DNA from: Lama guanicoe
Lineage: Eukaryota
Direction: 5' to 3'
Length of the DNA stretch: 64,000 nt
Assembly: GCA_013239625.1 (NCBI GenBank)
Contig: MU053136.1
Location: forward strand, 328,017 to 392,016
The notes beneath the pieces are model-generated. The model did not search any database and was not told the DNA's origin. It saw only the letters and a list, made by a program, of their open reading frames with translations. A program made the translations under genes and the position numbers. Below are positions 1 through 64,000 of this stretch, one piece after another (positions within the stretch are counted from its first letter, which is position 1; every line of letters begins with the position of its first letter).

Positions 1-472
1 TAACTCCCTTGATCTTCCTGAAGCTTCAGCGCCTCCCCTTTCTCTTACTTACTAGTGGGTGAAAAATGGCCCCTCCTCTCCCATACTCCGCTAGCAGGGG
101 TCCCTCACCCCTCTCTGCCTCCTTTTCTCTGGAGGATGTGAAGGTGGGGCTCTCCCTTCAACCCCTCCCTCCACAAACACAGAAAAAGAAAAAGCCTGTT
201 CCCCTTTCCTGGGGCCCTCGGGTGGGGGTGGGGTGGGGGAGGAGGGAAGTTGGCAACAGGAAGTGAGGAGAAAAGCAAAGACGGTGAGGGAGGGAGTCAA
301 AAAAAAAAAAGAAAAACGGCTGGGGACGAGGGTTTCTTCCTCAGTACCTGGGTCACCCCAGCCAGGAGCTGGTGGTGAGAAAATGGTGGGGGAGAGAGGA
401 GGAGGTAGTTAGAGAAGACTGAGGAGGGGTACAGGCAGAATAACTACCTTTTTCTTCCCTCTTTCCTTGCAG

Positions 473-697
473 GCAAGACCCCAGCCCCTCATGTCAGAGC
501 CCCCTGTGTACTGCAACCTGGTGGACCTTCGCCGCTGCCCCCGGTCCCCGCCTCCAAACCCTGCATGCCCCCCGCTGCAGAGGCTGGATGCCTGGGAGCA
601 GCACTTGGACCCCAACTCGGGACGCTGCTTCTACATAAATTCCCTGACTGGCTGCAAATCCTGGAAGCCCCCACGCCACATTCGCACCCGAGAGATG
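473..697 (+). CDS. ARHGAP9: ARHGAP9 coding exon (WW domain); gene is 5'-truncated by the window edge
   Basis: Polypyrimidine tract + AG at 471-472, GT at 698; ARPQPLMSEPPVYCNL...WEQHLDPNSGRCFYINSLTGCKSWKPP is a WW domain recognisable as ARHGAP9. Confidence 0.95.
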
Positions 698-884
698 GTG
701 AGACTTTCCTTCCTGCTTGTCCCTTTGTCCCTTCAAACTCCTCCTTTCCCCTACTGACCCCCAAAGTAGTATGTTTTCTTGCTGGGGCTCTCAGAAGATC
801 AGAAGAATCACAAAATTGTGAGAAGGGTGTTGGAAGCCAGTTGAGGTGGCATCTGGATATAGCTTTGCCTTTCTCTTCCCCCAG

Positions 885-998
885 AACCCTGGCTCCACGG
901 AGGGAACACAGACTCTGAACAGAGACAATGGTATCCTGCAGCCTCAGGCAGAGGGCTCAGAGTCTGGCACAGGGACCCCAGAACTGCTCCACCCTCGG
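885..998 (+). CDS. ARHGAP9: ARHGAP9 coding exon
   Basis: cccag|AAC...CGG|gtgaga, 114 nt, NPGSTEGTQTLNRDNGILQPQ. Confidence 0.92.
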
Positions 999-1199
999 GT
1001 GAGATCCCTCCATCCTGATCACATGCAGGAAAAGCCATCTTTTCAGACTTTCTTTTTTATGCAAGACATCTTTCTTCAGTTCTTCAGTACCCACCACACC
1101 CCCCTGCCTCTCACCCACATCCGCACCCCTCCTCCCCCTACAGCCAGGGACTCTGAAGTTGAAGTTTCCTCCACCTGTTTCTCCAACTTCTTGCCCTAG

Positions 1200-1304
1200 G
1201 GTTCGCCTGGCCTCCACAGACGCACCTCCCAGATCGACCCCTCAGATCAACCTTCAGCCTTTCAGTCCCCCCGGCCTCTGCCACAGGTTCTGGATGACCC
1301 CCAT
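1200..1304 (+). CDS. ARHGAP9: ARHGAP9 coding exon
   Basis: cctag|GGT...CAT|gtaagt, 105 nt, GSPGLHRRTSQIDP...PLPQVLDDPH. Confidence 0.92.
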
Positions 1305-1393
1305 GTAAGTCTCCCGTTTCCTTGTGAATGCCAAGATCCTCCCTGTCCTAGCCCCCAGTTCTTGCTCCTTCAGATACATCTTCCTCTTTCTGA

Positions 1394-1597
<204 letters not shown>

Positions 1598-1691
1598 TGA
1601 GAACAGGGTACACAGCAGGGGCCCAGGTTTTTGGGTTCTGAGGGGTAGAGCAGAGTGTTGGGACAGGCCCTCCCCATGTGACTGTAAATGA

Positions 1692-2497
<806 letters not shown>

Positions 2498-2578
2498 TAG
2501 GACCCCAGCAGCAGGTTAGGAGGTGCAGATTTCTCTCTTCCAACCTCCGCCTCGAACCATCTTGCTGTGCGGATCTAG

Positions 2579-2720
2579 GATCGAGAGAACCCCCTGGAGC
2601 TGCGCCTGTCAGGCTCAGGACCGGCTGAGCTGGGGGAGCTGAGCGCCGGGGAGGACGAAGAAGAGGAGTCAGAGCGGGTGTCGAAGCCGCTACTGCGGAT
2701 CGGTGGCCGGCGGAGTTCCA
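2579..2720 (+). CDS. ARHGAP9: ARHGAP9 coding exon
   Basis: tctag|GAT...TCC A|gtaagg; DRENPLELRLSGSGPAELGELSAGEDEEEESE. Confidence 0.93.
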
Positions 2721-2812
2721 GTAAGGGGCGTCCTGGTCGGCGGGGCCTGGGGTTTCTCCCGGCTCGCGGAGCCTCGGCTGCGCTCCCGTTCTGATCCCAC
2801 ATGCCTCAGCAG

Positions 2813-2920
2813 GTCGGTGTCCCGAAGGAGCTGAGCAGAACCGCGTGCGGAACAAACTAAAGCGGCTTATCGCAAAGAGACCGCCCTTGCAAACTCTGCA
2901 GGAGCGGGGTCTGCTCCGAG
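2813..2920 (+). CDS. ARHGAP9: ARHGAP9 coding exon
   Basis: cagcag|GT...CGA G|gtgagg; EQNRVRNKLKRLIAKRPPLQTLQERGLLR; tandem acceptor makes the start 2810 or 2813. Confidence 0.92.
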
Positions 2921-3254
2921 GTGAGGTGGGCTGGGCCAGCCAGCGCCTTTCTCCTTTGTGCCTGGCTTAGCTTTTTTGCAGCAGTTTTATTTACATTCCT
3001 GATCTGGGCATCAGCCCACTTCATGGATGAGAAAACAAGTGAGGCTCAGAGTAGAGCTTCCCAGAACTAGGTCAGCAGTCTTCTAAGCCCACACCTTCCC
3101 TTCCCGCTGGGTTTTGCAAGCTGGGGGGTGTACCTCCTTGCCCAGGCCTGCAACAGGCAGGTGGAGGGCCAGCCCAGCTTTGGGGTGGAGACTTGTACTA
3201 GAAAGAGCTTCCATGGGTGTCACTTGCTTCCCACCTCATTCTGTGCCTCTCCAG

Positions 3255-3353
3255 ATCAGGTGTTTGGCTGCCAGTTGGAATCACTGTGCCAGCGTGAAGG
3301 GGACACCGTGCCCAGCTTTGTGCGGCTCTGCATTGCTGCTGTCGAGAAGAGAG
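3255..3353 (+). CDS. ARHGAP9: ARHGAP9 coding exon (RhoGAP domain)
   Basis: tccag|AT CAG GTG TTT...AGA G|gtcact; DQVFGCQLESLCQREGDTVPSFVRLCIAAVEKRG. Confidence 0.94.
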
Positions 3354-3531
3354 GTCACTTTGCTAGAGACCCCAGAGTCTCCCCTTCCAACAGGCCAAGG
3401 CCCAGAATTCCCCACCTCCCTCACCCTAGTCTTCCTTCTGCCCCTTTTCTCTCCACCCTCAGATCTCTCACCAGCCCTCAGTACACACTTTAGAGCAGAA
3501 ATCCTTATCTGCTCTCTGTCTCATCTCCTAG

Positions 3532-3609
3532 GACTAGATGTGGATGGCATTTACCGGGTGAGTGGGAACTTGGCGGTGGTCCAGAAACTTCGCTTCTTGG
3601 TGGACAGAG
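3532..3609 (+). CDS. ARHGAP9: ARHGAP9 coding exon (RhoGAP arginine finger)
   Basis: cctag|GA...AGA G|gtaaga; GLDVDGIYRVSGNLAVVQKLRFLVDR with catalytic GIYR. Confidence 0.96.
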
Positions 3610-3757
3610 GTAAGAAGGCTGTGGGCAGGTAGTGGCACTAAGAACTTCATGCCTCAGAACCACAGGTGATTCTGAGTGAGGGAGCTGGCAGAACAGGGAG
3701 GTATTCTGGCTGGAGCTGCATGTTTCAGCTGTTGATTTCTTCTCATACATGTTGCAG

Positions 3758-3811
3758 AGCGGGCGATCACCTCCGACGGGAGGTACGTGTTCCCAGAACA
3801 GCCAGGACAAG
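3758..3811 (+). CDS. ARHGAP9: ARHGAP9 coding exon (54 nt)
   Basis: tgcag|AG...CAA G|gtactt; ERAITSDGRYVFPEQPGQ. Confidence 0.9.
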
Positions 3812-4067
3812 GTACTTACCTGGAGGGTCCCTCAGACTCATAAAAGTTTCTCACATCATCCCTGCTCCTCGTGAATTCGCCCCTGTCCTGCTCCTGGGAT
3901 GGTGGTCCCCACCCCTATCTCTGCTGTCTTGCTCCACTGTGGACCCCCTAGGCAGTCCTGTAGTCTGCCTTAACTGGATCTTTTCCCAAACTCCTGAACT
4001 CTCAGTCTCTGGGTCCCTCTGGTCCTTCATGAACCCTGAGCCCCTCTGTACTTCCTTCTTCTTCCAG

Positions 4068-4202
4068 AAGGCCGATTAGATTTGGACAGTGCTGAGTGGG
4101 ATGACATTCATGTGATCACGGGAGCTCTGAAGCTTTTTCTCAGGGAGCTACCCCAGCCTCTGGTGCCCTCACTGTTGCTGCCCCATTTTCGTGCCGCCCT
4201 TG
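4068..4202 (+). CDS. ARHGAP9: ARHGAP9 coding exon (RhoGAP)
   Basis: tccag|AA GGC...CTT G|gtaaag; DIHVITGALKLFLRELPQPLVP. Confidence 0.95.
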
Positions 4203-4548
4203 GTAAAGAATCGGAGCTTTGGGCAATACCCTTGATATGGAGTGGAGGGAGGGGAGACAAGAGTGATAAAGAATAGAGGTTCCCTTACACTCTTCTGTCC
4301 CATCCTGAGCACAGAGATGGAAAATAACTTTCAACTCATGTGCCAACTCCAGTTGTTTTTTGGTGAATATTTAGAGGGCTGACTTAGAAAGAATTCTAAG
4401 GCAGCGGTTGGGCTCAGTGAAAAAGAAAGCTGTGATAAATTAATGATGTCTTCCATGGGCATGGGAGAGAGTAGTGAGTTCACCCGCCCCGCCCTACCTA
4501 GCACCTTCCCTAACCTCACCCCTGTGCCCTTCCCGTCACTCTTTCTAG

Positions 4549-4654
4549 CACTCCCAGAATCAGAACAGCGCCTCACTCAAATACAAGAATTAATAAGCTC
4601 AATGCCAAAGCCCAACCATGACACTCTGCGGTACCTCCTGGAGCATTTATGCAG
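4549..4654 (+). CDS. ARHGAP9: ARHGAP9 coding exon (RhoGAP)
   Basis: tctag|CA...TGC AG|gtcagg; QIQELISSMPKPNHDTLRYLLEHLCR. Confidence 0.95.
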
Positions 4655-5245
4655 GTCAGGAAGACTGAACATCTGTGCAGGGAGGGTGGGTGGGGCATGC
4701 AGCAGGGACTCTGTTCGGGTCAGGTGAAGGTAGGGAAACACCTAAGACTGGTGAGCAGACAGAGGAAACCAGGGTCAAAGCCTTATTTGCTCAGTCGGTA
4801 TCATTTAAATGGGGGAACTGGGGACCAAGACAAGCCCAGGGATGCTGTGAGGGAAATAAGGAAAGAAACTCTAACCTTTCACTTCCCTCTGCGTCTTTGT
4901 CTTTCATTTGGACAATATGGATGACTTACTTGGCTGAGCTGGGCCTGGACAGTGACCTCTGAGAGAGGGTAGCCATTTGAATTAAAGCCCCCCAAATTGT
5001 GAGCGGAGAGGACTCTAGGGGCAGTCTCTGAAGCTGGGAAGAGGCAAGGGCATCCTAGGTTGCGTCTTCGAGTTGTGTCCTGACCCTGGTCCCATCTCTG
5101 ACCCCCTTGAGGCTCTCTCCTTGGTTTTCATCAGCCACCACACGGGATCCTGAAGCTAACTCTGCCTCAAACTTTGAAGGCTTGGGTTTATTTGAAGTGG
5201 CAAAGCTGCTGCCCTATAGCCCTGGCTGTTGGTCTTTTCTTACAG

Positions 5246-5417
5246 GGTGATAGCACACTCAGACAAGAACCGCATGACCCCCCACAACCTGGGAATTGTG
5301 TTTGGACCAACCCTATTTCGGCCGGAGCAGGAGACATCTGACCCAGCGGCCCACTCCCTCTACCCTGGGCAGCTAGTCCAGCTGATGCTCACCGACTTCG
5401 CCAGCCTCTTCCCCTGA
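5246..5417 (+). CDS. ARHGAP9: ARHGAP9 last coding exon
   Basis: tacag|G GTG...CCC TGA; VIAHSDKNRMTPHNLGIVFGPTLFRP...FASLFP*. Confidence 0.96.
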
Positions 5418-5665
5418 CTGGGGCAGGGAAGAAGAGAAAATATGTTTCCAGTGATCTTTGCTGGGTGCCCTTTGATGGGGGTGCAGGTGGGGGTGTTCTG
5501 TTTGGGGGACATCCCTTTAAATCCTGTGTCTCCCAGATGACTGTCTGCATCTTTGTGAGTCTGAGCTGAGGGGTTGGGATAGGGTGAGGAAGCTTTTCTA
5601 AAGAAGGAAGTGGACGGATTAACCCCTGCTTCTCTAGTTCCCTGTCATCACCTCTCCTTCAAGAT

Positions 5666-5678
5666 AATAACGTATAAA
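5666..5678 (+). terminator. candidate variant poly(A) signal of ARHGAP9 (AATAAC / TATAAA)
   Basis: No canonical AATAAA seen on + between the stop (5417) and the GLI1 3' end; AATAAC at 5666 and TATAAA at 5673 are the only A-rich hexamers. Confidence 0.45.
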
Positions 5679-5703
5679 GCAGGGCTCTTTCGGATGCACC
5701 TCC

Positions 5704-5709
5704 TTTATT
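5704..5709 (-). terminator. GLI1 poly(A) signal AATAAA
   Basis: tttatt on + strand, about 185 nt past the GLI1 stop, context gtttcctgatAATAAAgg. Confidence 0.85.
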
Positions 5710-5892
5710 ATCAGGAAACAGTATCACTATCAAATTCCTCCCCAGATACATTTAGACTGTGTACAGCCCCAGCCTGTACCTCCCATCCCTGGGGCATCCC
5801 GAGGTTGGGGAGGGGGTGCTATGGCTCTTCCTCCTGACTTCTTTGTGAGGATGGAAACCCCTTAGGAAACGTGTATCTGTGATTCCCGCTCT

Positions 5893-7631
5893 CTAGGCAC
5901 TAGAGTTGAGGAATTGTGTCTCTCCAGGCAGGGATCCCAGTAAAACACTCATGTTGCCCACAGCCATGTTGGGGGGCCCAGAGGGAGGTGGGGTGTGTTC
6001 AGAGCTGTCCCTCTGATCATGGGAAGGGGGAGGACTCAGCCCCTGGGCCTCATCCAGAATAGCCACAAAGTCCAGCTGAGTGTTGTCGAGATCAAGAGTG
6101 TCCAGAGGGTTACACACCTGCCCTTCGGGAGGAGGGTACAAGGCAGGGCCCCCTCCCAGCCTGCCCACCTCAGGATGGCCACAGCTGGGGTTGGTGCCTC
6201 CGGCCTTGAGGGGCCCATAGCAAGTGGGTAGTGGGGGCAGAAGTCGGGGTGGTGCTGCTGCCCTAATGGAAGCCTTGTTTGCCCCTACTGCAAAAGTTTC
6301 ATGACATGGCGAAGGGGCAGGATAGGAGCCTGATTTGTGAGTGGGCAAGTTAGGTGCAAAGCCAGGTCCATATGTGGCCACTGGGGCCTTGGCAGGGCTC
6401 GGGCTTACCTGGGAAGCCCCTAGAAACTTGGGACTCTGGTAGAGAGATTCTTGGACTGGGGGATCTCCCCTGCCCCCACCCTCCCACAGCAGCTCCTGTT
6501 GAGACTGAACATAATTACACACAAGCTGAGCCTTGAGCTGTCCTGTAGAAGGAGTGGGGGAATCAAAATCCAAGCCAGGCCTGGGTTCTGAAGTCAGATA
6601 ATCAGGGTGTGGCTGGGTATAGGTGTCTGACTGGGGATACTGGGGAGGGGGAGGCTGGGGGTAGAACAGAGGCTGTGGGCGTGGAGGCCCGTCATTGGGG
6701 TGGGCATTGAGGCAGGGTGTCAGTCCTGTGGAGTCAGAACCCACTGGACACCCCTGTTCTGGCTTCACCTGCACCTGTCCATAATGTTCAAGACGAGGAC
6801 TCTGGCTGTAGGCTCCAGTTGGAGCCTTGGGGCCGGGGTACAGCCCAGAGTGAGAAGGGAACTCACTCCATGCTTCTGGGGTGGGTTCAGGATAGGAGAC
6901 CTGCTGGGAACAGGGGTTGGGGCCATAGTTGGTGGGTGGACCAGGCCCAAGAGACAGGGAGCCTGGATCTCTAGCCCCATAAGGCTCAGCTGTCCCCGCC
7001 TCACATCCCCCATATCCCAGAATATCAGCAGTTGGGAAGTCTATATAAGGATTCAGACCACTGCCCATCATGGAGGTCCCAACCTCTGGCTCCTCCCGTA
7101 GCCCTCTGGTATCCATGGCAACATTTTCAGTGATGCTGGGAGGCTGTGGTGAGTAGACAGATGTTGAGAGTTGGTGATCGAAGTTCCGTCCTCCCCCTGT
7201 CACTGTGGGAGGTGTATGGACACAACCCAAGCTCTTGAACCTCTGGACTCTGGCTGGGGCAGGGCGGTCAGCAGCCCGGGCTGGGTCACTGGCTCTCCGG
7301 GTGACCCCTACATTGGGGTTGTATCCTGGATACTCGACTCGGCTTCTCCAGGGAGGTGCCGGAAGACCTCCCATCCGATCCAGGCTAGGTACTGCAGTGG
7401 GTGGGGTACTACCCGCCCTGGCTGAAGCATATCTTGCCCGGAGCAGGTAGTGTTGGGCAGGCGTGAGGCCAGGTAGAGAGGATGCCCCATTCTCTGGTGG
7501 GGAGCCAGGGGGGAAAGGGGAGGCCAGGGAGGAGCGGCGGCTGACAGTATAGGCTGAGCTGATGCTGCTGGAGCTGCTGCTGCGGCGGTCAAGAGAAACT
7601 GGGGGGCCCAGACGGCGGGACACAGGGGTGC
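5893..7631 (-). CDS. GLI1: GLI1 exon 12 (PKA RRxS sites, C-terminal transactivation domain, stop)
   Basis: Acceptor at 7633-7632; GTPVSRRLGPPVSLDRRSSSSSSISSAYTVSRRSS...LDLDNTQLDFVAILDE...QFLNSSA*; 1739 nt. Confidence 0.97.
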
Positions 7632-7801
7632 CTGCAAGTGATAGGCAGAAAAGGCAGGGTCGCCAGGGAGCCCTCTGCATCTCCCCCTGCTTCCCCCATG
7701 GGATAGCCTTGCCCTGGAATCCCAGGGAAGATTCCTTAACTATAAGCACTCCGTTCTGTCTCCTGCTCCCATTCCCTTTCTGCTTCTGGGCCATCAGGAT
7801 T

Positions 7802-7970
7802 CAGGGCTGCTATGAACAGTCCTACAGGTTGTACACTGCACAATCCTGGAGGACAGCATTCATGTCGTAGACTTTGTACATCACAATAATTTTCTGACAG
7901 ATGGAAGAAAAGTGTCTTGAGGAAAAGGGACCTTTTTCTAATTGTACAAAGGTGCTACATGGCAGCCCTG
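7802..7970. mobile_element. non-autonomous hAT DNA transposon fossil (MER91-like) in GLI1 intron 11
   Basis: Terminal inverted repeats cagggctgc (7802) / gcagccctg (7970); internal ggttgtacactgcacaa resembles recalled MER91 consensus. Confidence 0.65.
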
Positions 7971-8048
7971 AAGGGTGAAGTCCTCCTTCTAGCTTCAGGG
8001 AGGGTGCAGATTTCAGCCCAGCAACCAATGCCCACACTGAGCTCTCAC

Positions 8049-8316
8049 CAGTGTGGGGCAAGCTGGGCAGTTTAAGGCCCCGGGGCCCTATCGGCCGGAG
8101 TTGATGTAGCTGGTCCAGCCTGAGGTTCTCAAGGCGGCGAAGAGTAGACAGACCAGTGCCAGCAATGCAAGGCCCCTCATCCAAGCTGGACAGGTCCTCA
8201 GTGCTGCCCCCTGCATTTCCGGTCATTTCCACACCGCTGTCTGTATTAGCTGCGCTGCCTGCTGGGGAGTGGTCACTGCTGCAGGATGACTGGGCCCCAG
8301 GGCTCGGCTGTGGCTT
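8049..8316 (-). CDS. GLI1: GLI1 exon 11 (beta-TrCP degron DSGVEM, NES)
   Basis: 268 nt, KPQPSPGAQSSCSSDHSPAGSAANTDSGVEM...LRRLENLRL; AG/GT flanks. Confidence 0.96.
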
Positions 8317-8479
8317 CTGTGGGGAAGACGAGGGCTGAGGGTGGCACCCATCCCCCTTCCCCACAGCTCCCTGAACTTGGTGAGTGGCTCAAGCCTGTGA
8401 CCCAGTGACTGCTTACGGGCGTAGAGAGGGCTGAGCAGGTGAGACAGGCAAACTGGAGGAGAGCTGTTGATGAGACGAG

Positions 8480-8720
8480 TCTAGACTACCTGGGATCAAA
8501 CTTGTGCTCTTCATTCTATGCCTCTGGACAATTTCTTTATGCCTGAGTTTCCTCATTTGAAAATGGGAAGCGTAAGTTCCTGTCTCATGACATTATTATG
8601 AGGAGTACGTGAAATTAGACAGGAAACAGCATCACTAACAAATTCCTCCCCAGATATATTTAGACTGTGTACAGCCCCAGGTAAAAGGCTTCGAGTAATA
8701 TCCTCAGTCCTATATAAGAG
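8480..8720 (+). mobile_element. MIR SINE remnant interrupted by a 61-bp insertion
   Basis: Core-like ctgagtttcctcatttgaaaatggg ... ttattatgagg, resuming as gtaaaaggctt after 8680; ends approximate. Confidence 0.65.
8620..8680. repeat. dispersed direct repeat of 5712-5772 (GLI1 3'UTR segment)
   Basis: 58 of 61 bases identical by direct comparison, no gaps. Confidence 0.95.
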
Positions 8721-8915
8721 TTTGTCGAACCAATTAAGTACTTAATTACACTAAAAACCCTAGATTTAGGGTAGCCCAAGGAATAACACTCAGATAAGAG
8801 ACTGGAGGACTGGCCACAGAAGAGAGCCTTACATAGCAGGGATGGATGAGTTGGGACGGGACTAGAAAGATGTCGGCAGGGCGGGCGGGGGTATGGAGGC
8901 AGGGGGTTGCCTCAC

Positions 8916-9146
8916 CATGGCACCCTCTGGCACGGTCAGTCTGCTCTCCTCCCTGATGGGACCTCCATCCCGCTCCCTCTTGGGCTCCACTGTGGAAAGA
9001 GCCGGTGCCCGGGGCAGAGGGCCATCCCCTCGGTGCCGCTTGGTCACGTGGGCATCAGGACCGTGCACTGTCTTGACATGTTTCCGGAGCGAACTGGGAT
9101 CTGTGTAGCGTTTGGTGCAGCCAGGGAGCTTACACACATATGGCTT
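8916..9146 (-). CDS. GLI1: GLI1 exon 10 (zinc finger 5, NLS)
   Basis: 231 nt, [28 protein letters not shown]...PEGAM. Confidence 0.97.
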
Positions 9147-9585
9147 CTGTTGAGTGGAGAGTGAAGACAGCAGGCAAAAGGATCAAAGTGGGAAAATGCA
9201 GAAGTGGGAAAAAGGGGTGGCCCCAAGCGAGGACAAGGGGGGCCAGGGGGGAATGCATAGCACCCAAGGAAGGACGGAGGAGTAGGGCCCTTGGAGTAAA
9301 AGATGAGAGGATCAAGGGGAAGATTAGGAAAACTGACAGCCCAGCTGGGGAAAGCCGAGGGGCTGAACCCAGGTCTGCGAGGCCTCATAAATTCAGGGTT
9401 GAAGGGACCAGGGGTCTCCTCCGGATAGAGTGGGTCTATTCTAGTTTAGCCCTTTGGCTAGTTAGAGGTAGGGGGAGGGGTGTTAGGTGGACAGTTGCAG
9501 TTTCAGAAAGGCCTTCTCCAGGTGAACTATGTGGGTGGGGAGGACTCACCTCTGTGGAGTGGGTGCTGGGCTAAGGGATTTCTTA

Positions 9586-9813
<228 letters not shown>

Positions 9814-10416
9814 CTAGGGGATATGGGGGTCAAAGGATCGCTCTCAGACAGAAGGACATGGAGATTAGAGGACCCCTGAATCTCAAAAGGGACATGTATC
9901 AGAGAATATAACTCAAGATGGAAGAGCTTTGGAGCTTTGAAATTCCCAAAATTTAGGGACAAGGGCAGGCAAGAGCTGGGGGAACAGAAGTAGCTGGAGG
10001 CCCTCTGCCTGCTGGGATGTGGAGATGATGCAGTGAGCATTGCCTGCTCAAGCCAGAGCACATCTCCCTGCACAGGCAGCCCAGATTGTCTTAGGATGGG
10101 GTCATCCTGGGAGGCTCTGTGTCCTCAGTCCAGGGTTTCTCCAGGGTTTCAGGCACAGTGCCTGCAAGTCAAATGTCCACAAAAATGTTTTAATTTCTTT
10201 TAAAAACAAGGGAAAAAAATTAGCTTTTAGGTCCAAGGAAATGTTCTAATATATAACATTAATGTTTATCTTTATACCAACAGATTCATAAGATACAATT
10301 CTTAAATACATTTATGGAGAAAGGGGCCTATGAAGGCAAAAGTCATATTGGGCTCTGCCTTGGTGGGGAGCCCCAATTTAGGGAGGGACCCTGAACTTGA
10401 GGAGGGGGTGCCTCAC

Positions 10417-10566
10417 CGTGCACTTGTGTGGCTTCTCGCCTGTGTGTCTGCGCATGTGCACCACCAACATGTACTGGGCTTTGAAGGGCCTCAGCTCCCT
10501 GGAGCAGCCCCCCCAATGGCACACGAACTCCTTCCGCTCTCCGTGGATGTGCTCGCTGTTGATGTG
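10417..10566 (-). CDS. GLI1: GLI1 exon 8 (zinc fingers 1-3)
   Basis: 150 nt, [50 protein letters not shown]. Confidence 0.97.
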
Positions 10567-10889
10567 CTGAAGGAGAAGATGCAGAGGCTCTCCAAGGTTC
10601 CTTATGCCCCTGAGATCCAGAACAGGCCTTCTCTTGACCTCCCACCTCACATCTTTCCGTGGCTCCCCTTCATGGGGGGAGAAGGGGCAGGAAGAACCTC
10701 AGAGCCCACATCTCTGTTCTTCCAAGTTCCTAAAACAAAGCTACAGCTCCTGAGTTTCTGCCTACACAGGTAAGCACTCAACCTGTGACCTCAATATCCT
10801 CTGACCTGCTCTTACCCTGATTCCCCCATGTCCCACCCAGAGTGTCCTATAGGCTCTGGCCAGCATTCCTGTTACCCCCTGGGGCTCAC

Positions 10890-11027
10890 GTGCACCAGTT
10901 GCTCCTGGGAATCGAATTCCTGACTGCAGCCATCCCACCGGCAGTCAGTCTCATACACAGAATCAGGCTCAGGCTTCTCATCTCTCTCCAGGTCCTCCCG
11001 CCCATCCAGCATCCCCAGCAGGGGATC
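10890..11027 (-). CDS. GLI1: GLI1 exon 7 (zinc finger 1 start)
   Basis: 138 nt, DPLLGMLDGREDLE...VYETDCRWDGCSQEFDSQEQLVH. Confidence 0.96.
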
Positions 11028-11117
11028 CTAGGGCAGGAGAGAAAATCCTAGGGTCACCTGAGTGACAGCTTTTGTTTCATTCAGTTTCCAGAGGTAAAGT
11101 TCCCCGCCCCCTCTTAC

Positions 11118-11207
11118 CTGTGTGCCTGTGGAGTTGGGGCTGGACATATCACCTTCCAAGGGTTCCTCTGGGCACTTGCTAACCAGCACATCCAGCTCAG
11201 ACTTCAG
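11118..11207 (-). CDS. GLI1: GLI1 exon 6
   Basis: 90 nt, LKSELDVLVSKCPEEPLEGDMSSPNSTGTQ. Confidence 0.95.
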
Positions 11208-11556
11208 CTACCCAAGGGAAGAGATGAGGATGATGAAGGGAGAAGTGGGCAGAAGGAAGAGGGAGCCCAGCCAGGTCTTCCTGCCCTGAGTGCCCCCACC
11301 CAAGCAGCTGGAACCTCTGGGTTTGGAAGCGACTTCCTCCTTAGACTGCACTGGTGAATGGGATGGGCAAATGGTGGGATCTCACTTGGAAGCCTGATTC
11401 AACCCTAAGGAGTGAACCCTGGCACCCAAACCCCTTTATTTTTCTGGCACTGAAAACTTTTATACCCCTTGTTCTTCCATCACCTTTCCCCTAAAAAGTC
11501 CACCACACACCCACCCTGAGCTGAGGGAAATCAAATGGCAATATGAGGACTCTCAC

Positions 11557-11701
11557 CTGGCAAGTTGGGAGGGGTCCCCGGGACTGAGGATGTGGCATCA
11601 TCCCACCCTGGGTGGGGTCATGGGGACCACAAGGTTGGACCCCGAAGGAAGGCGAATTCCCTTTTTGGTGATTCATCTGGGGTGGGAATCCCAGAGATGG
11701 G
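11557..11701 (-). CDS. GLI1: GLI1 exon 5
   Basis: 145 nt, PSLGFPPQMNHQKG...PLPTCQ. Confidence 0.95.
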
Positions 11702-11953
11702 CTGAGGAGGAGGAGAAGGGGAGGAAGTTACTTAGGACTGTCATCTCACAAAGTCTCTGGAGTTCTTGAGCTATTGGAGGGTTTCTGGAAGATGGTATGG
11801 GAGGTGGTTGAGGCAGTCCGATGGAAGTACTGAGGATTTCTATGCCTTTAAAATGATAAGGATTCAAATAGGGTCAGGTGGTTTGGAGGGCTTGAGGCTT
11901 TTAATGGGGTTCGGTGGGTCTTTAGGAGTCTCTTAGCTCAAGGCTGTGTGCAC

Positions 11954-12149
11954 CTCATGGTGCCGATGGAGAGGTGACCATAGGAGCCCCCTGGAGATGC
12001 ACAGCGTGAATTGATGAAGGCCACGAGGGAGCTGGGCGAGGTGCGAATAACTGTCTGCAGGTCCAGGCTGGCATCCGACAGAGGTGAGATGGAGAGTGCC
12101 CGCTTCTTGGTCAATTTGACTGCACTCCGGGGAGGAGGAAACAATGGGG
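11954..12149 (-). CDS. GLI1: GLI1 exon 4 (SUFU-binding SYGH motif)
   Basis: 196 nt, KKRALSISPLSDASLDLQTVIRTSPSSLVAFINSR...GSYGHLSIG. Confidence 0.96.
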
Positions 12150-12253
12150 CTGGGGCAGGAAACAGGGGAGACAGATATGGTAAAGGGGCACATCTCCCCA
12201 CACATCTAGCCAGTGAGTCCTGACCCTCAGCAAAAAAAAAAAAAAAAAAAAAA

Positions 12254-12284
12254 NNNNNNNNNNNNNNNNNNNNNNNNNNNNNNN
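12254..12284. other. assembly gap (31 N) inside a poly(A) run (12232-12303) in GLI1 intron 3
   Basis: Run of n flanked by about 20 A on each side. Confidence 0.99.
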
Positions 12285-12477
12285 AAAAAAAAAAAAAAAA
12301 AAAGACACTAGACTCTGCCCAGTTGACCCCCTCTGTGACCTCCTGATCATGCTCTGACTTGTTGATCCTATCTCGAGGCATTTCCTCTTCCAAGGTAGAT
12401 CCCTTGCCCTCCAACTTTCTCCCTCAGGACAAGTCCCAAAGGAGCAGAAAGGAAAGAGATGTTGCCTGAGGCCTCAC

Positions 12478-12570
12478 CCTCAGTGCAGCTGTTGGTCTCT
12501 CTGGCTGGCCCATAACTATGGGGGCTGGACATGAGGTTGGCCTGGTGGCAGAAAGGCAGACCGGGCAGTC
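12478..12570 (-). CDS. GLI1: GLI1 exon 3
   Basis: 93 nt, GLPGLPFCHQANLMSSPHSYGPARETNSCTE. Confidence 0.95.
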
Positions 12571-12801
12571 CTAGAAAAGAGATCCAGCTGGAATGGGAGA
12601 TTGAAATGGAAGATACACAAGGCCTCACCTTGAAACCCCAGGTAAGGCCTGATCCCATATTCCAAGCCCATATGACATGGGGCCTCAACTCTTTTTGTAT
12701 ATGGGAAACTGACATGGGGTAGGAGATGGCAGAGGGATCCCTGGGGCTGGGTGAGAGATCTGCCAGTTGTCAAGGTCGGGGGATTGATAATAAGCACTGA
12801 C

Positions 12802-12901
12802 CTTCCGTCCCCATGCTCGGGCCCCCCTGAGTGGGGAGGGGCCGGAGACAGCAGGGCTCGCCGTAGCTACTGACTGGCGGTGGGGTCATCGAGTTGAACA
12901 T
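12802..12901 (-). CDS. GLI1: GLI1 exon 2, coding part (start codon); exon begins at 12928
   Basis: accATG TTC AAC TCG = MFNSMTPPPVSSYGEPCCLRP; acceptor 27 nt upstream, donor gtcagt. Confidence 0.96.
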
Positions 12902-13559
12902 GGTGTCTCAGAGGAGAGTGTGGGGACACTGTAGGAGGGGAAGGGAGATCTGCAAGTTATAAAGGCAGGAGGGAAATACAGAAGGTCAGATAACTAAGTC
13001 AGGCACAGAACCCTGGGCAAAGCACCTCCAAGACATCTGCCATGGGAAATCAACTTGAAATGAGCATCACTCAGCCAGGGAGAGAGAGGGTAAGGAGAGA
13101 AGTCCCATAGAGGCAGTCTTAGGGATCTTTGTGGGAACTGGGTAGAAGCTTTGCCTGGATGGTCTGTGTGTTGTGTGTGTGTGGAGTGTTCTGGACTTAA
13201 CTGTGGCTATGTGGGTTCCAAGGGATTTTATACCTGGGCCCTCTATTTCTTCTTCCTCTGACCATGGGCCAGCTATGAGGGGTGGGATGGGGAAATTCAT
13301 GCAGAGGAGTGTCTGACTTAAAGCACTGGACTGGCTGCTCTGCCTGAACCCCTTTCCCTTTCCTTCATTTGTTGCTTGCCGTCCAGGTTCCAGCAGAGGG
13401 AGCCCTCGCCACGGCCCAGACAGAGGGGCTGGTAGGGCCAGGAGGGAACACGGATGATCTGCCGTTTTCTCTCTAACGCAGAAAACTGTGTGTTGAAGGG
13501 GATAGGGTTTCTGAGCGAAGCCTCCCGGGTCTGTTGGGTACAAAGGATGGAAGCTGGGG

Positions 13560-15360
13560 TTATTCAGGGGTGGTCTGGATCTGGGCGCCTGCTTAACTCT
13601 TTTGGTCGTTTTGAGGAACAGAAAAGGGACTGTGAGGGAAAACTTTGGGAGAATTAAAAAACAAAAACAAAAAACAAACCAAAGTCATCATCCATTAGAG
13701 AGGAGTAATGAGGAAGAATAGAGTATCTGTCCGCTTTTCTCCTCAAACTCCAGTTTTTTGCTCCGCCCCGGGTTTTCCGCTTTCCCGGGACTGAGGGTGG
13801 GGTGGGGCGGGGTAGGGTGGAGACCGACCGGGAGCGGGCCGGCCGGCGCGGTGGGTGATCCCGGGATGCTGGGATTTAGGGTGAGGGCGGGGTAAGATGG
13901 GGAGCGGAACCCGGACCCCATGACCCAGCCCGAGACCCGCAGCCTGGGCTGTACCCTTCCTAACTCCTCCTTTCCCAGCGGAGATCCTAATCCCGCAACC
14001 AAGACCTCTCAGCTCGACCTTGGCACAATGTTGGGGGGCACAGCTGGCTGGCAGCTGGAATGGGGGACACTTCTCCCGCCTCCTTCCTCTATGACTCACC
14101 CAGAGTAAGGAGGCGGGGGCTTGTAAACGACCCCCCAAAACTAGAGACTCCCCCAAACATGCCTGCTCAGTCATCTTCCTGCCCCACTGCCCAGCCACAG
14201 GGGAGCCCGAGATGGAAATGGGGCGATGTCTCTTCTCGCCCACGCGTGCCAAAGCCCACCTACGTCTCCCCTTCACACTGGTGAAAGGAAAATTTCGCCA
14301 ACTTTTCCAGCTTCAATTAAGCTTTTCTGGGGTGTGGATGAGAGCGCAGGTTGGGACAGGGAGCTCTAGGGTTCCCTTGCTGGAGCCCTGAATCATCTTC
14401 TGTGTCTCCCAATTTTCCAGAGTGCCCCCCCGTCGCACCCCCGCCCCTCAACTCCCAGGAGTCGGCCCCGCCCCCTTCTCCCGGTCCCGCCTTCCCCGCC
14501 CCCGTGCCTCCTCGGCCCACCCAAGTCGCCGCCGCAGGCTCTGGCTGCAGACGGCTCCGCTTCCCCCGCCCGCTCCGGGAGCCCAGTCGAGCGAGCCACA
14601 GTGGAGGGGGGGGAGCGATGCGGATTGAGAGGCGGGACACATTCTTGCCTCCTCCCCTCGGAGCATCCAGAGCTGGCAGTGGCGCGGGGGGACGGGGTGG
14701 GGGCTCTGTTGGAGAGTGGGAGTCCCTCGGTGAGGTGGAAAAGAAAGAATCCAGAAACTATAAGGGGAGAAAGTGATTAGGAAAAATAAGGTGTGTCTGG
14801 GGAGGGGGCGGTTCCTGGGTATCCCAGCTGGCTTCCCAAGGGTTAACCACTCCAGACCCCCGGGAACCCCCTAGTGACGTCAAGGGCGGGGTCTGTACCG
14901 TCTGGCAGGGGATGCCTTGCCTAGGAGATAATGGGGGGGTCTCTGGACCCCGCCCCCCAAGGAAAAATCCTTATTCAGACCTTTACAACGCCCCCCGAGA
15001 AATCGCCCTGCCTTCTCCCTCTAATGGACCGTAAAGACCTATTCTATGACGACCCCGGTTCTCCAGCCCCTAAAACCTTTAGTCCCCAGTGTCTGTGGGA
15101 TCCCCTTTGCCTAATCTTATCCCCAAAGCTCGCTGCCCAGGGCGGATTGTTTCGGGGTCACGGGGCCTGAAAGAGACTTCGGAGCGGGGAGCAAGGGCAG
15201 GCAGGGTGGTCTGAGGCAGAGGAGGGGCCTCGGTCCCCAGCTCCCGTTTGGGAGGGGGGCCAACCGAGATGCACAGGCAGGCAGTGGCCAGTGGTCCCGC
15301 CCCATCCCAGTAGGGGTCTCCCTGAGGCTGGCCCCAGCTGCCCCGGTGGTCCTGAGGTCA
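13560..15360. promoter_or_regulatory. GC/CpG-rich GLI1 intron 1 regulatory region with GLI-like sites
   Basis: High CpG density; 8/9 matches to GACCACCCA at 13567, 13852, 14129, 15203; GC boxes; TGACGTCA CRE at 14875-14882. Confidence 0.6.
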
Positions 15361-15698
15361 GAAGGTCAAGACAAGGTCTCCTCAGCTCCTCCTTAGCACC
15401 CTGCCCACAGCCCTTAGGACCCAGGAGTCCAAATTCCTTGGGGAGTCTTTCTAGGGCCTAAACTAGAGAGTCACTTCTCCAGCCCCCACCTAGTCCAAAA
15501 AATAATTCCTTCCCCTCAAAACACACGCACCAACAAGCACATCTGTCACAAGACAGGTCAGGGGTTCAAGCCCAGCCGCCCCCCAGCGGCTTTGTCGCCT
15601 CACACACACCCACTCCCACCCCATCTAGGGCTCTCTCCTTAGCTGTTCCCTCCTTTCAGAAACACTGACGTCTTCCTGCCCCGCGCTCAGAGTCACAC

Positions 15699-15820
15699 CT
15701 GGAGTTCCCTATCACGCAGACCTCCAGCTAGCCGTCCCTCCAGCCTCTTCATCCCAACCTCATAAATGTGAGATATTTCTAATATATGGAAGAGGCGGAG
15801 ACAAAGACATCCACGGTTGC
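15699..15820 (-). other. GLI1: GLI1 alternative non-coding exon 1a homologue
   Basis: Pyrimidine-rich acceptor (tctcag), donor CCAG|gtgtga; body resembles recalled mouse Gli1 exon 1a (gaggttgggatgaaga...gctggaggtctgcgtg...gaactccag). Confidence 0.6.
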
Positions 15821-16019
15821 CTGAGACAGAGACACAGACTGTAAGAAGAAAAAAGATACAGAGAAAGGGAGCTACATTTGAAAAAGTTCTCGAAACTTTC
15901 TACTATCTTACCCCGGGCTCTCCCACCCCTACTTTGCCTCTGTGCCCTAGGTCTCCCTCTTGGCTGGGCAGAGTCCCTCGCAAGCAGAGCATCCCCTCAG
16001 GCCCCCTCCCCCACCCCTC

Positions 16020-16620
16020 CCAGGTGGTCCCCCGCCTGCCCCCCTTCTCACCTCCGTCTGGGCGCAGGGCTCGGGATGCGCGGTCCAGGGCAGGAGTCTG
16101 GGCTGGGGGGTGTGCGGTGGGGAGGGGGGGCGGACAGGGCTGTGGCAGCGCAGCCTCAGTGCCACCCCCAACCCCCACAACCTGGCCCCCAGCCCTCCCG
16201 CCGGCCCAGCCCGCCGGGCCGCGAGCCGGGACCACCCGCGAGAAGCGCAAACTTTTTTTTCCCTTTTGCAAAAACTTTTTCTCGTTGAAGCCGCTGGCAC
16301 GCCGCCGCTCTTCCCGCTCGCCCCTCACCTCCCTCCTATTTCCCTCCCTCTTGCTGTTCTGAAGGATGAGGCGGGGTAGCTGGAAGCGAGAGAGGGGGTG
16401 CCGGGCTTATTGCACCCCCAGGACCCCCAGGATCCTCCCCCTCCCTTGAGGGACCCTATACTGCCTAACACCCCCCCCCGGGGGGCTGAACACGCTGCTG
16501 GTGGTGGGCAGTAAATCCCGGCCTGGATCCCTGGATCGGCTACCCAAGAAGAGGCCCTGACCAGAGCCAGAAAAAAAAAAATTGAGAATTATATTGAGGG
16601 GCGAGGAGCGGGCGACGAAA
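16020..16620. promoter_or_regulatory. GLI1 CpG-island promoter
   Basis: Dense CpG, GC boxes, GACCACCCG at 16230-16238, no TATA seen. Confidence 0.8.
16052..16110 (-). other. GLI1: GLI1 non-coding exon 1 (5' end approximate)
   Basis: cccagactcctgccctggaccgcgcatcccgagccctgcgcccagacggag|gtgaga matches recalled GLI1 5'UTR start; strong donor. Confidence 0.85.
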
Positions 16621-17676
16621 AAATTCATTCGAGAAAGATAATACTGAAAGTAGGGTCGTCGTGCTAATTGAGCAGTCCTCCATCTTGTAGTTTATTCGCT
16701 GGCCTCACCCTTTGGATGGAACATGAAGGGACTGAGACAGATTTGGGGTTTGGTGGAAACAGGATTGGGGCAGAGTTGGGTTGGGGGCCCTGGGCGGAAG
16801 ATGTGGGGTCTATGAAGCATAAAAGGGAGGAGCAGCGGCTGAGGCTCTGGGTGCAGAGCATGTGTTCACAAGGTTACTAAGGAACCCTGGGACTGAAGCA
16901 CTGTTCCCTGAGAACCCCGGCTCTCCTTCATCTCGAAATTCTGGAGACTGAGGCCGCCTCTGCACCTCTGCGCTGCCCACTCTCTGCTCTTCAAGGCTGT
17001 TTGCTCCCTCTGCTGGCCTTTCTGACACATGACACCTTCTCGGAGTCTGGAAACAGGAGACTCGGGGAGCTGAAGAAGTAGGCTTAACAGGTCCCCCCAC
17101 CAAAGCCCAGTTGGGAGTCCATGGAGGGGTTGTATGAACCCAAAGAAACCGGGGAGCCCACTGGCAGAGGCTGCCACTGTAGAGCGGTAGTGTCTGATAG
17201 GGGAGTGCCCTGTCTCTTTGGATTTGGGTTGCCATGGTGACCAGATGCAGGGGAAGGGGCAGCTATTTTAGTCTTTCTGGCCTTTCTTTATGAGAAAGGG
17301 GAGAAGGCATGATACAGGGAAAGGAATCCCTTCCTTTTCTGTCACCTCCCACTTCCTATCTCTACATCCAAACACCACCTCCTCGGGTCTGGAAGGTCAG
17401 TGGGTTAACTGTTCAGTCTGAGGGTCAAGGGGAAAGGTGAAACGAAAAAGAGGTCTGAGCCTGACAAATATATGTAGTAACTGTGGGAGGAAAGATAAGG
17501 AGCCCTATTTGAGCGTCCCTCCCCCACGTGACTTTGACCCAGACACCACTTATACCCAGACGGTCAAGCAAGACCAGCGATGACTGGAGAAGGGACACTA
17601 CACATGCTCCTTCCAGGGGAGCTCTTTCAGAGCACACAGCGTTCTCCTCCCCACCCTGGACTCTGGGCCTCTAGAT

Positions 17677-18019
17677 CAGCGATTCTCAAACAATTTGGTT
17701 TCAAGACTCCTTGAATCTCTTTAAAAAATTACTCAGCTTTTGTTTATGTGATTTATATCAATTTACCACATTAGAAATTAAAACTGAAAAAAAAATTGTA
17801 ACACAAGAATACATAAGCACACATCCCATTAACAAAGATGTCAGAAAGATGATGTAATCACATGTCCTACAGCCTCTGGAAAACACTGTAGGCTTTTGAG
17901 ACGTGGAAAATTAAAAAGGCAAATAACGTCTTAGTATTATTAGAAAAATAGTTTGGACCATGTGAAAAGGTCTCAGGAACCTCCCCAGGGGTTCCCAGGC
18001 CACACTCTGACAACCGCTC
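17677..18019. mobile_element. hAT-Charlie family non-autonomous element
   Basis: Ends cagcgattctcaaa / ctgacaaccgct; aaaaaggcaaataacgtcttagt shared with the Charlie1 copy near 60405; degenerate 8-bp TSD ctctagat / ctctggac. Confidence 0.7.
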
Positions 18020-18079
18020 CTCTGGACCGTCATCCCAGCCCTTCTTTATGACTCACACTTCTTGATTTTTTTCTTCATT

Positions 18080-18085
18080 TTTATT
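18080..18085 (-). terminator. candidate INHBE poly(A) signal AATAAA
   Basis: First tttatt on + downstream of the INHBE stop, about 590 nt away. Confidence 0.55.
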
Positions 18086-18671
18086 AGGAAAGTAAAAACA
18101 TTTGCTCCCCCACCCTACCCCGAGAAAAACCAGAGAGCTTCACAAGCTCAGCACCGCTCTCAGGGCTCCCCGCTCTGGGGCTCTCCTAAACGCCTCCCGT
18201 CAGCCCTTGCCCAGCTCCCTCTGGAGCCTCCCTTGAACAGTCCCTACCCTTGGCCCATCGGTTTTCCCATCCCAAGCCCTCGGAGCCCTCGTCGGCTTCT
18301 TCCTTCCCTCACTTGAGGGCTTTCTCTTCTTGGGAGAGACTCAGTGATTTTTCACTGCCTTCTCCTTCCCACCCTCCCTCCCTCCCCTCTGCCATCTTCT
18401 CAGCTGGCTTAGGGTAGGAAATCATGCTTTCTGGGTAGACTCCTTTAGAGGACACACTTCCCCCATCTCCCTCTACATCAGCCAGCCTGGAATAGGCCAG
18501 AGTCTGGACAAGAAAGTGCCCATTTGGGTCCCAGAGGGGCTAACCCAGTCATACTGCCAAGCGGCCCATGGGTGGAGGTATGGATCAGGGATCCGATGCT
18601 GCAGCCACAGATGCCCTTTGCCTGGGAGCCCTTAGCCTGATCTCTTCACTCCAAATGCCCAGGTCCTCTTG

Positions 18672-19429
18672 CTAGCTGCAGCCACAGGCCTCTACCACCA
18701 TATCTGGCACATCTGTCTTGACCACATTGCCATCACGGTCGAGGTAGAGGAGAGAGAGAGGCCTTCGGGCAGTGGGGACACAGCAAGAAGTACCCAAGGG
18801 CCAAGGGTTATTGGCCTTAAGGAGGCTGAAGACGGCAGAATGGAAGGAGGCAGCGATGCCTGGGCTGCCAGCCAGGTGGGGGGGGCACTGCCCACTGCAG
18901 AAATTCAGCTGGTACCCCTCAGGTTGCAGGATCCAGTCCCGCCATCCCAGGTCCTGGAAGTCTACATAATGGTCTCGCCTGCAACATAAGGGGGTCTCAG
19001 GCTCACAGGTGGGGGTCCTCCTCCTGGCCCGGCCTGCTCCAAGCTCATTGGGCCGGGTCTTAAGCTCCAGGAAGGGCCGCTGCTCTCCCGTTGTGTCCAG
19101 GAGCCACCGAGGTTGTCGGGCAGCTGTGCTGTTGCCTTCTAGGGGTCTGCAGTCCAGCCGGAGTTTCAGGACACCAGGCTCCTCAGCCCTCAAGCCACTA
19201 GAGGGCAGAGTCAGGGCATGCCAGCCTGGGGTTGTCATTTGGTGCTCCGCCAGGAGGACACGGGATCCTCGGCGTTTCCTTCGAGGGCCCCATCGGAAAA
19301 TCCTCAAGGAAAGAGTGCCAGGAAGGGTGGGGAGCACGTGCAGCCAGAGGCGAGCGTGGTACAGGTGGTAGGACCGAGGAGTGGGCAGGTGGAAGGTGAG
19401 CATGGAGCTGCAGGTGGAGGTGGAGGAGT
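18672..19429 (-). CDS. INHBE: INHBE exon 2 (inhibin/activin beta E prodomain and mature TGF-beta domain)
   Basis: Acceptor 19431-19430; RARRR furin site, nine-cysteine mature domain ending [15 protein letters not shown]; with exon 1 = 1056 nt, 351 aa. Confidence 0.97.
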
Positions 19430-19669
19430 CTGCCAGAAAGATGGACAAGGGACTGAGGACGGTGAGCGGAGATGACGCTGTCCTCTGAGACTCCCACAAG
19501 CCCTGCCCGCTGCTCTGCCTAGCACCCACATTTAGAAGAAACAGGGACTCTGCAACTGGTTCCTGCTCCCAATTCCTCTTCCTCTTACACCCGACTCCCT
19601 CTGCTTCTGCTGTCGTTCTGCCCTTCTGCCTCCCTTTTCCTGCCTGCTCTCTGTCTCTCCCTCACCCAC

Positions 19670-19967
19670 CTGTGATGGTAGCAAAGCTGATGACCTCCTC
19701 CCCATTCTCTGGAGCCACGCTTCCCTGCTGCAGTCTCCGGAGGGCTCTGGTCAGCGCTGCCTGGGGTGGAGGATGAGTTATTCTGGGACGACTGGTCAGC
19801 TGCAGCCCCTCGAGGATTTGCTGCTTGGCTAGCTCGAGGACCAGAGCTCGTTCTGCTTGGGGCTCCAATGTGGGACCCCCACAGGAGGGACACACAGATT
19901 CTGCCCCCTGTGCCCACACCAGTGCCCACAGCAGCACCAGCCAGAGCTGGACATCAGGGAGCCCCAT
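19670..19967 (-). CDS. INHBE: INHBE exon 1 (signal peptide)
   Basis: [21 protein letters not shown] signal, [19 protein letters not shown]; phase-1 donor G|gtgggt. Confidence 0.97.
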
Positions 19968-20436
19968 GCTCCTGGTGAATGGCCCTGGGTCAGGCCGACA
20001 GCGTCAGATGGCCGTTGCTTCTTCTGCTGAGTCTGACTGCGTGGACGCCAACGTGGGCACGGCAGCAGCGGACACCAGTGCCACACCTACCCTTGGCCAA
20101 GGGTACAGTCACCTGTCTTCTGTAGTCTGGGACTCAGGAAGGCAGAGAGCGGATGGTCCGTTGGGTGACTGTGTTTAGTGCCGTCTGCCAGCTTGCCCCT
20201 CACAGCTCACGTCTGGTTACTGACTGGGGACTCTCTAGAGCCAGCAGCCTAAGGTTCCCTCACCTAGTGGTCAGCAGCCCGACCTACCCTCTGAGCCCCA
20301 GGATTGGCCAGCTGTGCTGCCCATCAGGTCCCTGCAGGGGGTGGAGGTTCCCCCCTGGAGCTCAGGTTTCACCATCTGGCCCTGGTCACGGAGCTTGAGG
20401 TAGGGGTAGGGGGTGGGGGGGCTATGTGGACATGCA

Positions 20437-20444
20437 TGATGCAA
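20437..20444 (+). promoter_or_regulatory. C/EBP-ATF composite element (CARE) TGATGCAA, proximal
   Basis: Exact CARE core about 470 bp upstream of the INHBE ATG. Confidence 0.6.
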
Positions 20445-20903
20445 GAAGGAGGATGATTTCACATGCTCCGTCCCCAAGGTCTGGGGCTCGGGGGAGGGAA
20501 CTCCACATGAGCAAGGTGGGAAGGGCAGCTTCCCCCCATACCTCCAGTCTGTCTAGCTTGCCCAGCCACCACTGCTGCAGCAGTTTCCACGAGGCAGCTG
20601 GGAGTTCCAGTGGTTACTTCTCTGGGCGGGAAGGAGAACTCTGGTCTTTTTATTTCTAGCAATGGGGCTGGAATAGAGGTGAGAGGCTGGTAGGGGGAGG
20701 TGGGGAGTGGGAGGAACGGAGTCCTCCTGCCCAGGCCAAGGTGGCAGTGCCACGAGGCATAGAAGTCACCCCCTGACCTTGCCTGTGCTGACCGCCCAGA
20801 GTCCAGTTGGACTGGAGCACAACGTGGACGAGGGCTGGAGCATGTGGGGGGGGTGGCATGTCACTGTAATGTCTGGGGAAACCCAGAGAGGTGGGGGTGG
20901 CAG

Positions 20904-20912
20904 TGATGCAAT
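20904..20912 (+). promoter_or_regulatory. C/EBP-ATF composite element (CARE) TGATGCAAT, distal
   Basis: Same 9-mer as the CHOP AARE core, about 940 bp upstream of the INHBE ATG. Confidence 0.6.
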
Positions 20913-22379
20913 CTTACAGCAGGGCAGAGTCCATCAAGGATGGCAGAAGGGCCTGTACCCAGCTGCTGGTTCTCTCTCAGGGGGCTCTAAGAGTTGCCTA
21001 GGTTTGGGGTACCCTACAAGTGGCACCAGCCTCTGCTAATGGCGGTGGGAAATGGAAGGTTTAAGGACTTTTAGGAACAAAGCATGGTGAGTACTGCAAC
21101 CTTAGTCCCAGTCCCAGCCCTCCTCACCACGCTCCTCACTGACTTTAAATGAAAGGGCCAGAGGGCCCTCCACGTTGAACTCATGAGAGTAGGCTTCATG
21201 CCACCCTTCCTCCTAATCCCTAGTTCCTTCAAGAAGCTGGGAGGAAGTAAGTGTGATTTGGAAACGTGCCTCTCCTCCAATTTATTAATCTCCCCACTAT
21301 TTAGCCAGTGGGGCTGTCAAATCTGGCACAGGGGAAGAGATGGCACTTTGGGGGCTGGGCCTCAGTACCGCCAGTGTCCACCATGTGGCAGTGCTGTGCC
21401 ACTGGACTGCGGTGGGCTTAGCGCTGACCAGCTTCCCAGGAAAGGGGCTGCTCTGGGGAGTGGAGAGATTTGGAGCACTTTCCGACCTCTCGCTCTGGGG
21501 ACCCTGCCTCTACAAGGGAAGACGGATAAGCTGGTCCCTCAGCTCTCTCCCCTCGCCACTGCCTGAGAGCAGAGGCTGTCGCCAGGGCCCACATCGCTGC
21601 AACCTTCAGTTTTGGTTTTGGACCTCATCATTTACACGTGGCAACGGAGCATGGTGATGGGTGCCAGGCTCTTCCTAGAAACTCAGGCATCTGTGGTGGG
21701 GAGGGGGACAGTGAGACTTTTAGAACTTCCTCTCCATCCTGCCTGAGTCATGTTCCAGCCCCTCTGCCCCGTGCCTCCCCAGCTCCCTCTCTGTTGGTCA
21801 AGCAGGTGAGTGACAGCCCTCTTCCCCACTAGGGTCTGGACTGTAGAACTGCAAAGCAGAGGTTTCTGCCCATGGTGGTTATCTCAGAGGGCTTACCTGT
21901 TGGTGAGCCTGAGTCAAGGGAAGCAGCAAGAAGAGGCTGCAGGAGTCACTGACCTCACCTCTCCCCTCCCTTCTCTGTCAGGTGGCCCCAATTTCCAGCT
22001 CTTCCTACCCTCTTGCTGCTGTGCCTGGCCTGCCCCTACCTTCCCACTGACACTTACGTCAGAACCCAGCTATAAATATGCTTTTAGCATCTTAGTCACT
22101 TTCCCCAAGAAGTGCTCCGGGTTATAAATACCCCAGCCATCTGCCTCACAGGCCCGCCCTACCACCAACCTGGTTGGGGGCTGGGGGTAGCAATAAGCTT
22201 GGGGGGGGGGTTAAGGAAGCAGAAGAAGCCTAAGTGATTATCTTGCCCAAAAGGGAAAAGCCTGACTAAGTCTAGAATTAGGGGCCGGGGGCTCTGGAAG
22301 AAAAGGTTTAGGAGACAGTCCCACTCTTTCCCGTTTTAATCAAAGGCAGAGCCAAGACACAAAAGAAGAAAAGGAGTAA

Positions 22380-22573
22380 TACTGATTCCTTTTCAATTTA
22401 ATTTATTTTAAAATTTGCTACTTTGTTCATCGTGGGTTTTTTTGCATTCATTTTGATTTAAAAAAAATACTGTATTAAGATATTTAGCTTGATTGATGAA
22501 TTTTTTGGCGTCCCCTTAAAATTTTGCCCCCAAAGCAAGTGCTTCGCTTCACCTCACCTTAGTCTTGGCCCTG
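22380..22573 (-). mobile_element. hAT-Tip100-type fossil (MER96-like)
   Basis: Minus strand starts cagggccaagactaaggtgaggtgaagcgaagcacttgc...caaaattttaagggg; abrupt AT-rich block in GC-rich surroundings. Confidence 0.55.
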
Positions 22574-23243
22574 GGGACTGAAGCTGGGAGGGAGGTTAGA
22601 TGTGGGAGAGGGGTGGAGTAGGGGGAAGGAGAGCCACCAGAAGACTTCCTTAGATGAAGATTTCCTCACGTCAAAGGCGGGATAACTTCCATGCGTTTGC
22701 TCAGGAAGCCCCACAGCTCAGATCTGCAGTCCCCTGGGTAGGTCCCTTTCAGACTTTCTCCTCTAGGATTCCTATTCCAGGGACCTCAGACCCAGATAGG
22801 AGGGGGTTATATGCTGAGCAAACACAGACATCACGTTTCCCAAAGGACACATGGGTTTTGCGCAAACTCGGCCTTGGGCTGCAGACATTATCGACCGCAT
22901 GGTTCAGGGCTGTCCAACCAAAGGGAGGAGATAGTGGGGGAGGAGGGCAAAGGTCTAGAGAGGACCTAGTCTTAGGGCAAATGCCACCCTCTCCTCACCC
23001 GAGGCCTACCTTTTCTTCTCTCTGTCTCGCTCAGGTGGCCCTTGGCCAGTTCCATCTTCCAGGCAGGACTCCTGGATGGGGCCTTGCGGGTCATTGAAGG
23101 GAAGGTGGCCAGCTTTGAGCCGTGCCTCTGCCTCCCACCATGTATGTGCCCACAGGTTGCCAGCCTACTTGCTGATTGCAGTGATCTGTCTCATCTCTTG
23201 GAGCGGGGACAGAGGGAGGAGAGAAGCAGGTAAAACTCAGGCC

Positions 23244-23249
23244 TTTATT
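23244..23249 (-). terminator. candidate INHBC poly(A) signal AATAAA (another at 22402-22407)
   Basis: tttatt on + about 1.2 kb past the INHBC stop. Confidence 0.4.
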
Positions 23250-24429
23250 AGCTGTAAGACCAGCAAAGATGGTTCTGGGAGGGAGGAGGAGGCCTAAGAA
23301 AGAAGAGGAGGCAGCGTGGAGAAGGAAGAGTCATGATGTACGGGATGGACACAATAGCTCAGCCCTAAGGAGACTGTGAGGAGAGAAAGTGGGCAGGGCA
23401 GGCAGGCTCCATGTCATCTGGGGTGTCAATCAGGGTCCTGGCAGGAGACAAAAGACCCACTCAGCTGTCTGAGTTTGCATCACTAAGAAGATTTAATGGA
23501 GGACTTCTTTACAGAGGTATGGGCAGGGCTAAGGGAACCAACCAGGGACGTTAAACACCCAGGGACTAGCAAGAGTGGAAAGTCATTACAAGCCCATAAC
23601 ATGAAAACACTGATATGAGGACCTAGTGGGCAGTCAGACAGAACTGTAGGGACATGGCCACAGCCAAAGTCACACAGAACCACGGCACCTGGGCAGAGGG
23701 AGCAGGAATAAGAAACAGCCTGACCTGTCTCCTCCTGTCCTTTGATCTCCTGCTTCTGTCTCCTCTTAGTCAAACTCGGCAGGAAGCCAAAGGTCAATGG
23801 AACTCAGGTAAGGCAGCCCCAAAGGGCACAGAGCAGGGCAGAGAAAGACAAGAGTGGATGAGGCTGTGCCAAGAGAGCCTTAGCAGTCCACTGGGCAAGT
23901 TAGAAGGAAAAGGGCTTAAGACACAGAGAGGATGTCATGTTTGGTAAATCTCAGGAGGGGGCTCTCTGGAAATTCAGAAAATCAGGGGAAGGGGCTGGGT
24001 AAGCTCATCCAGGAGAGAGGGACATTGAGTAGAAAGGGCATGGAGGTGTAGTGGATTGTGGGCTGGATTAAAGATGGGTCACCGGTGTCTTCTGCCTGGG
24101 AACTAGATGGCACTGCTCATGGCTGGAGGTGGATCAGAGTCCCTGGGGTGGTGGTTGAGGACGTGGAGCTTGCTGGATGGACTATGCCCTAGGAGAGAGG
24201 CTGGTGGTTATGAAGGTGGTACAGCGACTCTCCTTAGATGACAATGACTCTTCTTAGATGAAGTTCTTCTCAAGTCATAGTTGGGATAATTTCCATACGA
24301 TGCTCAGGAAGAAGGAGTCCATCTTCTGGACAGAGGCAGTGATGGGGCCACTCCCTCTTCTCAAGGAAGAGCACCTCTGTCAGGGCAGTTTTGCTCGCCT
24401 TGCCTCGGACTGCCCAGACCACACGTGGC

Positions 24430-25172
24430 CTAACTGCACCCACAGGCCTCTACCACCATGTCAAGTATGTCAGTCTTGACAATGTTGCTGTACTTGTCAT
24501 AGTAGAGCAGAGACAGGGGGCGCCGGGCCGTGGGCACGCAGCATGAGCCCCCTCCAGTGGTGCCTGCAGCTGAGTTGGCCTTGAAGAGATTGAGCACCAC
24601 TGTGTGAAAAGAGGCAGCAATACCAGGCATGCCTGCCATGTGCAGCGGGCACTGTCCTGTGCAGAAGTTCATTGCGTAGCCCTCAGGCTGGATGATCCAG
24701 TCGTGCCAGCCAATCTCACGGAAGTCCACAAAGAACTCTTGTCGACAGCACATCCTGGACCTCCCCTGGCAGTCGATGCCTCGCCGGAGAACCCGGTGCT
24801 TGCCCCCAACTCTTACCCGGGCTGTCACAAAAGGCCTATGGGCAGCCCTGCCCAGGATGACTGAGCTCTGGGCTAACTGGCCTTCAGGAACCAGCTCCAG
24901 GATCAGGTGCCCCTGGCTGCAGGCAGCCTGAGCCTCAGACCCCAGGAGGAACTGGTGCCAACCACTGTCATCTACCTCCAGCAGGTGCTGAGTGGCCAAG
25001 GTGAGGTTGGTGTCATGTGGGCCTAGCTCAAGGACCCTCACCTTCAAAGTCCAGGTGGTATTGGGAGGGAGCTGCACAAAGAACATGAGGCTGGCCTGCT
25101 GGACCTCCAAGCCACCAGCAGTTTGATTAGAGAAGTGGAAATCAAGACGAGTCTGGTCGATGCTGGAGAGGC
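24430..25172 (-). CDS. INHBC: INHBC exon 2 (inhibin/activin beta C)
   Basis: Acceptor 25174-25173; RR|GIDCQGRSRMCCRQEFFVDFREIGWHDWIIQPEGYAMNFC...VEACGCS*; with exon 1 = 1056 nt, 351 aa. Confidence 0.97.
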
Positions 25173-25677
25173 CTGTGGACACAAGAAGCCCCTGTCACTG
25201 TGGTCTTCTGAGTGTCAATTCTACCAACACCTATCTGTTCTCAGCATACTTGAACTCCCTTAGTTTTTTCTTGACCACATTGTTGGCATTGTTAACCACC
25301 CTTTTCTTCTTGAAAATCTTTTCTCCTTTGGCTTTCATGACACAACTCTCTTATGATTCTTCCTTAATTTTCTTTGCTGGCTTTTCCTTCTCTGATCATC
25401 CCTTCAGTGTAAGAGTTCTCCAAGGTCTATTGCTGACCTTCACTTTTACTCTACTCTACAGAGGGGAACTCTGGTCCACACTCACAGTCAGTCGACACAG
25501 TTTATGCTGGTGATTCCTAAATCTATATGTCCAGTCTAGGCCATTTTGCATCTTGGGAATCACCAAGCTTCAGGCCTAAACTTCTAATCGCTTAATTTTA
25601 TTACATGCGTGTCCTGTTGGCATATTAGAATCAATTTATCCCAAGGGAAATCATTATTTTTCTCCCTATATACTTCT

Positions 25678-25879
25678 TTTTTTTTTCACTCTTCTTTTTC
25701 TACATGCCCCCCCCTTTTGGCTAATTTTTCTTCTCTTTTCTTTCTTTTTTTTTTGTTTTTGCGGGGAGGGGGAGGAATTAGGTTTATTTATTTATTTATT
25801 TAATGGAGGTACCAGGGATAGAACCCAGGACCTCGTGCATGCTAAGCATGCACTCTACCACTGACTATACCCTCCCCAA
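25678..25879 (-). mobile_element. tRNA-derived SINE, vic-1-like (Camelidae)
   Basis: Minus strand ggggagggtatagtcagtggtagagtgcatgcttagcatgcacgaggtcctgggttc (A/B boxes), A-rich tail, 16-bp TSD ctccctatatacttct at 25662 and 25880. Confidence 0.85.
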
Positions 25880-26069
25880 CTCCCTATATACTTCTGTTTC
25901 TGTTCTTAGAATTGGTGGCACCGCTATCCTTATTACTTCTAGAAACCCTATGATCACCTCCCTCACTCGCCACATCTAGTCCCTCACCACAATGGTTCTA
26001 ATGGCTATTCATTTCTTTCTACACCTATTACTACTGCCCAATTTCCCCTCTACATCCCTCACCTCCTCT

Positions 26070-27393
26070 ATTAAAACACATTAATTGGGTTTCTATTCCC
26101 TCCACTTCACTGAAATTCTCTTGTCAGGATCACTAATACTTCCATGTTGCCAAATCCAATGCTTTAATCTCTTTCTGTTCATCTTACTTGGCCTTTAAGC
26201 AGTGTTTGACACAGTTAACCATCCCCTCCTTCTTGAAATATTTGCTTCTCTTAGCTCTCATGATTCTAGCTACTTCATCTTGGTCTTCTCTGCTGACAGC
26301 TTCTCTTCTTCTGCCTGACCTCTAAATGTTGGAGGTCCTGAGCCCCCTTCTCTTCTCTATCTATACTCTCTCCCAAAACGAGACATCAATTCCTCTCTCT
26401 TTCAATTCCATCTATAGGCTGATGACTCCCAGGTATAAATCCCTGGCTCTGACCTCTCCCTGAGCTTCAGACTAGTATATCCAGCTGTTGGTCTGATATT
26501 CCACTTGGATAACCAATGCTATCTCAAAGTTTTCATGTTCAAAGAACTCTAGATTTATCTCCCCCAACCAAAACCTATTCCTTTTCCAATCTTCCCTTTC
26601 CTGTAAAAGCCTTGCTTGCCCTCACCCCTTACTTTGAAATTATCTGCAGATCTGTCAACTCTACCTCCAGTTCATAATATCATTTCACTTTTCCCCACCT
26701 CCTCTACCACACATTAGTTCAATCCACAATCATCTTTTTCTCATATTATGGCAATAGCTTGCCAACTGGTTCACTCTTGACCCCAGAACAATTCTTCACA
26801 TATCAGCCAGAGTGATCTTTTTATGACATAAATCTGATCAGTTTAATCCTCTCAGCTTAAAACCCTTTAAAATCTTCCCATTACTATTTGAATAAAATCT
26901 AAACTCTTTAACATAAAAAATTTGCATAATTAGGCATTCTTCCATTTCATGACTGTATTCTACCTATACCAGACTTTTTCCCGTTCCTTGAACTCACCAA
27001 TCGTGGACCCACCTCATGGCCTTTCCACTTGCTATTCTGCCTGCCTGGAATGTCTTTCCAAGGTCTTTGGATGACTGGCTCCTTTTTGGCCTTCAGCTCA
27101 AATTCTCCTCTCCAGGGGACTAACCAGTCTAAAGCTGCCTTTAACTCTACCTCTGTCTTTTTAATACATCATCCTGCTTAACTGTCTTCATAGCCAATAT
27201 CACTCTCTGTGACCACCTTGGTTTTTTTGCTCATTTGTTTACTATATGCTTTTCCACCCCCTCGACATCCCCCTGCCCCAGCTGCTAGAATGTAAACTCC
27301 ATTAAGATAAAGATTGTGCCTGTATGGTTCACCATTGTATCCTTATGTATCTACCACATAGTAGGCACTCAATAAACATTTGTTGAATGAATG
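26070..27393 (+). mobile_element. L2 LINE 3' portion
   Basis: Pyrimidine-rich decayed body ending gtaggcactcaataaacatttgttgaatgaatg, the typical L2 3' end; start approximate. Confidence 0.75.
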
Positions 27394-28013
27394 GCTTTTC
27401 ATTTCTTTAATTTTTATTTTACACTGACGCCAGAATTATTTTCCAAAAAAGCTAGGTCATAAAATTCATGGTTTCAAAATACTTATTGGTGAATAAAGTC
27501 CAAACTCTTTTAGGAGTCAATTAAATGCTCATTATGATTTGGCCTAGGCTACCCTTATTTGCTTTTTTAAGTAAAGGATGCTTTTTTGTAGGAATGCCAC
27601 TGATACTCTCATGGGCGTAAAAGAACAGAAAATAAAGTTCAACTAGGCTTTGCGTGAACTGGAAGGTCTGGAATAAGCTTGCTCTTGTCAGCTCTCAGAG
27701 CCAACAAGATGCCTCTCATCTCAGTCTCCCTATGTAAATCTACTCCATTCTTCTCTTTCTGTGGGTCTACCTCTTCTGCCTCTTTGTCAGCTTTCTCAGG
27801 TCCTGGAATGGTGACCCCAGCTCCTGAGTCTACAGAATCTTTTACTTAGCTCCTCCTAGCTAAGTGAGCTGATTTTCCAGTTCCTAACTCCAAAATCCAA
27901 GAAAACTCTGATTGGTCCAGCTAATTTTTTCTTGTTAGGTCACGAAACACCCTACCATTAGAACCTCTTAAGTCACCCCAGTTATGGCAGGCAGACACAT
28001 GACCGGCCAGGGC

Positions 28014-28470
28014 TGTGGTAGATTATTATATTGTTGGCCCCTAATGAACAACACCTCCCAATATACATGGATTGGTACAATCCCTTCTCATATTAACTCT
28101 GGGCATGGCATGTGACTTGATTTGGCCAATGAGACATAGGCAAGCATAGTACAAGCAGAAACTTAATGAGTACTTACACCTTGAAGCTTCCTTCTCTTGG
28201 AAGCCAGCCACTGTGCTTTAAAGCAGCTTGGGCTAGAGTGCTGAATGATGAGAAGCCATGTGGAGGGAGACTCTTAGATGTTCTAGCCCCCTCTGAGCCC
28301 CTAGCTGAATGCAGCTGCGTGAGTGACCTCAGCTACATGACAGGGAGCCAAAGAAGGGCCCAGATAAGCCCAGTTAAACCACACAACCATGAAAAATATT
28401 GAATTTTTGTTTGTTTGATTTAAGCCTCAATGTTTGGGCCGATTTGTTATATTAATGGATAACTGAAACA
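28014..28470 (+). mobile_element. ERVL-MaLR LTR (MLT1 family)
   Basis: Starts tgtggtaga, contains catgtgacttgatttggccaatg, ends ttaagcc...gataactgaaaca. Confidence 0.75.
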
Positions 28471-29710
28471 AATTAGTATCAGAAGTGAGGTACTCCAGAG
28501 CAAAGACCTAAAATATGTGGCATTGGCCTTGGGACTGGGTGGCAGACAGAGGTTGGAAGGATGGCAGCAGACTGCTGGTGAAGGCAGGAAGAGCAGTGAG
28601 GAAATTGCTATTGGAAGCTGGGGAAAGGGGAACCTGTGTTATGTACTGGCTATCGGCTGTGGCAACTTGGAAGCTAGAAATGGTATCTAACAAAGTTGTG
28701 AATTTAGCTAAAGATATTTCCAGGCAGAATGCTGAAAGTGTCAATTGGCTTATTTTGGCTTCCTATGATAAGGCATTTCAGGAGTGAGATGAACTAAAAA
28801 AGGAACTGTTCAATTTTCAAGCAGAATTTAGAGAAAACATTTCCAATAGGACTTGCTAGATTGAACAATAAAATATTTTTTCATTCCTCAACTCTCTGTC
28901 TGGCAAAAGGTTCTCAAACTAAGAAACCATCTCAGGGCAAAAATCAAATCCAGGGCACTGTCAATAAAACACGGCCTCAGAATGAAGATCCAAACAACAA
29001 AGGGTCAACTGCAAGAGTCTTTGTTAAGATCTAACGTCTTTGTTAAGATCTAAAATTTAAGATGTTGTTCTGTAGACCCTCTCAACTGGGCAAAAGGGCT
29101 TCTAAAAATCTTGAGTGTTCTTCCACAACATCTTGACTTATAGTCCAAAGAGGGGTCTGTCTTGATACAGTAAAGCTACTTTTGTCTAACTGAGTAGACT
29201 ATAATTGATTATTTAGAAGCTCACAGAGTGTTAAAGAGAATTTTAATAGTGAAAGCAGCACAACTGAACTAAAAGGGACAGAGACAACTCAAAACGAAAA
29301 GAGGTCTCTGAGGGGCTCTCAACCTCTTCAGGGGAGATTTAGGCTAAGAAAACCACTCAGTCACAAACACAGGTCATTTCCTGTTTAAGGGGAAAGATAT
29401 CTCAGAGGGTGGCATTAAAGGTTAAGAGAGTGGATCCAGAAGCCCAGGAGAGCACTGTGGGTTCTCCTTAAGAGAGGAAAACCCTACCAGGGCACACATC
29501 CAGGCCGCAACCAAAGGGATTCTGAACTTGAGGTAGACCGAGATAGGTACCAGGCTGGATATCAAAATTTTAATGGACCATTGGCTGCTGTGTGTCTCCC
29601 TCCCCCACCCTCCATTTTGGAAAGGAGTGTCTATTGTGGTTACCCTGTTCCTGTCTCCGCGTTGTATGTTAGCTGTGGGAGGCAGATAACTTGAATTTTT
29701 AGGTCATAGG
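28471..29710 (+). mobile_element. MaLR internal region (MLT-int), decayed
   Basis: Follows the LTR directly with tagtatcagaagtgagg...aaaatatgtggcattggc, typical of the MLT-int start; degenerate ORF 28515-28787. Confidence 0.65.
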
Positions 29711-29914
29711 CAGTGGTGTGCTGGTAAACATTGAGCAACTGGATTCCAGAGGGAAGAAAAAGCCCTGATTTGTAGTGTTTGCCAATTTCTGTGGTATAAA
29801 TTTTCCCACCATGGCCAACTTTAAACTATCAATGTGAGGTCACTAGATGCAAGTTGGGAGATGTTCGCCATCAGCGTTCATGAGCCAGAGTGAGCCAGTT
29901 CCGAGACACCACTG
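29711..29914. mobile_element. hAT-Blackjack MITE (MER63A-like)
   Basis: TIRs cagtggtgt / acaccactg; internal ccctgatttgtagtgtttgcc and cccaccatggcc. Confidence 0.75.
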
Positions 29915-30979
29915 AAGGCCCCTACCCTAGTTTCCCCAAAGCTCCACGCTCTCTCTTGTCAAATCTCCAGCAAGAACAATTCTCAGATCTTTCTTTCACA
30001 TTAGGATGTAGATGACAGCTTAAATTGGAATTAAAACTTCAAACCAAAATATTTAAATGTAAAAGGTAGAATCCAGGCATCAATCATTCTCACCTCCGAA
30101 CTTCATTTCAGGTCATGCCTCCTCCAGCCTGAATGCTGTGTTCATTCATTGATTAGCAAATATGTGGAAAGTATATAGACTTTGAAGTCAGAGAGAACTG
30201 TGTTTGAATTCTGCCTGTTGTAAGCTGTATGACCTTGGCCATGTTAAATGATCTTCTTTGAGTTTCAGTTTCTGCATTCTTAAAATGGGAATTGGGCTAA
30301 GTGTCAGGGACACAAAGGTGAAAAAACATCAAGCAGGATTTTGGTGTTAAAGGGACTCATGGCTCATGGCCATTTGTCCACCTTGTGCTTATCCACTCCA
30401 AACTACTTTTCAACTCTAAACTACTTCTTCAGACTTTTACTCATGTTTTTCCCTCCATTTAGGATGTTGTTTACCATTTTCTACCCAGTGAAGTTAAACT
30501 TATTCTACGACACCAGCCTATTTGCAATCTTCTTCTGAAAGACTACCCTGTCTTACCAGGTCCCAAAGAATTACTTTCGTCCATCAAGCTCCTGTGCTCT
30601 CATCCAGCATTTATTTCATTCTGCCTTATATTCTAAGTAGTTTATTCCTAGGAGCAACAACTAAACCCTGTTGGGCAGGAGCTGAGTCTTCTGTTCCAGT
30701 TTGCTCCCATCTTATTCTTTCTAGGTGCATTACCTGTAGCTCACTTAAGTCTCTCAACTATCTTTTCATTATCTCTATTTTGCAAATAAAGAAAGTTGAC
30801 TATTAACAACTCAGCTCACATAGTAATAAGTGGCTGAGCAGGGATGTGAGCCCAGTTTATCTGGCTCCAGAGTTTGTGTTCTTAATCATGAGCAGAAACC
30901 CCCTTTTGAAATAGAATACAGTCTTCTTCATCACTGAGGACTCTAGACTGTGGTCAAACTGACCTTCAGCGTGGTGTGG

Positions 30980-31212
30980 TGGCAGAGTGGTATAGCGGTC
31001 AAGGTCATGGATTTCAGACTTAGACTGCCTGGCTCTACCACTTCCCAGTCATGTGACCTTGGGCTAGTTACTCAACCCCTTAAGCCTCAGTTTCATCACC
31101 TCTAAAATGGGGATAATGACAGTATTTGCTTCACTGGCTTATTGTGAGGATCTCAAGGAGTTAACATGTATGTAAAAGGCTCCGAACACATTAAGCATTG
31201 TATAAGTGTCAG
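30980..31212 (+). mobile_element. MIR SINE
   Basis: tgtgaccttgggctagttactcaacccctaagcctcagtttcatcacctctaaaatggggataat core; further MIR pieces near 30165-30290, 30760-30890, 33410-33545, 35055-35215. Confidence 0.8.
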
Positions 31213-32187
31213 TGATTTCTACTACACACTAGCCTCTGATGATAACATGAGGTATAAGTGACAGTTCCGGACCTTAAGGGGTTACAGACTATGGGAAGAC
31301 ACACTTCACAGAAAATCTGGAAACAAGGCAATTCCACAAGGAGGGATCAGGTTCAGGGTAAGGGTGTGAGGGCCACCAGCGAGGGAGCCCCTCACCCTCA
31401 GGTCAGGGAGGGTTTTTGAGGATGGGAGTGCTTGGTCTTGAAGGGAGTAGATGCTGACCAGGGGAAAGGCGCCAGGAATGGGATGTGCTTGTCACACCTA
31501 AGACAGAGCTTGCAAGTAGCTCAGAGGCCAGACAGATCACTTTGTGTTCTGTTTCTTGAATCCTGCCCCTGAACTCTTGATCTCTTGAGCTGCCAACTAA
31601 ATTCTCTAACTCCTCTCCCCTCTGTGAAAGGAAATCTCTCTTCTCTATCCTCCATCCTTTATCTACTTTTCTGAGTCCCATTTTCGCCCTGTTCTGATGT
31701 GGGGACCCCAAGGTATTAAGGCAAGAGGGCAAGGGTAGGTTGGAGATGTATGCCAATCTTGATGTTTTACTTTTCTCCCTTTACCCACATGAGGCATCTG
31801 GGGGAGAGGGGAAAGGAGAGGCTGGATCCTGGGGCCCGAGGGAGGACAGACTCTCCAGCTCCCAGACCCTGGGTCCAGGCCCAGGAAGTGGATGGGCTCA
31901 CATCACAGCCTGTGGAAGTTTGTGGGGCCTGCAGAGGAGCCAGAGAAGAGAGGGGAAGGCGGTCTTAAAAGAAATGAAACTTATCTACGTCTCAGCTGCC
32001 CATTGGTCAGGTCAAAACTACAAGAGAGAACCTGGGGGATGGGAGCCTGTGATTAGGAGATTACAGGCTGTGAGAGGTGAGACTTGGGATGGTTTTGGGG
32101 AGAAAGTCAGAGGTTAGGTTGGGGAGGAAAGTTTTCCTTTCATAAACAGATTGGGTTTGGGGGAAGATCTACAGACCAAGAACCCAC

Positions 32188-32500
32188 CTGTCTCAGCAAA
32201 GCTGATGATCTCATATTCCTGTCCCCTGTCAGCCTCTGGAAGCGCTCCCTGCGAGGGCCCAGGGAGACACTGCAGTGCGGTCCTCAGAGCAGCTCTGGAC
32301 ACAGGTCGCTTCAGTGTTGGACGCTGGCTGAGGTGCAGCTTGTCCAAGATGCTTCTTTTGGCCAGGTTAAGAAGCAGCTCCCGCTGACTCTCCAGGTCCA
32401 GGGCAGGCCTTCCACATGCCAGACACTGACTGTCAGCTCTGGGAGTGGTCACTGTGGCCAGAGCCAGGAATAGGAAGGCCAGGAGCAATGAGGAGATCAT
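32188..32500 (-). CDS. INHBC: INHBC exon 1 (signal peptide)
   Basis: MISSLLLAFLFLALATVTTPRA signal, AKRSILDKLHL, EIISFAET; 313 nt, phase-1 donor G|gtgggt. Confidence 0.97.
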
Positions 32501-33133
32501 TGCTGGGGCAAGCCCTCCTTAAGCAACACAGCTGAGACAGAGCCACAAACCTTCAGGCTCAGGGTCTCTCTAGCTGTGGTCTCGGCTCCCGTCTGCCAGG
32601 GGCCCGGAAGGAAAGTGTGTCCAGCTGGCATGCCTCCTGGTTGCATGGGATAGAACAGTCAAACATCCGACTTGAGAGATGAAGCCAGTTACAGCAGAAC
32701 TTGGCAGAAGCCACATAGTCAGTGAAGTACAGAATGGGGGATGTGAAGGGAGGTTGGTTTGTTTGGGGAAAGAAATGTCCTTGGGCCAATTTTGGGAGAC
32801 AGTGGGTTACCCACGTGAGCTGCCAGGCCTCTGGACAAAGGTTAGAGATGAAATTCCTCTTCAGATCAACGGCCTTGCTGGGAAGCTTGGGTGGGGGGAA
32901 TGGAAGAGACCAGAGGTTTTAATATAGAATGCTAAAGGATGACTTTCAAACAAGAGGTTGTCATTGGCAGGACACTGTCGGTCATTGTCATGCAGGTTGT
33001 TGAGAGTTGGTCCTTCTCAAAGCTCTACCCCACTTTCCTCCCTCCCAGAGGCTCACAGTCCAGATTCTTTTGCTAGCCCTGGGTTAGGTTTTGCCCACTG
33101 GAGCTCAAAATCATCCAGCGTGAAGGTTAAGTT

Positions 33134-33223
33134 GGAGGAAGGGAAGTGTTCTAGCCAGGTCTTCCGGGTCAGAGGGAAGGAGGAAGGGAAGTGTTCTAGC
33201 CAGGTCTTCCAGGTCACAGGGAA
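33134..33223. repeat. 45-bp tandem duplication upstream of INHBC
   Basis: ggaggaagggaagtgttctagccaggtcttccRggtcaSagggaa x2, 2 mismatches. Confidence 0.95.
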
Positions 33224-33548
33224 GTTGGAAAGTGGGAAGGGAGCTTGAGAGCTAGAGTTCCTCACCCTTGGGGGTTTCTTTTGTTTAAGAAAATAAATTT
33301 TGAGATTTCTCAGAATTCCTGGTTCTCTCCCCAAAATGTTCCTGAGCAGTGGATCTCAGGTCAAGGCCATTACATCCATAGCAGGGATTTACCTGGCAGG
33401 AGTGGGCAGGTGGAGTTAGGAGCATACGTTTTCAAGCCAGATGGCCTTGGTTAAAATACTCTCTTCCTTTTATTAGCTGTGTGCCTGTGGGCAAGTTACT
33501 TGACCTCTCTTCAATTTCTTCATCAGAGAAATGGGGAAAATGATTGCC

Positions 33549-34040
33549 TACAATTCTAAAATTCAAAAACCCCTGTAATTCATACATTTTTGGGGGTAGC
33601 TCATATGGTGACTAAAGCTGACCTGAAGAGGAGTGAGGTTGTCTACGGTCTTTAAAAAATCATACTGGAGACTATTCATACGTTTTCACTCCAGAAATAC
33701 ATATTTTTGTATATATACGTTTTTTATTGAAGTATAGTCAGTTTACAATGTTGTATCAATTTCTGGTGTACAGCACAATGCTTCAGTTATACATGAACAT
33801 ATATATATTCGTTTTCATATTATTTTTCACTGTAAGTTACTACAAGATATTGAATATAGTTCCCTGTGCTATATAGCACAAACATGTTTACAGAAATATT
33901 ATTTGATTATGGGATGCTACCCCTAGGAGTGGTATATAATATACAGCATAATGTACTGTGTTACCTTTCTAAAACTTGAAATTTTCTGAATTATGAAACA
34001 TTCCTGGCTCTATGGATTTTGAATATGGAATTATAGATTA
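33549..34040. mobile_element. Tigger-family MITE (MER46C-like) interrupted by a young L1 3' end at about 33700-33890
   Basis: Flanks resemble recalled MER46C (attcatacgttttcact...ttacctttctaaaa); the insert is flanked by cagaaata at 33692 and 33891. Confidence 0.6.
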
Positions 34041-34504
34041 TAATGATTATCTGAGAGTTTTGAGTTTTAAATCATTTAGTAAAGCACTTACACTGACAGG
34101 CCCAGAGTAAGTGCTTAATACAAGTTTACTATTCTTGGTGTGCTGAAGAAATTCTGCCAATGTTTGCCCTTCTGGACTCTCCTTTCTTAGATGCCATGCC
34201 GCTAATCACCATCTGTAGTGCAGTCACTTAGCGAGTCTTCTCTGCTGCTTACCATTGTATTCCTAGTACTGCACACAGTACCTATAATATAGGTGCTTAA
34301 AACACACTTATTGAATGAATAAATGTTAGGATACAGGCTGGTTCTCAGAAGTTACACTCAAGTCATCTTGACTGAATTTTTGTGTGTTACAATTTCTTAG
34401 CTCTATTCTACAGGGGCTGATTTTTTTTCTTATTTTTTAAGGGCTGTGGTAGAGGTGGATTTGTTATTTAGTTTCTAGTATAAATTTATTTATTTATAAA
34501 ATAA

Positions 34505-34688
34505 GGTTTTTATTGAAACATAATTCGCATAAGATTCACCTTTTAGAGTGTAAAATTCAGAGGTTTTTAGTACGTTCACAGAGTTGTGCAACCATCACCA
34601 CTAACTAATTTAAGAATATTTTCATCACCCCCAAAAGAAACCTTGTAGCCATTAGTAGTCACTGCCTACTCTACTCATCCCAGCCTGT
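34505..34688 (-). mobile_element. old L1 (L1MB-like) 3' end
   Basis: tttattgaaacataattc...gttcacagagttgtgcaaccatcaccact...ttcatcacccccaaaagaaacc. Confidence 0.7.
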
Positions 34689-36099
34689 AGGGACTGATCT
34701 TCTAGCTAACATCTTAATAGTCCTAATCTCATTCTTGGATGATAACCTTATCCTGGGGTTGCAGGAAGTAGTAATATTGCTATTTAGTCCATATCTTAAT
34801 TAGAGTATGTAGTTCCCAGACCTCTTACAACCTAAGATGACTTCAGCTGCTCCCCTTATCTCTGGCAAATAGTTGGGGAGTAAGAGGTGAGAAAAGGGGG
34901 CAAAAGAGAGCAGGGCTTCTCTTAGGGGTGGATGCCTCATGTTTCTGCCTTACTTGTTCTTCAGTTACTGCATCTGTCCCCCAGAGACCCAACTGGTTCA
35001 CTCCGCATTATGACACACAGGTCCTTTGCAACATGCTTTTTCCAGTTACACTTCTGATAGTGTAGTGAGTAAGAGAAGGCTCTGAAGATAAAACTGTCTG
35101 AGTTCAAAATCTGTGACTTTGGTGCCTCATGGTTCCTTATCTTATAAAATGAATATAACAATAATATATATTGTTTACAGGATAAAACTGAAATAATAGA
35201 TGTAAAATGCTACATATTCTAGATTATCTCTCTATAAACATACATACATGCATAATACAAATATTAGCTGTTATTTTCTCCTGGCCATCACTGCCTCGTG
35301 TCTCCAAATTAAAAACCTGGAACTTGCTGATTCCTTGAAGGAAAGAATTACCTCTACAACTTTACTGGAATCTCCATTCTTGCCTCTCTGATGAACTCCT
35401 ACTTACATTCTTGAAGGTTAGCTGAAATTACACCTCTAGCTTCTCTGTAGTTTACTCAATCTCTCTTATCTCTAAGAAGTAATTGCTCCTTGTTGGGTTT
35501 CCATAGCACACTGAACAGCACTTATTTTGTACTGTAATTATTTGATTTCTTTTCTTTTTCTTTTTTTTTTTTGCCTATTGCAGTTCTTGTCACACAGTAA
35601 ATATTTAATGGTCGAATTCTATCAATGTAAGACTACAAGGTTTCTTTGAGGGAGTTGGTCAATAAATGATGCAAATACATGTAATCAATAAATTGATTCT
35701 GCCTCGAACAGACAGAATGGGGGGGTGCAAATTTAAGATGCCTCTTAAAAAAAGAACTGTATGTTAGGCGGTGGTGGTGGTAAGAAGTGATTTTTAAACA
35801 GGATGGACTTAAACCTGATTTATTTAGTTAAATCCTTACATCAGGAAAAAATGGACACTTACCTACCACATGATCTTCATTCATTTATACCACAAATATT
35901 CACCGCACATACGCAGCTTTGTGTGCGGGAGTTACTGTCCTAAGGGAAAGGCTATTTTGAAAGTGCTCGGTAAACCTAAATTAGAGTTATTAGTATTATG
36001 TTTAAATCGAGGGTGACACTGACAGGCTTGATGGGTTTCAGGTGGACTGAGGGTCGCAGTGGATTCGGATTGGTGGCTTGAGACATAGGTGACGAGAAG

Positions 36100-36830
36100 G
36101 GAGCCAGAGAGCGAGTGAGTGTACGCGCGAGTGCGCGGGGCTGGGAAGGGCAGCGCGAGAGTGGGCCGGGTGGGTGAGTAAGCAGGGGGCGTCCGCGGGC
36201 GAGGAGGGAGGCACACAGGAAGCGGGGACGCGCCGGGCGCAGGACGCGGTGACGAATGCGCCGGACGTGGTGACGTAGCGCGCAGGCCGCAGCAGGGGGC
36301 GGACTCTGGGCCTTTCTTCCCCTTCTGAGTTTCCCCCTCCCCCCTTTTCTCCCTTTCCGGGTTTGGTTTCCCCCCTTTTCTTCCCCTCTCCCCCCTCCTT
36401 CCCAAACCCCTTTCCCCTCAAGAAGAGCCCGCCCCCAGAAGCGCGCCGCCGCCGCCGGCCGTCGGGGCCGAGCCGCAGCCGAGCGGCCCTGGGCCCGGGC
36501 GGCGGGCGGAGACGCGGGCGCCCTCCCCGCTACGGCCCGCGTGAGGTGAGGCCACCTCCCGGCCGAGGGGGCGGGCGGTGCTGGCGGCCCGTGGGGAGGG
36601 GGCGTGGCGGCCCGGGCGGGCGGAGGCCCCTGGCCTGGGTTCCCCGCGCTGGTGCTGCCGGGACTGGGGGCGGTTGGTCGGGGCCCGAGGCTCCCGTGAA
36701 GGACGGTCCCCAGGCCAGAGAGGCCCGAGTGTGCGCGGGGAGCGCGGGCGAGAAGCTGGGGGCGCGGGGCGGCGGGCGGGGGGCTGGAGCCACCTGTGGC
36801 CTGTGCGGTGGGACCTAAAAACTGTTGCGC
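36100..36830 (+). promoter_or_regulatory. CpG-island promoter, divergent from INHBC
   Basis: Very high CpG; ETS caggaag near 36216, CRE-like tgacgta at 36271, GC box gggggcgga near 36295, pyrimidine-rich start region 36312-36419. Confidence 0.85.
36320..36545 (+). other. R3HDM2: non-coding first exon, probably of R3HDM2 (5' end approximate); intron runs on through the window
   Basis: Strong donor GAG|gtgagg at 36546 inside the island; gene identity rests on conserved synteny only, no coding exon is in the window. Confidence 0.6.
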
Positions 36831-37854
36831 CCTTGTGGTGCTCTGGGGGTGACTAGCTCCATGTGTTTCTTGGATCTCCGTATTCCTTCAAGCTTTGCAA
36901 GATTGGGAGGGAAAGGTGTTGCAGTGTTTCAAATCGTGCTTGTGTCCGAGGTTATTACAGGGACAGAGATTTGAGTTGGAACGTTCAGGGAGATGTTTCT
37001 GGAGCTTAAAAGTTGAGCCTACGCTAAGCTCATCACTGACTGTTAAGGCTCTGAAAACTCTTCTCGAATTCATTTTCCTGTAGAGCCAAAAATTTCAACA
37101 TATGCGACCATTAGCCTAGTAACTCCTCAGAATATTTATTCACTCTGAGTGAGTTGTTTTTGGGTAATGACGAGAAATGACCGGATAACAGCCCCAGAGG
37201 TTCATTAAACCAAAGAGAAGTGTGAAGAAATTTAAACTCAGATCTTGGTTGAACGTCCTTGTATATATTTTTTTCAAATAGACTTACCTAAAATTGAGAA
37301 GCCGGAGTCCTGTCTGTTGTTGGTAGGCAACATGGAAACTGGGGAGGAGCGAGGTGACAGGTTCCACTTAAGGAATGTCACCAATCCCTAACATTTTATT
37401 GTATTTCTGGATAGTCAGACTGGCACTTGAATAAGTTGTTTGTGGATCCTCTTTCTTCCTAATGCTTTTTCCCCGGCCTTTGTTTTCTTTCTGCTATATT
37501 TTCTTTTTTTTCCCCTTGTGGAGTCTGGGGCATCAAGACTAGCATGGCTTAGATAGTCAATTCAGTTCATTTTTTTCACTATTTTTTCTCCAATTCAGTT
37601 CATTTTTGTTGCATTTTTCTTCCCTTGTTGCTGTTCTCCACAGGGTTGAGAGGACAGAGAACTTTTCTTGAAGGTCTGATAAACTGTCAGCAGAAGTTAA
37701 AATTCAGAGTTACAATTCTGTGTCCACTGTATGATCTGTATTAGAGATCTTCAATTTAAAACAAAAATTTTAAAGCTTTCATATATAAAAATAGGGTGAC
37801 TGATACTGTTTTAATTGAAAAGAGTCGGAAGAGGAGATCTTGGCTTCCTGTCTC

Positions 37855-38340
37855 TATCAGAGTAAAAACCAGAGACTTTACAATTGTCTTTAAAGCCCAA
37901 GATCTGTAGCACTCTTTCCCCCTCCCAATATACTCACTGATCTCCTGGCTGTTCCTTGAACACATCAGGCACACTTCTGCTTTGGCAGCTGTGCACTTCT
38001 TCCCTGGATTTTCCTGAATCACCTTTTCCCTATAAAACTGCGTAACCTTGTCCCCTCACCTCCTTCAGGTCTTTACTCAAATGTCACTCTTAACAGTGAC
38101 ATTTCCTTGGCTGTCTAAATTGCAAAGCCCCCTCCTCCACATATATTTACATAACTCCCTGTCCCACTTCTTTGCTTTTCTTCCCTCCTTATCCATTATC
38201 AGCCTATAACATACCATATATATTTAGTCTCTTGTGTTAGAAAGTACTTCAGTAGATAGTCTTGTTTTGTTGATGTGTCTTCAGCATTTAACAGAGCACT
38301 TGACATGCAGTAGGTGCTCAGCAAATTTATTGACTGAATA
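37855..38340 (+). mobile_element. L2 3' end
   Basis: ttccttgaacac..., ends cagtaggtgctcagcaaatttattgactgaat. Confidence 0.7.
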
Positions 38341-40009
38341 GAAAAAGAAATTTATTCTTGAACTCTCATTGTCATGAATTTCTGATCATGATTGGAGATG
38401 CGGAGTGGATTTTCAGTAGGATTGTGTAAGGTACTTTTTGGAAGAACTTGAGCTTTTTTTTCTGTCAGTTCTTGCCACATTTCTCTTTTGATAGAAGTAT
38501 TGTGTGTTCAGGTCATTGAATGAAGCACTTTGAGGGCAGAGAGAATTGAGTGTGGAGATCTTTGGTGCTGATGGTCTTGGAGGAAGATTATCTCCGATGT
38601 CCTGTGGTCTGAATTTTTACTGCTCCAGGCTCTCCCCTTGAGGTTTGTTTGCATTCCTGTTGAGATAAATATCACCATTCTTACCTCTGACCCCAGAGAG
38701 CTGAGCATGCTGGTTCCACTTTGAATTTTTCAGTAGACTGAATAAATTAGTATTTATAGTCTGGGCTGTTTGGGTTAGATTTTTTCCCCCATTCATGTGG
38801 AGATGGTTGAGCTTGAAAACTTTAAGGCTAGCTTTCTCTAACAATGGTGGAATGTTTGGTGTCTGATCCTTGTTTCCGCCAATCCATTTTTGGGGTCATT
38901 TTTAGCAACTAAATTATACTAAATCTGAAGGTAAAAGGAGCTGGCCCCCTGAGTCCTGTGGATTATCCCTTGTTTGTTTTTTCCTTTCTTGATTGGTGCA
39001 TCTGTTACCTTCATTGACCTTCTGGCTAGAGTGGCCTGGATGAGATTTCTCTTTGGGGCTGTCCTGGCCACTGTTTTCCAGCTTAGGAAGGCAAAAGAAG
39101 TGAGGTAGTGGTTTTAACACTTTGTGGGAATGCTGGTGCAAAGTTAGATTTTTGCTTAAACTTTTGCTAGGACATTGAAAACAGCTAGGCCTGTGAGAGA
39201 ATGGTTTGGGTCAGGGGGTGGGAGAGTTGGGGAGAATTGGGGATCTTGTATCTATTGACTGGGTCTGGTTCTGTTATTATTAGTGTAAATAAGTAACAGT
39301 GTCAAAAGTATGTTAGTTGTCATTTTGTGAAAAATTTCTGCCATTATTTTGGCAGATAGGTAAAAGCTCTACTGCACTTCTCTTGTCACTTTTAAAATCC
39401 TTTCACAAAGTTTCTAGGAAGTCTTTCTCAGGCCCCAGAGATATTCAGACACCTCTGTGCCCTGTTCTCACTCCTTAGAGATAAATACTGAGTACTGATG
39501 TTTCAGTGTAGGTAATGGTTTCTGAATGATGAACTTACTCCCGTTCCAGATCTTGTCAGGAACTCAATGAAAGCTTTCAGGAAAACGCAAATTTTGAGGA
39601 ACGCATTTTGGTTGCATGGTCCCAGGAAGTACAGAGGAGAGAGTTTTGTGAAACTGTGTGTTTGTGTGCTTTCTTAATGAGGTTTTCCTGTATACTTGAA
39701 AGATGGGGTAAAGGACTAAGCGTCCGCCTGTGGAATGTGCTGCCCACTTATAAGTAAGAAAAATAACCGGACTCATGGCTTGAATATGTGTGCATGAATA
39801 CAGTTGGTGGGTCTAATTTTAGAGGCCTTTTTCATGCCCGGTGGCCTTAGTATTTTCCTCTAGCTATGTCCTTCTCACACTCTGTCAAGAAAACATTCCA
39901 CTTAATATAGTCTTCTGGTGGTTACCTTTTGTTCTTACAATGGTTGCCCCTTTAGCAGTGTAGCACTTGTTTCATCTCTCCAATAAAGTTACTCTGTCCA
40001 TTCCTTCTT

Positions 40010-40147
40010 TTTTTTTTTTAAATTTTTAATTATTTTTTGTAGGGGGAGGTAAACTTCTTTATTTTTAGGGGAAGTACTGGGAAATGAACCCAGGACCTTG
40101 TGTATGGTAAGCATGCGCTCTACCACTTGAGCTATATCCTCCCCGCC
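40010..40147 (-). mobile_element. tRNA-derived SINE, vic-1-like
   Basis: Minus strand ggggaggatatagctcaagtggtagagcgcatgc...ggtcctgggttca; 14-bp TSD gtccattccttctt at 39996 and 40148. Confidence 0.85.
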
Positions 40148-41106
40148 GTCCATTCCTTCTTAAGTATGAGTTTACTTCTAAAAACAGGTATAGATAGGAA
40201 AGATTTCTTAACCTTGATCTCTTTTGACTCCTCTTTGAGTTCCCTTAGATTTCCTTAGCATGTATCTGTTTTCTCCAACACTTAAAAAAATTAATGTTGA
40301 AAGCCCTTAGTTACAATAACATGCAGTGATTTCACCGTTTTTACTTGGGGTGTGTGAAAGGAAAGATTCTGAGATGCTTCCTAAATCCAGGAGTTCTTTG
40401 TGCTTTTTGCAAGATCTCTTGAGTTGTTCAGTCCAGTTGTTTGAACCTATACTGGAAAAGCTGTTTAAGCTTTCAGGTTTTGACAGTAAGTTTCCCAGAG
40501 TGCTTTTCTGTGCTTTTAAAAGAACTGATCAAATTGGGAACCCCAGCCTAGAGATGAGAGAGGATAAGGAGAAAAGGTACAAAAGCCTCAAGCAGTCTTG
40601 TCTCCTAATAGTCAAAACACTTCTGGTATTTTTAAAGGACTCATCTTATTCTATTCCTCCTTAGTTTGCTAACTACAAGAAAATAAAAAAAAAAATCTTT
40701 TCAGTCCCTTTAATTGCTTGCTTGTTTGTCACACTGTGATGTTTCTAAATTGTCAAAGACTTTGATTTTTTTTTCCTGGGAGACAATTTCAGGCTTCTCT
40801 GGGTATTTTCTTGGGGTAAAAAAATGAAGCTAGTTGTTAAATGCCCTTGTATGGTCTCTACCCTGATGTAGACCAATAGTCTGATCCTTCCATTTCTCTA
40901 AAGGCATTAATAGTATGTTTTACAGCTTGTTTTTGTTTTGTTTTTCATTGGAGACCTCAAAATCTTTTGCAGGCAAGTAAAAACTAGTTTTGCACCCGTG
41001 CAGTTACTCTGAGGTCCCAAAAGATCTCAGCTTAAGTCCTTATCCTATAGAGCTGAAAGTGTAGAGATAAGTGAGGTAATCATCAGGGTTTAAAATAACT
41101 CAGTTT

Positions 41107-41372
41107 CTTTCTTACTTATTTATTTATTCATTTATTTATTTTTATTGAGGTATAGTCAGTTTACAATGTTGTGTCAATTTCTGGTGTACAGCACAATGCT
41201 TCAGTCATACACAAATATACGTATATTCATTTTCATATTCTTTCTCACCGTAAGCTGCTACAAGATACTGAATATAGTTCCCTGTGCTATACAGTATAAA
41301 CTGTTTATCTATTTTATATATACCAGTCAGTATCTGCAAATCTCTAACTCCCAGTTTATCCCTTCCTACCCC
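41107..41372 (-). mobile_element. lineage-specific L1 3' end, 5'-truncated
   Basis: ttttattgaggtatagtcagtttacaatgttg... very similar to 33720-33880 and 52470-52740; TSD actcagttt at 41098 and 41373. Confidence 0.8.
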
Positions 41373-42714
41373 ACTCAGTTTATTTCTGATTGATGTTTGT
41401 TGATTGTGAGCCTGTAGTGGGCAAAGAAAAGAAAAAGCTGGTCTGCAGACTAGTCAAATTCTATTTTGATTTTTTGGAGGTAATTTTGCTCCCACTATTA
41501 GTCTTCTGTACAATTCTAATCTAGTGTACAGAATAGACTTAACTTCATTAACTAGTTTACTCTGCCACTTGGTTCATTATCTTCCTTGTATGGATGCTTT
41601 CGGTATATTTCAAGGTTGCTAACATTTGTGCTGGAGTATGTATTATTAGTAAGCATCAAAGCCATATTTCGTATCTGCAGAGCACTTTCTCTTTCCTAAA
41701 AGCTTATCAGACCTTAAAGTAGTATCAGCATTCATATTAAAAGACTAGATTTTCCAAGTACGCAGTTCATATTTTTGTGGGGGCAGTGTTTTTGTTGCAT
41801 TTGTTAGTTGTAAGAGTTTCTGCATCGTTTTGGCATGTGAGCAGCATTATGGGCATTCTTCGTGACTTGGAGAAGGGTGGTTCAGACTTGGGTAAGCTTC
41901 ATAACAGAGCTAGGAGGAAAGTAGTCAAGGCAGTGACAATCCAAACGTAAGGGATGCATTTGAAATACATTCGCTCCCCATACTCACAAATTATACTTTC
42001 TCCTTATCCTTCCTTTGTGATTCTGTAGGAAAAGGCAAAAATGTCTAGGACAGTAATCAGCTGATAACTTCCAGGAAGCAGTGTTCTATGGATGGGTAGT
42101 AGGTGAATGTACACCTCTACAAGAAGTCACTTAGTGTTTCTAGAGCTGTTGGTGGAGCAGCTCCCAGCAGTCATCAAAATCAGTGGAAAGAACATGGTGG
42201 ACCTTATTAAATCTAATGGACTTCTTTTCATTCTTATCTTATTCTAGTTTTTTGGAGCTTTTGTCATTGTTGACCCTTCTCTTTCTTGAAGTGTTTCAGT
42301 GACACCACTTTCTTTTCCATTTGCATTCCTGGCTCTTTTTCTCCTGCTCATCTCTTAAGTGTGTGTTTTTTGTACGGTCGCTGTTGTATTCTCCCTCTCT
42401 GATTCTTGAACGTTAATGGCACAAGCATCTCTTGGAGAATTTGTTAAAAATGAATGCTTTCAAAAGCTTTCATGATCTTTCCCCTGCCAGTTGCTCTGAC
42501 TTTCCTTGTACTACACTTTCCTTTTTTACTATTCCTTCATTACATTCCTCTTGTTTTATTACCTCCATAGCACTTCCCACTATCTTCAGTTACCCTGTTT
42601 ATTTTCTTGTCTACAGTCTGGCTATACCTAGCACCCAAAACTTATGAGTACAAGGAACTGGTTGTATTCCTAGTGCCTAGAATAGTCCCTCAGTGCACAT
42701 TTATGGCATGAATG

Positions 42715-42852
42715 AAATGTGGGCTCTTAGGCCTTATCCCTAGAGATTTTGATTTAGTAGGCGTAGGATGGAGCCTAGGAATCTGTATTTTAACAAACAT
42801 TCCAGGTGTTTCTGATGCCTCTGGTAGTTTGTCTGGGATGACGTTTAGAAGA
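42715..42852. mobile_element. MER5-like hAT-Charlie MITE within L2 remnants (about 42190-43600)
   Basis: gatttagtagg...ggaatctgtattttaacaa...ccaggtgtttctgatgc typical of MER5A. Confidence 0.65.
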
Positions 42853-45062
42853 ACATCACATAGTCTGTCAGTCTCATCCACCCTGATGGTTTCACTCGGC
42901 GTCTGTTATTATAAGCTGACAATTTGTGAGTCTCTGTGTCCAGTTCTGATCTCTCGCCTGAGCTCTAGCCCATTTATTTGATGGTCTCTTGAACATCTCC
43001 GTTTAACTGTTACACAGCACCTCAGACTCAACATCACAAGAGCAAAAATAATTTTTCCATGAAAATCTGTTCTTTCTCAGTTCTTTTTTCTTTGAATCAT
43101 ACCACCTAGATGCAAAGCCAGAAACCAGGATGTCATACTTGAGTCCTTACTCTTTAACATCCAATAATGATAAAGTTATGTAGCTGCTTATCTCCTCAGT
43201 TTCCCTTGAATCTTTTCATTTCTCTCCATCAGCACTGCCATTTCCTTAGTTCATGAGATCACCATCTCTTATCTGGATAACTCTGATGGCCTTTAACTGG
43301 TTCCTTCCTCTAGTCTTGCTCCTAATATTTCGTTGAGTTTTGTATGAAAATCTGTTATTTTCTTTTGCTTAAAACTTTTAAATGTCTTGTTCCTAGTACA
43401 AAGGCAAAAGATTTTTTAAAAAATGTGGCTACTTTATCTCACTTGCCTTATACTTTGCTGTTTTCCCTTTGCTCTCAGGGTTAGGCTTCAGCTACAGATG
43501 AATTACTTATTCTTTTACTTTCCCCTTTCTCACACCTTGCCTTGGGGTACACCATTGTTTCAGTTGGGCACCTCTCCACCTCAAAACAATGACAGAAACC
43601 CTCTTTGATTTAGGTGTAATGTTCTGGAACCCTTCCAAGGAATCCCAGACCTCTCATTTTGTCTACCTCTTTTCCACAAAGTTGAATTCCTCTTTGTCTT
43701 CACCATATTTCCCTCTGTATATTCCATTCCGAGTTTCCTGCTCTCACTGAAGTTAAATTTGCTAGGATCGTGATCTCTCCGGTGCCAAGAGAGCTCTCTA
43801 GAGCATGTGATTTTTGTCTACTAGCTACAGGGAAAAGAGAAAGAAAAAATTAGATGATTTGAGGCATATATTCTAGAGGTGTGTGTTCTAGATCGTGATT
43901 TTGGCAGTTGTTTTGCCCCTCGTAGCTAAACTATACCCAAGAGAGATCATTATTAGAGTCTTGATTTGGGCCAGAGCTGTAAGGCCAACAACTGAAATCC
44001 TGAACGAAGTTTTTGCCCTTGGTTCCTGTACCACCAAAGTTTTACCTTTTCCATTATCATGGTATCTTCAGCCTTGTATTAGTTACCCCCCTTTCCAGTT
44101 CTTATTTTCCTTCCAGAGTTACTTGGTTTAAAATTTATTCTTTGTGTTTTACTCTCCGTCCTAGCAGTATTTTTGACTGTAAAGAAACAAGAGGGTTTGC
44201 GCTTGGAGTGTTTTCCCTATATGATAGTGCAGAAATATTTTTTCTTTCTTTTTAACTGAGTGAGTATGAGGGCTGAAAAATTAAGTGTAATTGACCAGTA
44301 AGACAGGAGGACTGAAAAAGAAATCCAACCTGTTTGGTTTCTGTATGCTTTGTGAGGGAGTAAAATCAGAGCCAGTGCTTATTAACTCTTGAATTTTTAA
44401 GACCCTTTTTGAAGTTCTCTGAGGCTTTGCTGAGTTTACCCTCATTAACTCTTGCTGAATCAGTGTCTTTGTATGTAAAATGGAGTTGATGGTTTGTTTT
44501 CTTCTGGAGTACAGGATGACTTTTGGAAGTATTTCAAGGTTAAGTACAGTAATACTTGATACATGTACTGATTTAAAATGTAAACACTTGAGATTGAAGC
44601 TGCACTTAATGGATTCTTAGGCTGGCTTCAATAGTTTACTTTACCTATAGTTAGTAGATAATACAAAAAGGAACAAAGAGGTATCTACAGATATTAATGA
44701 GCACACTTTCCATGTACCTGGGATGTATTTACATCTGTTTGGTGGCTACAGTCAGCAAGCATAATCTACTTCACTGAAGGACGGTCTATATTAAACATGA
44801 TCAGATTACTAGTCTTAATAGTGTTCTCTAGTGTTGGGTAACAGAATAGCATTGAAGTTAATATTGGCAGAGAGAAAATATTGCTTTATTTCTTCGTGTT
44901 CTAATTCTTCCTTTTTCTCTTTGGCATTAACATTGCTTTTATTAGTTTTTTAAAGGTTGGGAAATGGCAATTGTCTTTTCAGTTTAGCGGACTGGCTGGA
45001 TCATAGAATCTGTTCAGATCAGTAATGTATTTTAGGCCATGAGTTTCTTCTGTTTCTTCTGT

Positions 45063-45805
45063 TCTGTCCTTTATTGTTGACTTGTGTTTTGCTCAATTCC
45101 CACAGTAGGGGACACAAATTTAGCCATATATATATGTACACATAACGTACACACACACACACACACGTACACACAACACGCGCGTGCGCGTGCACACAGA
45201 CACACACACACACACACACACACAGTCTGCCACTTGAGGCCCTCTGGAAAGATTATAGATTTTCAATTAAGAATTACAGGCATTCACTTGCCACTGTTTC
45301 GTCTTACCAACCCAGCTGTTTTCACTTAACATAGATCCAGTCCTGTTAGTTAACTGCTTTGGTGCACTGTGAGCCTATTATGTAGTATTTGCTTAGAAAT
45401 CAGAGAAACTCAGTTTATTTTTAGTCTTTGTTAATCTGTCCTTTATTGTTGACTTGTGTTTTGCTCAATTCCCACAGTAGGGGACACAAATTTAGCCATA
45501 TATATATGTACACATAACGTACACACACACACACACACGTACACACAACACGCGCGTGCGCGTGCACACAGACACACACACACACACACACACACAGTCT
45601 GCCACTTGAGGCCCTCTGGAAAGATTATAGATTTTCAATTAAGAATTACAGGCATTCACTTGCCACTGTTTCGTCTTACCAACCCAGCTGTTTTCACTTA
45701 ACATAGATCCAGTCCTGTTAGTTAACTGCTTTGGTGCACTGTGAGCCTATTATGTAGTATTTGCTTAGAAATCAGAGAAACTCAGTTTATTTTTAGTCTT
45801 TGTTA
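45063..45805. repeat. perfect 371-bp tandem duplication (period 372) containing a compound TA/CA/CG microsatellite
   Basis: 45063-45433 and 45435-45805 read identically; the ORF track gives identical 81-aa translations 372 nt apart. Confidence 0.97.
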
Positions 45806-45860
45806 GAATAAACATCACCTATATGTTTTCTTTCCAGGACAGTTCTTTGTTAGAAGATCT

Positions 45861-46020
45861 TGGGGGAGGGTATAGCTCAAGTGGTAGAGCATGTGTTTAG
45901 CACGCATGAGGGCATGGGTTCAATCCCCATTACCTTTCCTACAAACAAACAAAGGAACAAACATAAACAAACCTAATTACATCCCCCTCAAGAAAACAAA
46001 ACAAAAACAAAACCCCAGCA
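45861..46020 (+). mobile_element. tRNA-derived SINE, vic-1-like
   Basis: gggggagggtatagctcaagtggtagagc...gggttcaatcccc, (CAAA)n tail; 13-bp TSD tgttagaagatct at 45848 and 46021. Confidence 0.85.
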
Positions 46021-46139
46021 TGTTAGAAGATCTCTTAGTTTCTGGTTTTTCTGTATTTTTATAGTAGAAAGAGTGATCTTCAAGTCAGATTTGCAGAACT
46101 GCTTCCAAAGTAATACTTAAAGAAAATTTATGAAAAGAG

Positions 46140-48975
46140 CAACTCATTCATTTACTCAAATGTTCAGTAGGTACCTGTTATTTGTTAGATATTGTGTTAT
46201 ATGCTGAAGATACTAAGACAGGTGCGACACTATCGTCAAGGAGCTCATGTTTTATAATAGATTACAAAAAAATAAGTAAACTACAAGGTCGTAAGTGTTA
46301 TGAGGTAGTGATAAGATGTAATATGAGAACAAGGAGGAGGAATGCTTAACTCTGAATGACAGGATCAGATTCAGCTTTTCAGAGAAGATATAGTTTGAAT
46401 TGAGTCTCAGTGTATTCATTAATTCAAGCAGCATATCAGTAGATACAGTATTAGGTTCTGGGGATGTAAAAGAGTAAGACATAATCCTTACCTTCAGAGG
46501 GTTTAGGCAGACCAGTTAATCAGTGATACTGCAGCCTGATGAACTCTGAACTAGAGAAATGCACAAGGTGCTTTGGAAACACAATGGAGATCTGGAAAGA
46601 CTTTCTGTCAGGGGGTTATGAACCTTGACGGGCAGACAGGAGTTGGCCAGGTAGAGAAGTTTGGGGAAGAGAGTTCGAGGGAGGAACTGCCTGTATAAAT
46701 GATGGGGGTGTAGAGCAGAGCAGCATGATACCTTTGACAAAGTGCAGGGAGCAGGATGTGCCTACACATGGGATGTTTTTGGAAATTAGTTAAGATAAAA
46801 GGCTATAGAGATAAGTAGGGAGACCTAATCTTGAAGACCTTTTTTGATAGGCTGAAGGTTTTAACTTTTGTCTTAAACTATAAAAACTATTGAAGGATTA
46901 TTTTTTTGAAAGATTGCTTTTAGCAGTTTGGCAGCTGGATTGAAAAATAGACTAGAATCAGGGAATCCAGTTTAGGGACAGTCAAAATAATCAAGATAAG
47001 AAATAGGTTCTAAAGAGGTCCTGCAAGCTCACAGGGATGAACCAATTAAAGAGATATTTAGGACATAGAATCTGTTAGACTTGGAGATCTGTGTATGTGT
47101 GTGAGTACAGTTGTGAGAGGGATGAGCTCTTGGATAACTCCTAGTTTTCTGGGTTCCATGCCAAGATGGATGGTGACATCATTTATGAGTTAGGGAATAC
47201 AGGAAGATGCATGTTTGGGAATAAAGGTGAGGTGTTTTGTTTTGGACTGGTTGAATTTGAGGTACCTGTGGAACCCTGTGGAAATGCCTGATAGGAAGTT
47301 AGATGCACCAGTCTGGAGTTGGAAAGAGAAATTGGGACTGCTGCGACATTTGGGAGTCAACAGTGTATATACATTGTAGGTGAAGTGATGGGTTTTGTTT
47401 ATCCAAGGATCGTGTTGAGACTGAAGAGCTGAAGGCTGAGGAAGGAGTCTTGGAGAACACTGACAGTTAAAGATGTGGCTGCTAGCAGGGGAGCCCTGGA
47501 AGAAAACTGAGGAGGCCAGGAAGGTAGATAGAAAACCAAAAAAGTTTAAATGATAGGAACTTAGAGAAGAAACTTTCAAGGAGGAGGAAAAGAATTGTGT
47601 CAGTGTGTAGTGAAGTGGTCAAGTATAAAGACACTTGGTGCTGGATTTGGCACTCGGTCATTGGTGACATCAGTGAGATCAGGGTCACTGAAGTGGTGAG
47701 AGCAGAGACCAAATTGTTTTGGGCTGTGGAATAAATAGGAGATGGGAAAGAAAAGGCAGATAAGCCCTGTATTACAAGATGATTGCAGAGAGATGGAGAG
47801 AGAGGACAGTAGGGAGGGCATGTGGGGTTCAAGGAAGAGTTTTTTAAGATGAGACATTTGAGCAAGACAATAGAGAGTGATGATAATGAAGTGAGGTCTT
47901 TGAGGATGAAGAGAAGATAAAATCCAGAGCACAGGTAGATCAATTGTTATTGATCTTCGTTAAGATAGAAGGGGAAGGTAAAGAAAGGGGTGGGGACAAA
48001 TATTTGGTAACTGAACAAAGGGATTTGAGGGAGCGCCAGTCTTAGGATCTTGATATTCCTTTTGATGGAGGAGACATCATTTTGAATGAGGGGGCTTGTG
48101 TGTTCCAGTAAAGAGGGTTTGTAAAATAGGGACCTTGAGAAGAGAGCCGAATTTGGATAGCTTGACATAATAGGTGGGATAGTTGACAAGGAGTTTGTCA
48201 GGCAAAGATAAGGTGGAAATGCATTTCAAGCAGATAGAGTAGCTTGGACAAAGACCCAGGAGTATTGAAGAATGGTATGTATGGAGAGGTAACATTATTT
48301 TGAATGGCTGGAGAGGATGTATATAGAGCCTAATTTTATGCTAGACTTTAAGAGCTATATTAAGACATTTGGGATAGTTTGAGGCAAAGAGGAACCTCTG
48401 GAGATTTTAATCAGAGAAATGGAATGATTGTTTTATAAAGGTAGCTCTGGTAGCAACTTGGAGAAATAACCTCCAGGGGATTTAAATTAGAGGAAGAGAC
48501 ACTTGTTAGGAGGCTATTGTAGTAGGCTGTGCAGAAGATGTTGAAATCAGGATAGACCTGAGTATGATGGGTAAGAAACAACCCCTAAACCTCGACAGCT
48601 TGAAACAACAGTTTCTCATTCACACTACATGTGTCCATCAAAGATAGCTTAGAGATTTTAGTTATTCAGGGATAAAGGCTGAAAGAGCCTAATAGAGCAG
48701 CCACCACTGGAACATAGCCTGCTGTTCTCCTGGATGCAGAAAAGAACTCTGGAGGTCTTGTCCCATTAACTGAATTCTCTGCCTGTAAGTCATGGGAGTG
48801 GAGAAGAGGGTATAGGAGCTGAGAAGATGAGATGGATCCAGGAGATGGTACCAGAATTTGGAGATTGGTTATATATGGGAGGAGAGGGAAGGAATTGTGA
48901 ATAGATGACTCTCAATTTCTGTCTTGGGTCACTAGGTGGTGTTTCTAACTGAGATAAGAAAGGGGGCAGGTTTTA
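46140..48975 (-). mobile_element. several decayed L2 fragments
   Basis: Purine-rich on +, cattcatttactcaaatgttcagt end motif, ttgaatttgaggtacctgtgg; continues at about 53620-53850; limits approximate. Confidence 0.6.
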
Positions 48976-49907
48976 GGAGCACCTAAATATATAAAGTAAA
49001 TTTTAATAGACCTAAAGGGAGAAATAGACAGCAATATAATAATAGGGGACCTTAATACCCTACTTTCATCAGTGGATAAATCATCCAGACAAAATCAATA
49101 AGGGAACATTGGCCTTAAATGATAGGTTAGACTAGATGGATTTCACAGACATGTACAGAGCAATCCATCCAACAGCAACAGAATGCACCTACATGGACCA
49201 TTCTCTAAGGTAGATGATATGTTAGGCCACAAAACAAGTCTTCATAAATTCAAGAAGATTGACTCATATCAAGAATCTTTTCTGGCCAAAATGGTATGAA
49301 ACAAGAAATCAATTACAAGAAGAAAACTGGAAAATTCTCAAGTAAGTAGAGCTTAAACAACATGCTACTGAACAACAGGTCAAAGAAGAACTAAGATAAG
49401 TTAAAAAATACCCAGAGACAAATGAAAATAGAAATGCGATATACAAAATACAAAACCTATGGGATGCAGCAAAAGCACTTCTAAAAGGGAAGTTCATAGC
49501 AACAAATGCCTACATTAAGAAATAAGAGAGATTTCAAATAATCTAATTTTTCACCTCCAGGAACTAGAGAAAGAAGAACAATCTAAACTCAATGTTAGTA
49601 GAAGGAAGGAAATAAATAACAGAGTAGAAATAAATGAAATAGAGAAATAGTAGAAAAGATCAATGAAATGAAGAGCTGGCTTTTTAAAAAGATAAAATAG
49701 AGAAACTTGTAGGTAGACTTACCCAGGAAAAAAGGGGATTCAAATCAGAAATGAAAGAGACATTAATACCTGGTAACTCAAGAGACTACTATGAACGGTT
49801 ATTTACCAATAAATTGGACAACCTAGAAGAAATGGATAAATTCCTAGAACTGTACAACCTACCAAGACTGAATCATGAAGAAATAGAAAATCTGAACAGA
49901 CCCGTTA

Positions 49908-50352
49908 CAGGCATACCTCATCTTATTGAGCTTAGCTTTATTAAGCTTTGCTGATACTGTGTTTTTACAGATTGAAGGTTTGTGGCAACCCTGCATTGAA
50001 CAAGTCCGTCACTCCCATTTTTCCAACAGCATTTGCTCACTTCATGTCTCTGTGTTACTTTGGTAATTCCTGCCACGTTTCAAACTTTTCTTACTTGTTA
50101 TGATGATCTGTGATGAGTGATCTTCAGTGTTACTCTTGTATTGTTTTAGCAATAAAGTATTTTTAAATTAAGGTATGTACTTTTTTTTAGACATAATGCT
50201 GTTGTTGCACACTTAATAGACTACAGTATAGTATAAACATAACTTTCGTATGCATTGGGAAGCCAGAGGATTTGTGAGACTTGCTTTATTTTGATATTTG
50301 CTTTATTGCAGTGGTCTGGAACTGAACCTGCAGTATCTCCAAGGTATGCCAG
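49908..50352 (+). mobile_element. Tigger1-derived internally deleted element
   Basis: TIRs caggcatacct / aggtatgccag, TA TSD on both sides; L1 ORF2 resumes immediately after. Confidence 0.85.
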
Positions 50353-52044
50353 TACTAGTAAGAGTTTGAATCAATAACCAGAAACTTCCCAACAAACAAA
50401 AGTCCAGGACTAGATGTCTTCACTGGTGAATTCTACCAAACAGTTAAAGAAGAATTAATACTGATCCTTCTCCAACTCTTCCAAAATACAGAAGAGGAGG
50501 AAAAACTTTCAAACTCATTTTATGAGGCCAATATAACCCTGGTACCAAAACCAGACAAGGACACTACAAGAAAGAAAATTAAAGGCCAATATCCTTGATG
50601 AATATTGATGCAAAAATCCTCAACAAAATAGCAAACTGAATTCAACAATACATTGAAAGGATCATACAGCATAATCAAGTGGAATTTATTCCAGGGATGC
50701 AAGCACGGTTCAACATCTGCAGATCAGTCACTGTACTGTGGTACACCACGTAAACAAAATGAAGGATAAAAAACATACGATCATCTCAATGGTGCAGAAA
50801 AAGCATTTGACAGAATTCAACATCCATTTATGATACAAACTGGACAAAGTGCATATGGAGGGAATGCACCTTAACATCATAAAAGCCGTATATTACAAAC
50901 CCATAGCTAATGTGTTACACACAACTGAAGCTGAGAGCTTTTCCTCACCACTTTTATTCAACATAGTATTGGAAATCTTAACCAGTGCGCTTGGGCAAAA
51001 AAAGAAGTAAGGGGCATTCAGATCAGAAAGAAGTAAAACTCACTATTTGCAGATGACATTTGTAGAAGACTAGACACTACACCAAAAAACTGTTAAAACT
51101 AATGAATTCAGTAAAGTACAGAATACAAAATCAGTATACAAAAATTAGTTGCATTTCTATACACTAATAACTGTCAGAGAAATTTAAAAAACAATCCCAT
51201 TTTTAATTGCAGCAAAAAGAATTAAATACTTAGGAATAAATTTAAATAAGGAGGTGAAACTATATATGACATTGATGAAAACTATGACATTGGTGAAAGA
51301 AGTTGAAGAAGTTACAGATAAATGAAAAGGTAGTCTCTGCTCATGGATTGGAAGAATTAATATTGTTAAAATGTCCATACTACCCAGAGCAATCTATAGG
51401 TTCAGTGCAATCCCTATCAAAATTCCAGTGACATTTTTCACAGAGAACAAACAATCCTAAAATTTGTGTGGAACCACCAAAGATGCCAAATAGCCAAAGA
51501 AATCTTGAGAAAGGAACAAAAGTGAAGGTATCATACATCCTGATCTCAAACTGTATTACTAAGCTTTAGTGATCAAAACAGTATGATATTGGCATTAAAA
51601 ACAGACACAGATTAATGGAAGAGAATAGACAGCCCAGAAATAAACCTATGCACATATGTCAATGTATGATAAAGGGGCCAAGACTGTACAGTGGGCAAAG
51701 GATAGTCTCTTTATTAAATGGTACTGGGAAAACTGGACAGCCACATGCAAAAGAATGAAACTGGGGTACTATATTGCACCATATGCAAAAAATAACTCAA
51801 AATGGATTAAAGCCTTGAACAGAAGACCAGAAAACATAAAACTTGTAGATGGAAACATAGGCAGTAAGCTCCTTGACATCTGTCTTGGGGATGGTTTTTT
51901 TGGATTTGACACCAAAAGCAAAGGCAATAAAAGTAAAAATCAGTGGGACTACGTCATACTAAAAAGCTGCACATCAAGGGAAGCCATCAACAAAATGAAA
52001 ACTCAGCCTACTGTATGGGGGAAAGTATTTACCAGTCATATTTG

Positions 52045-52222
52045 AAAGAGTTACAAACTATTATGTATAAAATAAACTATAAGAACACGTTGCACAATGC
52101 AGGGAATATAGCCAATATTTTATAGTAAGTATAAATGGAATATAGCCTTTAAAATGTGAATCACTACATGGTTCACCTGTAACTTAACATAATATTGTAC
52201 ATCAACTATACTTCCAAAAAAT
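52045..52222 (+). mobile_element. second L1 3' end nested in the older L1
   Basis: cagggaatatagccaatatttta...gtacatcaactatacttcc + A run interrupts ORF2 sequence. Confidence 0.7.
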
Positions 52223-52469
52223 CATGTATTTAGAAAGGGTTAATACTGCAAATATATAAAGAACTCGTGCAACTTAGTAGAAAAAAGAGTCTGATTAAAA
52301 AATGGGCAAAAGAATTGAATAGACAATTTTCCAGAGAAGACGTACAGATGGCAACAGGTACATGGAAGGGTGGTGCTCAACATAGCTAATCATCAGGGAT
52401 CTACAGATCAAACCCTCGGTGAGATATTAGCTTACACCTTTAAAATGGCTATTATCAGAAAGACAAGAG

Positions 52470-52741
52470 ATAGACTTGTGGTTGGTTGCCAGCGGGGAGG
52501 AGGGTGGGAAGGGATAAACTGAGAGTTCAAGATTTGCAGATACTGACTGGTATATATAAAGTAAATAAACAGATTTATACTACATAGCCCAGGGAAATAT
52601 ATTCAATATCTTGTAGTAGCTCATGGTGAAAAAGAATATGAAAATGAATATATGTGTGTTCATGTGTGACTGAAAAATTGTGCTGTGCACCAGAAATTGA
52701 CATGACATTGTAAACTGACTATACTTCAATTAAAAAAAAAA
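52470..52741 (+). mobile_element. young lineage-specific L1 3' end nested in the older L1
   Basis: Reverse complement of the 41107-41372 element; ends gtaaactgactatacttcaatt + poly(A). Confidence 0.8.
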
Positions 52742-53025
52742 GCCAGATGAAAAGTGTTGGGGACAATGTGGAGAAAAGAGAATCCTAGTGGCACTGTTGG
52801 TGAGAATGTAAATTGGGATAGCCACTGTGGAAAGCAGTGTGGAGATTCCTCAGGAAATTAAAAATAGAACTGCCATGTGACTCAGCAATCCCACTTCTGA
52901 GTATATGAAAAAAGTGAAATCATTTTCTTGAAAAGATATCTGCACCCTGATGTTCATTGCATCAGTAGTCCCAATAGTTAAGACATGGAAACAACCTAAC
53001 TGTCCAGTAGGTAGAGAAAATGTGG

Positions 53026-53027
<2 letters not shown>

Positions 53028-53061
<34 letters not shown>
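53028..53061. repeat. (AC)n microsatellite
   Basis: About 17 uninterrupted AC units. Confidence 0.95.
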
Positions 53062-53063
<2 letters not shown>

Positions 53064-54328
53064 ATATTATGCAGTGGTGAAAAAGAAGGAAACACTATTT
53101 GCAACAATATAGATGAACCTTGAGGGCATTATGTTAAGGGAGATCAGTCTGAGAAAGACAAGTAAGTACTGTATGAAATCACTTATTATATAGACTCTAG
53201 AAAAAAAGAAAAACCAAATTCATCAGCTACAGAGAACAGGTTGGTGGTTGCCAGAGGCAGGAGGTAGGGGATAGGCAAAATGGGTGAAGGTGGACAAAAG
53301 GGTACATATTATTATATATGTATGTATATAATATACTTAAAAATATATGTTAAATATATAATATATTAAAATATGTATTTTAAAAGTTCTGGAGTTGTAA
53401 TAATACAGCATGATGGTTGTAGTTAATACTGTATTGTATGTTTGAAAGTTGCTAACAGAGAAGATCTTTAAAGTTCTTATTGCAAGGAAAATAATTATAA
53501 ATATGTCTGGTGTTGAATGTTAATTAGACTTAATTTTGATTATTTCACAATAAAATATACATATATTGAATCATTATGTTGTATACCTGTAGCTAATATT
53601 ATATGTCAGTTATATCACTAAAACAGTGGGGGCAGGTTTGGGCTTAGAGGAATGTTGGCAGAAAGTTCACTTTTGGAAATGTATAGCAGATAGTTGTCCA
53701 AATGAATCTGGAGCTCTGTAGAGAGGCAGGGGTGTTTCGATTTTGGAGTACTCTGTGCATGAAGGGGTTTCAGTATGATAGAGAATGGGACTACAGAGTG
53801 GTAAGAGCTGAGATGAAGCCTCAGGAAATACCAAAATTTAAGAGGCACTTCTGGCCTGATGACATTGGATTTTAATGTAAAGACCGACATTTTTTGGGAC
53901 CAAGGCAGCCTGTGTCTGTTCTTGATATATCACCCACTAGTGTTTTGAGGAAGGAGCAAATGTTAAAGTTGTGAGAAGCTGCTGCTTCTACCATTTCACA
54001 GGTACTTCAGAGTATGTTAGCTGCCAATTGTGGATTTATTGTTGCTGGTTTTAGATGGAATGCACTTCATTTCTTTTATTTGAATTTGGATATATTTGGC
54101 AATTCACAAAATTTAATAAAATGATTTAGCTTATAAGCTAGTTGCCAAGATATGGAAGACTGAAAATGGTCCAGTTGCCCCACATACTTACAGAGTAGTT
54201 AAGTGAACAAAGAATGTGATGTCACAGAAATATATTATTAGCACATATTAGATAATTTGATCCTCAGAAGGATAATCCCCATGGAGTAGTACTGTATTAT
54301 CCCTGTTTCACAGTTGAGGTTTAGGGAG

Positions 54329-54688
54329 TGTCTTAATCTGTTCAGACTGCTATAACGGAATACCACAGACTGGGTGATTTATCAGCAGAAATTTATTTCT
54401 CACAGTTCTAGAGGCTGAGAAGCCCAGGATCAAGGTACCAGCACAGTTTGATTCTGCTAAGGGCCCTCTTCCTGGTTAATAACTGGCATCTTACTGTGTC
54501 CTCACATAGTGGAAGGAGCTAAGGATCTTTCTGGAACATGTTTTAATACGACACTAAACCCATTCGTGAGGGCTCTGCCCTCATGACCTAATTAATCACC
54601 CCAAAGACCTCACTTCTTAATACCATCATGTTTGGGAGTTAGGATTTAACATGAATTTTGAGAGGGCACACACATTCAGACCATTGCA
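54329..54688. mobile_element. MaLR solo LTR (MLT1A-like)
   Basis: tgtcttaatc...cagaaatttatttctcacagttctagaggctg...cattcagaccattgca; TG...CA ends, about 360 bp. Confidence 0.8.
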
Positions 54689-54859
54689 GAAAGGTTAGGT
54701 TGGGTTGTTTGTCCATCATTGTGCAGCTGGAACACAACACAGTTTCATGCTGAAGTGTGCACCTGTAACCATCACCTGGAATTTTTTAGGACACAGCAGA
54801 ATTTACACTGAATACCTAAGAGCTTGGGTTAATGTTGATGCTTGTTCTTTTTCACTCCA

Positions 54860-56180
54860 GTGTTTTTATGTGGAAGAGTTCCAAACGTATAGAGAAGTTG
54901 AAAGAGTGATATAGTATGACTTTTACCTAATATTTATCAAATATTTTGTCACATTTGTGCTCTCACACTTTCTTCATCCCCTTCCTCTCTCTCCCTCTCT
55001 TCCCTCCCTTCCTTTGTCACTTTCTACTTCTCTTTCTCCCTTCCTTCCCTATACACACACACATTATTTTTTATTGTATGTTAGGAATTTTTATTAGGAA
55101 ATTTGTATTGGGAAATGACAGACATCAGGAAACTTCACTCAAAATTTCTTAAGCATATATTGCCAAAGAACAAGATATTGTCCTTTATTACTATAATACT
55201 ATTATCAAACTCATTACCACATTTAAAATATTTTATAGTGATACAATAATTTATAGTATATACTCAGATTTCCTCAGTTATCTCAATAATTGAGATACTG
55301 CTTTAAAGCTTTCCTTCCAACCCTAGATTTATTCAAGGATCATGAATTACATTTAATTATGTCTTTTTAGCCTTTTAATTCAGAGCAGTTCTCTCCATTT
55401 TTGTTTTTAGTGTCATTGATATTTTTGAAGAGTTCAGGCCAGTTATGTTGAAGAATGTTTTACAATTTTGAATTTGTCATGATTAGATTCAGATCAAACA
55501 TTTTTGGCAAGAATACTACTTAGGTGATGTGCGTTTCTCTGTGCACATAATGTCACTTCGTCCCATTATCAGTTAAGTTTGATCACTTAGGTCAGTTGAC
55601 ATAGACTACATTTCTTCTTTGTAAAGGTACCTTTTTCCCTTTGTAATTAAGTAACAACCTGTGGGATGATACTTAAGATTCTGCAACTCTTTTCCTCAGT
55701 GTTTTACCCAGCAGTGTTAACATTCATTGATGATCCTTGCCTGAATTAGTTATTATATTGGTGGTTGCAAAATGTTGATTCTGTCATTCCTTCTGCATTT
55801 ACTAGTTGGTGTCCTATGAAGAAGAGCTTTATTTCTCCCATTTTTTTGTTTTTGAGGATCACTATAGATTTGGTATTTTTTAAAAATTCAGTTATGTTAC
55901 AATCCATCATCAATATTAAAAATACTGACAGTATTTAGTATTTTTGACAATATTTAGTATTAAACATACAGCAACTGTCATAAGTTTAGTTAATGGGAGC
56001 CCCTTCAGACTGACTCCTGTGTCTTTTTGACTTGTCCCAGTCAGATTTTTTAGGACTCCCCCCCACCCCAGGACTTTCTTACAGTCTGGCACAAAGTAAT
56101 TTTGGGCTCACTTTGTAATTGCCCCAAACCTGGAATCAATCATTTCTCCAAGGAACCCTGATTTCTTTAATGGGGAATGG
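54860..56180 (-). mobile_element. old L1 (L1MC/MD-like) 3' region
   Basis: catttttggcaagaatact, ggaatcaatcatttctccaaggaaccctg motifs; limits approximate. Confidence 0.6.
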
Positions 56181-59100
56181 TTCCTTAAAGGGGAACTGCT
56201 CTCAATCTTTATTATCTATCCTTTACTATCTTTATGGGATCCGTTATTTCCAGTACAAAAAAATAGAGTGGATTCCAGATCTAAGACTCTTCTGTGTCTT
56301 CACAGAAGTACTTCCCAGAAGTAATACAGTGTCTAAATTGAATTATTTCTTACAATGAAGTGAGTTATAGGCAGCTTTGATGACTTGCCATGGGAGATGG
56401 GGTATTGTGCAGAAAGCTGGCATTGTATTGGTTCTTCCCCTAACTTGCAGGTGACCCGTGAAGGTGAAAATAAGCATTCCTATCCTGCTTCCTTTTGTGT
56501 GATACAGGCTTTTTCTTCCTGTGGTGTAGTCACTTAAGAGTTGTTTCCCTCATTGTTATTTTCTGCTCTCTGAATTAAAATCTCCTTAGATAGGGAAGCT
56601 TCTAAACTAGGTCTTTCATACTTTGTGCTTTGAACCTGCATCTTGTATTCATCTGCATGCCTTTTACACATTGGTCTGTAAATGCAGTCTAGGAAGCTGA
56701 CATGAAGTTAGGGTGTTTATTGTATTGAACAGTAATGCTGGAAATTACTGTGGTTTTATGGTTCCTTGTGAGGTCTGATGTTTTAGAAAATCCAAAATAG
56801 AATTAGCCTTAGAATTGGGATCTGGTGCACCCCAGTCACTTACAGTACAACTTGAGAATGTCCTGCTCTGGGACTCTATGTTAAATGAGATGTGTCAGTT
56901 CCTTCTACAAAAACACTTTGCATATTTGGTACTGAAGGTGAAACTCTTTAAATCTATGTATATGTTCCTTTGATGTGGAAACATAAATAAGTGATAAGGA
57001 AAGTGATCTGCAATTAACATGTTTTGTTGCAATATTTAAAATCCTGCCTATTATCCCTGTGGAAGAAATACAGACTATATTTTTTGAGGGGCAATGTTGG
57101 TTGTTTCTAGATGTTGTAGATAATTTAATTAACACAATTACCTATCAATTGATTATATGGCTTATATATTCTTTTATGTGGATGACTGATCTAAGATAAC
57201 TTTAAAAATTAGCTGCCTGGCAACATGAAAGTGCAGATATTAAAATGAATCGCATGCCTTCCAACTATTTCTATTACTTGGCTAAATTTAGAACCATGCA
57301 GAGCTTCTGCAGAATTGAAATCTCTGGGGATTTTAATAGTGAAGACAGACAATATTTGACTTCAGAGTAAGGAAGAAGAAAGGTAGCTTCAAATTAATTT
57401 TTTGTACTGTCACCCAGACTACTTAATTAAGACACAGAGTCCAGTGAAAAGTCAAAACTGTTGTGAGAATTTTGAGTGCTGAAAACTTGTTAGTAAGCCT
57501 AGGCTCTGGGTGGTTAAAGGGATAATTTTTATCCCTTCCTAAGTGAATTACTGGAGGCTATCCACTCTTCTTTCTCCAGTGTCTTCTCAAATTATGCTTG
57601 AGAAATATAGTTCTTATACTTTACCTGGATGGATAAGGCAGCACGTCTAAGTTAGAGATCAGGTGAACATTACAGCTGGGTACTTGTGGGCGAATTTTAT
57701 GACACTGGAGTTGTTTTGCATATGTGTGGATTCAGACTAGTATAGGATATTTTGAGAAGGAACTTAGTTTTTAGTGCACATTTAACTGTACACAAAATAT
57801 GAAGATCTGTTGATGGAGTTGGGTAGGAACTCAGCATAACAAATAGCAAATAAAAGGAATGGTACTTTGAGTAACTAAATATACATTAAAATAGAGTAAG
57901 ATTTTACATAGAGAGTGAATATGTTGTGTTTACTATCTGATTGGGCAATTAGAAATGTAAGACTTTGTTGCTGCTATAGTAAGAAATTTTAAGGACACAG
58001 GAAAAATGCACCCCAAATTATTATACACCAAAAAAATTCCATGGAAATGGAATGCATGTTTTTTTTTTTCTGACCCTGGATTTATACAAATAGTGAAATG
58101 TAAAAAAATAGAAAAACAAATCTACATAATTACTCTCATTGAGTTAAGCCCCATGTGCTTTCCACCCCCACCTCCCTCCTGTTAGGGCTTTCATAGATGA
58201 ATTGTAGAAGAGAGGCATTTATGTTCACTGGGGACGTGAGCTGCCCTCAAAGGACTACTGTAGTGAGACAAAATGTTATGAAGGAGGTAGTGGGATGGTT
58301 GTTTTTTTTTTTTGCTTATCTCTATTTATAAAGATTATGGATTTCTTTTATGTTTAGAGAAAAAATAATTTAAAAACATTTTTTAAAAGAATAAAGGGAC
58401 CAGAAATCAAACTCTTAAAGCTTGTAAGTACTCTAATAGACTTGTTCTCCAGTGTTCTTGGCCTTCAGTTAGGTGGTGAGTTCTTTTTTTCCTGGGCTTT
58501 GTGACTTTTTGGGAAGTAAACTCTCTTTATATTACAGCTGAAGTTTTTATTAAGTAACTTTAGCATATTTAATCAATCACTTAGATAATACAATTTCTAT
58601 TCAAATCTAGTAATGTATAATTTTGTTTCTCTGAAAGAGTCTAGATTCTCAAGTTCCCATTTGAACTCTGGGAGGAAAAGTTTGTGTTTATTACTAGCCC
58701 TAACTAGCTTGCCCTAACTTGTTGGAGACTTAGCATTTTGATGCTATAAGTGGAACCCCTGTTAAATTTGAATAAGGCAATATTATATCTTTTACTAGAG
58801 TAAAAATAAATTTCAGCACAGTATTTTAGCCCTTGCAGTGACAAGAAGAATATTACATTTTTCTATAAGTCCCCGGGTTTTTCAGAGATACTTGAGTGTC
58901 AGATAAGGTACGTGGGACCATTAGAAGGCTTAGCACCATTCTAGGGCTATGGGATTAAGATTTTTTTGGGGTATTAAAAGACCTTACTGACTAGCTGTGG
59001 AGATAAAACATGAACAATTAATGAGCAAAACAATAGTAAATATAATGAGTTATATTCTGTAGTATAGACAGAATGCAGTAGACTTTAGTTGTGTCTAATT

Positions 59101-59489
59101 GTGTGGTACAAATAAATGCAAAAAAAAAAGAAAAGAGGAATCAATATAGAAAGGTAAGGATGAGGAGAGAATTAAACTGGGCTTCAATAAGATTAATGTA
59201 TAAAATTCATTTCAGTGGCTATATTTCAAATATATTTTTTTTCCTTTTTTGAGATTTGTTTTTTTAAGTACTTTATTGTGGAAAACTTTGAACATTTGAA
59301 AGCAGCAAAATAGTAAAATGAACCTCCATATACATTTATTAGCTTATAGCCAGTCTTGTTTCATGTCTACTCCTTTTCCTGATTATTTTGAAGCAAATCT
59401 GACGTTATTTCATCCTGCAGTATTTTAGTATATATCCCTAAAAAAATAAGGACCTTTAAAAACATAATACCAATACCATTTGCATATCT

Positions 59490-60504
59490 ATGTAATTTTG
59501 GTTGAAGTATATGAAAAAAGTCTAGACTCAGAGATATGTAGACGAAAAAGAGGAGTATTTTAACATTTTCCTCAGGTAACTATGGATATTCTCTGATATT
59601 ATACCAAAACTCAACAAGTGGTGGTTTCTTGAAGGTTAGTTGTAGTGTAGAATCTGAAACCATATTACTGAACTTTTCTACTTAGTGATATTAAAATTCA
59701 TTTGTCTATCTTGTACATTGAACGTGTGTCTGATTTTGAAACATCATGATTTGGTCAGTTGGAAAATTTTGGTTCACTGAGTTTTCCAGATCTTCCAAAT
59801 GTTTAACACAGTTCATTATGCAGTTAAAAAAAATCACATTCATTAATATCACCATTTCACCAGTAAGTCTTAAAGAATTGAGAAGCTGTCTAGCGCATAA
59901 CAGATACGTGTTTTCAAAATTCTGATTTTAGCTTAAAAGTTTGAATTTTATCATTGTTAACGAATACTGTTATTTGTTTTCTTTGAAATAACAGGCTCAC
60001 TCTGTTCATTTTTGAGAAAAATATTACCACATATCCAAGTCTGAAAAATCAGTTTGCCTGTCAGTTGGTTACTTAAGAAATAATAGTATTCCATGAAAAA
60101 GCAGCTATTTCAGCTTGCAGCTCAGGTGCTTTTCCTCAAGACAATTGTACTTTGATATGCAGTGAAGTGCTTGCTTTATACTTACTTCCCATTTTGTCAC
60201 TTAAAATATTCAAAGTTGGAAATTTAATAAAATTATTAATTTTTACTGTTTTATCAAGGACATTCTTAGGTAAAATTTATCTTTTCTTCTTTAAACTGCA
60301 GATGTGGAGTGGTGGAGAATATGACATTACAGTTTGATACCCCTGCCTTGATTTATACTAAGACACTAACAGTTATACCTACATTGCTTTTGTCACCATT
60401 GTGAAAAAGGCAAATAACATCTTAGTGTTGTTATGAAAATAACATGTTATTATGAAAACAGTTTCACTTTTAGACTTCCTGAGACCACACTTTGAGAACT
60501 GCTG
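59490..60504 (-). mobile_element. Charlie1-family hAT transposon fragment
   Basis: Ends gaccacactttgagaactgctg followed by ttctag; ataccaaaactcaacaagtggtggtttctt internal motif. Confidence 0.75.
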
Positions 60505-60527
60505 TTCTAGTTAGAGGATGCATTATA

Positions 60528-60732
60528 CAGGTGAACCTTGAACAACATGGATTTTTTTTCAATAGTAAATACTATAGTATTACACGATCTGTGGTTGGTT
60601 GAATCTGTGGATGTGGAATCCTAGATACCAGAGGAACCGTGGATACTAAGGACTGACTATAAGTTATACTCAGATTTTCAACTATGGGGAGGTTTGGTGC
60701 CCCTAACCTCCTAATTGTTCAAGGGTTAACTG
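60528..60732. mobile_element. Tigger2-derived MITE (MER8-like)
   Basis: TIRs caggtgaaccttgaacaa / ttgttcaagggttaactg, TA TSDs. Confidence 0.8.
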
Positions 60733-61299
60733 TATACCCAGAGATACTGAGGTGAGAAAAAGCATAGCTTTCTAGGTCAAGTATAATTAATATGTTATGG
60801 AACTTAGGATATATGGAGAGAGAGGGAAAAGGTAGTCAAGGACTAGTTCATAAAGGAACTTAAGTACCCTGCTAAGGAGTACAGAATTTATCCAATAGGC
60901 AGTGGGGAATCTTTGAAGGATTTTAGGGAGGGGTGTGTGTGTCTGGTAGAGGTGTGTGTGGGTGATGCCACCACATTTCTAGTTTTCAAAGATCATCCTT
61001 ATCACAGTTTGTCTTGTGGTAAGGGGGCCAGTGGAAAATGATGAGGTCCTAAACTAGAGCACTTACTTGGTAATGGAGCCACAGAAGTCCAGGTTGTACA
61101 GACCAGTGCAAGAGTTAGAGCATGTCCTTCCTAAAGTAGAAGTAGGCCTAGCAGCATCTGTTTGGCTGGATGGGCAGGTGCACAATCAGCTGCTTCCATC
61201 GTCATGTCAGTTATAAGCTGCCCCCTCAAATACTCTTGTATAGGCAGTTTTCTCTGGAAACACCAAAAATGCTCTAGCATCTCTTTTGCAAAAATGACT

Positions 61300-61955
61300 T
61301 CTAAAGATAATCAGTGTTCTCATTTCCATAGGTTAGTTTTATCTGTTTTAAATTTTGTATTAATAGACTCTTTTGTGTCTCTTCTTTTTTGCTCAGCGTT
61401 GTCTTTGAGATTCGTGAATGTAGCTGCGTATGGCAATGATTTGTTCTTTATCGGTACTATGTAATATCCCATTGTCTGACTATACCATAAGTTTTCCATT
61501 GCGTTGTTTCCGGTTTTGAACTGTGTAAGCACTCACTTCTATAGGTTATATACCCAGGAGTGGAATTGCTAGTTCATGGGATGAATGTATGTTTAAGTAT
61601 TACCACTTTTGCAAAGTGGTTGTATTAATTTATTCTCTTACCAGCAATGTATGAGAGTTCTGGTTGTGCTATATCTTTGACTGCATTTAGTATTGTCAGT
61701 CCTTTTCACTTTAACTAGTCTGTTGGGAGTGTAGTGATGTCTTTTTGTGGTTTTAATTTGCATTTTCCTGATGACCATTGATGTGGAATATCTTTTCTTA
61801 TGCATATTGACCTTTTAAGTATCCTCTTGTGAAGTGCCTGTTCAACTCTTGCCCATTAAAAAAGTGGGTTGTTTGTCTTATTGATTTGCAGAATTGTTTG
61901 TATATTTTGCATATAAGTCCTTTGTGGTATACATATATTTGCATGTATCTTCTCC
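61300..61955 (-). mobile_element. old L1 (L1ME-like) 3' region
   Basis: tatacccaggagtggaattgct, gtggttttaatttgcattttcctgatgac. Confidence 0.75.
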
Positions 61956-62149
61956 AGGTGTTTGTTTACACATGGGATGGATGCAGGAACAAATTGATGA
62001 ATCTGAGCATTTTGCTGAGATTCTCTGGTATACGTTTTATCAATGGAGAGTAAGCCTATATATTGTTCTTTAGAGATTCCAGTTTCCTTACACGATGGCA
62101 CATGCTGGTTTTGAGAGGGTCACTATTGGTATTTTTTGATTGTAGGTTT

Positions 62150-62627
62150 TTCTCTTTTTCTATTGCTGTGGACCAAACTACCCCAAATCTTAGTGACTTA
62201 AAATAACTATTTGCTTTTTATTAAGTGGGCTGGCAATTTGGGCAGAGATCATCTGGCACAGCTTGCCTGTATTCCACATGGCATCTGCGGAACTCACTCA
62301 TGTGTTAGTGGTTAGTTGGCAGGTTGGCTAGGGGCTGGTTGGACCTGGATAGCCTCTCTCCAGCATTGAGCTGGAGCTGTCATCCAGGGTGCTATGGTTC
62401 TTACTGCAGGTTATCTTGGCTTCCTTGCAAGGTTCCAAGAGGGTGAGAGTAGAAGTTGCAAGTTCTCTCAAGGCCTGGGCTTAGAGATGGCACAGTGTCA
62501 TTCATGTTGCATTTTACTGGTCAGAGCAAGTCACAAAGCCAACTCAGATTCAAGGGATGGGAAAATGAGTTCCACTTCTTGATGGGAATTGGCTGCAAAT
62601 AATTTGTGGCCATGTTTAATCTGTAAC
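62150..62627. mobile_element. MaLR LTR (old MLT1 subfamily)
   Basis: caaactaccccaaatcttagtgactta...ggtcagagcaagtcacaaagcc...ccacttcttgatggga. Confidence 0.7.
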
Positions 62628-64000
62628 ACTGGGCATTGCTCTTCCTTGTTCCTCTTTCTCTCTTTCTCCTTCTTTGTCTCTCCTTGTTTCTCTTGCTTTC
62701 TCTCTTTTTTCTTCCCTCCCTCCCTTCCTTTGAGTGAAGTGGATAGTTTGTGGGTTTGTTTTTTTTTTAATTTCCTTGTCTTATCTTTCTTTTTGAGTTT
62801 GTTAGAACAAAGCTTACTTGGTTAAAAGATGTCTTCTCTGATTTACTGGTATGGCCAAGGACCAGATATTCTTGGGTCTTGACTTTGTGACTCTTTTTCA
62901 GATTACCTTAATAATACCAATTTGTTAATGCTGAAGAGATTAGTTTCTTCTCTGGGTGATTTTGATTTTTTTTTTTAATCTTTTTTTGTAATTGCTGAGG
63001 TTAACATTCTGGTCTTTTTATGGGCTCTGTTCCCAGTCCTTCTAGAGTTACTAATGTAGGCCTGGAATGACAACTTTTTCCCCCAAAGTGCTCAATGAAG
63101 TCAGAAAGGGAAAGGCTCCCTATCAGGAGAAGGTGTCTGGCTTGCATTTGTCTTGAGCACATAGTTTTTATATGTGAAATAAATAAGAATCGTGGGCAAG
63201 GCGCTGATATCAGTGACCTGTCAGCCCATCAGGGTGAATCAGCTGAAGTCGTAGATGAAGTGACAATGTCAGCACCAATGAGCCCTTTGCCCTGAGTTTG
63301 TTGGGCCTCTCGTTGAGGTAGCTGTCATAGCCCTTATTTTAGAGAAAAGTCAGGGTCATTGTTCAAGATTCAGCTGACTTGAAACATTATTTATTTTGGA
63401 GGGAGAAGGTTAGTTTCAGTATAGATGCTCCATTGGAAGTGACATGAGGCTGTTTTTCAGATTAGAGCCATTTTGGTGTGCCCAAGTATTACAGTTGTTA
63501 GAATCTTTAAAACTTGTCTCCAGGTGACTAGAGTCTATTCTGCTCCTCTCAGTAAGTTTAATTAATTGTCTTGGGTCCCACACAAGTAGATTTGTTAACT
63601 ATCGTTACTGTTTATCTTTTTGCCCAAACCAGTGATAGTTTGATAGGAATAGAAACTCAGAGGTGGCATTTTATTGCAAAAGATGAATGTTAGTTGCTAA
63701 ATGCAGCTGATTAGAAGGCTAGGACAAAGTATTTGTTTTTCTGGGGATAAGATCATTATTAAGGCTTTATAGAATGTGCCACTACTCAGATGACTGAACT
63801 AAATCTTCGTATTCCTATGAGGTTATCTTTCAGGTATTGGGAGTGTTTCGTAGAACTCTTATCAAATATAATTCTCTCACAGGTGTTTGGGTCAGATTAG
63901 CCTAGTTGTTCTGGTCACATATAAGTGCAATGCTAGTAGCCAGATTTTTATTCATGCTGCCTGAGGACATTGGTTCTGGAACCCCACAGACCCAGAGAAC

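Follow-up and report, generated by a model that had tools for sequence, protein, structure and literature searches.

The window, by which we mean the whole 64-kb stretch of DNA that was analyzed, carries on its minus strand a gene that was identified as GLI1 from the reading frame of its exon 12, which is 91% identical to beluga GLI1. The gene is also ~90% identical to GLI1 of seal, oryx and dolphin, with no camelid among the matches listed. A short piece of the GLI1 3'UTR, hereafter the donor, has a second copy in intron 10 of the same gene, hereafter the acceptor. The parts of the gene that bear on this pair are:

8916–9146, minus strand: GLI1 exon 10, encoding the last zinc finger and the linker that follows it (tblastn and translation)
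8317–8915, minus strand: GLI1 intron 10, GT...AG
8049–8316, minus strand: GLI1 exon 11, containing DSGVEM and lying between the two copies
5893–7631, minus strand: coding part of GLI1 exon 12 to the stop codon, also between the two copies
5704–5709, minus strand: GLI1 poly(A) signal AATAAA, outside the copied piece
8620–8680, plus strand: acceptor copy within GLI1 intron 10, net insert ~58 nt; read on the minus strand, it has the sense orientation of GLI1
5712–5772, plus strand: donor copy, in the GLI1 3'UTR; on the GLI1 strand, 2 nt separate its end from the poly(A) signal downstream

A plus-strand gene, presumably ARHGAP9, converges on GLI1, with its stop codon at 5415–5417 and a TATAAA at 5673. 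This TATAAA is the only near-canonical hexamer of the plus-strand gene in 5400–5710 and lies ~30 nt from the GLI1 AATAAA; the 3' ends of the two genes nearly overlap. Upstream of GLI1 are two inhibin beta second exons, at 18672–19661 and 24430–25194, which are 69% alike over their last 300 nt. The window's INHBC exon 2 shares 93% identity with the Camelus bactrianus protein and at most 88% with the other 94 matches, which makes the window camelid DNA from a species other than C. bactrianus, probably a South American one; the second inhibin beta gene we take to be INHBE. An assembly gap of 31 N was located at about 12254–12284, within a long T run of a GLI1 intron.

A repeat search of positions 3000–14000 returned one clear dispersed pair, 61 nt long and 95% identical, and self-BLAST of the 64-kb window found the pair with an E-value of 2.8e-20 and no third copy of the 61-mer. 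Acceptor and donor are identical at 58 of 61 positions, lie on the same strand and are 2908 bp apart, start to start; a sequence-only reading of this DNA had given the pair exactly so in coordinates, strand, spacing and identity. The three mismatches, at 5722/8630, 5730/8638 and 5749/8657, leave perfect runs of 10, 7, 18 and 23 nt, the last being the longest, and amount to a divergence of 4.9% (1.0–13.7%). The same reading had described the 3'UTR copy as ending just short of the GLI1 AATAAA and as containing UGUA motifs, and the intronic copy as lacking hexamer and poly(A) tail. All of this was confirmed: the gap to the signal (minus strand, 5709–5704) is 2 nt, two TGTA are present on the sense strand of the 3'UTR copy, and no AATAAA, ATTAAA or poly(A) was found in the intronic copy. 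The latter retains one sense-strand TGTA, the second having been lost through a mismatch, and downstream of it intron 10 contains weak hexamers only, with no AATAAA or ATTAAA.

Other repeats were noted in the window. An exact tandem duplicate of 371–372 bp at 45063–45805, with a 1-nt spacer, an (AC)n tract in each unit and 100% identity, suggests either an overlap artefact of the assembly or a tandem duplication that happened very recently. A 45-nt tandem duplication at 33134–33224 has two copies that are 95% alike, and a younger dispersed repeat of ~240 nt, presumably the 3' end of an L1, is present in three copies (33720–33890, 41135–41371 and 52502–52739) that are 86–89% alike.

The acceptor lies within an old dispersed repeat that has four relatives in the window and that we take to be a MIR. 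Its interruption was judged against a paralogous copy in the window, not against a repeat consensus:

30981–31214, plus strand: paralogous MIR-like copy, the uninterrupted comparator and no part of the event
8447–8619, plus strand: left part of the SINE, matched to 31021–31159 by nhmmer (E 0.0036), from 8447 by pairwise alignment, and by a four-copy profile (E 2e-6)
8681–8725, plus strand: right part of the SINE, which continues in the paralogue at 31172–31213

The nhmmer score against the paralogue rose from 12.9 bits for the left flank to 22.3 bits (E 3e-6) with the insert removed, and the match then crossed the junction and reached 31214. When the right flank was scored against the continuation of the paralogue, 17 of 18,022 decoy 50-mers and 19 of 5000 shuffles did as well; the insert itself scored at the decoy median, with 8868 of 18,022 decoys as high. 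A shuffle control with cheaper gaps gave a modest result (73/2000), and the left flank, when cut to 50 nt and aligned by itself, fell out of register with the paralogue. By itself, the right flank found no paralogue with nhmmer or with the four-copy profile; the profile, which gave 15.2 bits with the insert removed, 13.9 bits with it filled and 13.5 bits for the left flank only, is too weak to detect the right flank. The best-fitting excisions were 53–55 nt long and started at 8618–8628, with the optimum at 54 and not 58 nt, and the breakpoints on the paralogue fall at about 31165 for the left flank and from 31172 for the right. On balance, the alignments indicate that the SINE is split and that the intron was the acceptor of the copy. 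The earlier claim of MIR-like sequence on both sides thus stands on one paralogous copy in the window, and more weakly on the four-copy profile, with the name MIR presumed.

Orthologs of intron 10 were sought in metagenome contigs. With exon 11 as the query there were 597 pattern matches, none of which was confirmed; with exon 10 as the query, 80 of 89 loci were kept, nearly all of them zinc-finger-only, and none of the 80 had a blastn match to intron 10 or to the UTR. Since no orthologous empty site was obtained in this way, we infer the exact breakpoints. The features at the junctions are:

8620–8623, plus strand: CAGG at the left end, common to the start of the donor (microhomology) and recurring at 8678–8681
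8678–8681, plus strand: CAGG at the right end, of which CAG is common to the end of the donor
8577–8585, plus strand: arm of an inverted repeat, 9 nt here, that pairs with 8617–8625 across the left junction

The donor starts with CAGG and ends with CAG, and beyond these bases it differs from the flanks of the acceptor. Counted from the CAGG repeat, the net insert is about 58 nt. The repeat is either microhomology or a 4-nt TSD and is best read as microhomology; the earlier statement that no TSD is visible passes over the 4-nt CAGG at both ends. No A- or T-tract of at least 5 bp was found at either end of the insert. A TTTT/A-like site is present on the minus strand at 8681–8687, 1–2 nt from the right junction, and is not duplicated on the left.

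The inverted repeat, which was found post hoc, is a possible snap-back (fold-back) primer. One equally long occurs at 35 of 5980 random positions. With the base found at 8618 in a diverged relative, described below, it is contiguous over 7 nt, a length reached at 278 of 5980 random positions, and the MIR consensus presumably favors the base of the relative as the older. In the paralogue, the right-flank bases that are shared follow a T and not a G, and the CAGG repeat may therefore not have pre-existed. The left junction may have arisen in either of two ways, both of them compatible with the paralogue: CAG may have been present in the target beforehand, or a shorter homology may have been lengthened by fold-back.

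Other features at or near the insert were considered and set aside. Intron gain was rejected, the insert not being GT–AG on either strand. The insert looks like a plus-strand mini-exon, with AG before it and GT after it, but this follows from the CAGG repeat, and there was no spliced contig and there were no joints. A TTATTAT-containing match of 11/13 between 8593–8605 and 5705–5717 was taken as chance; it is 20 nt away from the junction, and similar bases occur at that place in the paralogue. A perfect 16-nt palindrome at 8732–8747, 51 nt to the right of the insert, is one of nine palindromes of at least 14 nt in the window and is not linked to the insert.

The presence of the insert was followed in 24 sequencing runs listed for 8320–8915, 14 of which contain all 61 sampled 31-letter words. 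These 14 runs bear five organism labels and come from five studies; eight may be the source of the window, and six (X7–X12, from two studies) are not flagged as a possible source. Runs X16–X18 share 0.36–0.44 of the sampled words and X20–X24 share 0.13 or 0; the latter were not counted as evidence. No 31-mer touching the insert occurs in the UTR copy, where the longest shared run is 23 nt, and runs with all of the sampled words should therefore hold the intronic copy.

Contigs of four of the 24 runs were compared with the locus: X7 and X13 (DNA), and X15 and X19, which are RNA libraries whose contigs over the intron need not be transcripts. No locus contig was displayed for X7 or X13 in this filtered comparison; because both runs contain all the sampled words, the filter is the likely cause, and not absence of the locus. 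Nothing in these two whole DNA runs was placed on 8620–8680 at 80% likeness, the filter omitting records even of the locus itself, yet a 40-nt match (33/40) from another locus was picked up at 8530–8569. X15 held a diverged allele with 11 substitutions over 590 nt, eight of them also present in X19. The contigs of X15 and X19 had no joints or gaps and no substitution within 8620–8680, and one 395-nt contig of X19 spans 8492–8885, covering both junctions without a gap. The sequence-only reading had named two findings that would count against it, namely that the 61-mer was a common interspersed repeat or that reads did not support the intronic copy. The window and the two filtered DNA runs gave no further 61-mer, and run contigs contained the intronic copy, with a contig of the diverged relative bridging both junctions.

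From these substitutions, the insert is older than a split of ~1.9% intron divergence (0.9–3.3%), which sets a minimum age only. At this distance, the diverged relative would most probably be an Old World camel; the split between New and Old World camelids has been put at 11–25 million years (PMC4884201). No empty allele was seen in the two runs covering the site, both of which had been found by their containing the insert. An absence of changes in 61 nt between the two lineages is expected with P = 0.32, and constraint on the insert was rejected on this ground. The repeat pair is real and old, and apparently fixed.

We consider that the intronic copy most probably arose as a repair-mediated duplication in the germ line of an ancestral camelid, apparently fixed since then and probably neutral, and give this reading a probability of about 0.75. 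The reconstruction starts from what was directly observed: two copies with their orientation and spacing, the homologies at the ends, no poly(A), a repeat that continues across the insert, and presence in independent runs and in a relative that is 2% diverged. A double-strand break would have occurred inside the old MIR-like SINE in intron 10 of GLI1 in that ancestral germ line. The left broken 3' end would then have annealed through a few bases (CA to CAGG) to the GLI1 3'UTR 2.9 kb away, its homology perhaps lengthened to CAGGAA by fold-back on 8577–8585. After ~58 nt had been copied, the strand would have been displaced and re-annealed to the right end through 1–3 bases, presumably with little or no loss of target sequence, as in SDSA or a polymerase-theta-type template switch. 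Afterwards, the copy would have gathered its three differences from the donor, and it has no evident function. The earlier proposal of a templated insertion in break repair, as opposed to L1 retrotransposition, is supported as to origin; such events form a class that has already been described and are nothing unusual.

Instead, a nascent RNA made nearby might have been reverse-transcribed into the break, without L1 endonuclease cleavage, as in class 2 TSIs or other events of the endonuclease-independent type, the RNA coming from the 3' end of GLI1 or from read-through of the convergent plus-strand gene. The donor does sit where the two genes end: the GLI1 AATAAA is at 5709–5704, and 34 nt separate the plus-strand TATAAA at 5673 from the donor. 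Class 2 TSIs have microhomology but neither TSD nor poly(A); in experiments, TSIs came preferentially from transcribed sequence and became fewer under RT inhibitors (PMC5110952). However, the insert contains no splice junction or poly(A), the TSIs described in that study derive from distant regions, and DNA-templated duplications as a rule have their donor less than 3 kb away, whatever their location (PMC2671141). With proximity the rule, and with 3'UTR donors making up 11 of the 824 cases in that survey, a donor in the UTR needs no RNA route. Because the donor lies within one exon at the end of the transcript, an RNA template would leave the identical sequence. We regard a DNA template as likelier and the RNA-templated patch as unlikely.

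Retrotransposition of a fragment of GLI1 or antisense RNA by L1 (TPRT) could call on the TTTT/A-like minus-strand site at the right junction, with CAGG as a 4-nt TSD. Against this, the insert carries no poly(A) and no poly(A) signal, its end repeat is shorter than the 5 bp of class 1 TSIPs (PMC5110952), the A-run that follows the junction on the right has no duplicate on the left, and the terminal CAG is also present in the donor, so that microhomology explains the end repeat. TPRT is consequently a highly improbable origin.

A different proposal is that the pair has a function or a recurrent consequence, either through recombination between the copies by SSA or through intronic cleavage driven by the intronic copy. 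Both would give a GLI1 of ~453 aa, made of exons 1–10 and 17 intron-coded residues, that has all of the zinc fingers but no DSGVEM or activation domain. DSGVEM, at residue 462 in beluga GLI1, is a degron, and the activation domain lies in the region that would be lost. A DSG degron consensus is given in a review (PMC6406693). The geometry suits the proposal: exon 11 with DSGVEM and the coding part of exon 12 lie between the copies, as the sequence-only reading had pointed out for SSA, and read-through from exon 10 stops after 17 codons of intron 10. Deletion was supported by reporter repeats of 50–72 nt (PMC6695211), and the insert is unchanged between two lineages. Pace et al. (PMC2671141) already mention that such pairs might later cause loss of the DNA that separates them.

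Nevertheless, no deletion was seen: in the four runs, neither 8620 nor 8680 showed a joint, an indel or a loose end. The test was weak, the locus contigs of both DNA runs not being displayed, the UTR copy lying outside the stretch compared, and contigs dropping rare variants. By the reporter data, a 61-nt repeat that is 5% diverged and perfect over no more than 23 nt in a row would also be a poor substrate. Divergence of 1–3% substantially suppresses deletions between 287-bp repeats (PMC5959236), perfect 50-nt repeats recombine roughly half as often as longer ones, and for perfect repeats of up to 23 nt next to a non-homologous tail deletion could hardly be detected (PMC6695211); these data on diverged and short repeats make frequent deletion unlikely. 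Against intronic cleavage, the intronic copy has lost one TGTA, the intron downstream offers only the weak hexamers, and RNA-library contigs run across the insert. As for a truncated product, GLI1 is described as having no repressor domain (PMC6406693), and the unchanged 61 nt carry little weight at P = 0.32. Literature searches on a truncated GLI1 product of intronic polyadenylation and on GLI1–ARHGAP9 readthrough gave nothing relevant. That the pair is a functional repeat seems to us very unlikely.

An even less probable extension would make the pair a recurrent deletion substrate of camelids, where loss of 2.9 kb joins intron 10 to the gene's own poly(A) signal; the product would be a stable, DNA-binding but non-activating GLI1 of 453 aa, a lineage-specific dominant-negative allele that might underlie some limb defects. 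Polydactyly is a recognized defect of South American camelids. In humans, loss of GLI1 causes postaxial polydactyly (PMC8657641). If the deletion allele exists, it would encode a truncated GLI1 with the DNA-binding domain intact, and its transcript, with the stop codon in the last exon, should escape nonsense-mediated decay.

An assembly artefact or a small common interspersed repeat is scarcely credible: the window does contain the likely assembly duplicate at 45063–45805, but the copies differ by three mismatches, 14 runs hold every sampled word, six of them unflagged as source, the relative's contig bridges both junctions, and the search at 80% likeness in the two filtered DNA runs was empty at the insert while recovering the 33/40 match nearby.

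Read as a repair-mediated duplication, the insert matters little. Mammalian genomes contain hundreds of such repair patches (824 in human and 202 in cow, in a count based on TEs; PMC2671141), which makes one patch in 64 kb unremarkable. It could be used as a presence/absence marker for camelid or artiodactyl phylogeny, and as a fossil of break repair: an aligned outgroup would allow the junction to be reconstructed, with pre-existing CAG homology weighed against fold-back priming. It would have greater importance only if the 2.9-kb deletion allele exists.

Among known kinds of short duplication, the pair resembles the doublets of Thomas et al. 2004 in being a local duplication of less than 100 bp. 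Doublets reportedly have a same-strand bias and an insertion-like origin, and are said to be exact matches of at least 25 bp spaced near 1 kb, whereas the GLI1 pair is diverged, with a longest run of 23 nt, and 2.9 kb apart. As in the snap-back synthesis of SD-MMEJ (PMC5728401), fold-back of the inverted repeat that spans the left junction may have generated the homology with which the donor was invaded. SD-MMEJ motifs are at least 4 bp long with their far end no more than 30 bp from the junction, but the far end of the 8577–8585 arm is ~43 nt from 8620, and the inserts described for SD-MMEJ are copied from the flanks and not from 2.9 kb away.

The class 2 TSIs and TSIPs of Onozawa and Aplan 2016 (PMC5110952) share with the GLI1 insert the microhomology and the lack of a poly(A) tail or signal and of a TSD of at least 5 bp. 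Those described have distant donors, and the TSIPs are polymorphic, whereas at GLI1 the donor lies 2.9 kb off and two lineages have the insert in common. Class 1 TSIPs and L1 TPRT products are marked by a TSD of at least 5 bp and by a poly(A) of 10–40 nt with AATAAA upstream; the GLI1 insert has an end repeat of at most 4 nt and no such tail.

The closest likeness is to the repair-mediated duplications of Pace et al. 2009 (PMC2671141), who collected TEs interrupted by at least 50 bp. Their human set comprises 1136 duplicons, of which 824 have a donor within 5 kb and 753 within 3 kb; 295 acceptors are in introns and 11 of the 824 donors are in 3'UTRs. Poly(A/T) was present in none of the 39 proximal cases examined, microhomology was 2–9 nt, and cow, dog, mouse and rat gave 179–266 cases each, 202 of them in cow. 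At GLI1, an old TE is split by more than 50 bp (a 61-nt match with a net insert of ~58 nt and a best fit of 53–55 nt). The two TE fragments have one orientation and follow each other within 30 bp, as judged against one paralogue and weakly by the four-copy profile. The donor is on the same chromosome, farther than 50 bp and nearer than 5 kb (2908 bp), and no poly(A/T) of at least 5 bp is found at an end; the probable microhomology, the intronic acceptor and the 3'UTR donor are further likenesses. Four of the six defining features of the class were found here and none was contradicted. The other two concern copy number in the genome, where one other copy was seen in the 64 kb and none in the two filtered DNA runs, and breakpoints judged against an empty site, where CAGG/CAG common to the donor was observed and the paralogue suggests that the homologies may have been shorter. 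The differences are that the GLI1 insert is short, ~58 nt against a class mean of 162 bp, and that donor and acceptor lie in one gene and bracket coding exons; camelids are not among the species whose survey is described there. By this comparison, the GLI1 insert appears to fit as a further case of the class of repair-mediated duplications described by Pace et al. (PMC2671141).
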